Positions 1-42,592 of a stretch of 42,592 nucleotides of DNA are shown here, piece after piece. Both the position numbers and the translations under genes were made by a program. The stretch is from Alphaproteobacteria bacterium (GTDB lineage: Bacteria > Pseudomonadota > Alphaproteobacteria > Rickettsiales > UBA8987), in assembly GCA_046302855.1 (NCBI GenBank), contig JBKCHH010000062.1:1-42592 (forward strand), in the 5' to 3' direction. The notes below the pieces were generated by a model. The model saw nothing but the letters and a program-made list of their open reading frames with translations, did not search any database and was not told where the DNA came from. The stretch's first letter is position 1. Every line of letters begins with the position of its first letter.

Positions 1-591
1 CGCAGCAGTAGCATTATCAAGATCAGAAGGTGTAGAATCAGATGTATCAGCGGCTAGTTTTTCTGTAACGGCATAAACTAGCTTATTGCCCCATTTATCC
101 ACAGCATATTTTTTATCAATGCCAAGTTCTTGCACGGGGATGGCACCAATTATAACAGACCTATTCCACCTTTGAGCATCAGTAGAGGCACCAGCATCAA
201 AAACACGAACGAATCCATTAGTTCCCAAGGTTTGGGCATTGTTATAATCAGCGCTTGGGCTACGATAGCAAACATTACCACCTGCAGGTGTGTCTATTGT
301 AAGCGGAGCCTCCTTACCAAAATCAGCATGACCAACCTCCAAATTAAGCCTTGCAGGGCAGGGGTATCTGCCATTACCAGCCTTATAACGCTCAAGAGCC
401 GTTCTTACCTTATCCATATGTTCTTCGCTCAAATTATCACCCTTTGATTGCAAAACCTTGCCCACAGATGAAATTCCAAGAGCCAAAACTATGCTCATTA
501 TGGTTAGCACCACAGTTAATTCTAGCAGGGTAAAGCCCCGAGAAAAACCTACTTTTATTTTATTTTTTAATTCTTTAGCGATTTTGAACAT
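1..591 (-). CDS. Prepilin-type N-terminal cleavage/methylation domain protein (type IV pilin or T2SS pseudopilin-like); runs off the left edge
   Basis: Not in the ORF track. Manual translation from ATG at 591 is open to position 1: MFKIAKELKNKIKVGFSRG|FTLLELTVVLTIMSIVLALG...GRYPCPA...GAIPVQELGI...DKWGNKLVYAV. Basic leader, G|F-x3-E5 cleavage motif and hydrophobic helix. Confidence 0.88.
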   Translation of the reverse strand, partial: MFKIAKELKNKIKVGFSRGFTLLELTVVLTIMSIVLALGISSVGKVLQSKGDNLSEEHMDKVRTALERYKAGNGRYPCPARLNLEVGHADFGKEAPLTIDTPAGGNVCYRSPSADYNNAQTLGTNGFVRVFDAGASTDAQRWNRSVIIGAIPVQELGIDKKYAVDKWGNKLVYAVTEKLAADTSDSTPSDLDNATAA

Positions 592-683
592 ATAATTATA
601 CCTTTATACTTATGCCTTGATAGCTTTACTATAGGCAATAAGTCAATAAAAAAACGCAAAGGTGTTTGTTAATTTATATAGAT

Positions 684-814
684 CGTCATGAGCCGAGCAG
701 AGCAAGGCTCTTGCAGAGGCGATCCAGTAATAAAATTCAAAAAATATGCCAAAATATTGTATTTATAAACTGGATTGCCACGCTTCGAGCAAAGCTCTCG
801 CTAGGCTCATGACG
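684..814. repeat. CGTC-ended palindromic repeat doublet (REP/RPE-like)
   Basis: Ends CGTCATGAGCC (684) and GGCTCATGACG (814) are exact inverted repeats; inner ATCCAG/CTGGAT pair; GAGC-nnn-GCTC hairpin in each arm; AT-rich spacer. Confidence 0.85.
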
Positions 815-897
815 GTGAGAGCTAGTTTTAGCCACCTCCCTAGTAATTTTTATCTATAGTTAGTAAACATCCTCTCCCCACCTTCAGGCAAAAAGAA

Positions 898-926
898 TTG
901 ATTAATTTGATTGTTTATTGTATAAT
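898..926 (+). promoter_or_regulatory. Putative sigma70 promoter of virB3-virB4
   Basis: TTGATT (898-903), 17-bp spacer, TATAAT (921-926), 20 bp upstream of the virB3 ATG. Confidence 0.6.
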
Positions 927-946
927 CCCTAAAATATAATAGAATT

Positions 947-1243
947 ATGGAAACAGGTAAAGTCCACACAGATCCGCTATTTTTGGGTATGACCCGCCCT
1001 CCTATGTTTATGGGCGTTACCTATATGTGGGGAATGTTAGAAATTGCCCTTTGTTGCGTCTATTTTATTAATACTTCAGATTTTAAAGTGTTCCTTCTTT
1101 TTGGTTTTTTACATGTGGTGGGGTTAATTATTGCTGCCAAAGATGGTAGATTAGTTGAAGTGTGGTTTATAGGAATGAAAACTAATTTTAAATGCACCAA
1201 TAAGTCTATCCACGGCAATATTTCATCTTATGATGTCTATTAG
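947..1243 (+). CDS. virB3: Type IV secretion system protein VirB3
   Basis: 98 aa, DPLFLGMTRPPMFMGV motif, two hydrophobic segments, ends 2 bp before virB4. Confidence 0.92.
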   Translation: METGKVHTDPLFLGMTRPPMFMGVTYMWGMLEIALCCVYFINTSDFKVFLLFGFLHVVGLIIAAKDGRLVEVWFIGMKTNFKCTNKSIHGNISSYDVY

Positions 1244-1245
1244 AA

Positions 1246-3702
1246 ATGTTAAAGCTATTTGCCAGAAAAACTAAAAATGACTTTTATACAAAAAGGGAAT
1301 ACAGGGTTTCTAACTTCATTCCTTATGAATCTCACTTTGATTCAACCTGTATAATAACCAAAAACAAAGATTTGATTTCTGTTTTTAAAGTTGGTGGTTT
1401 TATTTTTGAAACAGCCGATGATGAAGATTTAGACGCCAAAAAAGGCAATAGAAACAATTTTTTGCGTTCCATTGATTCTTCTAAATTTGGTTTTTGGTTC
1501 CACACAGTTCGTTCAAAAAAAATCGTTGATTTAGAAGGGGATTTTAAAGATGAATTTACGCAAACACTAAACAATGCTTGGCGGGATAGATACAAAAGAA
1601 ATAGAAGCTACATTAACGAACATTATGTTTCGGTAGTAATTACTAGCCCTAAAAAAGGCTTTGCTAATAAGCTACAAAATTTAATCTCTAGAGCTCAACG
1701 AAATTTAAGTAAGGAAGCAGAAAAGGCAGAGCTTTTTGAAAGAAGAAGAGAGCTAGCTGAAATGACCAACCGCTTTATGAGTTCCTTTGCCAGTTACAAT
1801 CCAAAGGTGCTTGGAATTAGGGAAACTGAAAATGGGCTTTACTCTGAAATAATAGAGTTCTTCTCGCTACTTATAAACTTTGGTTCTAAGCAAAAATATT
1901 TGGTGCCACAAAAAAGTATTTCTTCTTACCTTGCCTTTAACCGCCTTTATTTTAGCTCATTTGCAAAACTAATAGAATGTAGAACCTTTGATGGTGGCAG
2001 AAGGTTTGCCGGTATTTTAAACATAAAAAAATATGGCAATGTTACTTATCCGGGAATTTTTGATGTGTTTTTGCAAATGCCCTTTGAATATATTATTTCG
2101 CAAGTATATGTGGCGGCGGAAAGAAATGCGGTAATTAGCAAAATGTCCACTCAACAAAAAAGGCTAGCTTCCATTGGGGATAAGGCAATTACTCAAACAA
2201 TGGAACTAACGGCCGCTATGGATATGACGCAAGGTGGCGAAATTAACTTTGGCGACCACTTTTTTTCCCTGGTAATTTTTGATGAGGATATAAAAAGGTT
2301 AGAAGATAATCTAAACGCCTGCTACGGCGAAATGATTAATATGGGGCTTACGCCAACGCGGGAATCTATGTCTATGCAGGGTTCATTTTGGGCATTATTG
2401 CCAGATAATTTTGAATATATCTCTCGAAGAACCTTAATTAACACCCTAAATGTTGCCTCCTTTGTATCTTTTCATAACTACCCTGTGGGCAAGGCTAATG
2501 GAAACCACTGGGGGCCTGCTGTTACCCTACTTGAAACCACCTCTGGCACTCCCTACTTTTTTAACTTTCATGTAAGGGATATAGGTCACACCGTAATTAT
2601 TGGGCCAACGGGAACGGGTAAAACCTTGCTAATGAACTTTCTAGTGGCACAAGGGCAAAAATTTAAGGGTAGAACCTACTTTTTTGATAAGGATAGAGGT
2701 GCAGAAATATTCCTAAAATCAATTAATGCCTTCCACACCCTTATTCAACCCCGTGATCCTTGCGGATTTAACCCTTTACAATTAGCAGATACAAAAAGAA
2801 ACCGAGCCTTTTTAGTAGATTGGATTGTTTCTATGGCAATGGCGATAAATCCAGATAAGTCTTTATCCTCACAGGATTTTGAAAGGATAGATGAAGCCAT
2901 TGAAGGTAACTATAAGTTAGATGTAAGTGAAAGAAGGCTTAGAAACATCATCCCCTTTTTAGGTTTTGAAGTGCCAGATTCTTTACCAAACAGATTAAAA
3001 CTTTGGCATTCAGACGGCCCTTATGCTGGCCTGTTTGATAATGAAAAGGATGAGCTAGACTTAACTAAGCATAGCGTATATGGCTTTGATATGACCGATG
3101 TGCTATATGATAAGGTAAGCTTAGGTCCTGCCCTTTTGTATCTTTTCCATCGCATAAATATTTCGCTAGATGGCACCCCTACTATGATAGTGCTAGATGA
3201 GGCTTGGAGTATGATAGATAACGATATTTTTGCTCCAAAACTAAAAAACTGGTTAAAGGTTTTAAGAAAACTAAATGCAATGGTAATTTTTGCCACCCAA
3301 ACCGTTGAAGATTTAGGCAATAGTAAAATTAATGATACTTTAGTGCAGCAGACCTCTACCCAAATATTTTTGGCAAACAGCAGGGCTACCGAAATGTATC
3401 GCAAAAACTTTATGCTAACGCAAAGGGAATTTTTGCTTATAAAAACTATGGACCCCGCTTCCAGATATTTTCTATTAAAGCAGGATGAAGAAAAGGTGGT
3501 AGCAAGGGTGGATTTAACCGGCATGGACGATATAATTGCCGTGCTTTCGGCACGCGCTGATACTGCCCTTATTATGGATAAGGTTATAGAAGAGGTTGGT
3601 AAAGATCCACACATTTGGGTGCCAATTTTCCAAAAAAGGGTTGCCGAGCAGAGCAAAATAACCCGCAAACAAAGGGAAATTGAGGCAATGGTTTATTCTT
3701 GA
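1246..3702 (+). CDS. virB4: Type IV secretion system ATPase VirB4
   Basis: 818 aa; GHTVIIGPTGTGKT Walker A, FFDKDRG, IVLDEAW Walker B, LRKLN..FATQ motifs. Confidence 0.96.
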   Translation: MLKLFARKTKNDFYTKREYRVSNFIPYESHFDSTCIITKNKDLISVFKVGGFIFETADDEDLDAKKGNRNNFLRSIDSSKFGFWFHTVRSKKIVDLEGDFKDEFTQTLNNAWRDRYKRNRSYINEHYVSVVITSPKKGFANKLQNLISRAQRNLSKEAEKAELFERRRELAEMTNRFMSSFASYNPKVLGIRETENGLYSEIIEFFSLLINFGSKQKYLVPQKSISSYLAFNRLYFSSFAKLIECRTFDGGRRFAGILNIKKYGNVTYPGIFDVFLQMPFEYIISQVYVAAERNAVISKMSTQQKRLASIGDKAITQTMELTAAMDMTQGGEINFGDHFFSLVIFDEDIKRLEDNLNACYGEMINMGLTPTRESMSMQGSFWALLPDNFEYISRRTLINTLNVASFVSFHNYPVGKANGNHWGPAVTLLETTSGTPYFFNFHVRDIGHTVIIGPTGTGKTLLMNFLVAQGQKFKGRTYFFDKDRGAEIFLKSINAFHTLIQPRDPCGFNPLQLADTKRNRAFLVDWIVSMAMAINPDKSLSSQDFERIDEAIEGNYKLDVSERRLRNIIPFLGFEVPDSLPNRLKLWHSDGPYAGLFDNEKDELDLTKHSVYGFDMTDVLYDKVSLGPALLYLFHRINISLDGTPTMIVLDEAWSMIDNDIFAPKLKNWLKVLRKLNAMVIFATQTVEDLGNSKINDTLVQQTSTQIFLANSRATEMYRKNFMLTQREFLLIKTMDPASRYFLLKQDEEKVVARVDLTGMDDIIAVLSARADTALIMDKVIEEVGKDPHIWVPIFQKRVAEQSKITRKQREIEAMVYS

Positions 3703-3765
3703 AGCGGGGTGTGTAATTGTTAATAAGATTTAAGAGCCAATTTCCCTTTTTTTTAAGTTACTCTT

Positions 3766-3957
3766 AAAGACCTATACCTAATTCTACTTTCCCAGTCATT
3801 GCGAGCAAAATTTTTATTTTGCGAAGCAATCCACAAAATGATTTTTCTTGGAAAAACACCTGAAATCTAAGCCTTACCTTGTTTATGGATTGCTTTGCCA
3901 AAAATAAATTTTTGGCTCCTCGCAATGACGCATAAAATCAATTAGGCACAGGTCTTT
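3766..3957. repeat. Palindromic repeat doublet (3795-3929) enclosed by 18-bp outer inverted repeats; MITE-like
   Basis: Inner GTCATTGCGAG...GCAATCCA / TGGATTGC...CTCGCAATGAC. Outer AAAGACCTATACCTAATT (3766-3783) vs AATTAGGCACAGGTCTTT (3940-3957), 16/18 complementary. Confidence 0.82.
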
Positions 3958-3961
3958 CCCA

Positions 3962-4843
3962 TCAAAAATACCTATTCTTATCTAACCCATCAAACACTAG
4001 GTTGAATAAAAATACATCTTCATCAGGCGTGGAGGTTTGGGAGAAAATGGCGTAAAGGTTGCTCATAAATTCATAATCCCTTGCCTTGTTATAGTGAACC
4101 ATTTCGGTATTAGAGCATTTTCTGGCATAGCAGGGAAAATACATTTTGGTAAATATCTCACCAAACTTAGGGTGAATAACGCGAAAATTAATCACAGGAG
4201 TTTTATCGAACCTTCGGCTAGAGGGCATTATGGTTAAAAACACATACTCACCCACATTATTGGTGATACTTTTTCCAGTTTGATTAAAAAACTCATCTTT
4301 TTTGAGCGTTGGAGTTTGCAAACGAAAAAGCTGTTTTTTCCTCTCCTCAATCTTATCTGGCTTAATGGATAAACCAACCTTGGGTTGTATTTCTTTTTGC
4401 TCTTCCTGCGTATTTTTTTGCTTGGCAGATTCATATTCTTTTCGCGTAATTTCTGCAATTTTTTTAATTAAACTTTCAGTTTCAGCATTTCTATCTTCAT
4501 CATCTTCATAATTGCCAGAACCAAAAGCATCTGCGTGCCAAATTTCTACAATCGCATCTGGAATTGGAATACAGCTTGCGTCCATTACTCTGCCGATAAT
4601 TTTAATTTTTCTGCCTGTGGCAAAATAGCCCTCACCAGATTTTCGGCGAAGGTTGTTGGAATTAACCACATCCCTCTCTAGGGGCATTTTTTGGTTTGGG
4701 GCAAAATTGCTGGTGGGCTGGCAAAACCGCACCCTTTCATAAAAATCTTCATCATATTCTTTTAATGGCGAAACATTAAATGATTTGCCGTTAACCTCTA
4801 AAGCTAAAAGGCAGATCAATAAAACTGGTATAATTCGCATCAT
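3962..4843 (-). CDS. Intradiol ring-cleavage dioxygenase-like (PcaH-like) protein with signal peptide; probably non-catalytic
   Basis: IIGRVMDASCIPIPDAIVEIWHADAFG and TNNVGEYVFLTIMP motifs of the fold. ATG at 4843 (MMRIIPVLLICLLALEVNG) preferred to the track's TTG at 4888. Confidence 0.75.
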   Translation of the reverse strand: MMRIIPVLLICLLALEVNGKSFNVSPLKEYDEDFYERVRFCQPTSNFAPNQKMPLERDVVNSNNLRRKSGEGYFATGRKIKIIGRVMDASCIPIPDAIVEIWHADAFGSGNYEDDEDRNAETESLIKKIAEITRKEYESAKQKNTQEEQKEIQPKVGLSIKPDKIEERKKQLFRLQTPTLKKDEFFNQTGKSITNNVGEYVFLTIMPSSRRFDKTPVINFRVIHPKFGEIFTKMYFPCYARKCSNTEMVHYNKARDYEFMSNLYAIFSQTSTPDEDVFLFNLVFDGLDKNRYF

Positions 4844-4928
4844 TATTAAAAATCTTGCTTGCATAATTTCATAATCAAAAATATACAAAAAGTAATCTAT
4901 AAAAATTTATATTTTTTGGAAGGTTATT

Positions 4929-5636
4929 ATGGCAGATAAAAAACCGGCGAAGGAAGAGAAAAAAGACGATAAAAAAGAAGCCCCAAAAGATACTGGTAAA
5001 GAAGTAAAAAAAGATGGCGCTGCTCAACCAACGGTTGCAGGGGCAGAAGGTGGTGAGGGAGAAGTAGCAAAGCCAAAATCAAAAAAGAAACTTTTAATTA
5101 TAGCAGCTGGCGCAATTTTAGTTTTAGGCCTAGTGGCAGCATTTTTGCTTCTAGGTGGAAAAAAGCACGCTGAGGAGGAAGAGGCTGGCGATTCTAAGGA
5201 TGGCAAAAAAGAAGAAAAAAAAGATGAGCATGGAAAAGATGCCAAAAAGGATGCCAAGAAAGATGCTAAGGGTGGTCATGGCGGTGGTAAAAAAGGCGAG
5301 GAGTCTTTATCTCTACCAAGTGATGTAAAAGAAATAGTTTATATGGATTTAAAAGAGTTTTTAGTAAACCTAGAAACTGGTTCAAACGAGGTTAGCTTTT
5401 TAAAAATGTCCATATCATTAGAATTGCCAGATGAAGAAACCAAAGCGGTTATAGAAAATAATCTACCTAGAATTAGGGATATAATCCAAGTTTACTTAAG
5501 GGAGCTTAAAGGCTCTGAGCTTAAAGGTTCAGCTGGCCTGCAAAGGCTTAGAGAAGAATTAATCTTTAGAATTAACAACACCATTAAGCCGCGTGTTATA
5601 AGGAATGTTTTATTCAAAGAAATATTGGTGCAGTAG
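4929..5636 (+). CDS. fliL: Flagellar basal body-associated protein FliL
   Basis: KKKLLII plus single TM, charged linker, C-terminal EFLVNL...FLKMSISLE...PRIRDII..YLREL...L.GSAGLQRLREEL..RIN...VLFKEILVQ. Confidence 0.92.
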   Translation: MADKKPAKEEKKDDKKEAPKDTGKEVKKDGAAQPTVAGAEGGEGEVAKPKSKKKLLIIAAGAILVLGLVAAFLLLGGKKHAEEEEAGDSKDGKKEEKKDEHGKDAKKDAKKDAKGGHGGGKKGEESLSLPSDVKEIVYMDLKEFLVNLETGSNEVSFLKMSISLELPDEETKAVIENNLPRIRDIIQVYLRELKGSELKGSAGLQRLREELIFRINNTIKPRVIRNVLFKEILVQ

Positions 5637-5640
5637 TAAT

Positions 5641-6713
5641 TGTAAGGGTTGGGTAATTCACTGCTGGAAATTGATTTTATCATATAACTATACTTTTATA
5701 AGGTTGCAAGCCGTTTAAAGCGCGGGTGCAGGCCTTATTTCGTTGTAATAAACGATGTATTTTAGAAGCTCTTCTTTGAAATGCTCGATTGATTCAAAGT
5801 AAGTTTCGTTAATTAAATCATCGTTTAAGGTACGCCAGAAGCGTTCTATTTTGCCATTAGTTTGCGGGCGATAAGGCTTGGTGTACCTATGTTTTATGCC
5901 CATTTCTAAAAGCATTTTTTCGAATGGATGCCCCTCTTTTTTTGCTGAGGTTTTTATACCAAACTCTGATCCGTTATCAGTAATGGCTTCTAAAAATTCA
6001 ATTTTGTAATTTCTTTTTATGTGATTAAAACAACGCATGGTAGCAAACATTACCGTTAAAGATTTGATGTCATCAACCACCTCCACCCAAGCTGTACGGC
6101 TTTGATCGTCAACCACACCAACCAAGAAATATCTTTTATTAGCATTGAAAATTAAATTTTTGTTTAGGTAGTGACAATCAATGTGAGCAAGCTCTCCCGC
6201 TTTTTCTCTGATGATTCTACGCTTCTCAACTTTCTGTTTTGGTTGTAATCTATTCATATTATTTCTTTGAAATATTGCGTAAATACATGAAACTGAAGGA
6301 GTTTTTTCACCAAGTTCACCGCTCAAAATATCATGAATTTCGTACTTGCTCAAGCCTCTTTTTCTTATTTCCACAACCCTGTTTTCTATAGAAATATCTA
6401 TTCTTCTGCTTAAATATTTCGGACCCCTTCTCTGTGGCACTAGGCTTTCAGTATCGCCACTTTGCTTGTAGCGATTATAGTACTTTGAAAAGTTTTGATG
6501 GCAAATCCCTCTATCCTCATAAAAATCTTTAACAAAACGGTACTTCTTATGCTCTCCCTTCTTTATAAGCTCATATTCAGTTATCCAACTGCTGTATCTA
6601 TTCACTTGGTCTCTTTTTAAGGTCTCCTCGAAGCTGATAGCTCTTTCCATATCTTCCTCCCAGAAGTTTGTTTTTTACTATCAATTTCAGCAGTGAATTA
6701 CTAGACCTTTACA
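5641..6713 (-). mobile_element. IS481-family insertion sequence, 1073 bp
   Basis: TGT...ACA ends. Imperfect TIRs 5641-5675 (TGTAAGGGTTGGGTAATTCACTGCTGGAAATTGAT) and 6680-6713 (reverse complement TGTAAAGGTCTAGTAATTCACTGCTGAAATTGAT). Flanks GTAAT / GCAAT. Confidence 0.9.
5715..6650 (-). CDS. IS481-family DDE transposase (C-terminus apparently frameshifted)
   Basis: GELAHID, VVDDQSR, TDNGSEF, PYRPQTNGKIERFWRTL, YYNEIRP motifs; lies inside the TIRs. Confidence 0.9.
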   Translation of the reverse strand: MERAISFEETLKRDQVNRYSSWITEYELIKKGEHKKYRFVKDFYEDRGICHQNFSKYYNRYKQSGDTESLVPQRRGPKYLSRRIDISIENRVVEIRKRGLSKYEIHDILSGELGEKTPSVSCIYAIFQRNNMNRLQPKQKVEKRRIIREKAGELAHIDCHYLNKNLIFNANKRYFLVGVVDDQSRTAWVEVVDDIKSLTVMFATMRCFNHIKRNYKIEFLEAITDNGSEFGIKTSAKKEGHPFEKMLLEMGIKHRYTKPYRPQTNGKIERFWRTLNDDLINETYFESIEHFKEELLKYIVYYNEIRPAPAL

Positions 6714-6753
6714 GCAATGACGGTTTTCTATGGATAATAAGGTATTGCTCAAC

Positions 6754-7257
6754 TCAAAAATACTTAGTAAATGGGGGAACAGCAACTTCGTAATTTATTT
6801 GCACTATATCGGCGCCTGGGTTTTTATCATCCAAACCAAAGTTAGAAAGGTTGTAGGCACCTATGGAAATTACATTATCGCTTTTTAGCTTATATTTTAA
6901 AGAACCACCACTTCTAAATATGGTTTTGCCACCTAAATCTTCGCCATCTTCAACCCTGTAATAGCCACCTGCAAAGGAAGGGGAGATATAAAAATCATAA
7001 GGCAGGGCAAAATCCATCTCGCCACCGCCATATACATAAGCGTCTAAATCTTTATTCACCGTAAAGCCAGCTATGGGGCGAAAGCTATAATATACGGGCT
7101 TTGCCTTATATTCGTAGTTGTAATAGATTTCATCTTTATTGCCATCTGCAATATAGTTCTGCACGCCAATTCCGTTTAAACCATAGGTTTTAGTAAGGGA
7201 AGGGTTTTGGCAGGCGGTTGCTATTAAAAGAAAAAGTAGGGATGCAATTTTAATCAT
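6754..7257 (-). CDS. PagL/acyloxyacyl hydrolase-like outer-membrane beta-barrel with lipobox
   Basis: PSFAGGYY..G.DLGG..FRSG...YNLSNFGLDDKNPG.D...INY resembles the PagL C-terminal H-x-S-N-A-G..N-P-G region; signal peptide ends LIATAC. Confidence 0.65.
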   Translation of the reverse strand: MIKIASLLFLLIATACQNPSLTKTYGLNGIGVQNYIADGNKDEIYYNYEYKAKPVYYSFRPIAGFTVNKDLDAYVYGGGEMDFALPYDFYISPSFAGGYYRVEDGEDLGGKTIFRSGGSLKYKLKSDNVISIGAYNLSNFGLDDKNPGADIVQINYEVAVPPFTKYF

Positions 7258-7793
7258 TTATAATCCCTCCCTAGCTCTACATAGTTATTTGCCGATCTTA
7301 AAATGAAGTCTTTTTCCCCATCATTTAAATTGCGGAAAAACTTAGCTGGGTTTCCCGCCCAGATTTCACCCTTTATGATTCTTTTTCCAGGGCTTACCAA
7401 TGTGTGGGCGGCAACCATTCCTCCGCTTTCTACCACTGCCTTATCTAAAATGGTGGAATGCATTCCTATAAAGCTAGCATCCTCTAAAATACAGCCGTGC
7501 AGAATTACGCTATGCCCTACGGTAACATTGCTCCCTACTATTGTGGGTGCCCCGTGAGCATCTAGCTTAGTGGTTAAATGACCCCGTGATACATGAATAA
7601 CGGTATTATCTTGAATGTTAGTATTCTTACCAATTCTTATATGGTTTACATCGCCCCTTATAACGCAGTTGAACCAAATGCTAGAATTTTCACCAATTTC
7701 AACATCACCAATTATAACCGCATTGGGGGCAATAAATACTGACGGATGAATTTTGGGGTGTTTTCCCTTATAAGGAATAATTAAACTTTTCAT
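7254..7793 (-). CDS. Gamma carbonic anhydrase family protein (YrdA-like)
   Basis: Hexapeptide repeats, IRGDVNHIRIG..TNIQDNTVIH, VGHSVILHGC His ligands, WAGNPAK. Confidence 0.92.
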   Translation of the reverse strand: MKSLIIPYKGKHPKIHPSVFIAPNAVIIGDVEIGENSSIWFNCVIRGDVNHIRIGKNTNIQDNTVIHVSRGHLTTKLDAHGAPTIVGSNVTVGHSVILHGCILEDASFIGMHSTILDKAVVESGGMVAAHTLVSPGKRIIKGEIWAGNPAKFFRNLNDGEKDFILRSANNYVELGRDYK

Positions 7794-7837
7794 ATTAAAT
7801 ATTGTTTGTTAGATAGCTTTTATAAATCAATAATATT

Positions 7838-9385
7838 GTGCAATTATCTTTATTACTAGAGAAAATAAAAGATACGGATGAATATTTAAACCATATTGGT
7901 GGTTTGAAAGATGCTATTCGGCAAGTAAATATTGAAGCCTTCGCCATAAATTCCAAAAAGGTGAAGCCAAACAGCTTTTTTGTTACCCTGCCAAGTAGTG
8001 ATTCTTCCAAAAAAAACGAGCTTGCCTATATTACGGAAGCCATAAAAAATGGTGCAAGGGCAGTTTTAATCAATGAAGAAATTTTTTTAAGTGATGATAT
8101 AAAAAAGAAAATTGCAGAAAATAGCCAAGTGCTGTTTTTCACCTCGCACGAACCTATTAAAACGCTTGGGATTTTGCTAAGAATCTTTTTTGGCTATAAA
8201 ATTGAAAAGGAAGGCAAGCTATTCCCAGAAGTTTACGCCGTAACTGGCACCAATGGTAAAAGTTCAGTGGTTGCCTTTTTAAGGCAAATTTGGGAAGGTT
8301 TTCACATTCCCTCTGCCTCAATTGGCACGCTTGGCGTTTATTATGCCAATACCTTTAAAGACCTTTCAATCACCACGCCAGACATAATAACCCTATATGA
8401 AGAAATCTATTTTTTAGCCAGCAAGGGAATCAAAAAAATTGCTCTGGAAGCCTCAAGTCATGGAATTGAGCAGGGTAGGATTGAAGGGCTAACTATAAAC
8501 TATGCGGGTTTTACCAATATAACGCATGATCACCTAGATTATCACAAAACTTTTGAAAATTATCTGAGTGCCAAAAAACTGTTATTTACCAAATACTTAA
8601 ATAAGAATGGTATTGGTGTTTTTAATATAGATAGTGAACCAATAGCGGAAATTCTAGAAGAGCTGGCAAATAAAGAAATCCACATGCTAACCTACGGCTA
8701 CAACAAAAAAGCCTCAATTAGAATAGAAAATAGGTATATAAGGCAATTTACCCAGCATTTTACTCTGCAATATCAAAATAATGAATATGAAATTACCACG
8801 CCCCTTATTGGCAAGTTTCAAGTAGAAAACTTGGTCTGTGCCATATCCCTGTGCTTGGCAAGTGGCGTTTACATTAAAGATATTATCCCACTAATTTCAA
8901 ACATTAAGGCTCCAAGCGGTAGAATGGAAAATTTAGGCGATATTTTAGAAAATGGCTCAAGGGTGATAGTAGATTACGCCCATACGCCAGATGGGCTAGA
9001 AAAGGTGTTGCAGGCAATTAGAGAATATTCTTCCTCAATTCCCAAAAAACTAATTGTGGTTTTTGGCTGTGGTGGTGATAGGGATAAGACCAAACGCCCC
9101 AAAATGGGCGAAATTGCTGGAAAATATGCCGATGTGGTAATTGTAACGGATGATAATCCAAGAACTGAAAGCCCAGAGCAGATAAGAACAGAAATCTTAA
9201 AAAACCTAGTTGGTTTTAGTATAGGGGATAGAAAACTTGCCATCAAACAAGCTCTTGGATTATTGCGGCATGGCGATACCTTACTAATAGCTGGCAAGGG
9301 GCACGAAAAAACGCAAATCTATGGGGCTAAAACATTGCCCTTTTCAGATAAAGAAATAGCTCTAGAGTTGGCGAAAGAGGTGTAA
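7838..9385 (+). CDS. murE: UDP-N-acetylmuramoyl-L-alanyl-D-glutamate--2,6-diaminopimelate ligase
   Basis: [46 protein letters not shown] (DAP-type), AGKGHE. Confidence 0.96.
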   Translation: MQLSLLLEKIKDTDEYLNHIGGLKDAIRQVNIEAFAINSKKVKPNSFFVTLPSSDSSKKNELAYITEAIKNGARAVLINEEIFLSDDIKKKIAENSQVLFFTSHEPIKTLGILLRIFFGYKIEKEGKLFPEVYAVTGTNGKSSVVAFLRQIWEGFHIPSASIGTLGVYYANTFKDLSITTPDIITLYEEIYFLASKGIKKIALEASSHGIEQGRIEGLTINYAGFTNITHDHLDYHKTFENYLSAKKLLFTKYLNKNGIGVFNIDSEPIAEILEELANKEIHMLTYGYNKKASIRIENRYIRQFTQHFTLQYQNNEYEITTPLIGKFQVENLVCAISLCLASGVYIKDIIPLISNIKAPSGRMENLGDILENGSRVIVDYAHTPDGLEKVLQAIREYSSSIPKKLIVVFGCGGDRDKTKRPKMGEIAGKYADVVIVTDDNPRTESPEQIRTEILKNLVGFSIGDRKLAIKQALGLLRHGDTLLIAGKGHEKTQIYGAKTLPFSDKEIALELAKEV

Positions 9386-9387
9386 AA

Positions 9388-9975
9388 ATGATTAAGCTAA
9401 TAGTTGGCCTTGGCAATGTTGGCAAAAAATATGAAAATACCCGCCATAATGTTGGCTTTATGCTAATTCACTATCTTATTGATAAACTTAAAGTTATTGA
9501 TGAAACAACGAAATTCCAAAGCAAAATTTACAAAATAGAAGGCCAAGATTTTTCAAGTAAAATTAACTTTGCCGTGCCCAATAACATTTACTTTCAAATG
9601 CCACACACCTTAATGAATAACTCTGGCGATGCGGTGCAGAGCTTTTGCCACTTTCACAAGATTTTAGAGGAGGAGGTTTTGGTAATTCATGATGATTTAG
9701 ACCTTGCCTTCGCCAAGGTAAAGGTAAAACAAGCAGGGGGCAATGCTGGGCATAATGGTTTAAGGGATATAGATGCAAAACTTGGCAAAAACTACTTTCG
9801 CATTCGCATAGGCATTGGCAAACCTTTAGATAAAAACGATACTAGCAACTTTGTGCTACAGAATTTTTCTGTTCAAGAGAGGAAGGCTTTAGATGAGCTA
9901 TTCACCAAATTTTTTGATAGCGAGCTAAAAAATTCTCTGCAGGCGATTGAAAAGGGTGTGAATTATGGGTTTTAG
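9388..9975 (+). CDS. pth: Peptidyl-tRNA hydrolase
   Basis: LIVGLGN...YENTRHNVGF, MNNSG, HDDLD, GHNGL, RIRIGIG. Confidence 0.96.
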   Translation: MIKLIVGLGNVGKKYENTRHNVGFMLIHYLIDKLKVIDETTKFQSKIYKIEGQDFSSKINFAVPNNIYFQMPHTLMNNSGDAVQSFCHFHKILEEEVLVIHDDLDLAFAKVKVKQAGGNAGHNGLRDIDAKLGKNYFRIRIGIGKPLDKNDTSNFVLQNFSVQERKALDELFTKFFDSELKNSLQAIEKGVNYGF

Positions 9976-10018
9976 TTATTGGTTTTTTTGGGGGAGGGGG
10001 TAGGAAAGGTGGGTTTTT

Positions 10019-10051
10019 AAGAAAGGCGGGGTTCCTGTTAGGGAACCCGCC
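10019..10051 (-). terminator. Putative intrinsic terminator of the 66-codon gene
   Basis: Minus strand GGCGGGTTCC-CTAACA-GGAACCCCGCC stem (one bulge) followed by TTTCTT, 23 bp after the stop codon. Confidence 0.65.
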
Positions 10052-10074
10052 AGACTTAAAGTGCAAAGACAGCG

Positions 10075-10275
10075 TTATTTGCTGTCGCTGTCAGCCTCAG
10101 AGGCTTGAGAGGCTTGGAGGACGCCGATCGTGAGATCGAAAGCCTTTGCGACCCCATCAATCACCCCGCCCCTTGCCGTTTCCAGGTTGTCTGTTACTAA
10201 AACAAGGGAACTAAACTGAATGCGACCATCGCCTCTTTCGAATGTGATGGTTATGTTCCAATGATTTTTAGACAT
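10075..10275 (-). CDS. Small hypothetical protein, 66 aa
   Basis: ATG preceded by GAGGAcacc RBS; promoter upstream, terminator downstream; ~49% GC by hand count (98/201). No family recognised. Confidence 0.6.
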   Translation of the reverse strand: MSKNHWNITITFERGDGRIQFSSLVLVTDNLETARGGVIDGVAKAFDLTIGVLQASQASEADSDSK

Positions 10276-10343
10276 GGTGTCCTCAATGGTTTACAAAAAA
10301 ATGAAAAGTGCCTTCCTCCAAAGGCGTAAATATGTACAACCGC

Positions 10344-10374
10344 AGTTTAGCAGAGAGAGAGAGAGAGTTGTCAA
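10344..10374 (-). promoter_or_regulatory. Sigma70-type promoter with (CT)8 microsatellite in the spacer
   Basis: TTGACA (10374-10369), 19-bp spacer containing (CT)8 (10367-10352), TAAACT (10349-10344). Confidence 0.65.
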
Positions 10375-10412
10375 TGTAAAATATTGATTTCAGCAAAGAT
10401 TTTTTTTAAGTT

Positions 10413-10428
10413 TTAACCAAATTTTAAC
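10413..10428. promoter_or_regulatory. Possible CtrA box
   Basis: TTAA-CCAAATT-TTAAC fits TTAA-N7-TTAAC; about 40 bp upstream of the -35 above. Chance matches are likely in AT-rich DNA. Confidence 0.35.
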
Positions 10429-10435
10429 ACTCGCT

Positions 10436-10615
10436 GTCATTGCGATGAGCTTTAGCGAAGAAGCAATCCATAAAAATGGTTTTTCTTGCAAAAAATTGCT
10501 TGTTATCCAAGCCTCGCCTTGTTTATGGATTGCTTCGTCCTTTCAGTCCTCGCAATGACGATTTTAGCTAGAATGGATTGCCTCTGCAAGAGCAAAGCTC
10601 TCGCTCGCAATGACG
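10436..10615. repeat. Palindromic repeat doublet (10436-10560) plus a third arm (10574-10615)
   Basis: GTCATTGCGA...GAAGCAATCCATAAA / TTTATGGATTGCTTCG...CTCGCAATGACG, then TGGATTGCC..GAGCAAAGCTC..CTCGCAATGACG; 11 bp from the fusA stop. Confidence 0.88.
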
Positions 10616-10626
10616 AATACACTACC

Positions 10627-12708
10627 TTAAGCCGCTTTTTTTCTAATTTCTTCGGCTATGGCGTTTGGAGTGGCAGCGTAGTTGGCAAACTGCATGGTGA
10701 ACTGTGCCCTGCCTTGCGACATAGATCTAAGAGTCGACACATAGCCAAACATAGAGGCCAGTGGCACCTTAGCACTAATTACTTTGGCGTTGCCCCTTTG
10801 TGTCATTTCTAAAATCTGTCCACGCCTAGAGTTTAAATCACCGATAATATCGCCCATATAGTCTTCCGGCGTTACTACTTCTACACCCATAATTGGCTCC
10901 AGAAGAACAGGGCCTGCCTGCTTCATACCCTCACGAAAGGCAGCACGCGCTGCAATTTCGAAAGCAAGGGCAGACGAATCCACCGCGTGGAAAGCACCAT
11001 CTTCAAGGGTCACCTTAAAGTCTATGGTTGGATAGCCAGCCATTACGCCCTTAGTAGCCTCTAGCTGAATTCCCTTATCTACAGCTGGGATATATTCTTT
11101 TGGAACATTACCACCAACAACGGTAGATTCAAACTCATAGCCTTTTCCAGCCTCTTGTGGTTCAAATTTAACTTCAATTTTAGCATATTGACCCGCACCA
11201 CCTGATTGCTTTTTGTGAACATAAGTTAGCTCAAAAGGCTTGGTGATAGTTTCACGATAAGCAACTTGAGGTGCACCAACATTGGCCTCCACCTTAAATT
11301 CACGCTTCATTCTATCCACAATAATTTCTAGGTGAAGCTCACCCATTCCTTTAAGAATGGTTTGCCCAGTTTCTTCATCACTTTTAACTTGAAGAGAAGG
11401 ATCTTCAGCCACCAGCCTTTGAATAGCGGTGGACATTTTTTCTTGGTCTGCTTTAGTCTTTGGTTCAATGGCAAGTTCAATTACTGGCTCTGGGAAATCC
11501 ATTTTTTCAAGCACAATAGGAAAATCTGGATCACACAAGGTATCACCCGTTGTTACTGATTTCATTCCCACTAAAGCAACAATATCACCCGCAACGGCTT
11601 GCTTTATGTCTTCACGGTTGTTAGCATGCATTAATAACATTCTACCCACCCGCTCTTTTTTATCTTTAGTTGAATTTATTAGCCCATCACCTGCACTTAA
11701 AACACCAGAATAAATGCGAAGGAAAATTAAATTACCCACAAATGGGTCATTCATTAGCTTAAAGGCAAGACCAGAGAATTTTTCATTATCGATTCTTTTT
11801 CTAGTGATTGGCTTATCTGTGCCAACTTCTACGCCTTCAGCATCACTTAAATCAGTAGGGCAGGGTAGGTAATCCACAACTGCATCTAGCAAACACTGCA
11901 CACCCTTGTTTTTAAAGGCTGAGCCACAAAGAACGGGAATAAAGGTTCCAGCTATTGTGCCTTTGCGAATGCAGGCTTTAATTTCAGCATTGGAAATGGT
12001 TTCGCCGTTTAGATAACGCTCCATAATGTCATTATCCATTTCAACGGCAGTTTCAAATAACTTAATTCTATAGGTTTCTGCCTTTGCCTTTAGTTCGGCT
12101 GGAATTTCTACAATATCGAACTTGGCACCAAGCTCTTCACCACTCCAAATTAAAGCCTTGTTCAAAATTAAATCTACCACGCCTTTAAAATTTTCTTCCA
12201 CACCTATTGGAAGCAAGGTAACTAAGGGTTTTGCCCCAAGCCTTTCTGAAATCATATCTACACAACGGTAGAAATCTGCCCCAGTTCTATCTAGTTTGTT
12301 CACAAAGCACATTCTTGGCACGCCATATTTATCTGCCTGACGCCACACAGTTTCAGATTGTGGCTCAACCCCTGCCACCCCATCAAATACAGTAACAGCA
12401 CCATCTAGAACCCTTAGAGACCGCTCTACTTCAATGGTAAAATCCACGTGCCCCGGTGTATCTATAATATTGATTCTATGCCCATTCCAAAAACAAGTTG
12501 TGGCGGCTGAAGTTATGGTTATGCCCCTTTCCCTTTCCTGCTCCATCCAGTCCATAGTGGCGGCACCTTCGTGAACCTCTCCAATCTTGTGTGATTTACC
12601 AGTATAATATAGAATACGCTCGGTAGTTGTGGTTTTCCCAGCATCAATGTGAGCCATTATGCCTATGTTACGATACTTAGAAATTGGATATTGTCTAATG
12701 TTGGACAT
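10627..12708 (-). CDS. fusA: Elongation factor G
   Basis: [52 protein letters not shown]; 693 aa. Confidence 0.99.
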
Positions 12709-12774
12709 GAGTATTTGTTGTTTTGGAGGGTGATTTACTAAAGGTTAAGGGTTTTTAGTCAAGAGAAAAGTTTT

Positions 12775-13491
12775 TTAGTCTTCTGATTTTGTGGGGGCTG
12801 AGAGTGTTTTTTCTTTTTTTATCTGGTAAAAGGCATCGGAAATTTTTGCCATGCGTAAATTCAACATAGCTTGAAAGGTTTTGGGGTAGTTAATGTTGGG
12901 GAACTTATCTGGGTGATATTGCTTTACCTTATCCACATAGGCTTTCCGCAGAGATTTTAAGGTTACCGAACTTTTGCTAATACCAAAAAACTTGTAAGGG
13001 TTAGAAACATCTGGCATTAGAATTTTTTTAAAGGCTTGGTTTAAGAATTCTTCTTTTATATCAAATACATCCGCAATTTTACGAATGGAAATTATGTCTA
13101 TTTGTTTTAGCTCATCATCCAGCAGTAAAAAGGTAATTATGGTATTTAGTGTATTTTCATACAGGGCAAATTCCTTTACAAAAAACCGCTGGAGCATATT
13201 GGCGTAGTATTCTTCATCAAATTCATCTTCCCCTATTTGGGCAATAATTTTATCTAGCTCATTAGTAGAGATAGATTTTAGAATTTTTTGAACAATAAAG
13301 TGGCGGTGCGGATTGGTTAAACGCAAGTTCTTAACGCCAAAGTTTATAGATTTATTCCGCATATAAACCTTTACTAATAGGGCTAGCAGAAAATGTTCAA
13401 GGGTAGAGCTTCTAGAGGTCTTATGCCCCAAAATAGTTTGAAATGAATCTTTTTTTTGGTTGGGTATGAAGAATTTTTTTATTCTAATCAT
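12775..13491 (-). CDS. J-domain protein with C-terminal J domain (DjlA-like)
   Basis: NPYKFFGI...LRKAY...QYHPDKF...ISDAFYQIKK with HPD motif. Confidence 0.75.
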   Translation of the reverse strand: MIRIKKFFIPNQKKDSFQTILGHKTSRSSTLEHFLLALLVKVYMRNKSINFGVKNLRLTNPHRHFIVQKILKSISTNELDKIIAQIGEDEFDEEYYANMLQRFFVKEFALYENTLNTIITFLLLDDELKQIDIISIRKIADVFDIKEEFLNQAFKKILMPDVSNPYKFFGISKSSVTLKSLRKAYVDKVKQYHPDKFPNINYPKTFQAMLNLRMAKISDAFYQIKKEKTLSAPTKSED

Positions 13492-13500
13492 TGTAATTGG

Positions 13501-14265
13501 TTATTTTTCCAATCTACTCCAGATTCTTTTTTTAGCTAGAAAGAATATTATAGTAAATACAAGGGTGAAAAGCATTACCTTTAGCCCCATTGCTTTTCTT
13601 TCTTCCATTTCTGGCTCTGCCGCCCATTGCAGAAAATTTACCACATCCTTTGCCAGCTGTTTTTTGTTAGTAGCTGTGCCATCTTGATACTGAACTAAGC
13701 CATCTTGCAGAGGTTCTGGCATACCTATATTATAGTTTCCGGCTGCAAAATACTTGTTGTAATATTTTCCCTCTGGAACTTGGTGATCTTTCGGAGCCTT
13801 TTCATAGCCGTTTAGTAAAGAATAAACATAGTTTGGTCCTTCTTCACGGGCTTTTATTATTAGGGATAGGTCAGGTGGCAAAGCACCGCCATTAGCGTTT
13901 CTAGCAGATTGTTCGTTAGGGTAGGGGCTTTTAAAGTGATCTGATGGTAGGCCAGCCCTATCAAACATTTCACCTTCATCATTTGGACCATCTGGAATTA
14001 AATATTCTGAGGCTATTTGCTTAACTTCAGCTTCACTAAAGCCAATTTCTTGTAAATTACGGTAGTAGATTCTTTTCATAGAATGGCAGGCAGAACATAC
14101 CTGCTTATAAACCTGATAGCCCCTTTGCACCGATGCCCTATCAAACTTGCCAAAAACCCCTTCAAAAGCCCATTTTTCGTTTAAAAGCTTTGTTTCTGGC
14201 TGAGCAGCACTGGCAGTGGTTAGTGAGGCAAAAAATAAAATAAGTGCAGATAAAATCCTAATCAT
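13501..14265 (-). CDS. petC: Cytochrome c1 (bc1 complex)
   Basis: RGYQVYKQVCSACH heme motif, ANGGALPPDLS, FLQWAAEP, C-terminal TM; ATG at 14265 gives a signal peptide. Confidence 0.96.
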   Translation of the reverse strand: MIRILSALILFFASLTTASAAQPETKLLNEKWAFEGVFGKFDRASVQRGYQVYKQVCSACHSMKRIYYRNLQEIGFSEAEVKQIASEYLIPDGPNDEGEMFDRAGLPSDHFKSPYPNEQSARNANGGALPPDLSLIIKAREEGPNYVYSLLNGYEKAPKDHQVPEGKYYNKYFAAGNYNIGMPEPLQDGLVQYQDGTATNKKQLAKDVVNFLQWAAEPEMEERKAMGLKVMLFTLVFTIIFFLAKKRIWSRLEK

Positions 14266-14369
14266 TTTTAATATATATTTACGCCTGATATAACTTCTAT
14301 CCAAAAATCAATCAAGATTATTTTGTTTTTTTGTGAGGAACTATCTTAATTAATAAAAAAACAGGACTA

Positions 14370-15131
14370 TTATAGGTTTCTTATAACTAAATCTATAATT
14401 TCTATTGTATCGTGTTTATGAGAGGGACTAAGCATTCCAAAGATTTTAATCATTTCAATTATTATAAATGCATTATCTTTGTCAATTTTAAAATCTGCAA
14501 ATTCTTTTAAATTAGCACACCTTCCAACCAAAGGAATATCAGAATTTAGCTCTGTTATAGGGAAGCAAAAATATAACATAGGCTGAACCCCAACAGCTCG
14601 TTGCTTTTCTCTAATCGTAATTTCTGTTATTATTTCATAATGTTTAAATTTATGAATAAGTTGAGGATATTCTATTTTTAAAACCTTAAAATCTAAACCA
14701 TTTATCTTTTCGCTAACAGGATGGGTTCTTTTTATTGTGCAATGAGGATGCTTTGAAATTAAACTATTTCCTTCTAAATTTTTGATAAAATTTTTTAAAT
14801 TTTCTAATTCTTTTATTTTGATTATATTAAAAGTAGCTAAATGATATAGATATTCACTTAATTCATAAAGAGCCTTTTTCTTGGTATTATAGGCAATAAA
14901 ATTAAGGTTTTTTAGGGTAGTTAAATCGATTTTATCGCTTGTAACTTCAATATCATATCCTATCTGCCACTCAATATAGTTTTTTTGATTAAATTTATTG
15001 CTTCTACTAGCAAACGGCAATCCATATCCATAAATATTATCTCTTTCTTTTATTCTTATTTTCCCTTTTGTTGTGGTAAGTGGTATAGGAACGATAATTT
15101 CTTTATTTTCTTTACTAACTTTTATAAACAT
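14370..15131 (-). CDS. R.PabI-family restriction enzyme (HALFPIPE fold, DNA glycosylase type)
   Basis: IPLT..GKIRIK.R, YIEWQIGYD, YELSE, KQRAVGVQPMLYFC and C-terminal SPSHKHD (H-x-x-D) recalled as PabI-family motifs; overlaps the adjacent methyltransferase; ATG at 15131. Confidence 0.82.
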   Translation of the reverse strand: MFIKVSKENKEIIVPIPLTTTKGKIRIKERDNIYGYGLPFASRSNKFNQKNYIEWQIGYDIEVTSDKIDLTTLKNLNFIAYNTKKKALYELSEYLYHLATFNIIKIKELENLKNFIKNLEGNSLISKHPHCTIKRTHPVSEKINGLDFKVLKIEYPQLIHKFKHYEIITEITIREKQRAVGVQPMLYFCFPITELNSDIPLVGRCANLKEFADFKIDKDNAFIIIEMIKIFGMLSPSHKHDTIEIIDLVIRNL

Positions 15132-16254
15132 AGTGATTATCAATTAATATTTTAAAATATTCTTGTATTTTTTCTTTTGACTCACTTACCGAAATATCAT
15201 CTCTTGTATTAATATATTTCTTCAAAAAACTATTTCTAGTTAAGCATTCCTGAACAAAATAATTTTTATATTTTTGAAATTTATTATTATTTATGAATAC
15301 ATCAAGATTCCCAAAGTAATAAGGCATCAAGTGGCTAAATTGCTTGAATACATCCACATAAACATAATAATCTAACTTATTTTTATCTACTATTATAGCA
15401 TTATATCCAAAATCTTTAACAAATGTTTGGTTTCTCTTTAAGGCGTTAATGTCCCGCATAGTCCAAAACAAAATATCATCTTTCTTTGGCAAAACATTTT
15501 TTAAAGGATATTTATTTATATAATTTGGGATAAAATCAAACTCCTTTAGTTTAAAACACTTTTTATCAATTGTTTCAAAATTGAAATTTCTTATATATTC
15601 ATAATCCATTCCCTCTTTATCTTTTGAATACAAAGCAATAATTATTGGAAAAGATATACCTTTTGATGTTTCTTTAAAAGTTGAACTATCAATTAAGATG
15701 CCATCAATTAATTTATAGCAACTGCTAAAATTTCTTAATAAATTGAAATTTGATTTTTTAATTAGATAAGATAATGGATGCAAAACACAAACTACATCTG
15801 CTTTAAGTTTAGCATAAGATAATAAAAAAGATATTCCGTAATCTCTTGTGCGAACATCGTCATCAATTTTTATATTATCTTTTTTTATATCACTTCTAAT
15901 TATTGATGTAGTATCGTTATAAGGGGGGTTTCCTATAATAATCAATTTATCATTTTTATCAATTTTAAATTCTTCTCTATTGATGTTTAATAGGGCATTT
16001 TTATTAAAAACTTCTATATTAGGAAAATTTATTTTAGTTTTATCTGCCGCAATTTTATCAAAATCGTTTGCTTTTTTTCTACAATCTATATCACTCATAA
16101 AAAAGTTTCCATATCCACAAGAACTATCTAGAACTATAGATTCTTTGCTTAAAAATGGTTTTATTAAATTCCACGCAATCTCTACATATTCAGGCGGGGT
16201 ATAAAATGCCCCTAGATTTATTTTATCCTTATATTGTAAGTGATGTTGATTCAT
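15115..16254 (-). CDS. N6-adenine DNA methyltransferase, cognate of the PabI-family enzyme
   Basis: LGAFYTP, LDSSCGYGNF (motif I), IIGNPPYN (motif IV), gamma-class order; visibly more AT-rich than flanking genes. Confidence 0.9.
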   Translation of the reverse strand: MNQHHLQYKDKINLGAFYTPPEYVEIAWNLIKPFLSKESIVLDSSCGYGNFFMSDIDCRKKANDFDKIAADKTKINFPNIEVFNKNALLNINREEFKIDKNDKLIIIGNPPYNDTTSIIRSDIKKDNIKIDDDVRTRDYGISFLLSYAKLKADVVCVLHPLSYLIKKSNFNLLRNFSSCYKLIDGILIDSSTFKETSKGISFPIIIALYSKDKEGMDYEYIRNFNFETIDKKCFKLKEFDFIPNYINKYPLKNVLPKKDDILFWTMRDINALKRNQTFVKDFGYNAIIVDKNKLDYYVYVDVFKQFSHLMPYYFGNLDVFINNNKFQKYKNYFVQECLTRNSFLKKYINTRDDISVSESKEKIQEYFKILIDNHYVYKS

Positions 16255-16256
16255 AA

Positions 16257-17405
16257 TTAAAACTTCAAATCCACCTTTTCCCAGCTGAAAAAGCCGCCTT
16301 TTTCTGGCTTTCTGCCAAAGTGGCCATAGGTTGCGGTGGGTAAGTAAATTGGTTTATGAAGCCCCAAATGCTCACGAATGCCCCAGGCAGATAAATCTAC
16401 CTGTTTTTGTAAAATATTACTTATTTCTGCGTCATCAATTTTGCCGGTATCGTGCGAATTTACATATAAGGCAACGGGTTTAGCAACGCCAATGGCGTAA
16501 GCTAGCTGAATGGTGCAGATATCTGCAATTCCATTTGCCACCACATTTTTGGCTAAATAGCGTGCAATGTAAGCGGCAGATCTATCTACCTTTGAAGGGT
16601 CTTTACCTGAAAAAGCCCCGCCACCATGGGGGGCACTGCCACCATAGCTATCTACAATAATTTTTCTGCCAGTTAAGCCGGTATCACTAACTGGTCCGCC
16701 AATTACAAACTTGCCGGTTGGGTTGGTTAGAATATCTTTTTCATCAATTTCCCATTGTTTAGGAAAAGTTTTCATAACAATTGGCACAATAAGTTCGCGA
16801 ACCTTTTTCTGTGAAAATTCTGCTAAATGCTGAATGGAAACCACTATTTTAGAAATGCCAATTGGCTTTTGATTTTCGTAAATTAGCGTTACTTGCGATT
16901 TTGCATCTGGCCCCAAGCCCTTTATTTTGGCGGCAAAAATGTTCTCTAAAACGCGGTGCGAATAGTAAATACAAGCGGGCATATAGCTTTCAGTTTCCCT
17001 GCAGGCGAAGCCGAACATAATACCTTGGTCGCCCGCCCCCTCGTTTTTTTTATCTTTATTATCTACCCCTTGGGCAATATCGGGCGATTGTGAGTGAACA
17101 AGGTTATGAATATTAACATTTTTGTATGAAAAGCCTTCAAAATCAAAGCCAACATCTTTTATAATTTTGGTGGCGATAGATGGCAAATTATCCCTTATTT
17201 TAGCACTTCCACGCACTTCACCGGCAAGCACTACGGTATCTTTAGTAACTAAGGTTTCTATGGCAACGCGTGAATAGGGGTCATCTTTTAAAAACTCATC
17301 TAGGCAGGCATCTGAAATTTGGTCAGCCAGCTTATCTGGATGACCCGCAGATACAGATTCGCTAGTAAATAGGTATTTTCCCTTCTTATAAAAACTACTC
17401 GTCAT
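16257..17405 (-). CDS. metK: S-adenosylmethionine synthetase
   Basis: FTSESVSAGHPDK, GAGDQG, GLTGRKII, GGGAFSGKD..KVDRS. Confidence 0.98.
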   Translation of the reverse strand: MTSSFYKKGKYLFTSESVSAGHPDKLADQISDACLDEFLKDDPYSRVAIETLVTKDTVVLAGEVRGSAKIRDNLPSIATKIIKDVGFDFEGFSYKNVNIHNLVHSQSPDIAQGVDNKDKKNEGAGDQGIMFGFACRETESYMPACIYYSHRVLENIFAAKIKGLGPDAKSQVTLIYENQKPIGISKIVVSIQHLAEFSQKKVRELIVPIVMKTFPKQWEIDEKDILTNPTGKFVIGGPVSDTGLTGRKIIVDSYGGSAPHGGGAFSGKDPSKVDRSAAYIARYLAKNVVANGIADICTIQLAYAIGVAKPVALYVNSHDTGKIDDAEISNILQKQVDLSAWGIREHLGLHKPIYLPTATYGHFGRKPEKGGFFSWEKVDLKF

Positions 17406-17469
17406 ATGTTTTATTTTTTCTAATTCGATAATATAAGTTTTTAGTTAAAACAAGTGGATATTTTATCCA

Positions 17470-18942
17470 TCAAAACCGCAAGCCCCTTTCTAAATCTTTG
17501 AATTTGCTTTGGAAGGAGAGGTCGGTTTTAAAGTTTTCCTCAATTTTTTTCACCGCATGGATTACGGAGGTGTGGTCTTTTCCGCCAAAGTTTCTGCCAA
17601 TTTCTGGCAGGCTAAAAGAAGTGTGTTTTCTAGCCAGATACATGGCAACATGCCTAGGCGTTGCAATGTTTCGACTCCTTTTTAAAGAGTTCAAATCAGA
17701 TACTGAAATATTATAAAATTCACACACTTTCTTTTTTATATTCTCTATAGTTATAGGCTTATGGGAAGAGATAATACTTTCTTGTAATAGCAAAATAATA
17801 CTTTCTTTTGAAAGGCTTAAGCCAAATGTTTCAACATTTAATTTAATTTTATTTATTGCCCCTTCAAGCTCTCTCATGCTAGTGGTAATTTTTTCTGCCA
17901 TTAGCTTGGCAATTTCTTCCCTCTCCACGGCATCATCAATTAAACTAACTAACTTTTGCTTGGCAAATTGAAGGCGTAGCTCATAATCAGCTGGCATAAT
18001 ATCTACCACCAAGCCACCGCTTATTCTAGATTTTACCGCCTCGTTAATATCATTTAAGCTAGAAGGAGCCCTATCGCCTGCCAGTATTACCTGCGTGCCG
18101 TTATTTACCAGCATATTGAATATGTGCAAAAACTCTTCCTGAGTTCCCTTTTTACCATTTATGAATTGAAAATCATCAATCAGCAAAATATCTATATTTT
18201 TGAACTTTTCTTTAAAGTGCATTATCTGATTGTTCTGCAAAGATTTTACAAAGTTAAAAATGAACCTTTCGATAGAAAAATACTCAATTTTTACCTCTGG
18301 CTTATTTGCTACAATATGGTTTCTAATGGAATGAAGTAAATGGGTTTTACCGTTGCCAACCAGCCCGTATAGGTAAAGAGAGTTAGTTTTTTCTAGCACC
18401 TTGCCACTTTCTGCAATTTTTTTGCAGATGGCAAAGGCTAGCTGATTGCTTTTGCTCACCAAAAAATTATCAAAATTGTGATTAAGATTAAACTTTTTGT
18501 TAAATAAATCGTCGCTAATTTCTGATATTGAAGGATTTTCTGACGATTGATTTTTTAGGTGGGAAAGAATTGAATTTTCTGCTGTTTTTTCTTTCGTCCT
18601 TTCAGTTGATTTTTTGGCAACCTTTATTTCCACCCTATAAATTAATCTATCGAACTTTAGGCAGGTTTTTATTATTTCTTCGCAGTATTTTTGCTCCACC
18701 CAATCCTTTATAAACCTTGTTTGGGCTTCAAGATGCAAGAATTTATCTTCTAGCTTTATAATTTTTAAATCCTTTAGCCAGCCGTTAAAATTTGCCTCAC
18801 CTATTTCTAGATGCAGAGATTTTAAAACCTTATCCCAAAAGGCATTTAACTTATAATTGCTTAATGGAATAGAAGAGGATTCTATTGGCAATTGCTGAAA
18901 ATTCTGCGGAGAATTAACTTCTATTTTTCTAAAATTATTCAT
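17470..18942 (-). CDS. dnaA: Chromosomal replication initiator DnaA
   Basis: LYLYGLVGNGKTHLL, LLIDDFQF, QEEFLHIFN, RELEGA, domain IV PRHVAMYL...LPEIGRNFGGKDHTSVIHA. Confidence 0.98.
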   Translation of the reverse strand: MNNFRKIEVNSPQNFQQLPIESSSIPLSNYKLNAFWDKVLKSLHLEIGEANFNGWLKDLKIIKLEDKFLHLEAQTRFIKDWVEQKYCEEIIKTCLKFDRLIYRVEIKVAKKSTERTKEKTAENSILSHLKNQSSENPSISEISDDLFNKKFNLNHNFDNFLVSKSNQLAFAICKKIAESGKVLEKTNSLYLYGLVGNGKTHLLHSIRNHIVANKPEVKIEYFSIERFIFNFVKSLQNNQIMHFKEKFKNIDILLIDDFQFINGKKGTQEEFLHIFNMLVNNGTQVILAGDRAPSSLNDINEAVKSRISGGLVVDIMPADYELRLQFAKQKLVSLIDDAVEREEIAKLMAEKITTSMRELEGAINKIKLNVETFGLSLSKESIILLLQESIISSHKPITIENIKKKVCEFYNISVSDLNSLKRSRNIATPRHVAMYLARKHTSFSLPEIGRNFGGKDHTSVIHAVKKIEENFKTDLSFQSKFKDLERGLRF

Positions 18943-18959
18943 TTATATCAATTATTTGT

Positions 18960-19370
18960 TTAATCTTGTTTCCACGGTAGTTTAGAAAATTTCCATCCTT
19001 CTAATGAATTTCTATGAGAATTTTTATCTAAATGCCCTTCAAAGCCATCAACGATGTTATAGATTTTTTTGTAGCCCAAAGAAAAAGCCACTTTACTTGC
19101 CTCTAAAGACCTTCCGCCAGAGCGACAGGTGAATAGAATGGGAACATCTTTTGTAGGAACTTGCTTTTTTAAATCTTCCGCAAAAAGCATATTTGGTTGC
19201 CTATCTTGGTATTTATATAGAGAAATAAATATTGGGGTTTTATTTATAGATTTTAAATCTGGCACGCCAACAAAGGTCCATTCAGCTGCCGTTCTTACAT
19301 CTACCAAACAGGCATTTGCATTGGATTTTAGCAGTTCCCAAGCCTGTAGTGCGGTAATATTTTCTATCAT
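18960..19370 (-). CDS. Rhodanese-like domain protein
   Basis: LVDVRTAAEW..VGVP, CRSGGRS active loop, YNIVDGFEG, GW...LPW. Confidence 0.9.
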   Translation of the reverse strand: MIENITALQAWELLKSNANACLVDVRTAAEWTFVGVPDLKSINKTPIFISLYKYQDRQPNMLFAEDLKKQVPTKDVPILFTCRSGGRSLEASKVAFSLGYKKIYNIVDGFEGHLDKNSHRNSLEGWKFSKLPWKQD

Positions 19371-19587
19371 AATTTTTTAAATGGTAGGAGGCCATTGTTG
19401 AATGATTTTTTATTATTAATAAAGTTCAAATATCATTTTTTTTATACAAAATTAGGTTGACAATCTTATTTCAAAGCCAAGCCTAAAGCTTAGAATTTCA
19501 AGGGTTTTTTTTAAAATTTTTATCAAAATCTATTCACATTTTTTAAAAACTATACTATATATAGATTAAATGTAGTTTTAGAATTTT

Positions 19588-20544
19588 ATGAAAAAAATTA
19601 AAGAAAGCAAATTGGTGATTATTGGCTCTGGCCCCGCTGGATGCACGGCAGCTATTTATGCCGCCCGCTCTAACCTATCGCCATTGCTTATTCATGGCCT
19701 ACAACCCGGTGGACAAATGACCATTACTAACGATGTGGAAAACTTCCCCGGCTTTATAGATAAGGTTGCTGGCCCTTGGCTTATGACGCAAATGGAAGAG
19801 CAGGCAAAAAAATACGGCACTGAAGTTATAAACGATGTAATTGTAAGGGTAGATTTCTCTAAAAACCCCTTCACACTAATAGGAGAAAGTGGCGTGGAAT
19901 ATAGGGCTAAGGCGATAATTGTTTCCACTGGAGCCTCTGCCAAGTGGCTTGGCATTGAAAGCGAAAAAAAGTTTCAAGGCTTTGGTGTTAGTGGCTGTGC
20001 TACTTGCGATGGCTTTTTTTTCAAAAACAAAATAGTGGCAGTAATTGGTGGAGGCAATTCTGCGGTTGAGGAGGCTCTTTACCTTACCCATCACGCTTCT
20101 AAAGTTTATTTGATTCACAGGCGAGACAAACTAAGGGCAGAAAAAATTCAGCAACAGAGGCTTTTTGCCCATCCAAAAATAGAAACAATATGGAATAGTG
20201 AGGTAAAAAAAATACTAGGCGATGATAATCCACCAAGCGTTACTGGCATAGAAATTATAAATAACATCACCAATAAATCATCTAAAATAAAGCTAGATGG
20301 CGTGTTTGTAGCCATAGGGCATAAGCCAAACACGGATGTATTTAAAGATTTTCTTGCAATTGATGATGATGGCTACATAATAACTGAAGCCAAAAGCACA
20401 AAAACCAACATAGATGGCGTTTTTGCTTGTGGTGATGTGCAGGATAAAATTTATCGTCAAGCGGTAACTTCAGCTGGTAGTGGCTGTATGGCGGCCATTG
20501 ATGCTTTAAAGTTTATAGAAGGTAAAGAATTAGAGGGCAAATAA
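19588..20544 (+). CDS. trxB: Thioredoxin reductase
   Basis: IIGSGPAG, GVSGCATCDGFF, GGGNSAVEEA, FACGDVQD..YRQA. Confidence 0.97.
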   Translation: MKKIKESKLVIIGSGPAGCTAAIYAARSNLSPLLIHGLQPGGQMTITNDVENFPGFIDKVAGPWLMTQMEEQAKKYGTEVINDVIVRVDFSKNPFTLIGESGVEYRAKAIIVSTGASAKWLGIESEKKFQGFGVSGCATCDGFFFKNKIVAVIGGGNSAVEEALYLTHHASKVYLIHRRDKLRAEKIQQQRLFAHPKIETIWNSEVKKILGDDNPPSVTGIEIINNITNKSSKIKLDGVFVAIGHKPNTDVFKDFLAIDDDGYIITEAKSTKTNIDGVFACGDVQDKIYRQAVTSAGSGCMAAIDALKFIEGKELEGK

Positions 20545-20567
20545 ATCAAGGTAATGATTATAAACTT

Positions 20568-21287
20568 ATGAAGTATAAACTAAATATTATAGTTCTTACC
20601 CTAGCCACTATTATTTTCTATGCCTGTTCCGCCAATTATAATGATAAAAATAACAATCAAGATATGCCAGCCCCTTTAGTGGTTAGGGATATTACGCCTT
20701 CTCTGCCACCGCAAGCCCTTCCGCAAGCTATGCCACCACAAAACCTGCCACAACCTTTCCCACCACAACAGCAATTACAGCCGGTTCCACAAGATTTTGG
20801 AGCCAATATCCCCAACCTGCAAAATAGAAATACCTTAAATATTAACAACCAACCCCCCTTAAATCTGCCTGCCCCGCAACAGGATGCAGACATGTTCAAC
20901 CCGCCAAAATCACTAGAGAAATTGCCGGCCATGCTAGATTCCCCCTTTATAACTATTGGTGACAGGGTCTATTTTGATTTCAACAGTGCCAAATTAAATC
21001 GTGAAGCCTTAGTGGTGCTAAGCAAACAGGTAAAATGGATGCAGAAAAACCCCAAATCTAAACTATTGCTAGAAGGGCATGATGATGCTAGAGGCTCAGA
21101 TGAATTTGCCTATAATATAGCCCTGCACAGGGCAATGAATGTAAAAAGATATTTAGTTGCTAAGGGAATTAATGAAGCTAGAATAAAGGTGGTTTCTTAC
21201 GGCAAGGCCTTTCCTGAATATGCGGGAACGGGCGAGGCTACCTTTAGCAAAAACAGAAGGGTTGTATCTGTAATAACTAACTACTAA
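20568..21287 (+). CDS. Pal/OmpA-family lipoprotein with Pro/Gln-rich linker
   Basis: Lipobox FYAC; GDRVYFDFNS, LEGHDDARG, VSYGK..P, NRRVV. Confidence 0.85.
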   Translation: MKYKLNIIVLTLATIIFYACSANYNDKNNNQDMPAPLVVRDITPSLPPQALPQAMPPQNLPQPFPPQQQLQPVPQDFGANIPNLQNRNTLNINNQPPLNLPAPQQDADMFNPPKSLEKLPAMLDSPFITIGDRVYFDFNSAKLNREALVVLSKQVKWMQKNPKSKLLLEGHDDARGSDEFAYNIALHRAMNVKRYLVAKGINEARIKVVSYGKAFPEYAGTGEATFSKNRRVVSVITNY

Positions 21288-21301
21288 CTATAGGTATTTT
21301 T

Positions 21302-22285
21302 ATGAAATATTTGATTCTACTAATGTTTTTGTTTTCTAGTTTTAATCTTTACGCCCAGCAGAATTTAGAAATTGTTGCTAAGGTAAATAATAAGGTAATT
21401 ACCAGTATAGATGTAAAAAACAGAATTTCTCTATTAACTGCTGGTGATGAAGAGGCTAAAAAGCAAAAAAATATTACTCAAGCCCTTGCCTCGCAAGTTC
21501 TGGCAGATTTAATTAGAGAGTATCTGCAGTTAGAATATGCCCACGAAAATAATATTAAGGTTACCGATGCTGAACTAGACGCGGCATTTAAATCCATTGC
21601 CCAGAAAAATGGCTTAGGAGTAAAGGGTTTTGAAGAGTTCTTGGCAAAAAATAAAGTTTCTAGAAAATCTTTAGATGAAAAGCTGGGGGCGCAGATTGCT
21701 TGGAATAAGCTTGTAGGCAGTAAGTTTGGCAAAACCATTCAAGTAACGGCAGATGAGGTAAATAAAGAATATGAATCAACCAACACACAAAAACAAAAGG
21801 CAAAGAACACGCCGGTGGAGGTTTTTTTAAGTGAAATTTTAATAGGCACCAAAAATAGAAGCAAGGCAGATGCTAATAATTTGGCCAAGCAAATTATTAG
21901 AGACTATAATAATGGCACGCAGTTTAGTGAACTTGCCTTTAAATATTCCGATTCTAAATCTAAAGAAAACGGCGGAACTTTGGGCTGGGTATCCATTGGG
22001 CAGATGAAAGACTCAATTAGAAAAAAAATTGAAGCCGCCAAGCCCCAATCAATCTTGCCACCCTTTGAGGATAATAAAAATATAGTTTTATTAAAGGTGG
22101 GCAATAAAAGAGACCTATCAAATGGTAAGGGTGCAACTCAAAAAGAGCCAAAAATCACCAAAGAGCAGGCAAGTAATATAGTATTTTCAAGAAAGCTAGA
22201 AGAAGAAGGCCAAAGGTTCACCAACAAAATCTACAAGGAAGCCTATATTGAAATTTTAGAGGGGAATTTAAAGAATATAAGGTAA
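21302..22285 (+). CDS. SurA/PrsA-like parvulin peptidyl-prolyl isomerase chaperone
   Basis: Signal peptide, IVAKVNNKVITS, FSELAFKYSD..SKENGGTLGWV. Confidence 0.85.
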   Translation: MKYLILLMFLFSSFNLYAQQNLEIVAKVNNKVITSIDVKNRISLLTAGDEEAKKQKNITQALASQVLADLIREYLQLEYAHENNIKVTDAELDAAFKSIAQKNGLGVKGFEEFLAKNKVSRKSLDEKLGAQIAWNKLVGSKFGKTIQVTADEVNKEYESTNTQKQKAKNTPVEVFLSEILIGTKNRSKADANNLAKQIIRDYNNGTQFSELAFKYSDSKSKENGGTLGWVSIGQMKDSIRKKIEAAKPQSILPPFEDNKNIVLLKVGNKRDLSNGKGATQKEPKITKEQASNIVFSRKLEEEGQRFTNKIYKEAYIEILEGNLKNIR

Positions 22286-22363
22286 GTAACTTCGCTCCAT
22301 TTATTTAATTATGCCTACTTTAAGTATAAAGTAATGTGGTTTGATAAAATTAAGTTTTAGTTT

Positions 22364-22379
22364 TTAATAAAAATTTAAC
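22364..22379. promoter_or_regulatory. Possible CtrA box
   Basis: TTAA-TAAAAAT-TTAAC, 36 bp upstream of the pentapeptide gene ATG. Confidence 0.35.
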
Positions 22380-22415
22380 ACAAGGCCTTTAGTAGTTTAA
22401 AAAACCGCAATAAAA

Positions 22416-23243
22416 ATGGCTGAAGAAAACACCCCTATAAACAGTTATTCAGATTTATATGTTTTTGTAGCTAAAAGTTTATTTAAGACATTGCTTAATT
22501 TGCTTGATTCATCTGACACTTTTAAAAAAATAAATGCAAGAAACGCATTATTAAAATTGGAGCCTGAAAGTAATGAAGATGCTATAAGGCAACAAAAATC
22601 AGAAATACAGCCTTTATATGCTGAACTAAAACAAGAATTAGAAGAAGCGCTAACAAAAATAATAGTTAATGCCCAAGGGTTGACAAGGAGAAAAACAAAT
22701 TCGGACTTAGTAGAACAACCCTTATCTCTTGGTAAAGATAGCTTTACTCTCAATGGAGGTTTTTATACTCCAGTTCTTGATAAATTATTTAGAAAAGGAG
22801 TTCCCGAAGAAGTTTCAAAAATTATAGCCGAAATAATAGCAGAAAAAGGGCTTGATCTTTATTGGTCAAACTTTACCAAGGCAGAGCTTATAGAGGCAGA
22901 TTTTTCTGGAACAAGGCTTAGGAATGCAAAGTTTATAGAGGCAAATCTTTCTGGGGCAAATTTTTCTGGGGCAGAACTTAGATGGGCAAAGCTTTCTGGT
23001 ATAAAGGGTGAGAGGGCAGATTTTTCTAGGGCAAATCTTTATGGGGCAGATCTTTATATGGCAAATCTTGGCGGGGCAGATTTAAGGGGGGCTAAGTTTG
23101 ATGAAAAAACTACTTTACCAGATGATTTAAATACAAATTCACCATTATTCCCGTTTAGTAACAAACAAATAAATCAACTATCAGAAAGTGAAAAAGCAAA
23201 GGCTATAGCTTTTAATACAAAATTTGAAGAAAAAAAGAACTAA
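22416..23243 (+). CDS. Pentapeptide repeat-containing protein
   Basis: About 15 tandem A(D/N)(L/F)xx repeats with 15-bp DNA periodicity (~22870-23100); unrecognised helical N-terminal region. Confidence 0.85.
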   Translation: MAEENTPINSYSDLYVFVAKSLFKTLLNLLDSSDTFKKINARNALLKLEPESNEDAIRQQKSEIQPLYAELKQELEEALTKIIVNAQGLTRRKTNSDLVEQPLSLGKDSFTLNGGFYTPVLDKLFRKGVPEEVSKIIAEIIAEKGLDLYWSNFTKAELIEADFSGTRLRNAKFIEANLSGANFSGAELRWAKLSGIKGERADFSRANLYGADLYMANLGGADLRGAKFDEKTTLPDDLNTNSPLFPFSNKQINQLSESEKAKAIAFNTKFEEKKN

Positions 23244-23394
23244 AATATTGGGTATGGGAATTATAGGCTCTGGCGTTTTTGAGGTTAGCTTTCAAAACGT
23301 TTCAGCAACAGAACCACCTCCAACAATAGTTGCTGCTATTGTATGTCAAATTGTAAAATCAGCAATAGCCTATGGCATATAACATAAAAGATTA

Positions 23395-24636
23395 CTAAAT
23401 CGGCTGATGGGGGGCGTAAAAAACCTCCCGCAATTCCCCAATCTTATAATCACCTGCACTTAAAGGAATGTCTAGAAACTGTTCGCTTCTGCCAATGGAA
23501 ATGTTTTCTACTATTACCTTTTGCCGGCTACCAATTACCTTTTTTCTTAAATCCTCAACCTTTTCTTTACCCTTATTGATTAAAATATTTGCCCGCTCTT
23601 TTCTAATGTTTTTGGGAATTTGCCTTTCTAGCGGTATTTTGCTAGCTGGCGTGCCTTCCCTTTCTGAATAGGGGAAAACATGCAGATAGGTTAAACTTGC
23701 TTCGTCTATTATTTTTAATGAATTTTCAAATGCCTTTTCGCTCTCGGTGGGAAAGCCCGCAATAATATCTGCCCCAAAAACCATATCATGGCGAAGCTCC
23801 TTAGCTTTTTGGCAAAATTCTATAACTTGGTTTCTATTATGCCTTCTTTTCATTCTTTTTAGAATTAAATCATCACCCGCCTGCAGGCTTAAATGCAGGT
23901 GGGGCATAAGGCGAGGCTCATTTTTTATTAGGCTAAAAAAATCATTATCCAGTTCCGCCACATCTATGGAAGAAAGCCTAAGGCGGGGGAGTTCTGGAAC
24001 GGCAGCAAACAACCTTTTTAGCATTTGGCTTAAGGTAGTTTTTGTGGGCAAATCTAGCCCATAATCGGTAATATCCACCCCTGTTAGCACCACTTCGCTG
24101 TAGCCTTGCTCCACAAGTAGCTTAATCTGCTGGATAATTTGAGGCAAGGGAACACTTCTTGAATTTCCCCGTGCGAATGGAATTATGCAAAAGGTGCATC
24201 TATGATTGCAACCATTTTGCACCTGAACAAAGGCTCTTGCCTTATTTTCAAAGCCAGAAATTAAATGCAGGGCAGTTTCTTTTACCGCCATAATATCATT
24301 TACCAGCACCTTTTCAGTATTTTCTTGAAAGAGCGAATTGTATGACTCTTCTTTAAACTTTTCTTCATTGCCAATTACTAAATCTACCTCTGCTAAACCT
24401 TCATACTGTTTAGGGTTAATTTGTGCAGAGCATCCCGTTACCACAATTTTTTTGTTTGGATTTGCCCTTCTAAATTTTCTAATTGATTGCTTTGCCTTGT
24501 TTTCCGCCTCTTTAGTAACGGCGCAGGTGTTGAATATTATAAAATCATCCACCCCTTTACCTTCCAGCTTATTTTTTATCACCTCTGATTCATAAGAATT
24601 TAGGCGACAGCCAAAGGTAATTATTTGATTAGCCAT
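23395..24636 (-). CDS. mtaB: tRNA t6A37 methylthiotransferase MtaB
   Basis: TFGCRLNSYES, NTCAVT, VTGCSAQ, QNGCNHRCTFC radical SAM motif, RLRLSSID. Confidence 0.93.
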   Translation of the reverse strand: MANQIITFGCRLNSYESEVIKNKLEGKGVDDFIIFNTCAVTKEAENKAKQSIRKFRRANPNKKIVVTGCSAQINPKQYEGLAEVDLVIGNEEKFKEESYNSLFQENTEKVLVNDIMAVKETALHLISGFENKARAFVQVQNGCNHRCTFCIIPFARGNSRSVPLPQIIQQIKLLVEQGYSEVVLTGVDITDYGLDLPTKTTLSQMLKRLFAAVPELPRLRLSSIDVAELDNDFFSLIKNEPRLMPHLHLSLQAGDDLILKRMKRRHNRNQVIEFCQKAKELRHDMVFGADIIAGFPTESEKAFENSLKIIDEASLTYLHVFPYSEREGTPASKIPLERQIPKNIRKERANILINKGKEKVEDLRKKVIGSRQKVIVENISIGRSEQFLDIPLSAGDYKIGELREVFYAPHQPI

Positions 24637-24652
24637 TACTTTTAGTTAGCCC

Positions 24653-25186
24653 CTAAGCAGTTTTTTCTTCCCTATATTTTGCTAGCACCTTTTCAAGGTC
24701 TGTTTGCGTGCAAAGCCCTAGTAGAACAGGGTCTCTTGGTTTTATATTTTTAATATTCCAATGTTCTCTATCCTTTACCGCTTGAATGGTTTTTTTAGTA
24801 GTGCCAATTAACCTAATTATTTGTGATTCTGTAACCTTGGGATGATTTTTTTCAAACCACATTACTGCATCTGGCTTATCATTCCTTCTGGCTATGGGCG
24901 TATATTTGGAAGATTTCTTTTTTTGCTCTTTAATATAATTAATAAAATCACTAGCTAGTTCTAGCTTGTGGTTTGGGTTTTTCATTGCCGCATCTAATTC
25001 TTCTTTTAGCACTATTCCTTTTTGAATAGGGTCTTCTGGAATCATATTGGTTGCAACTTCACCATCTGCAATTGATTTAATTTCTAGCTCATGCAGGCCA
25101 CAAAATTCAGCAATCTGCTTAAAAGTAAGGGTGGTATTATCTACTAGCCAAAGGGCGGTAGCCTTTTTCATTATTGGTAAGGTCAT
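24653..25186 (-). CDS. trcR: DUF1013 family transcriptional regulator TrcR
   Basis: KATALWLVDNTTLTFKQIAEFCGLH.LEI..IADG, YTPIARR.DKPDA, HWN..NIKPRDPVLLGLCTQ. Confidence 0.88.
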   Translation of the reverse strand: MTLPIMKKATALWLVDNTTLTFKQIAEFCGLHELEIKSIADGEVATNMIPEDPIQKGIVLKEELDAAMKNPNHKLELASDFINYIKEQKKKSSKYTPIARRNDKPDAVMWFEKNHPKVTESQIIRLIGTTKKTIQAVKDREHWNIKNIKPRDPVLLGLCTQTDLEKVLAKYREEKTA

Positions 25187-25264
25187 ATTTCTTATCTCGC
25201 TTCTTAAATGGTTTGGAGTTTACTAATATCAGATGCTTAAATAATCAAGGATAAACTAAAAAAA

Positions 25265-26632
25265 CTACTTACCCTTGCCGGCTACTTTCTTTTGAGGGGA
25301 GGATTCTTCTTTAGCGGAATTATACTCTAGTAATGGTTGCGAAGAACCCTTCACCACGCCATCGTTAATATTCACTGATTTTAGATTTTTAATTTCTGGC
25401 AAATCGAACATTAAATCCCGTAGCATATTTTCTATTATGGAGCGAAGACCGCGCGCCCCAGTTTTTTTCTTGATTGCCTTTTTGGCAATTTCAGTAAGGG
25501 CGGTTTTGTTGAAGTTTAAATCCACCCCCTCCATTGAAAATAGCTTTTGATATTGTTTTACTAGAGCATTTTTTGGCTCAGTTAAAATTTGCGTTAGGGC
25601 AGATTCGTCTAAATCATCCAACACCGCCAAAACTGGCAACCTGCCAATGAATTCTGGAATCATGCCAAACCTTATTAAATCTTCCTGCTCCATTTTGCGG
25701 AAAATTTCGCCGGCATTCATTTTTTCTTCCTTTTTTATATCCACGCCAAAGCCAATGCCACCACCCTGCACCCTTCTCTCGATAATTTTTTCTAGCCCTG
25801 CAAAAGCACCGCCACAAATAAATAGAATGTTAGAAGTATCAACCTGTAAGAACTCTTGCTGTGGGTGCTTTCTGCCCCCTTGTGGTGGAACATGGGCAAC
25901 CGTTCCTTCAATTAATTTTAGCAAGGCCTGCTGAACGCCTTCACCTGATACATCCCTTGTAATAGATGGGTTTTCAGACTTTCTGGCGATTTTATCTATT
26001 TCGTCTATATAAATTATGCCCTTTTCTGCCTCTTCCACATTATAATCTGCCGATTGCAGTAGGCGAAGGATTATATTTTCCACATCTTCACCCACATAGC
26101 CAGCTTCAGTTAGGGTGGTGGCATCTGCCACGGCAAAGGGAACATTTAGAATTCTTGCTAAGGTTTCAGCTAGAAGTGTTTTTCCGCAACCAGTTGGGCC
26201 AATTAGTAAAATATTTGATTTTGAAATTTCAACATCTTCCGTTTTTTTAAGTTGCAGAATTCTTTTATAATGGTTGTGAACTGCCACGGCTAGAACTTTT
26301 TTAGCCTCTTTTTGCCCTATAACATACTGTTCTAAAACGGTAAATATTTCTCTTGGGGTTGGAACCTCATCGAAGCCATCCACTGCAAGTGGCGCCCTGT
26401 TTTCTTCTACAATAATATCAAGACAAAGCTCAACACATTCATTACAGATATAAACATTAGGTCCAGCAATTAGCTTTTTTACCTCATGTTGTGATTTGCC
26501 ACAAAATGAGCAGTGAAGTTCTTCGCCGCCGCCAGCACCGCCGCCCCCAGTATTACTAGTTATTAGCTTATCTACCTTTGCCCCTTTAGAGGTAGCTTTT
26601 TTGCTATCTTTTGTATCTTTTTTATCTACCAT
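25265..26632 (-). CDS. clpX: ATP-dependent Clp protease ATP-binding subunit ClpX
   Basis: CSFCGK..VYICNEC zinc domain, [21 protein letters not shown] loop; ~35-aa Lys/Gly-rich N-terminal extension. Confidence 0.98.
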
Positions 26633-26667
26633 CTTCTTATTTTTGAATGTAGTTTAAACCAATTAGC

Positions 26668-26682
26668 TTAACAAATAATTAA
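26668..26682. promoter_or_regulatory. Possible CtrA box in the clpX/pgk divergent spacer
   Basis: TTAA-CAAATAA-TTAA. Confidence 0.3.
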
Positions 26683-26786
26683 TTGAATGAAACTTTTGCT
26701 TAGTCAAGCTATATTTAATTTTTTAGGAGCTTGAGTTTTATTTACAAATTATTTTTCATTCAATATAAGAATGCAAAAAAATTACA

Positions 26787-27992
26787 GTGAACAAAACTAC
26801 TCTACCAACAATTTCGCAACTAACAAACCTTAAAGGAAAAAAGGTTTTGCTTAGGGTTGATTTAAATTTGCCTATGGTGGATGGCAAAATTTCAGATGAT
26901 ACCCGCCTGCTTCGTGTTATGCCAACAATTAAGTTTTTGCTTGAAAAGGGGGCGATTGTTATTTTGCTTTCGCACTTTGGCAGGCCAAAAAATGTATATG
27001 ACCCCTCCCTTTCCCTTGCTCCAATTGCAGATGTAATTTCTTCTCACTTAAAAGAAAAGGTGTATTTCGGGGTGGATGTAATTGGGCTAGAGGTGGCAAA
27101 CAAGGTGGCGTCCCTTAAGGCGGGAGAAATAATTTTGCTAGAGAATTTGCGTTTTCACAAACAAGAAGAAGCAAACGATAAAAACTTCGCTAAAGAAATA
27201 GCTGGCTTGGGGGATATTTATGTAAACGAAGCCTTTTCTTGTTCTCACCGTAAACATGCCTCTATTTATGCGTTGGCACAGCTGCTCCCTAGTTATGCTG
27301 GCTTTTCTTTTGCTAACGAAATTAAATATTTGGAAATTCTAACCAAAAACCCGCATAAACCCTTTGCAGGCATTGTTGGCGGGGCTAAGGTTTCAAGCAA
27401 GATAGAGGTTTTATATTCCCTACTTGATAAGGTGGATGCCTTGTTTATTGGTGGTGGCATGGCAAATACCTTTTTATTGGCGGAAGGGCATCAGCTTGGA
27501 AAATCTTTGGTGGAGAAAGACTATATTCAAGAGGCGAAAAAAATTCTAAAAAAAGCAAATGTTTTGGGCAAAAAAATTTATCTTCCAATAGATGCTGTGG
27601 TGGCAAAAGAATTTAAGCAAAGCCCTGAAACAGAAATAAAGGCAATTGATAGGGTAGGGGCGGATGAGATGATTTTAGATATCGGCATAAAAACAACTCA
27701 GTATTGGCTAAGTGACTTAGAAAAGTTCAAAACCGTTTTTTGGAATGGGCCAGTTGGTGCTTTTGAGAAATCTCCCTTCGATAACGGCACCATTAGCCTT
27801 ATTAGAAAAATAGTTTCTTTAACTGCGGATGCCGAACTTATTTCTATTGCAGGGGGTGGGGATATTTTATCTGCCATAGCTAAATCTGGGCATCAAAATA
27901 ACTTCACCTATATTTCTACTGCAGGTGGGGCTTTTTTAGAGTGGCTAGAGGGCAAAACCTTGCCCGGCGTTGAGGTTTTAAATTCAATCTAG
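26787..27992 (+). CDS. pgk: Phosphoglycerate kinase
   Basis: RVDLNLP, SHFGRP, LLENLRF, GGAKVSSK, WNGPVG, STAGGAFLEWLEG. Confidence 0.97.
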   Translation: MNKTTLPTISQLTNLKGKKVLLRVDLNLPMVDGKISDDTRLLRVMPTIKFLLEKGAIVILLSHFGRPKNVYDPSLSLAPIADVISSHLKEKVYFGVDVIGLEVANKVASLKAGEIILLENLRFHKQEEANDKNFAKEIAGLGDIYVNEAFSCSHRKHASIYALAQLLPSYAGFSFANEIKYLEILTKNPHKPFAGIVGGAKVSSKIEVLYSLLDKVDALFIGGGMANTFLLAEGHQLGKSLVEKDYIQEAKKILKKANVLGKKIYLPIDAVVAKEFKQSPETEIKAIDRVGADEMILDIGIKTTQYWLSDLEKFKTVFWNGPVGAFEKSPFDNGTISLIRKIVSLTADAELISIAGGGDILSAIAKSGHQNNFTYISTAGGAFLEWLEGKTLPGVEVLNSI

Positions 27993-27995
27993 CCC

Positions 27996-28023
27996 CTTGA
28001 ACCTATATTTTTTCTACCTAGGT
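27996..28023 (+). promoter_or_regulatory. Putative RpoH (sigma32) promoter of htpG
   Basis: CTTGAA-N15-CCTAGGT just upstream of a heat-shock gene. Confidence 0.45.
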
Positions 28024-28049
28024 ATGGGTAAAATTAATAATCAAAAACT

Positions 28050-29927
28050 ATGAGTAAAAATCACAAGCCAGAATCGCATAAGTTCGATGCCGAAGTTAGC
28101 AAGGTATTTAAGCTAGTTATCCACTCTATTTATCAAAACAAAGAAATTTTTTTAAGGGAGCTTATTTCAAATGCGTCTGATGCCTGCGATAAATTAAAAT
28201 TCCTAAGCCTTAAAGATAATGCTATTTTACAAAATGATAAGGATTTAAAAATAAGCATAACCCCCAATGAAAAGGAAGGAACCCTTACCATTGAAGATAA
28301 TGGTTTGGGGATGACCAAGGCAGAGCTTATTGAAAATCTAGGCACTATTGCCAGAAGTGGCACGCAAAAGTTTTTAGAGGAATTTTCAAAAGCAAAAAAG
28401 GCAGATACGCAATTAATTGGTCAATTTGGCGTGGGTTTTTATTCTAGCTTTATGGTGGCAGATGAGGTGACGGTTTTTTCAAAATCTTATAAAGATGGCG
28501 AAAGTGCCTATAAGTGGCACTCAACTGGCGATGATGGCTTTGAAATTGAACCAGCTACAGAGTTTCAATCAAGGGGCACCAAAATTATTCTAAAAATAAA
28601 AAAGGAAGAGCAGGCAATACTTTCCCCTTGGAAAATTAGGAATGTAATAAAAACCTACTCTAACTTTACCGCCTTCCCCATTATTCTGCATGGCGAAAAT
28701 AACGAAATAGAGCAGATAAATGAAGCAAACGCCCTATGGCTAAGGGATAAAAAAGATGTCGAGGCTGAAACTTACGAAAACTTTTATAAGTCAATTAGCC
28801 ATTTAGGGGGCGATAAGCCTTGGCTAACCCTGCACAATAAGGCAGAAGGCAATTTGCAGTATATAAATTTGCTATTTATTCCCTCTTCAAAACCCTTCGA
28901 TTTATATCATCCAGATAGGCAAACCAGAGTTAAGCTATTTATCAAAAGAACCTTTATTGCTGAAACTGGGCTAGAGCTTATTCCGCAGTATTTGCGTTTT
29001 TTAAGAGGCATAATAGATTCCGAAGACTTGCCCCTTAACATTAGTCGCGAAACCATCCAAAACAACCCTGTATTAGCAAAAATTAAAAGTTCAATTACCA
29101 AAAAGGTTTTAAGTGAGCTTAGAAAAAAACTTGAAAAAGATAGAGCCGACTATCTGCAATTCTGGAATAATTTTGGTGGCGTTTTAAAAGAAGGTCTGTG
29201 CGATTTTCTAGAGGGGCAACAGAAGGATGATATTCTTAACGCCTGCCTATTTCACTCCAATTTAAAAAATGAACTTATCACCTTAAAGGAATATAAAGAT
29301 AACTTAAAAGATGATCAAAAAGAAATATTTTACTTAATTAGTGATTCTTTAGAAAAGGCAAAAACCTCACCACAAATAGAGGGTTTTACGGCTAAGGGTA
29401 TTGAGGTGCTACTTTTAGTTGATAATGTTGACCAGTTCTGGACCAATGTGGTAAATGAATATGGGGATTTAAAATTGGCATCTGTTACCAAATCTTCTTC
29501 CGATGATTTTATTGAAAATCAAAACAAAAATGAAGATAAAGACGACACTATAAACACCGCCAAGCTAGTTGAATTCATTAAACAAACCTTAAAAGATAAG
29601 GTTAAAGATGTGGTTATAACCCACAAACTCACTTCAACCCCAGCCGTTTTAGCTATTGGCGATAGTGGTATGGATATTAGGTTTGAGCGGTTTTTGGTGG
29701 AAAACAAACAGCTAAAAGAATCATCTAAAAAAATTTTTGAAATTAACCCAAACCACAAGATTATCAAAAACTTAAGCGAAACTTTTGAGAGCAATCTGGC
29801 AAGAAGCAAAGATATTATCCATCTATTATTCGACCAAGCAAATATTCTAGAGGGCGAACCAATAGAAGATACCGCCGGCTTTGTAAAAAGAATGAATGGC
29901 TTGGTTGAGAGCTTTTTAGGGGGTTAA
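28050..29927 (+). CDS. htpG: Chaperone HtpG (Hsp90)
   Basis: IFLRELISNASDA, DNGLGM, NLGTIARSGT, IGQFGVGFYS, DLPLNISRE. Confidence 0.98.
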   Translation: MSKNHKPESHKFDAEVSKVFKLVIHSIYQNKEIFLRELISNASDACDKLKFLSLKDNAILQNDKDLKISITPNEKEGTLTIEDNGLGMTKAELIENLGTIARSGTQKFLEEFSKAKKADTQLIGQFGVGFYSSFMVADEVTVFSKSYKDGESAYKWHSTGDDGFEIEPATEFQSRGTKIILKIKKEEQAILSPWKIRNVIKTYSNFTAFPIILHGENNEIEQINEANALWLRDKKDVEAETYENFYKSISHLGGDKPWLTLHNKAEGNLQYINLLFIPSSKPFDLYHPDRQTRVKLFIKRTFIAETGLELIPQYLRFLRGIIDSEDLPLNISRETIQNNPVLAKIKSSITKKVLSELRKKLEKDRADYLQFWNNFGGVLKEGLCDFLEGQQKDDILNACLFHSNLKNELITLKEYKDNLKDDQKEIFYLISDSLEKAKTSPQIEGFTAKGIEVLLLVDNVDQFWTNVVNEYGDLKLASVTKSSSDDFIENQNKNEDKDDTINTAKLVEFIKQTLKDKVKDVVITHKLTSTPAVLAIGDSGMDIRFERFLVENKQLKESSKKIFEINPNHKIIKNLSETFESNLARSKDIIHLLFDQANILEGEPIEDTAGFVKRMNGLVESFLGG

Positions 29928-30065
29928 GAGATAAGGTATTTTATTCTTCTAAGCTCAAGTGCACAAGCACCTAAGGCAAAAAGATGGAATTAGAATTTTT
30001 ACCCCATATTTCTTAATGACAAATAAAAAAAAATCTCTTAACTCACAGGCTAAAAAATAAAAACT

Positions 30066-31154
30066 ATGTTGTATAATTTACTCTCGCCACTCTCAGCAGA
30101 ATATAGTGCCTTTAACCTGTTTAACTACCTAACATTTAGAAGTATCTGTGCCATTTTCACCTCTTTTTTACTCTGCCTTATTTTTGGTAATAGAACTATT
30201 AATTGGCTAAAATCTTTGCAGAAAAAGGGGCAACCTATTAGGAGTGATGGTCCAGCTTCGCACCTTATAACAAAAGTTGGAACTCCAACTATGGGGGGGT
30301 TAATGATTATAGCCTCAGCTATAGTTTCTGGCATATTATGGAGTGATATGACCAACGCCTATGTATGGCTTGGAATATTTGTTCTAGCTGGTTTTGGCCT
30401 AATTGGTTTTATTGATGATTATAAAAAACTAAAGAAATTTTCCTCACAAGGTTTAAGGGGAAAAAAGAAACTTTTTTTACAAGCATCAGTTGCTTTTTTT
30501 ACGGTGTTTTTAATAGGCTACCTTGATAAATCAAGCTATCCAACCCATATAGCCCTGCCTTTTTTTAAGGATGTTTTTTTAAATATTGGCTATTTCTATC
30601 TTGTGTTTGCAACTTTCGTAATGGTGGGTAGTTCTAATGCGGTAAACTTAACTGATGGCTTAGATGGGCTAGCAATCTTCCCCGTAATGATGGCGGTTGC
30701 CTGCTTTGCCATAATTACTTATCTAGTGGGCAATATAAAATTCGCTGAATATTTGCATATTGTGCATGTAAGTGGATCTGGCGAACTAGTAATTTTATGT
30801 ATGGCGATAATTGGTGCGGGGCTTGGCTTTTTGTGGTTCAACGCACCACCAGCGCAGGTGTTTATGGGTGATGTTGGCTCGCTAGCATTGGGTGGCTTTT
30901 TAGGATTCTTAGCAATAATAACTAAGCACGAAATAGTTTTGGCAATAGTGGGCGGTATTTTTGTTATTGAAACCCTATCCGTTATGATTCAAGTTTTTTA
31001 CTACAAAAGAACAGGCAAAAGAGTGTTTTTAATGGCACCCATTCACCATCATTTTGAAAAACTGGGGTGGAGCGAGCCAAAAATTGTAATTCGCTTCTGG
31101 ATTATATCAATTATATTTGCTTTAATAGGGCTTGCCACCTTAAAGATAAGATGA
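30066..31154 (+). CDS. mraY: Phospho-N-acetylmuramoyl-pentapeptide transferase
   Basis: [38 protein letters not shown]. Confidence 0.98.
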
Positions 31155-32644
31155 ATTTAGAGATTATCCAACAAATACTTTCACCACTTAAGGGAAAAAA
31201 AATTGCCCTCTTTTCTCTTGGAAAAAGCGGTTTTGGCATTTTAAAGCTCCTTTCCTTAATAGACTGCGAAATATACGCTTGGGATGATGATAAGGATACA
31301 AGAGAAACCGCCCTTTTACAATATAGCGAAAAAAGGCTTAGTATTGTAAAGCCAGAGTTTTTCCAATTTGCAGAGCTGGATTTTTTTATTATTAGCCCCG
31401 GCATTAATTTAAGAGCAGAAAAATTTTCGCTTCTAAACAAAAAAATAGCAGAAAATAAGCTAGAGGTAATTAATGATATTCAGCTATTCTTAAGGATTTT
31501 TTCTAGTGTGATAAAAATAGGGATAACTGGCACTAATGGCAAATCTACCACCACCGCCCTTATTCATCATATTCTAAAAGATTTAGATTTTGATGCCTAT
31601 ATAGGTGGCAACTACGGCATTGCTATTGGTGAAGTAGCTTATGATATAATTACCAATTTAAAAAACCTTAAAGAGCTAAAAGAAAAAATTGTTGTGATTG
31701 AAATTTCGTCTTACCAACTAGATAGTTTTAACCCTAATGTTTTGGCGGAAAAATTAGATCTTGCCGTTTTAACCAACATCACTAAAGATCACATAGATAG
31801 GCATGGTAGTTTCGAAAACTATATTTTAGCAAAGGAGAAAATCTTTCAAAATCAAGGTAAAGAAGATTTTGCTATATTATGTGTAGATGATGAGCAAAGT
31901 AATAAGGTTTTCAATAGATTAGATAATATTATTAAAGTGCCAGTTTCTTCTGAAAAACCGCAACAAAACGGTTTTTTAGTAAAGGATGGCAAAATTTTTT
32001 ATGATGAAAAAACAATAGAGCTTGGTGTTTTAGAAAAAATACCAGGTGATCACAATAGAAAAAATATTGCTTGTAGCTTTGCTGCCGTTCATTTGCTGGT
32101 TCATTCTAAGAAAATAAAACACATAAAAAAATCTTTTAATAGGGTAGGGGCGGAAATTATAAAATCTATCCAGAGCTTTTCTGGCTTACCGCACAGAATG
32201 GAGATAGTGGCTAATTTTCACGGCATTAAATTTGTGAACGATAGTAAGGCAACTAATGACCTATCAACAAAACAAGCCCTTGCCTCATTTGATAATATTG
32301 TATGGCTGGCGGGTGGAATTTCTAAAGAGGGGGGTATAGAGGTGTTAAAACCATATGCTAATAAAATTAGGGCAGTAATTTTGTATGGCAGAGATAAAAA
32401 CATCTTTTTAAATCAAATAAATAACTGGCAAACCGGAACAAAAATATTAATTGCTGAAACCTTCGAGCAGGCATTTAAACTAGCGGTATCACAGGCAAAT
32501 TTGCTGGTAAATGAAGGCAATATTCATCCAGTGGTTTTACTTTCCCCTGCCTGTGCTTCCTTCGATATGTTCAAAAATTTTGAACAAAGGGGTGATTATT
32601 TTGTAAGGTTAGTAAAGGAATTTAAGAAGCTAGGCTATGCTTAG
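31151..32644 (+). CDS. murD: UDP-N-acetylmuramoyl-L-alanine--D-glutamate ligase
   Basis: [41 protein letters not shown]; ATG at 31151 overlaps the mraY stop (ATGA), preferred to the track start 31067. Confidence 0.95.
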
Positions 32645-32657
32645 GTTTTAAAACACT

Positions 32658-32975
32658 CTACCCCTTTTCTTTACCCACTTGAATATCGTAGTTTTTTATG
32701 CCCATGCGGCGTTCTAGCTCTGCCATTACCTCTTCTACGGCTACATCCCTATCTTTCCATAAAAGGGAAAGGTGGAATAATAAATCGGCACTTTCGTAGA
32801 TTACTTGGTTTTTATCTTCCGCTAAATAGGCAACTGTTACTTCCACCGCCTCTTCGCCAAACTTTTGAGCAATTTTATTCCGCCCCTTTTTAAAGGTTTT
32901 TACCACATAAGAATCTTTAGGATTGCTTTGCAACCTTTCTTCAATAATTTCTCTTAGCTTTATTAGGGTTAGCAT
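32658..32975 (-). CDS. hisE: Phosphoribosyl-ATP diphosphatase
   Basis: SYV...G..KIAQKFGEEAVE...ESADLLFHL...V..EL.RR. Confidence 0.9.
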   Translation of the reverse strand: MLTLIKLREIIEERLQSNPKDSYVVKTFKKGRNKIAQKFGEEAVEVTVAYLAEDKNQVIYESADLLFHLSLLWKDRDVAVEEVMAELERRMGIKNYDIQVGKEKG

Positions 32976-33055
32976 TTCGTTTATCTATTATGCTAAAAAA
33001 ATACTATACTTAAAATTCTATTGCAACTATTTGATTTACTAAATAAAAAGACGCT

Positions 33056-34051
33056 ATGCAAAATACCGATGTAGTAATAATAGGGGCAGGGCCAGTGGGC
33101 TTGTTTGCCGTGTTTGAATGTGGCATGATGGATTTAAAATGCCATGTAATAGATGCTTTAGACTTTGTGGGTGGGCAATGCACCGCCCTTTATCCTGAAA
33201 AGCCTATCTATGATATCCCCTCTCAAGTAGAAATTAGTGGCGAAGACCTAATAAAAAATCTGCAAAAGCAGGCGGAAAAGTTTTTGCCCACCTATAGTTT
33301 GGGGGAGCAGGTAATAGCCATCACCAAAAAAAATGAGCTTTTTACCGTTTCTACCAACAAAAATAATCACATTACCTGCAAGGCGATAATAATTGCGGGT
33401 GGGTGCGGATCATTTGGCCCAAACCGTCCACCCATTAGTAATATTGAGGAGTTTGAAAAAACCGGCAAGGTTGCCTATATGGTTAAATCAAAATCTGATT
33501 TTATTAATAAAAGCGTGGTGATTGCGGGTGGGGGAGATTCTGCCATAGATTGGCTAATAAGCCTGCAGGGCATTGCTAAAAAGCTCTATCTGGTTCATAG
33601 AAGAAACAATTTAAGGGGTCATCCAGAAAGCGAAAAAAAGGTGTTCGAACTAGCAAAAAATGGCTTAATTGAGCTGGTAATCCCCTATCAGCTAGATAGT
33701 TTAAAGGGTGAAGATGGAAATTTAAAAGCTGTGCTGGTTAAAGACCTAAACAATAATATAAGGGAACTTGAGGCAGATTATTTGCTTCCCTTCTACGGCC
33801 TTTCCATGGAGCTGGGGCCAATAGCCAACTGGGGTTTAAACCTTCATAAGAACCATATAGAGGTTGATTACTCTACCATGCAAACCAATGTTGATGGCAT
33901 TTTTGCTATTGGTGATATTTGCCATTATAAGGGAAAGAAAAAACTAATCTTGTGTGGCTTTGCAGAAGGGGCAGTGGCGGCAAGTAGCATTTACCCGCTT
34001 GTTTATCCAGATAAAGAGTATCACTTTCAATATTCTACCAGTAAGTTCTAG
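33056..34051 (+). CDS. Ferredoxin--NADP reductase (TrxB-like FNR)
   Basis: IIGAGPVG, GGQC.ALYPEKPIYDIP, GGGDSAIDW, no CxxC, Y.GK.KLIL.GF.E, FQYSTS. Confidence 0.88.
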   Translation: MQNTDVVIIGAGPVGLFAVFECGMMDLKCHVIDALDFVGGQCTALYPEKPIYDIPSQVEISGEDLIKNLQKQAEKFLPTYSLGEQVIAITKKNELFTVSTNKNNHITCKAIIIAGGCGSFGPNRPPISNIEEFEKTGKVAYMVKSKSDFINKSVVIAGGGDSAIDWLISLQGIAKKLYLVHRRNNLRGHPESEKKVFELAKNGLIELVIPYQLDSLKGEDGNLKAVLVKDLNNNIRELEADYLLPFYGLSMELGPIANWGLNLHKNHIEVDYSTMQTNVDGIFAIGDICHYKGKKKLILCGFAEGAVAASSIYPLVYPDKEYHFQYSTSKF

Positions 34052-34112
34052 ATTTTTATTGATTTTTAGTTAATTTAAACAATGCTTTAAGGAAGAACCA
34101 AGTAGGTAATAG

Positions 34113-35486
34113 GTGTTTACAAAAACAATCAAATATTTCTGGATAGTTGCAACTTTGCTTCTGCTAAACTCTTGCAAATATGGTGGAAAGCAAGATGAGG
34201 CATTGGTTCTACAAAATACCTATAACTTTAATAAAAAACCAAAGGAAGAGCAGAATTTTTACAATAATTATTATGAAAATTCTAACCAAATAAAAGAAAA
34301 GAAGGTTGTCTATAAGGCAGAGCCAAAGCCTACACCTAAGCCTAAGCCAGAAATAAAAAAACCAGAACCAGTTTTGGCAAAGCCTAAAGATGAAAAGCCA
34401 AAGGTTAAGAAAGAGGAGGTTGTGTCACCCAAGCCAAAGCCCACCCCTGCACCCAAACCTAAGGTAGTTGAGGTTGTAAAAAATGATCTTCCGCCAATAA
34501 AAAAAGAGGTTAAGCCAGAAGTAAAGCCAGAAATTAAAAAACTACCAGAGCCAGAGATTAAAAAACAAGAACTAAAACCAGAAGTAAAAATAGAGCCTAA
34601 AGTAGAACCAAAACCAGAGGAGAAAAAAGAAGCAATAATAAAGGAATTGCCTGAACCCATCATTCCTATATCTCCACAAATTAAGCTAGAGGAGAAAAAA
34701 GAGGAAAAGCCTAAAGAAAAGGTTGAAGAAAAATCGGAAGAAGAAAAAAACTATGATTCAGGCGATTTATACAAGATTTCAGCCGATGAAATCTTCCCTA
34801 TAAATTTAAAGCCAAAATATGGTGATGAGCCTGAGCAACCCCAAAAACTACAAACAGAAGAACCCCAAAAAGAAATTCCAAAAGAAGCCCCCAAAGAAGT
34901 TCTAAAAGAAATTCCAGTGCAAAAAAATCAGATAGAGGATATAATTAACTACGATATTGAAAAAAAACTCCGCACTAAGATTTTATCTGTCTTTAGGGGC
35001 AAACTTATAATTGAAAAAGAATTTATGAGGGAAAGAAATGCCAAAAAACTATATACTTGCGAATATTACTTTTTAGATGAAGCCGGAAAATTATTAATTA
35101 CGGAAGATATAGGCAACGGCTATACTCTAGTAGAATCAGATAGGGCAGGCAAAATATTTTTAGATAGGGTAGAATGTGTGCTACCTTACTTTACCGATAA
35201 AAGGGCAAGGGCATATTATTTTAAAAATCTATTCTTTTATTCCTACCCCGCCCAAATTAACTATATAGGTGACGGGGATTTTGTTTGGGCATCAGGCCAT
35301 TTATATAGAACTGCACCGCCACTTTGCCCAGATGGCATTCCAAAGGAAGAAAAAATTGCTGGAAAATTAATTCCTAATTTTGAAAATCAAATGCTAGCCC
35401 TGCTAGATTATTTAGCCTATAATCAAATAGATGTGCCAGTTGCTCCAACCCTATTAAATGCTTTGTTAAATAGAAAAAATCACTAG
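34113..35486 (+). CDS. Hypothetical lipoprotein with long Pro/Lys/Glu-rich region
   Basis: Lipobox LLLNSC; about 200 aa of PKPKPE/EVKPE/PKE repeats; ~180-aa unrecognised C-terminal domain. Confidence 0.75.
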   Translation: MFTKTIKYFWIVATLLLLNSCKYGGKQDEALVLQNTYNFNKKPKEEQNFYNNYYENSNQIKEKKVVYKAEPKPTPKPKPEIKKPEPVLAKPKDEKPKVKKEEVVSPKPKPTPAPKPKVVEVVKNDLPPIKKEVKPEVKPEIKKLPEPEIKKQELKPEVKIEPKVEPKPEEKKEAIIKELPEPIIPISPQIKLEEKKEEKPKEKVEEKSEEEKNYDSGDLYKISADEIFPINLKPKYGDEPEQPQKLQTEEPQKEIPKEAPKEVLKEIPVQKNQIEDIINYDIEKKLRTKILSVFRGKLIIEKEFMRERNAKKLYTCEYYFLDEAGKLLITEDIGNGYTLVESDRAGKIFLDRVECVLPYFTDKRARAYYFKNLFFYSYPAQINYIGDGDFVWASGHLYRTAPPLCPDGIPKEEKIAGKLIPNFENQMLALLDYLAYNQIDVPVAPTLLNALLNRKNH

Positions 35487-35495
35487 AATAAAAAA

Positions 35496-36017
35496 ATGCA
35501 AGATCACATTACTAAAGCCTATTTTTCTTATCTAAAGCTAGCAATCCCCGTTGTGTCGATTGTGCTTTTTTCTACGCTTTTTAGCGTTATTTTTAGCTTC
35601 CCCTATTCAGCCCTAATACCGGGGTATATTATTATCATAAGCTACTACTGGCTTATTTATCAGCCAATTTTAGTGCCAAGATTATTTCTTTTTATCTCAG
35701 GAATTTTTTTTGATAGTTTAATGGATAATCCGCTTGGTTTAAGTTCGCTAATTTTAATTATCACTTGGCTAGTAGTGGTTATCCAGCGGGATATTATCCG
35801 CATTTTTAACTTTTATTATGGCTGGTGCTTGCTGTTTATTATCCTTTTAATTAGCTTTATTATTTCATCCGTAGTCTATTTTGTTTTCTTTGGCGTTTTT
35901 CCAGAAATTCAATATATGCTAATTAATTTGTTAACCATGTGGGCTAGCTATGTTTTAATCCACCCATTGCTAGAGCTTTTAGAAAAGCCACTAATTATAA
36001 ATTATGGTAGCAGATGA
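35496..36017 (+). CDS. mreD: Rod shape-determining protein MreD-like membrane protein
   Basis: 173 aa, about five TMs, YYW.IYQP...P...F..G...D.L...PLG.SSL pattern. Confidence 0.65.
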   Translation: MQDHITKAYFSYLKLAIPVVSIVLFSTLFSVIFSFPYSALIPGYIIIISYYWLIYQPILVPRLFLFISGIFFDSLMDNPLGLSSLILIITWLVVVIQRDIIRIFNFYYGWCLLFIILLISFIISSVVYFVFFGVFPEIQYMLINLLTMWASYVLIHPLLELLEKPLIINYGSR

Positions 36018-36886
36018 GCGAGCAAAAATGTTTAAGCGTTGCCATAATAGGTGAAACCAATAGCGGAAAATCAACCCTCATAAACCATATTATAGGGAAA
36101 AAGGTGGCAATAGTTACCCCAAAGGCTCAAACCACTAGAAACAGAATTGTTGGCATAAAAAATATCGATAATACGCAATTAATACTGGTAGATACTCCGG
36201 GCATTTTTAGAGAGGTAAAAAGAAAGGGCGATGAGGCCTTGCTTGAAATTGCTTGGCAAAATTTAAATGAGGCAGAGGTTTCTATTTTGCTAATTGATAT
36301 TCTTTCAGAACAGAGGGAAACATTTGGCTCTAACAATAGAAAAATTTTAGATAGGTTAAGCAAAAATCCAAATAAAAAGATAATTTTGGTGCTAAATAAA
36401 ATAGACCTGCTTGATAAGGCTACCTTACTTCCCATAATTAAAAAATTTGTGGATGCTTTTAACTTCAACAAGGTATTTTGCGTATCTGCCTTAAAGGGCG
36501 ATGGCGTGCAAGATTTAGAAAACTATTTAGTATCAATCGCCCCACAAGAGCCACATCACTATATAGATGATGAAATTTCAGACATGCCAGAAAGGCTTTT
36601 TGCCAGCGAAATAACTAGGGAAAAACTAATGCTAAACCTAAAGCAAGAGCTTCCCTATTCTTTTAAAGTAGAGGTGGAAAAGTGGGAAGAAACGCCAAAA
36701 CAACTAAAAATTTATCAAGTAATTTTTGTTGGTAATGATAATCACAAAAAAATAATCTTAGGCAGTAATGGCGAGATGATAAAAACCATAGGTATTCAAT
36801 CTAGGCTAGAGCTAGAGGCAATTTTTGAAAAAAAAGTTAGCCTATTCCTTCACCTAAAGGTTAGACCGAAAGAGCTTGAGGGGTAG
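36014..36886 (+). CDS. era: GTPase Era
   Basis: G..NSGKSTL, IVTPKAQTTR, DTPG, NKID, EITREKL, ELPY, KH domain. Confidence 0.95.
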   Translation: MSEQKCLSVAIIGETNSGKSTLINHIIGKKVAIVTPKAQTTRNRIVGIKNIDNTQLILVDTPGIFREVKRKGDEALLEIAWQNLNEAEVSILLIDILSEQRETFGSNNRKILDRLSKNPNKKIILVLNKIDLLDKATLLPIIKKFVDAFNFNKVFCVSALKGDGVQDLENYLVSIAPQEPHHYIDDEISDMPERLFASEITREKLMLNLKQELPYSFKVEVEKWEETPKQLKIYQVIFVGNDNHKKIILGSNGEMIKTIGIQSRLELEAIFEKKVSLFLHLKVRPKELEG

Positions 36887-36902
36887 TGTTTTGAGGGCAG
36901 TT

Positions 36903-37358
36903 TTAAGCAAGCTGATCTCTTTTTTCCTTCTCTAGCTTATTGATGGAAAATTTTTGTAATACGGTTTCGTTTAGGTTCTTTTGCTCAGTGTCTTTTTGTT
37001 TATTCTTTTTTTCTACAATGGCATTTTCTTCTATAATTTCGTATTTTTTCTTTTCTGAAAATAGGTTTTTTACGGTTGAGTTTAATGCCTCAATTTTTTT
37101 TTCTAGCTCTTTCTTTTTTTTCTGGTGGAGGGCAATTTTCTTTTCCTGATTTTCACGAAAATTTATAAAATCGGTCATTAATTTAAAGTCATTGGGGAAG
37201 TTTTTTATTAGCAAAGTTTCCTCATCTAAAATCTCATCATTTAAGCCCTTTATTATAGCGTCTTGATGCTTGCTTTGGGCAATTAGCAGGTTTTTTTCTA
37301 TGCGGATTTTTTCTAGTTTATTTTTGCTAATTTTTATAAGGGTTTTTACTGTTTTCAT
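36903..37358 (-). CDS. fliJ: Flagellar export protein FliJ-like
   Basis: 151-aa coiled coil; MK..TLIK start, F.E.KKYE and EQK.LNE patterns resemble alphaproteobacterial FliJ. Confidence 0.6.
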   Translation of the reverse strand: MKTVKTLIKISKNKLEKIRIEKNLLIAQSKHQDAIIKGLNDEILDEETLLIKNFPNDFKLMTDFINFRENQEKKIALHQKKKKELEKKIEALNSTVKNLFSEKKKYEIIEENAIVEKKNKQKDTEQKNLNETVLQKFSINKLEKEKRDQLA

Positions 37359-38878
37359 TTTTTTACCTCTATGGAAAAGGCAGGGACATTGTTAATAAAG
37401 TTAATGTTTCCAATAACTTCGGGGAATAAAAAGAAAAATAAGCTAAAGGCAACGGAAGTAGCTAAAAATAGCTTGGTCCAAAAGCCAAAGAACTTATCAA
37501 AACTACCACTTGATTCATTTATTGGCTCATCGAAATACATAACCTTTACTATTCTCAAATAATAAAAGGCACTAATTCCGGCAAAGATAACTGCAATAAT
37601 TGCCAGCCAATAATAGCCAAAGTTAATAAGGATTTTTAAGATATAAAACTTGGCAAAAAAGCCAGCCATTGGTGGAATTCCAGCCATAGAAAAAAGTAAA
37701 ATTGATAGGGCAAAGGCAAACAGTGGATGCGATTTTCCAATACCGGCTAAATCACTAATGTTTTCTAGGGTTACATCATTTTTCCTCATATAGATAATGG
37801 CAATAAGTAGGCCAAGTGAGGTTATTATATAAACAAAAATGTAGTTTAGCACGGCTGTGTGAGCTTGTTCGGTAGTAAAGGCAAGCCCTAAAAGTATAAA
37901 GCCCACATGTTTTATTCCAGAATAGGCAACGAATCTTTTGATGTTTTTTTGCTTTATGGCACCAAAGGCACCAACCAGCATAGATAAAATCGCCACTAGA
38001 ATTATAATCTGTTGCCAAGAGGCAGACAAAAACACAAATGGGTAGAATAATATCTTAAACACCACCAATAGGGATACAAACTTTACCACTACGGCAAAAA
38101 AGGCTAGAATTATTTTGCCAGCCCCTTCATAGACATCTGGCACCCACATATGGAAAGGCACGGCTGAAATCTTAAAAAATAGCCCAATTAGCACCATCAC
38201 CACGCCAAAAATTACCCCTAAATTTTGGCTAACTGAAACTGATGCGGTAATGTTTTTTATCTCATTAAAATCAATGGTTCCTAAAAAGCCATAGATGTAA
38301 GATATGCCAAACAGCATTAGCCCGCTAGACATTGCCCCTAAAATAAAATATTTAAGCCCCGCTTCTGAAGATTTGTTATCCTCCGTTTTAAATGAGGTTA
38401 AAAGGTAGCTACTAAGTGCCGTTAGCTCCACTGCTAAGTAAAATGGTAGAAAATTATTGGCAGATAACATAAGCATCATTCCAAGTAGTGAAAAGCCTAT
38501 TAAAAGGGGCAGTTCAAACCTTGCCATTACAGAGGCATTTACCGTATTCATGGCAATTCTTTCCCCATAGATAACCAATATGCAAATGGTAAGAATAGTG
38601 GCGAAAAGTTTTATGAAGATGGTAAAGTTATCGTAAATAAATAGGTTGTTTAAAATGGTTACAGATTTTGTTTTTTCGGTAGAAAAGTTAAAATAGCCAC
38701 TCAATATAAAATAAATTACCACAAGCAGGGCTAGAATAGTAAGATCTGTAATGGTTTTGGCGTTGAATTTTGCTCTAATGCCATTTTTTTCTGCTAATTT
38801 TTCGCTAAATACCCCAAGCATTAGCAAAAATAACAGGGAGGCAGATAAAATAATTTCTGGGAGGATAAAATTTATCAT
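37355..38878 (-). CDS. nuoN: NADH-quinone oxidoreductase subunit N
   Basis: EAGLKYFILG, FKISAVPFHMWVPDVYEGA, SMAGIPP..GF..K, FYYLRI. Confidence 0.96.
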   Translation of the reverse strand: MINFILPEIILSASLLFLLMLGVFSEKLAEKNGIRAKFNAKTITDLTILALLVVIYFILSGYFNFSTEKTKSVTILNNLFIYDNFTIFIKLFATILTICILVIYGERIAMNTVNASVMARFELPLLIGFSLLGMMLMLSANNFLPFYLAVELTALSSYLLTSFKTEDNKSSEAGLKYFILGAMSSGLMLFGISYIYGFLGTIDFNEIKNITASVSVSQNLGVIFGVVMVLIGLFFKISAVPFHMWVPDVYEGAGKIILAFFAVVVKFVSLLVVFKILFYPFVFLSASWQQIIILVAILSMLVGAFGAIKQKNIKRFVAYSGIKHVGFILLGLAFTTEQAHTAVLNYIFVYIITSLGLLIAIIYMRKNDVTLENISDLAGIGKSHPLFAFALSILLFSMAGIPPMAGFFAKFYILKILINFGYYWLAIIAVIFAGISAFYYLRIVKVMYFDEPINESSGSFDKFFGFWTKLFLATSVAFSLFFFLFPEVIGNINFINNVPAFSIEVKK

Positions 38879-40365
38879 CTTTTTACTACTTGATTAATTA
38901 AGTTTTCAACTGCTGGGTGTAAAGTATCTAAAATTATATTAGCGTAAATGCCAAGTAAAACTGTTAGAAAAACTAAAGGAATAAAAACAATAAATTCGTT
39001 TCTGTTTAAATCCTCTGCTTTTCTTAGCTCTTTTTTTGTAAGCTCGCCAAACATTACCCTTTTGTATAGCCATAACATATAGCAGGCACCAAGCACAACG
39101 CCAGTAGAGGCAAGGATGGCAAATAGTTTACTTTTGGTAAATACGCCGATTAACACCAAAAATTCCCCCACAAAGCCAGAGGTGGTGGGAAGCCCAATTG
39201 AACCCAAGGTAAATATCATGAATATAAGGGCAAAATTTGGCATTCTTTCAGTTAGCCCGCCAAAGGCAGAAATTTCTTTGGTATGGAATCTATCATACAA
39301 AACGCCAACGCATAAGAATAGGGCAGATGAAATAAGCCCGTGGCTTATCATTTGGAATATTGCCCCCTCAATAGCGGTTTGTGTAAAACTAAATATGCCA
39401 AGGGTAACAAAACCCATGTGAGCAACGGACGAATAGGCTATCATCTTTTTCATATCTGTTTGTGCTAAAGCCACAAAGGAGGTGTAGATTATGGCAATAA
39501 CGCTAAGCCAGCCAACAAATGGAGCAAATTCATAAGAGGCAACGGGCAACATAGGTAGAGAAAATCTAAGGAAGCCATAGCCACCTAGCTTTAGCAAAAT
39601 ACCGGCTAGTATTACAGAACCTGCGGTTGGAGCCTGCACATGCGCATCTGGCAACCAAGTGTGGAAAGGAAACATTGGCACTTTAACGGCAAATGAGGCG
39701 AAAAAGGCAAGCCATAACCAAGCCTGCTCTTTACTAGATAACTGCGGAACCAGTTCAAATAGCTCTCTAATATCAGAGGTTTGAAAGCGGGTGTAGATAT
39801 AGATTATAGCCACTAAAAATAATAGTGAGCCAGCCAGAGTATATAAAAAGAACTTAATTGAGGCGTAAACCCTGTTATTCCCCCCCCAAATGCCAATTAT
39901 TAAATACATTGGAATTAAAGAGGCTTCAAAAAATACATAAAATACAAATATATCAAGCGATAAAAACACGCCAAGAACTAATGCCTCTAACACTAAAAAG
40001 GCAATGATAAATTCCTTTACCTGCTCCCCAATGCTATTAAAGCTAGCCAATATACAAATTGGAATAAGCAGGGCGGTAAGTAGCACAAAAAATATAGAAA
40101 TGCCGTCCACCCCTAAAGAAAAGCTAATATTTAGCCCTTCAAACCAATGATATTTTTCTACCAGCTGAAAGCTAGAACTATTGGCATTAAACAAATAGTA
40201 AACCAATAGTGATAGCAAAAAAGTAGCGATACTTATAGAAAGCCCTAAAATTCTAGCATTATCATCAGTAGTTTTTGCACTACCACCCCTGCCAAAAAAG
40301 AATAGAATCAACGCCCCAATTAGTGGGGTTAAAACTAGGCTTGAGAGGATGGGGAAATTTATCAT
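38875..40365 (-). CDS. nuoM: NADH-quinone oxidoreductase subunit M
   Basis: GVDGIS, FYVFFE..LIPMY, PFHTWLPDAHVQAPT, YSSVAHMG. Confidence 0.97.
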   Translation of the reverse strand: MINFPILSSLVLTPLIGALILFFFGRGGSAKTTDDNARILGLSISIATFLLSLLVYYLFNANSSSFQLVEKYHWFEGLNISFSLGVDGISIFFVLLTALLIPICILASFNSIGEQVKEFIIAFLVLEALVLGVFLSLDIFVFYVFFEASLIPMYLIIGIWGGNNRVYASIKFFLYTLAGSLLFLVAIIYIYTRFQTSDIRELFELVPQLSSKEQAWLWLAFFASFAVKVPMFPFHTWLPDAHVQAPTAGSVILAGILLKLGGYGFLRFSLPMLPVASYEFAPFVGWLSVIAIIYTSFVALAQTDMKKMIAYSSVAHMGFVTLGIFSFTQTAIEGAIFQMISHGLISSALFLCVGVLYDRFHTKEISAFGGLTERMPNFALIFMIFTLGSIGLPTTSGFVGEFLVLIGVFTKSKLFAILASTGVVLGACYMLWLYKRVMFGELTKKELRKAEDLNRNEFIVFIPLVFLTVLLGIYANIILDTLHPAVENLINQVVKR

Positions 40366-40372
40366 AAGTCTG

Positions 40373-42376
40373 TTATAAATTAATTTGTAGCCAGTTAATA
40401 ATTGGTAGCTTTAAGGCTATTGAAATAACCAAGGCTACACCAAAAATCATCCAAAAACCGTAGGAAAAAATAAAACCTGTCTGCAATCTAGATACCCTGC
40501 CAGCAACATTGGCAGAAAACCTAGCCACGCCATTTGGGCCAAACCTATCTATTACAGAAATATCTATTACCTTCCAAAAGAAATTGGCAAGCCTTTTAGC
40601 GTTTTTTACAAATAAGGCATCATAAAGTTCATCTATATACCATTTATTCAGCGAGAAATTATATAGGGGCTTTATTAAGCCAGCAATTTTTTCTGCCAAG
40701 CCAATTTTGATACTATACATTAGTAATGCCAATAAAAAGCCAAGTAGAGCTAAAACCAAAGGCAGAATTTTTACAAAAGATGGCACATGGTGAGCCTGTT
40801 CTATAATATTATTATGAGGTTCTGTCCCAACACTTAAAATAGTTATAGCCCCTTTCCAATAGTTAAGCGAAGATTCCGCAATGCCTGCCCCAAACATTAA
40901 GTATGCTCCAGCAAAAACTGCCCCAAATGCTAGAATATACAAGGGGTATAGCATTATTTTAGGCGATTCATGCAGATGCTCATAGCTTTCATGCCCCAGT
41001 TTATGTTCGCCAAAAAAGGTCATAAAAATTAACCGCCACGAATAAAAGGCGGTTAGGAATACGGTTATCATTAACAAAATATAAGATACAAAGGCAAGGT
41101 TGCCAAAGGTTCCGCTGCCTACTTCTCCACCGGCATAGACAGCTTCAATTATCAAATCTTTTGAAAAATAGCCTGAAAATAAGGGAAAGCCCGTAATGGC
41201 AAGGGTGCCAATTAGCATCATGAAGAAGGTTAGAGGAATTTTTTTCCTTAAACCACCCATAAGCCTTAAATCTTGCTCGTGATGCATGGCGTGGATAACG
41301 CTTCCAGCCCCTAAGAACAATAATGCCTTAAAAAAGCCGTGCGTTAAAAGGTGAAAAATGCCAGCACTATAAGCCCCAACTCCGCAGGCAGCAAACATAT
41401 AGCCTAGTTGTGAGCAGGTGGAATAGGCTATTACCTTTTTTATATCATTTTGCGTTAAGGCAATGGTGGCAGCAAAAAAGGCGGTGAAGGCTCCAAATAC
41501 TAATACTAGCTCTTTGGCAAACAATGAATATTCAAACAGGGGTGAACATCTAGCTACTAAGAAAACCCCAGCTGTTACCATGGTAGCGGCATGTATTAGT
41601 GCAGAAACAGGGGTTGGACCTTCCATTGCATCTGGTAGCCAAGTGTGGAGCAAAAACTGGGCAGATTTACCCATACAGCCCACAAATAAAAATACACAAA
41701 TTAGGGTAATGGCATGTATTTCATAGCCTAAGAATTCTATAATGTTGTCTTTATTATTTTGTGCCTCTACAAAAATTGCATCAAACCGCACCGAATCAAA
41801 CACTACAAAACACAAGAAAATTCCAATCGCCAAGCCAAAATCACCCACCCTATTTACTATAAATGCCTTCATCGCCGCATTATTGGCGGAATCTTTTTTA
41901 TACCAAAAACCAATTAATAGGTAGGATGCCAAACCCACCCCCTCCCAACCAACAAATAACTGCACAAAATTATCTGCCGTTACTAAAATTAACATGAAAA
42001 AAGTAAATAGCGAAAGATAGCTCATAAAGCGGGGGAAGTTTTCATCATCCTTCATGTATCCAATAGAATAGATGTGAACTAAGGCAGAAACCACTGTTAC
42101 CAACACCATCATACTGCTAGATAGAACATCAATCTTCAAAGCCCAATCAACATAAAGTTGACCAGACGAAAACCATTTGCTTATGTGGATAATTTTATCG
42201 TGATTTTCATCGCTTAAAACCACTTGGTAAAAGGTAATTAGAGCGAAAAAGGCACTAATTAAAACGGCACCAGAGGTAAAAACCCCAGCCCTTTTATCTG
42301 AAATTGTTTTGGCATTCAAACCCACAAATATAGCGGCGATAAGGGGCAAAAACACTATTATAGAGGCAATAGACAT
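40373..42376 (-). CDS. nuoL: NADH-quinone oxidoreductase subunit L
   Basis: GWEGVGL.SYLLIGFW, NRVGD, GKSAQ..LHTWLPDAMEGPTPVSALIHAATMV. Confidence 0.97.
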   Translation of the reverse strand: MSIASIIVFLPLIAAIFVGLNAKTISDKRAGVFTSGAVLISAFFALITFYQVVLSDENHDKIIHISKWFSSGQLYVDWALKIDVLSSSMMVLVTVVSALVHIYSIGYMKDDENFPRFMSYLSLFTFFMLILVTADNFVQLFVGWEGVGLASYLLIGFWYKKDSANNAAMKAFIVNRVGDFGLAIGIFLCFVVFDSVRFDAIFVEAQNNKDNIIEFLGYEIHAITLICVFLFVGCMGKSAQFLLHTWLPDAMEGPTPVSALIHAATMVTAGVFLVARCSPLFEYSLFAKELVLVFGAFTAFFAATIALTQNDIKKVIAYSTCSQLGYMFAACGVGAYSAGIFHLLTHGFFKALLFLGAGSVIHAMHHEQDLRLMGGLRKKIPLTFFMMLIGTLAITGFPLFSGYFSKDLIIEAVYAGGEVGSGTFGNLAFVSYILLMITVFLTAFYSWRLIFMTFFGEHKLGHESYEHLHESPKIMLYPLYILAFGAVFAGAYLMFGAGIAESSLNYWKGAITILSVGTEPHNNIIEQAHHVPSFVKILPLVLALLGFLLALLMYSIKIGLAEKIAGLIKPLYNFSLNKWYIDELYDALFVKNAKRLANFFWKVIDISVIDRFGPNGVARFSANVAGRVSRLQTGFIFSYGFWMIFGVALVISIALKLPIINWLQINL

Positions 42377-42474
42377 AAATTAATATTTGTGAGGCTTTAG
42401 AAAAAATAAATCCAAAACAAGCCTTTGTCTATAAAAGAATTATAATAATTAAAAGAAGATTTTTATTTTTTTAC

Positions 42475-42515
42475 TGGATCGCCACACTCGAGCAAAGCTC
42501 TCGCTCGCAATGACG
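42475..42515. repeat. Single arm of the palindromic repeat family
   Basis: TGGATCGCCACACTCGAGCAAAGCTCTCGCTCGCAATGACG; last 26 nt identical to the end of the 10574-10615 arm. Confidence 0.85.
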
Positions 42516-42516
42516 A

Positions 42517-42591
42517 TTACCAGCCATTTTCGCTGGTTTTTTTCCGCAAGAAGTCTCTTTTTTCGCGAATCATATCAATGGGGATTAAGGC
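42517..42591 (-). CDS. Possible 3' end of a gene entering from the right edge
   Basis: Open frame ...ALIPIDMIREKRDFLRKKTSENGW-stop ending 1 bp before the repeat arm; too short to identify and unlike a NuoK C-terminus. Confidence 0.35.
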   Translation of the reverse strand, partial: ALIPIDMIREKRDFLRKKTSENGW

Positions 42592-42592
42592 C

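Follow-up and report, generated by a model that had tools for sequence, protein, structure and literature searches.

Results

Anatomy of the locus

The window (the whole stretch of DNA analysed, 42,592 nucleotides) is contig JBKCHH010000062.1 from the genome of an alphaproteobacterium of the order Rickettsiales (G000; 1.34 Mb, 101 contigs, 36.6% GC). At 10019–10428, on the minus strand, lies a short gene with its own set of predicted expression signals. It is flanked by murE and pth on the plus strand and by fusA, which lies upstream on the minus strand and points in the same direction. Between the fusA stop codon and the first element of the locus is a palindromic, MITE-like repeat of ∼125 bp (10436–10565, no strand assigned), here called family B.

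Read along the minus strand, the locus opens with a box, TTAAAATTTGGTTAAAA (10427–10411), in which TTAA is directly repeated as TTAA-N7-TTAA, a period of 11 bp. An A/T-rich block, AAATCAATATTTTACA (10390–10375), directly precedes a perfect −35 hexamer, TTGACA (10374–10369). The spacer that follows, A(CT)8GC, is 19 nt long (10368–10350), and its (CT)8 tract occupies 10367–10352. The last T of the tract and the adjoining GC form an extended −10 motif of the TGN type, which reads TGC and runs directly into the −10 hexamer TAAACT (10349–10344). Seven nucleotides past the −10, at the predicted start site, is the sequence GTAC (10337–10334). Further downstream are a 5′ leader hairpin, GCCTTTGGAGGAAGGC (10325–10310), a Shine-Dalgarno-like GAGGA (10284–10280) located 4 nt 5′ of an ATG, and the orphan ORF that begins with this ATG (10275–10075; 66 codons, 49% GC), the product of which we refer to as P0001. 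The stop codon is followed by GGCGGGTTCC...GGAACCCCGCC and then TTTCTT (10051–10019; stem 10048–10029, seven pairs, five of them GC), that is, by the GC-rich hairpin and T run that characterize a Rho-independent terminator.

A preliminary description of this DNA had listed the same parts, and all were found at the positions it gave, with the sole exception of the last base of the box, which had been read as ending in TTAAC; the sequence is TTAA-N7-TTAA followed by A. Its view of the locus as a self-contained unit of promoter, leader, small ORF and terminator is borne out by the layout. The promoter is absent from our consensus promoter scan because that scan takes spacers of 16–18 nt only. No Rfam family reached its gathering score in the window, where there were no matches; a search of 9950–10650 gave one match at E≤1, a chance miRNA match in the family B repeat.

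A family of 17 promoter cassettes

We compared the intergenic DNA of the window with its own genome using BLAST, and found that the segment 10430–10300 is repeated. BLAST, regular-expression searches and alignment agree on 17 full copies of a promoter cassette of ∼100 bp, of which the window copy (10432–10332, minus strand) is one; the locus is thus not unique but a member of a 17-copy promoter family. A sequence-only covariance model recovered the same 17 copies at 70–92 bits, together with a copy truncated at the end of a contig and a weak, partial one. At locus C59 the box and a −10-like TGCTAAACT are retained and the remainder of the cassette is lost. The preliminary description had proposed to look for other TTGACA-(CT)n promoters, and this family is what such a search brings up.

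The order of elements is the same throughout: an invariant TTAAAAWTTGGTTAAAA box (identical in 17/17 copies except for one W position), the A/T-rich block (alignment columns nearly invariant), TTGACA (kept in 16/17), A(CT)nG[GC] and TAAAHT (15/17, with T1, A2 and T6 kept). TGN stands directly before the −10 in 15 of the 17 copies. The copies cease to align ∼15 nt past the −10. With the window copy as reference, identity reaches 80% or more across 74–139 nt in 12 of the other 16. The leader hairpin of the locus is also present in copy C81; in several further copies we noted GGAGG-containing hairpins that resemble GCCTTTGGAGGAAGGC. Since the layout recurs 17 times, the arrangement is not due to chance. 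Judged by its sequence, the family is a real, lineage-restricted set of reused predicted promoters with a slippage-prone spacer.

The −10 keeps T1, A2 and T6 and leaves the fifth base free; together with TGN and the perfect −35 hexamer this suggests a sigma-70-type promoter with an extended −10, from which transcription of the window gene would start near 10338–10335. The A/T-rich block in front of the −35 may be UP-element-like.

Cassette units are scattered singly among housekeeping genes throughout the genome. In 11 of the 16 copies where this could be judged, the cassette has a family B repeat no more than 60 nt upstream of it. There are dozens of family B copies in the genome, with matches on both strands; many of them stand without a cassette, and the repeat also occurs in relatives. 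No terminal inverted repeats of the cassette itself are visible.

Length variation of the CT tract

CT/AG tracts of at least five units occur 14 times in the 1.34-Mb genome, and all 14 lie inside cassettes; no other dinucleotide class exceeds five units anywhere in the genome. Among the 17 paralogous copies n varies from 4 to 9, and the −35/−10 spacers range from 11 to 21 bp in steps of 2 bp (one copy at 11 bp; four each at 13, 15 and 17 bp; two each at 19 and 21 bp). The optimal 17-bp spacing is thus found in 4/17 copies, and seven copies are at ≤13 bp or at 21 bp. Spacer length and flank identity are uncorrelated (Spearman rho 0.08); indeed, the closest pair of copies, 91.5% identical, has spacers of 17 and 21 bp. 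The tract therefore changes far faster than its flanks, as slippage predicts. Four tracts are interrupted by point changes, and three of these four stand at exactly 17 bp.

Conservation of the −35 hexamer and the box extends to copies whose spacers measure 11–13 or 21 bp, which is odd if TTGACA is purely a −35 element acting at a fixed distance. It may be that such copies do switch, or that the upstream block has a role that is independent of distance.

We then asked how long the tract is at the locus itself in other samples. Twenty freshwater, lake-water or drinking-water metagenome runs, none of them recorded as RNA, contain the stretch or part of it. In four runs, from four studies, contigs anchored on the unique ORF side cross the tract without a gap (X1, 931 nt; X2, 3688 nt; X3, 401 nt; X5, 255 nt); three of these four contigs extend just 14–18 nt past the tract, and one of the runs is possibly the genome's own source sample. 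All four locus-specific contigs carry (CT)8, which is hence the majority allele at the locus in 4/4 runs, consensus contigs being blind to minority alleles. Rows with indels at 10351/10352 come from contigs that depart from the locus at 10342 and which, for that reason, represent paralogous cassettes. An assembly error at the tract is ruled out by the recurrence of (CT)8 in the contigs of all four runs.

These data bear on several points of the preliminary description. Its arithmetic, that loss of one CT unit at the locus gives a 17-nt spacer, is correct. Its slippage-prone tract holds on the evolutionary scale, with n between 4 and 9 among copies, but no length variation was seen at the locus. 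It had named an invariant tract length as an argument against switching; the count across samples approaches invariance, (CT)8 in 4/4 runs, without reaching it, since consensus contigs were counted. Finally, it had placed the gene, under ON/OFF control, in a low state at the present repeat number; the TGN found in 15/17 copies suggests an extended −10 promoter, which need not be OFF at 19 nt. In E. coli promoters 17±1 bp is optimal, and an extended −10 can partly substitute for the −35. By these rules spacer length would therefore tune promoter strength rather than give a clean ON/OFF switch.

The downstream ORFs

Each of the 17 cassettes precedes a different ORF, of 27–163 aa. All-against-all BLASTP revealed no similarity among the 17 ORFs (best pair E=0.19); searched with tblastn, the genome yielded no paralogs, each ORF matching itself only. 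Thirteen of the 17 were scanned against Pfam, with no match above the curated cut-off; one of the scanned ORFs gave sub-threshold coiled-coil matches. Mean GC3 across the 17 ORFs is 0.51, versus 0.32 for the genome (sd 0.04; 280 long ORFs), and GC1 exceeds GC2 in 16 of them. For 15/17, at least 94% of shuffles had a shorter ORF than the real one, a comparison that is partly circular because the ends of the shuffled regions were set by the ORF. A hairpin and T run after the stop codon were detected by script in 13/17 cases, one of them far away, and GC-rich hairpins after stop codons could be recognized by eye in 15/17. The ORF of copy C100 contains an in-frame internal duplication, and for that of copy C28a a relative with 62% identity was found on a contig of other origin. 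Taken together, the ORFs look coding and look foreign in composition.

P0001 has no homolog among 5.8 billion proteins other than itself. HMMER against 1.84 billion representatives gave 12 weak matches (E 6e-7 to 6e-4), all of them long proteins matched in 4–9 stretches, and BLASTP with one of these aligned P0001 at 29–33% identity to a repeat unit of ∼48 aa. These matches to repeat proteins are a lead and do not amount to homology. One of the weakly matching proteins carries a tail-spike chaperone domain. In the Atlas the best feature score of P0001 was 0.78, for viral hypothetical proteins, where anything below 0.9 counts as a lead only; a phage origin of the cassette units is likewise a lead and nothing firmer. 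The single-sequence AlphaFold model of P0001 has a beta-beta-alpha-beta fold with a pLDDT of 77, and Foldseek found no match to it in the PDB at E≤0.001. The small protein that had been proposed is supported by GC1>GC2 and by the confidence of the model, and GC3 points to a foreign composition.

GTAC and the restriction–modification genes

GTAC is depleted genome-wide (318 observed versus 1712 expected). The window contains seven such sites, six of them inside a transposase gene (5715–6650) and the seventh at 10334–10337, in the promoter region of the locus. A PabI-family restriction–modification system lies at 14370–16254, with the R.PabI-family enzyme gene at 14370–15143 and an adjoining ORF of 379 aa that has an NPPY motif. 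R.PabI is described as recognizing GTAC, and the site at 10334 would be a candidate methylation target. Control of the promoter by methylation, which the preliminary description had considered, loses its footing in the family comparison: the site is present in 1/17 cassettes, and so is not part of the cassette design and would be, at most, a quirk of this locus.

The TTAA box and a candidate regulator

The CtrA consensus is given as TTAA-N7-TTAA (PMC11264516), and the cassette box fits it in 17/17 copies, although at this AT content chance alone yields the motif often (the genome has 13,970 TTAA). The genome encodes two OmpR-type regulators, one PhoB-like (contig C27) and one with CtrA as its best NCBIfam match (contig C15; 342.9 bits, just below the model cut-off of 350). 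The box is thus probably a response-regulator site, with CtrA as the best candidate. We put CtrA forward as no more than a hypothesis, given where the box lies: it ends ∼36 nt upstream of TTGACA and does not overlap it, and its centre is ∼80 nt upstream of the predicted start, whereas at most CtrA-activated promoters, in the account given in PMC11264516, the site is at the −35.

Distribution beyond this genome

Exact-pattern scans of genome, metagenome and viral contig collections found no true cassettes; six loci with the pattern were rejected, as they had none of the other cassette features. The pattern TTGACA-(CT)4-TAAAHT, present 13 times in G000, is absent from 200 other genomes of the order. 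The cassette model, run against 17 other genomes of the taxonomic family, gave one weak match, in G005, which belongs to another genus. This genome has three promoter-like sequences of the form TTGACAAATAG(CT)5-6[GC|AG]TAAA[AC]T. Their spacers measure 17, 17 and 19, and all three precede ORFs of 108–147 aa with raised GC. In two of the three, a TTAA-N7-TTAA box is found 4 nt before the −35. The G005 promoters indicate that the design predates the genus of G000. Relatives of G000 are distant (Pth 42–52% identical), and fusA is next to pth in none of 16 loci.

Discussion

The above results make it probable, in our view, that the locus is an autonomous unit for an orphan protein of 66 aa, expressed from a promoter that belongs to a lineage-restricted, reused family of 17. 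In the mechanism we propose, the TTAA box would bind a response regulator, possibly CtrA, and each cassette would drive a separate small gene of foreign composition, mostly with its own terminator. The (CT)n tract would be a hot spot of replication slippage that has left the copies at spacings of 11–21 bp. As the spacing differs from copy to copy, the genes would differ individually in promoter geometry and probably also in promoter strength. At the window locus, 19 bp would be sub-optimal, and the extended −10 together with upstream contacts would have to support transcription.

Short tracts of four or five units are expected to slip rarely, and five of the copies have no more than this. This weighs against a stronger reading, which we regard as doubtful: that the cassettes are contingency loci whose tracts slip often, so that 17 genes switch stochastically (strong at 17 bp, weak or off at 15 bp and at 19 bp or more), the population is combinatorially heterogeneous and the window gene is now in a low state. 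It also has to be reconciled with (CT)8 in four of four runs from four studies, as far as consensus contigs reveal, and with an extended −10 that could lessen the dependence on spacing in 15/17 copies. On the other hand, the repeat is placed exactly between −35 and −10, the layout of known contingency loci such as hifA/hifB with (TA)n and porA with poly-G (PMC3899988), and the CT repeats of Helicobacter oipA are reported to be hypermutable (PMC10564699). Tract length, set against the divergence of the flanks, is saturated; the genome keeps all its long CT tracts inside these promoters; the −35 and the box persist where the spacing should be non-functional; and of the four interrupted tracts, three are locked at 17. 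Phase variation at the tract is plausible.

The tolerated range of 11–21 bp, with strong conservation on both sides, and the AT-rich −10-like hexamers just upstream of TTGACA could also be taken to mean that the tract is not a sigma-70 spacer. The promoter would then lie further upstream, with TATTTT or TATATT as its −10, and the transcript would have a (CU)n leader; alternatively, tract and upstream block would be a protein-binding or non-B-DNA element for which length is irrelevant. We consider this improbable. TAAAHT, with T1, A2 and T6 kept, a variable fifth base and TGN before it, resembles a −10; the three G005 promoters stand at the canonical 17, 17 and 19; and the idea that a (CU)n leader pairs with the ribosome-binding site was rejected, as folding predicted this in just 3 of the 17 leaders. 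Very improbable, finally, is a non-coding RNA with a fortuitous 66-codon frame. The product comes from a GC-rich island in an AT-rich genome, its transcript folds better than shuffles (z=−3.1), and P0001 has no true homolog, all of which would suit an RNA. Coding-type GC1>GC2 in 16/17 ORFs, which moreover fill their units, argues against it, as do the GAGGA 4 nt before the ATG, the confident single-sequence model, the lack of an Rfam family match and the fact that the 17 transcripts have no sequence in common past the leader.

Returning to the reused family of promoters, its interest depends in part on what the tract does. Should tract length set or switch promoter strength, the spacers of 11–21 bp before 17 genes would be a natural allelic series. 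Repeat-controlled promoters would then be known not just from a few pathogens but also from an environmental alphaproteobacterium with a reduced genome, and their targets would include unrelated orphan mini-proteins besides paralogous surface antigens. If there is no switching, the family still stands out among cases of promoter reuse for its unusual size and clarity, and it flags 17 small proteins that standard annotation would miss or leave unlinked. A picture that goes well beyond this, and that we hold to be unlikely, is that of an uncultured freshwater, probably host-associated alphaproteobacterium with a genome-wide contingency regulon, in which 17 mini-proteins of foreign composition, each behind a CtrA-boxed promoter with an independently slipping spacer, could be expressed by single cells in up to 2^17 subsets as a form of bet-hedging, the units being perhaps mobile or phage-derived. 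If true, it would be a kind of bet-hedging so far described mainly in cultured pathogens.

Comparison with known systems

The arrangement at the locus, a simple-sequence repeat between −35 and −10, is that of a contingency locus. It is shared with hifA/hifB of Haemophilus influenzae, where the repeat in the promoter spacer is (TA)n, and with porA of Neisseria meningitidis, where it is poly-G (both as described in the relevant passage of PMC3899988). In these, as here, the repeat fills the −35/−10 spacer, so that gain or loss of a unit alters promoter geometry. The pathogen systems have been shown experimentally in culture, whereas the case made here is at the level of sequence and concerns a CT unit, an extended −10 and a cassette promoter repeated 17 times before unrelated small genes. 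The CT unit itself is known from oipA of Helicobacter pylori, where CT repeats are stated to be hypermutable by slipped-strand mispairing (PMC10564699); there, in contrast, the tract lies within the 5′ part of the coding sequence and exerts its effect through frameshifts. Among open-access papers we found neither a system with a CT repeat as promoter spacer nor one in which alphaproteobacterial endosymbionts have conserved promoters in front of small ORFs.

As regards dispersal, the Correia elements of Neisseria are MITEs that carry promoters. Like the cassette, they are dispersed short repeats supplying promoters, and the MITE-like family B abuts 11/16 cassettes; unlike them, the cassette has no visible terminal inverted repeats, and family B often occurs without a cassette. 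Correia elements are named in the context of putative mobile promoters (PMPs; Nijveen, Matus-Garcia and van Passel 2012), which are defined by an identity of 80% or more, along 50 nt or more, between sequences upstream of non-paralogous genes in one genome (PMC3575422). The cassette falls within this operational definition, with 12/16 copies at least 80% identical and non-paralogous adjacent ORFs. PMP families are, according to that paper, mostly pairs (PMC3575422), whereas the present family numbers 17, its spacer is a microsatellite, and with it goes a matching set of mini-genes of foreign composition. With the CtrA-dependent promoters of Alphaproteobacteria the cassette shares the TTAA-N7-TTAA motif and a CtrA-like regulator gene in the same genome; it differs in that their site is mostly at the −35, and the putative site here is far upstream of the predicted start.

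The closest analogue in layout appears to be the vlp family of Mycoplasma hyorhinis. Citti and Wise are said to have found, in 1995, a poly(A) tract in the spacer of each vlp promoter. As in the cassettes, several genes each have a conserved copy of a promoter with its own variable tract, which allows independent settings. Seven vlp genes and their combinatorial expression are described in PMC4198240. The vlp genes are clustered, paralogous genes for surface lipoproteins, whereas the cassettes stand before unrelated orphans dispersed singly over the genome. What would set this family apart from the known repeat-spaced promoters is, thus, the CT unit, the unrelated and dispersed target genes, and the extended −10.

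The genomic setting of the module

The gene order of the window around 7838-9975 is murE, then pth. When the corresponding loci of relatives were compared (with extracted loci L059-L072), pth preceded murE in 7 of 16, and none of the 16 had fusA adjacent. The window also encodes a type IV secretion ATPase of the VirB4 type and a homolog of FliL (1246-3702 and 4929-5636). Their presence in a genome of 1.34 Mb and 36.6% GC that occurs in freshwater metagenomes hints at a host-associated lifestyle.

On the minus strand at 14370-16254, a gene for a restriction enzyme of the R.PabI family adjoins an ORF of 379 aa. The ORF carries an NPPY motif and matched no entry in Pfam or NCBIfam; together the two genes probably form a restriction-modification pair specific for GTAC. 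Across the genome this tetranucleotide is depleted (observed/expected 0.19), as are ACGT (0.11), GGCC, GCGC and GATC. Six of the seven GTAC sites of the window fall inside a gene (5715-6650, minus strand) for a transposase that has an rve integrase core. This suggests that the gene is a recent arrival whose GTAC sites are still unpurged.

Repeats and motifs at the module edges

Directly upstream of the window cassette, the promoter of about 100 bp with its (CT)n spacer, lies a copy of family B (10436-10565), a MITE-like palindromic repeat of ~125 bp with arms GTCATTGCGAGG...CTCGCAATGAC. Family B occurs in dozens of copies on many contigs of this genome, and a search of 40 relatives found matching pieces in 15 of them, spread over several families within the order. 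Of 16 cassette copies, 11 have family B directly next to them, and in five or more the junction is identical.

Several cassettes have a G-run/T-run motif (for example, GGGGCGGTTTTTTGGG) just upstream, and C/A-rich mirror images of such motifs stand just 3' of several module terminators. These motifs or their mirror images are located at 9980-10020 of the window and, on other contigs of the same genome, at C3:1040-1056, C83:2286-2306, C95:634-649 and C28:585-598. In its strict form the motif has 12 occurrences across the genome, four of them adjoining modules (cassettes with their own small ORFs); the motifs could be unit borders or insulators.

Module ORFs and relatives of the cassette

Three module ORFs were searched for relatives, and one was found, for the ORF at C28:181-501 (locus L016): P0004, a protein of 100 aa whose 588-bp contig belongs to a different data set, is 62% identical to it. 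The longest module ORF (163 aa; C100:19869-20360, equivalent to L026:4177-4668) is an internal duplication with a unit of ~80 aa containing ...IKTGDFSRCEEV..., and in a large protein collection it matched itself and no other homolog.

The genome also holds eroded relatives of the cassette. At C59:50545 the family B repeat, the box and TGCTAAACT are retained and TTGACA-(CT)n is lost; C5:37972-38032 is a diverged copy with a 41-aa hydrophobic ORF and a terminator downstream. In G005, a genome from another genus of the same family, three promoters (C1:24672-24702, C7:11555-11583 and C8:17717-17745; loci L053-L055) follow the pattern TTGACAAATAG(CT)5-6..TAAAHT. All three precede orphan-like ORFs of 108-147 aa, and two of them carry a TTAATATTTAGTTAA box 4 nt 5' of the -35 element.

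Follow-up and report, generated by a model that had tools for sequence, protein, structure and literature searches.

An intact and apparently horizontally acquired PabI-family restriction-modification cassette in an alphaproteobacterial genome that avoids GTAC

The gene pair between metK and cytochrome c1

The window analysed here is a stretch of 42,592 nucleotides that makes up one contig (JBKCHH010000062.1) of an alphaproteobacterial genome assembly. By reading open reading frames and motifs, we found an intact, overlapping gene pair on its minus strand at positions 14370-16254. The M gene (15115..16254, minus strand, 379 aa) is assigned from its ORF, motifs and homologues to the gamma-class N6-adenine DNA methyltransferases of the bacterial M.PabI-homologue family. 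The R gene (14370..15131 from ATG, minus strand, 253 aa) is assigned to the PabI-family (HALFPIPE) restriction DNA glycosylases of the mesophilic R.CcoLI/R.HpyAXII type. A TTG codon would provide an alternative start for R (14370-15143, minus strand, 257 aa); homologues use the ATG at 15131 instead. The stop region of M and the start of R overlap by 17 nt (15115..15131, minus strand, from sequence reading), and R is likely translationally coupled to M through this overlap.

Upstream of the pair (junction 16255..16259, minus strand), the stop codon of metK at 16257-16259 is followed by only 2 nt and then by the start codon of M, so that a separate promoter has no space outside metK. Downstream, an AT-rich spacer (14266..14369, minus strand) separates the R stop from the gene of cytochrome c1 (petC), which was identified by PF02167; its length is 65 nt to a TTG at 14304 or 104 nt to an ATG at 14265. 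Promoter-like sites around the cassette numbered 27 compared to 27.8 in shuffles, and the scan for promoters and terminators performed no better than shuffles. Both junctions are spanned without differences by contigs of an independent freshwater study, and the junction between R and petC is additionally spanned by contigs from two further studies. In the contigs of four sequencing runs, which drop rare variants, we found no cassette-free joints.

The membership of R in the PabI family is well supported. R matches PF09522 (RE_R_Pab1) at profile positions 2-118 of 119 with an E-value of 1e-42 and 145.4 bits (cut-off 25), and it scores 147.9 bits in a six-frame search of the genome. Against R.CcoLI (PDB 7cfa_A), the match covers residues 18-255 of the 257-residue query (E 3.1e-46). 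Because the sequence covers this solved structure, a HALFPIPE fold is predicted for R. The motifs EWQIGYDIE and SHKHD contain the catalytic tyrosine and the H-x-x-D motif, and Y59, H238 and D241 (numbering of the 253-aa protein) align to Y52/H222/D225 of R.CcoLI and to Y68/H211/D214 of R.PabI. These three residues are invariant or nearly so in an alignment of 32 homologues. The insertion beside the catalytic tyrosine, which R shares with R.CcoLI and R.HpyAXII, bears the lysine of the AP-lyase activity: K86, in NTKKKALYELSE, aligns to K71 of R.CcoLI and is invariant in all 32 sequences. Furthermore, all ten residues that read the bases of GTAC are kept and are invariant in the family alignment, namely K24, R26, E54, Q56, I57, Q177, Q183, M185, Y187 and F231, corresponding to K17, R19, E47, Q49, I50, Q158, Q164, M166, Y168 and F215 of R.CcoLI (PMC7806768). 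We mapped the residues of R to R.CcoLI by hand, assuming an offset of three tag residues in the PDB chain, and took the roles of residues in R.CcoLI and R.PabI from the parts of PMC7806768 and PMC10273834 available to us. We conclude that, by family membership and residue conservation, R is a true full-length PabI-family restriction glycosylase. The original prediction of an intact M-R pair of this family, with an IGYD tyrosine and an H-x-x-D motif, is thus borne out by full reading frames, by the motifs and by the family profile.

In M, motif I (DSSCGYGNF) precedes motif IV (IIGNPPYND, with NPPY) and is followed at the C-terminus by a target-recognition domain, an arrangement that PMC4615327 gives, in the portion available, as the definition of the gamma class. 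The residues D43, G47, G49 and F51 and the segment G108-N109-P110-P111-Y112 are invariant in 28 sequences. With hmmscan, M matched no Pfam family even at E 10 and no NCBIfam family; in the six-frame search of the genome, the M region scored 23.1 bits against PF02384 (cut-off 20.4) and 24.2 bits against PF07669, which is below the cut-off of 25.3. A profile of M against PDB sequences matched in the region of the SAM-binding motif alone (E 0.003 or worse). The AlphaFold model of M (pLDDT 87.3, pTM 0.88) has its top Foldseek matches in the PDB with M.BseCI (E 6e-8), CamA, type I HsdM and BpuSI. At roughly 240 aligned columns, the TM score reaches no more than about 0.4, and thus the catalytic domain of M matches known adenine DNA methyltransferases whereas the target-recognition domain does not.

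The pair resembles R.CcoLI/M.CcoLI of Campylobacter coli (PDB 7CFA) and R.HpyAXII/M.HpyAXII of Helicobacter pylori in full-length homology of R, in the catalytic Tyr/His/Asp, in the base-reading residues and in gene layout, where M precedes R on one strand and the two genes overlap or lie close together. Those hosts, like ours, avoid GTAC (described in part of PMC10273834). The window cassette differs in that it is only about 44-48% identical to the Helicobacter and Campylobacter loci, and its host belongs to another class, being a freshwater bacterium with a small genome. Its position between metK and cytochrome c1 also sets it apart, as none of the Helicobacter and Campylobacter loci described in the available part of PMC4615327 is located there. 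R.PabI/M.PabI of Pyrococcus abyssi (PDB 2DVY, 3WAZ) shares the Pfam family and the catalytic triad, and the KQRAVG recognition segment aligns; however, the similarity of R to the R.PabI entries is weaker (E 6e-17 to 2e-15) and, for 2dvy (E 5.7e-17), falls into two separate stretches. Archaea also have a longer M and arrange the genes differently from Helicobacter/Campylobacter (PMC4615327, PMC10273834, each in part). According to the available part of PMC10273834, P. abyssi does not avoid GTAC, whereas the window host does.

GTAC avoidance in the window and the host genome

The window contains seven GTAC sites. Six of these, at 5830-6543, lie in an rve-type transposase gene (5715..6650, minus strand, PF13683/PF00665), and the seventh (10334..10337) is non-coding and adjoins a (GA)n run. 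The earlier manual count of a single GTAC outside the insertion sequence was therefore exact. The roughly 130 sites that had been expected are, however, a zero-order value that overstates the deficit about 2.5-fold: a second-order Markov model gives 50, and 100 dinucleotide-preserving shuffles give 54.6 +/- 6.5, with at least seven sites in every one of them. The transposase gene is single-copy in the assembly; its sole other match in the genome by blastn is a 66%-identical relative on contig C86, and it is probably recent foreign DNA.

Across the whole genome (1.34 Mb, 101 contigs), we observed 318 GTAC sites where 1712 were expected (O/E 0.186); without four contigs of 58-62% GC, the numbers are 292 and 1690 (O/E 0.173). 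The predicted depletion thus persists genome-wide under Markov correction, at 0.17-0.19. The ratio lies at 0.06-0.25 in all ten flanking contexts, and the deficit is present in all three codon phases. For instance, TAC after a G-ending codon amounts to 4.4% compared to 25.5% otherwise, GTA followed by C to 1.0% compared to 11-28% for other Val codons, and Thr after an xGT codon to 0.8% compared to 5.0%. GTAC is strongly and specifically avoided in the host genome.

GTAC is not the rarest word. ACGT has an O/E of 0.08-0.11, GCGC, GGCC and GATC follow at 0.23-0.32, and each of the eight 4-mers with the lowest rank is a palindrome. The avoidance in the host is thus Helicobacter-like and affects several 4-bp palindromes, ACGT most strongly, then GTAC, then GCGC, GGCC and GATC. 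No cognate restriction-modification (RM) system for ACGT was identified in the host genome. An RM pair on contig C26 was considered and is at best a doubtful candidate: its nuclease is found in the ACGT-depleted relative G013 and is missing from the equally depleted relative G008.

Some regions in contigs of normal GC are rich in GTAC. One of these islands, on contig C74 with photolyase genes, has 17 GTAC sites and one ACGT in 12 kb; others contain surface-protein and glycosyltransferase genes. GTAC-bearing DNA has thus entered the genome and persisted. As a separate matter, rRNA was rejected as the source of small contigs rich in GTAC and ACGT, since Rfam gave nothing in the seven contigs searched; four of these, together with C75 and C63, owe their sites to a GC content of about 60% and are probably binning contaminants.

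When comparing relatives that lack the cassette, we find both states. G008, which is 99% complete, has a GTAC O/E of 0.16 over 220 kb, and no homologue of PabI R or M was found in it; it carries other methyltransferases and might harbour a different GTAC system. GTAC avoidance can thus exist in the absence of this cassette. In four further relatives (G009, G010, G011 and G003, the last judged from its metK stretch alone), the O/E is 0.78-0.98. The loss of GTAC is therefore not a family-wide mutational bias, and the avoidance in the host is lineage-specific. Equal depletion in relatives that never carried a GTAC-specific system had been named by the original prediction as evidence against itself. 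This applies in part: G008, with no PabI cassette found, is equally depleted, and the other four are not.

Distribution and probable transfer of the cassette

The M-R arrangement is conserved across the family. Of 80 genome loci, 78 have a homologue of the window M next to R, and in the other two R lies at most 150 nt from the start of the locus. In 77 of the 80, M directly precedes R on one strand; 76 of them have an M-R gap of -19 to +98 nt, and the remaining one a gap of 1571 nt. A total of 2174 homologues of M came from contigs that also carry R. In the Helicobacter and Campylobacter loci, M is 43-47% identical to the window M; the characterised members from these genera cut GTAC (PMC4615327, PMC10273834 and PMC7806768, each in part). 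The same cassette occurs in more than 20 phylum-level groups, including Patescibacteria, DPANN archaea and Poribacteria. The published range of restriction glycosylases, as far as the available text goes, comprises Helicobacteraceae, Campylobacteraceae and a small number of hyperthermophilic archaea; Brachyspira, Mycoplasma and Mucispirillum are named as well. The PabI family covers far more phyla than the literature examined states.

Within the class, the family is found in two of 401 genomes, one of them the genome of the window; in the other the homologue is interrupted by a TGA. It is absent from all 40 nearer relatives. The cassette had been called unexpected in a Rickettsiales-like genome, and it is indeed rare; yet a Rickettsiales MAG encodes a protein that is 88% identical to the window R and was already named R.Pab1 family by NCBI.

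That MAG also provides the closest locus (L002), with 88% identity to the window in R and 74-75% in M. It has the same M-R order with an overlap, and it differs in its genomic neighbours and in the GC content of its host (28%); its GTAC O/E is 0.35, from only 20 kb. Three genes flanking the cassette in L002 have clear counterparts in our host; the identity is 42-54%, and the counterparts map to other host contigs. In the R tree, from which 6 of the 80 loci were omitted because they matched partially or contained a stop, the window is sister to L002 (SH-aLRT 99). The clade of these two mixes Spirochaetota, Cloacimonadota, Bacteroidota, Aminicenantes and Nautiliaceae and is distinct from that of the Helicobacter and Campylobacter R proteins. 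The phylogeny that had been proposed for finding the donor therefore names none.

The metK/petC context was absent from all 61 loci tested for it, which comprise the 60 metagenome loci and, of the 80 genome loci, L002. In none of the 60 metagenome loci did the neighbour genes of the window lie beside the cassette; a single 38% MetK-like match on the opposite strand is taken as a coincidence. In 20 metK-centred stretches from relatives, cytochrome c1, DnaA, EF-G, DnaJ-like and rhodanese-like genes were not found within about 10 kb of metK, and thus no empty site is available for comparison. Judging by these identities and contexts, the cassette looks horizontally acquired. Its base composition had been read as a sign of acquisition, and its GC content is indeed lower than in the rest of the window (0.249 compared to 0.370). 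However, all 66 loci compared, those of Helicobacter included, have a cassette of lower GC than the flanking DNA, and AT-richness thus cannot date the acquisition.

The cassette and the origin of the avoidance

We consider it probable that this is a Type II RM cassette of the PabI family, intact and gained by horizontal transfer, which fits the GTAC avoidance of its host without being its sole cause. M would most likely methylate host GTAC to GTm6AC, an N6-adenine product, and R, with a predicted specificity for GTAC, would most likely flip and excise the adenine of unmethylated sites; its conserved lysine would then nick the abasic site by AP-lyase action. Since M and R overlap by 17 nt and M starts 2 nt after the metK stop, we propose that both are probably transcribed from the metK transcript, with R coupled to M in translation. 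The cassette probably helps to maintain the avoidance of GTAC. No Ku gene was found in the host genome, which matches the mutual exclusion of PabI and Ku reported in part of PMC10273834. On the other side, GTAC-rich islands persist in the host, and across 65 loci bearing PabI the median GTAC O/E is only 0.48, with some near 1. An activity of R, the shared transcript and a causal part in the avoidance are predicted from sequence. The original prediction saw in PabI the cause of the GTAC loss, and the depletion itself is real. However, the expectation from a resident system failed, as GTAC ranks second to ACGT and G008 is depleted without the cassette. Because several palindromes are avoided and this relative is depleted as well, these data do not establish the cassette as the first or only cause.

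A tentative extension is that the scarcity of GTAC predates the cassette and was imposed by a fast-turnover pool of 4-bp RM systems shared within the community. As one joint proposal, it would hold that a Helicobacter-like avoidance of ACGT, GTAC, GCGC, GATC and GGCC is common to a group of small-genome freshwater relatives made up of the host, G008, G013 and the Rickettsiales MAG; that a toxic base-excising enzyme could establish in a 1.3-Mb genome without Ku solely thanks to the prior rarity of its target; that the PabI cassette is one in a series of replaceable tenants; and that the ACGT signal points to a host system that was lost or is not yet recognised. No Ku gene was found in the host genome, which matches the mutual exclusion of PabI and Ku reported in part of PMC10273834.

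That a long-resident PabI cassette itself purged GTAC, by self-restriction whenever methylation lapsed, was the earlier interpretation, and we regard it as unlikely. R and M are intact with all key residues kept, the O/E of 0.17 is uniform over contexts and codon phases, and the same link has been described for Helicobacter and Campylobacter (part of PMC10273834). Most cassette-free relatives are not depleted in GTAC, and the cassette locus is the same in samples of at least three studies with no cassette-free joint seen. Against such a long residence, identity to the distant Rickettsiales MAG is much higher for the cassette (88% and 74-75%) than for the housekeeping genes (42-54%), and the cassette has another context there. 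Selection had been called both long and strong; its strength is supported by the contexts and codon phases, its length is not, given that no other tested locus has the metK/petC context. Furthermore, G008 is equally depleted without the cassette, GTAC-rich accessory islands persist, and ACGT is rarer with no cognate system identified, so that depletion does not require a resident system.

We consider it improbable that the cassette has ceased to restrict, either because R is inactive or not expressed or because M acts as an orphan methylase in practice, with the avoidance left over from earlier systems. In Helicobacter, the R gene of this family is often found broken or replaced (PMC4615327, PMC10273834, each in part), the TGA-interrupted homologue in the other genome of the class is a further instance, and GTAC-rich islands have entered the host genome. 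However, the R frame is full-length and free of stops, every catalytic, AP-lyase and base-reading residue checked is kept, and its overlap with M is the canonical layout of a coupled pair.

A compositional or mutational by-product of codon bias or of TA or CpG-like dinucleotide effects, with no selection on a restriction target, is largely refuted: the genome is AT-rich (36.6% GC) and a zero-order model expects 4507 GTAC where the Markov model expects 1712, yet the deficit outlasts second-order correction and dinucleotide shuffles, the eight lowest 4-mers are all palindromes, all codon phases and flanking contexts are affected, and relatives with a comparable GC content show no such deficit (G010, GC 0.37, O/E 0.98).

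To our knowledge, restriction glycosylases are the only restriction enzymes that work by base excision. A PabI M-R cassette has now been seen in a small genome of alphaproteobacterial type, which is in itself an ordinary addition to a known family. The host is a clean case outside Helicobacter of the avoidance of multiple palindromes in a genome with few identifiable RM genes. Thus, it can be used to test whether avoidance outlives the systems that caused it.

A PabI-type cassette beside the cytochrome c1 gene

The window locus is a canonical bacterial PabI-type cassette, consisting of two overlapping ORFs within 14370-16254 on the minus strand. The first, M (15115-16254, minus strand, 379 aa), encodes a predicted adenine methyltransferase and begins 2 nt downstream of the metK stop codon. 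It overlaps by 17 nt with R, the PabI-family restriction glycosylase, which spans 14370-15131 (minus strand, 253 aa) when read from the ATG start shared by all close homologues; a TTG start is the alternative (14370-15143). A spacer of 65-104 nt separates R from the cytochrome c1 gene directly downstream (13501-14304). No cytochrome b gene lies beside this cytochrome c1 gene, and cytochrome b (PF00033) was found nowhere in the 95%-complete assembly of the window's own genome (G000).

The original prediction described an intact-looking pair with an IGYD tyrosine and an H-x-x-D motif, and we find both in R (EWQIGYDIE and SHKHD), alongside DSSCGYGNF and IIGNPPYND in M. The HMM search likewise confirmed the proposed family membership of R (Pfam RE_R_Pab1, 145 bits, cut-off 25). 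R aligns with the solved Campylobacter coli enzyme R.CcoLI (7cfa) with an E of 3e-46 over residues 18-255, and its match to R.PabI is weaker. For R.CcoLI, the text of PMC7806768 names a catalytic triad (Y52, H222, D225), an AP-lyase lysine (K71) and ten base-reading residues. All of these have counterparts in R, namely Y59, H238 and D241 for the triad, K86 for the lysine and K24, R26, E54, Q56, I57, Q177, Q183, M185, Y187 and F231 for the base-reading residues, as mapped by hand via the HMMER alignment on the assumption that the PDB chain is offset by 3 residues. Across a family alignment of 32 sequences, all mapped residues are invariant or nearly so.

For M, hmmscan gave no hit to a Pfam or NCBIfam family, and a six-frame genome search gave only a marginal match to PF02384 (23.1 bits). 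Its motifs follow the order of gamma-class adenine methyltransferases (I, NPPY, C-terminal domain), and the catalytic domain of its AlphaFold model (pLDDT 87.3) resembles the adenine DNA methyltransferases M.BseCI and CamA, and type I HsdM. In 77 of 80 genome loci, the gene directly upstream of R, in the same orientation, is an M homologue; in the two loci without M, R lies at most 150 nt from the locus start. The M homologues of Helicobacter and Campylobacter loci are 43-47% identical to the window's M. The locus appears to be an intact, horizontally acquired and predicted GTAC-specific restriction glycosylase cassette of a known family.

Avoidance of GTAC and other palindromes

The 42.6-kb window contains seven GTAC sites, six at 5830-6543 and one at 10334; the manual count of a single site outside the IS was thus exact. 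The lone site lies beside a (GA)n run of about eight units (10345-10365) in the gap that precedes the EF-G gene. The roughly 130 sites originally expected are a zero-order figure, as dinucleotide-preserving shuffles gave 54.6 +/- 6.5 (at least 7 in 100 of 100 shuffles) and a second-order Markov model gave 50. Genome-wide, the depletion in the host was upheld: G000 (1.34 Mb, 101 contigs) has 318 GTAC sites versus 1712 expected (observed/expected ratio, O/E, 0.186), or 292 versus 1690 (0.173) when four contigs of 58-62% GC are removed. GTAC is depleted in all ten flanking contexts (O/E 0.06-0.25), the pattern that a 4-bp target predicts. Across 855 long ORFs, avoidance is present in all three codon phases: TAC makes up 4.4% of Tyr codons after a G-ending codon versus 25.5% elsewhere, a C-starting codon follows GTA in 1.0% of cases versus 11-28% after other Val codons, and Thr follows an xGT codon in 0.8% versus 5.0%. 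The loss of GTAC is real, strong and selective.

Of the 318 GTAC sites that remain in G000, about half (150) fall into 28 clusters, some on high-GC contigs and others in accessory genes (a photolyase cluster on contig C74, DUF285 surface proteins, a WbsX glycosyltransferase, an inverse autotransporter and the window's rve transposase). Islands of normal GC, rich in GTAC and nearly devoid of ACGT (e.g. 17 GTAC versus 1 ACGT), occur at C74:1-12000 (L110), C5:49000-57000 and on C79, C70, C16 and C22. They encode photolyase/cryptochrome-type proteins, DUF285 surface proteins, an inverse autotransporter, a WbsX glycosyltransferase and an S15 peptidase, and resemble accessory DNA acquired later, after crossing a barrier against ACGT but none against GTAC. 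The high-GC contigs (C63, C75, C76 and C96; 2.2-3.9 kb, GC 58-62% compared with 36.6% for the genome on average) contain many GTAC and ACGT sites, have no Rfam match and are probably binning contaminants.

GTAC is one among several avoided palindromes. The most avoided 4-mer in G000 is ACGT (119 versus 1048 expected, O/E 0.113; 81 versus 1012, O/E 0.080, after removal of the high-GC contigs), with two sites in the window, and GCGC, GGCC and GATC have O/E of 0.23-0.32. In a search of G000 for five methyltransferase Pfam families, we identified no cognate system for ACGT and no C5 (PF00145) or Dam-type (PF02086) methyltransferase; the search turned up a single N6_N4 enzyme, a fragment resembling MmeI and a Type ISP-like fusion. 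The N6_N4 gene belongs to a second Type II pair, flanked by dnaK and a cation ATPase gene (C26:7211-8625; L103:1312-2729), in which the 299-aa N6_N4 methyltransferase (PF01555) is followed by an overlapping 173-aa PD-(D/E)XK nuclease ORF (PF20472). Copies of this nuclease occur in G013 (77% identical) and G026 (57%, TGA-interrupted). The MmeI-family Type IIG enzyme at C59:5-1552 is cut off by the contig start, and a 1038-aa ORF at C59:23098-26211 combines N6_Mtase and Type ISP C-terminal domains.

Depletion in relatives without the cassette

Neither PF09522 nor the M family was found among 40 relatives, none of which is of the same genus. In these relatives, GTAC O/E is mostly 0.5-1.0 over 20 metK-centred stretches (0.87 for G003), and larger samples gave 0.78 for G009, 0.98 for G010 and 0.87 for G011. 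Relatives without the cassette mostly keep GTAC, but G008 is as low as G000 (24 versus 150 expected, O/E 0.16 over 220 kb), and no PabI remnant was found in this 99%-complete genome. G008 is also low in ACGT (0.05), GCGC (0.11), TCGA (0.12) and CATG (0.14). As it has one N6_N4 and two C5 methyltransferases, it may hold a different GTAC system; neither type was found in the undepleted G009. A Helicobacter-like avoidance of ACGT, GCGC, TCGA, CATG and GTAC is shared by G008 and G013 (L082, L099, L123-L132), which represent two species within a single related genus; it is absent from G015, a third species of that genus, and from other genera. Among 65 loci that carry PabI and measure at least 8 kb, the median GTAC O/E is 0.48, with 20 below 0.3 and several near 1. 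A PabI cassette is not required for GTAC depletion. The original prediction proposed long and strong selection on GTAC; since several palindromes are avoided and a cassette-free relative is depleted too, its causal and temporal claims are unproven.

According to the text of PMC10273834, GTAC is avoided in Helicobacter and Campylobacter and not in Pyrococcus abyssi, and PabI systems and Ku are mutually exclusive. We found no Ku gene in G000.

Spread and stability of the cassette

Searches returned 614 homologues of R and 2174 of M, with both on the same contigs. The genome loci come from Rickettsiales, Spirochaetota, Cloacimonadota, Poribacteria, many Patescibacteria, Woesearchaeota, Pacearchaeota, Campylobacterota and others; the same M-R cassette in many Patescibacteria, Woesearchaeota, Pacearchaeota, Poribacteria and Bdellovibrionales is seen in L003 and L024-L081. 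In the 640-aa metagenome protein P0164, an M homologue (68% identical) and a PF09522 domain form one chain, whether by natural M-R fusion or by a read-through gene call. The nearest locus, in a Rickettsiales MAG, is 88% identical in R and 74-75% in M, and its three flanking genes with clear G000 counterparts are only 42-54% identical to these and map to other G000 contigs. The metK/petC context (petC, cytochrome c1) recurs in none of the 60 metagenome loci. PF09522 occurs in 2 of 401 genomes of the wider class including G000; the second copy, the sole further PabI homologue in the remaining 400 genomes searched, is split by TGA (G259:C5:22111-22465; L143, L144). These comparisons suggest that the cassette is mobile and was horizontally acquired.

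A quick IQ-TREE phylogeny of R, built from 75 rows (the window and 74 of the 80 loci), groups the window with the Rickettsiales MAG as a pair (SH-aLRT 99) within a mixed-phylum clade, apart from the Helicobacter/Campylobacter clade, so that the proposed phylogeny names no donor. The cassette is more AT-rich than its surroundings, as originally described (GC 0.249 versus 0.370 in the remainder of the window); however, cassette GC is below that of the flanks in 66 of 66 loci and thus says nothing on recency. In nature, the cassette keeps a stable place in the window: an independent freshwater study has contigs spanning 12601-15352 and 15506-18500 without a single difference, those of two further studies bridge the R-petC junction, and no cassette-free joint was seen in the contigs of these studies.

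The text of PMC10273834 gives the PabI family range as Helicobacteraceae, Campylobacteraceae and a few archaea, and that of PMC4615327 adds Brachyspira, Mycoplasma and Mucispirillum. By title, we found nothing pertinent on PabI in Rickettsiales and a single review on restriction glycosylases in metagenomes. The cassette as found here reaches far beyond the taxa that the text of these two papers names, to which the supplementary taxon tables of PMC4615327 may add groups.
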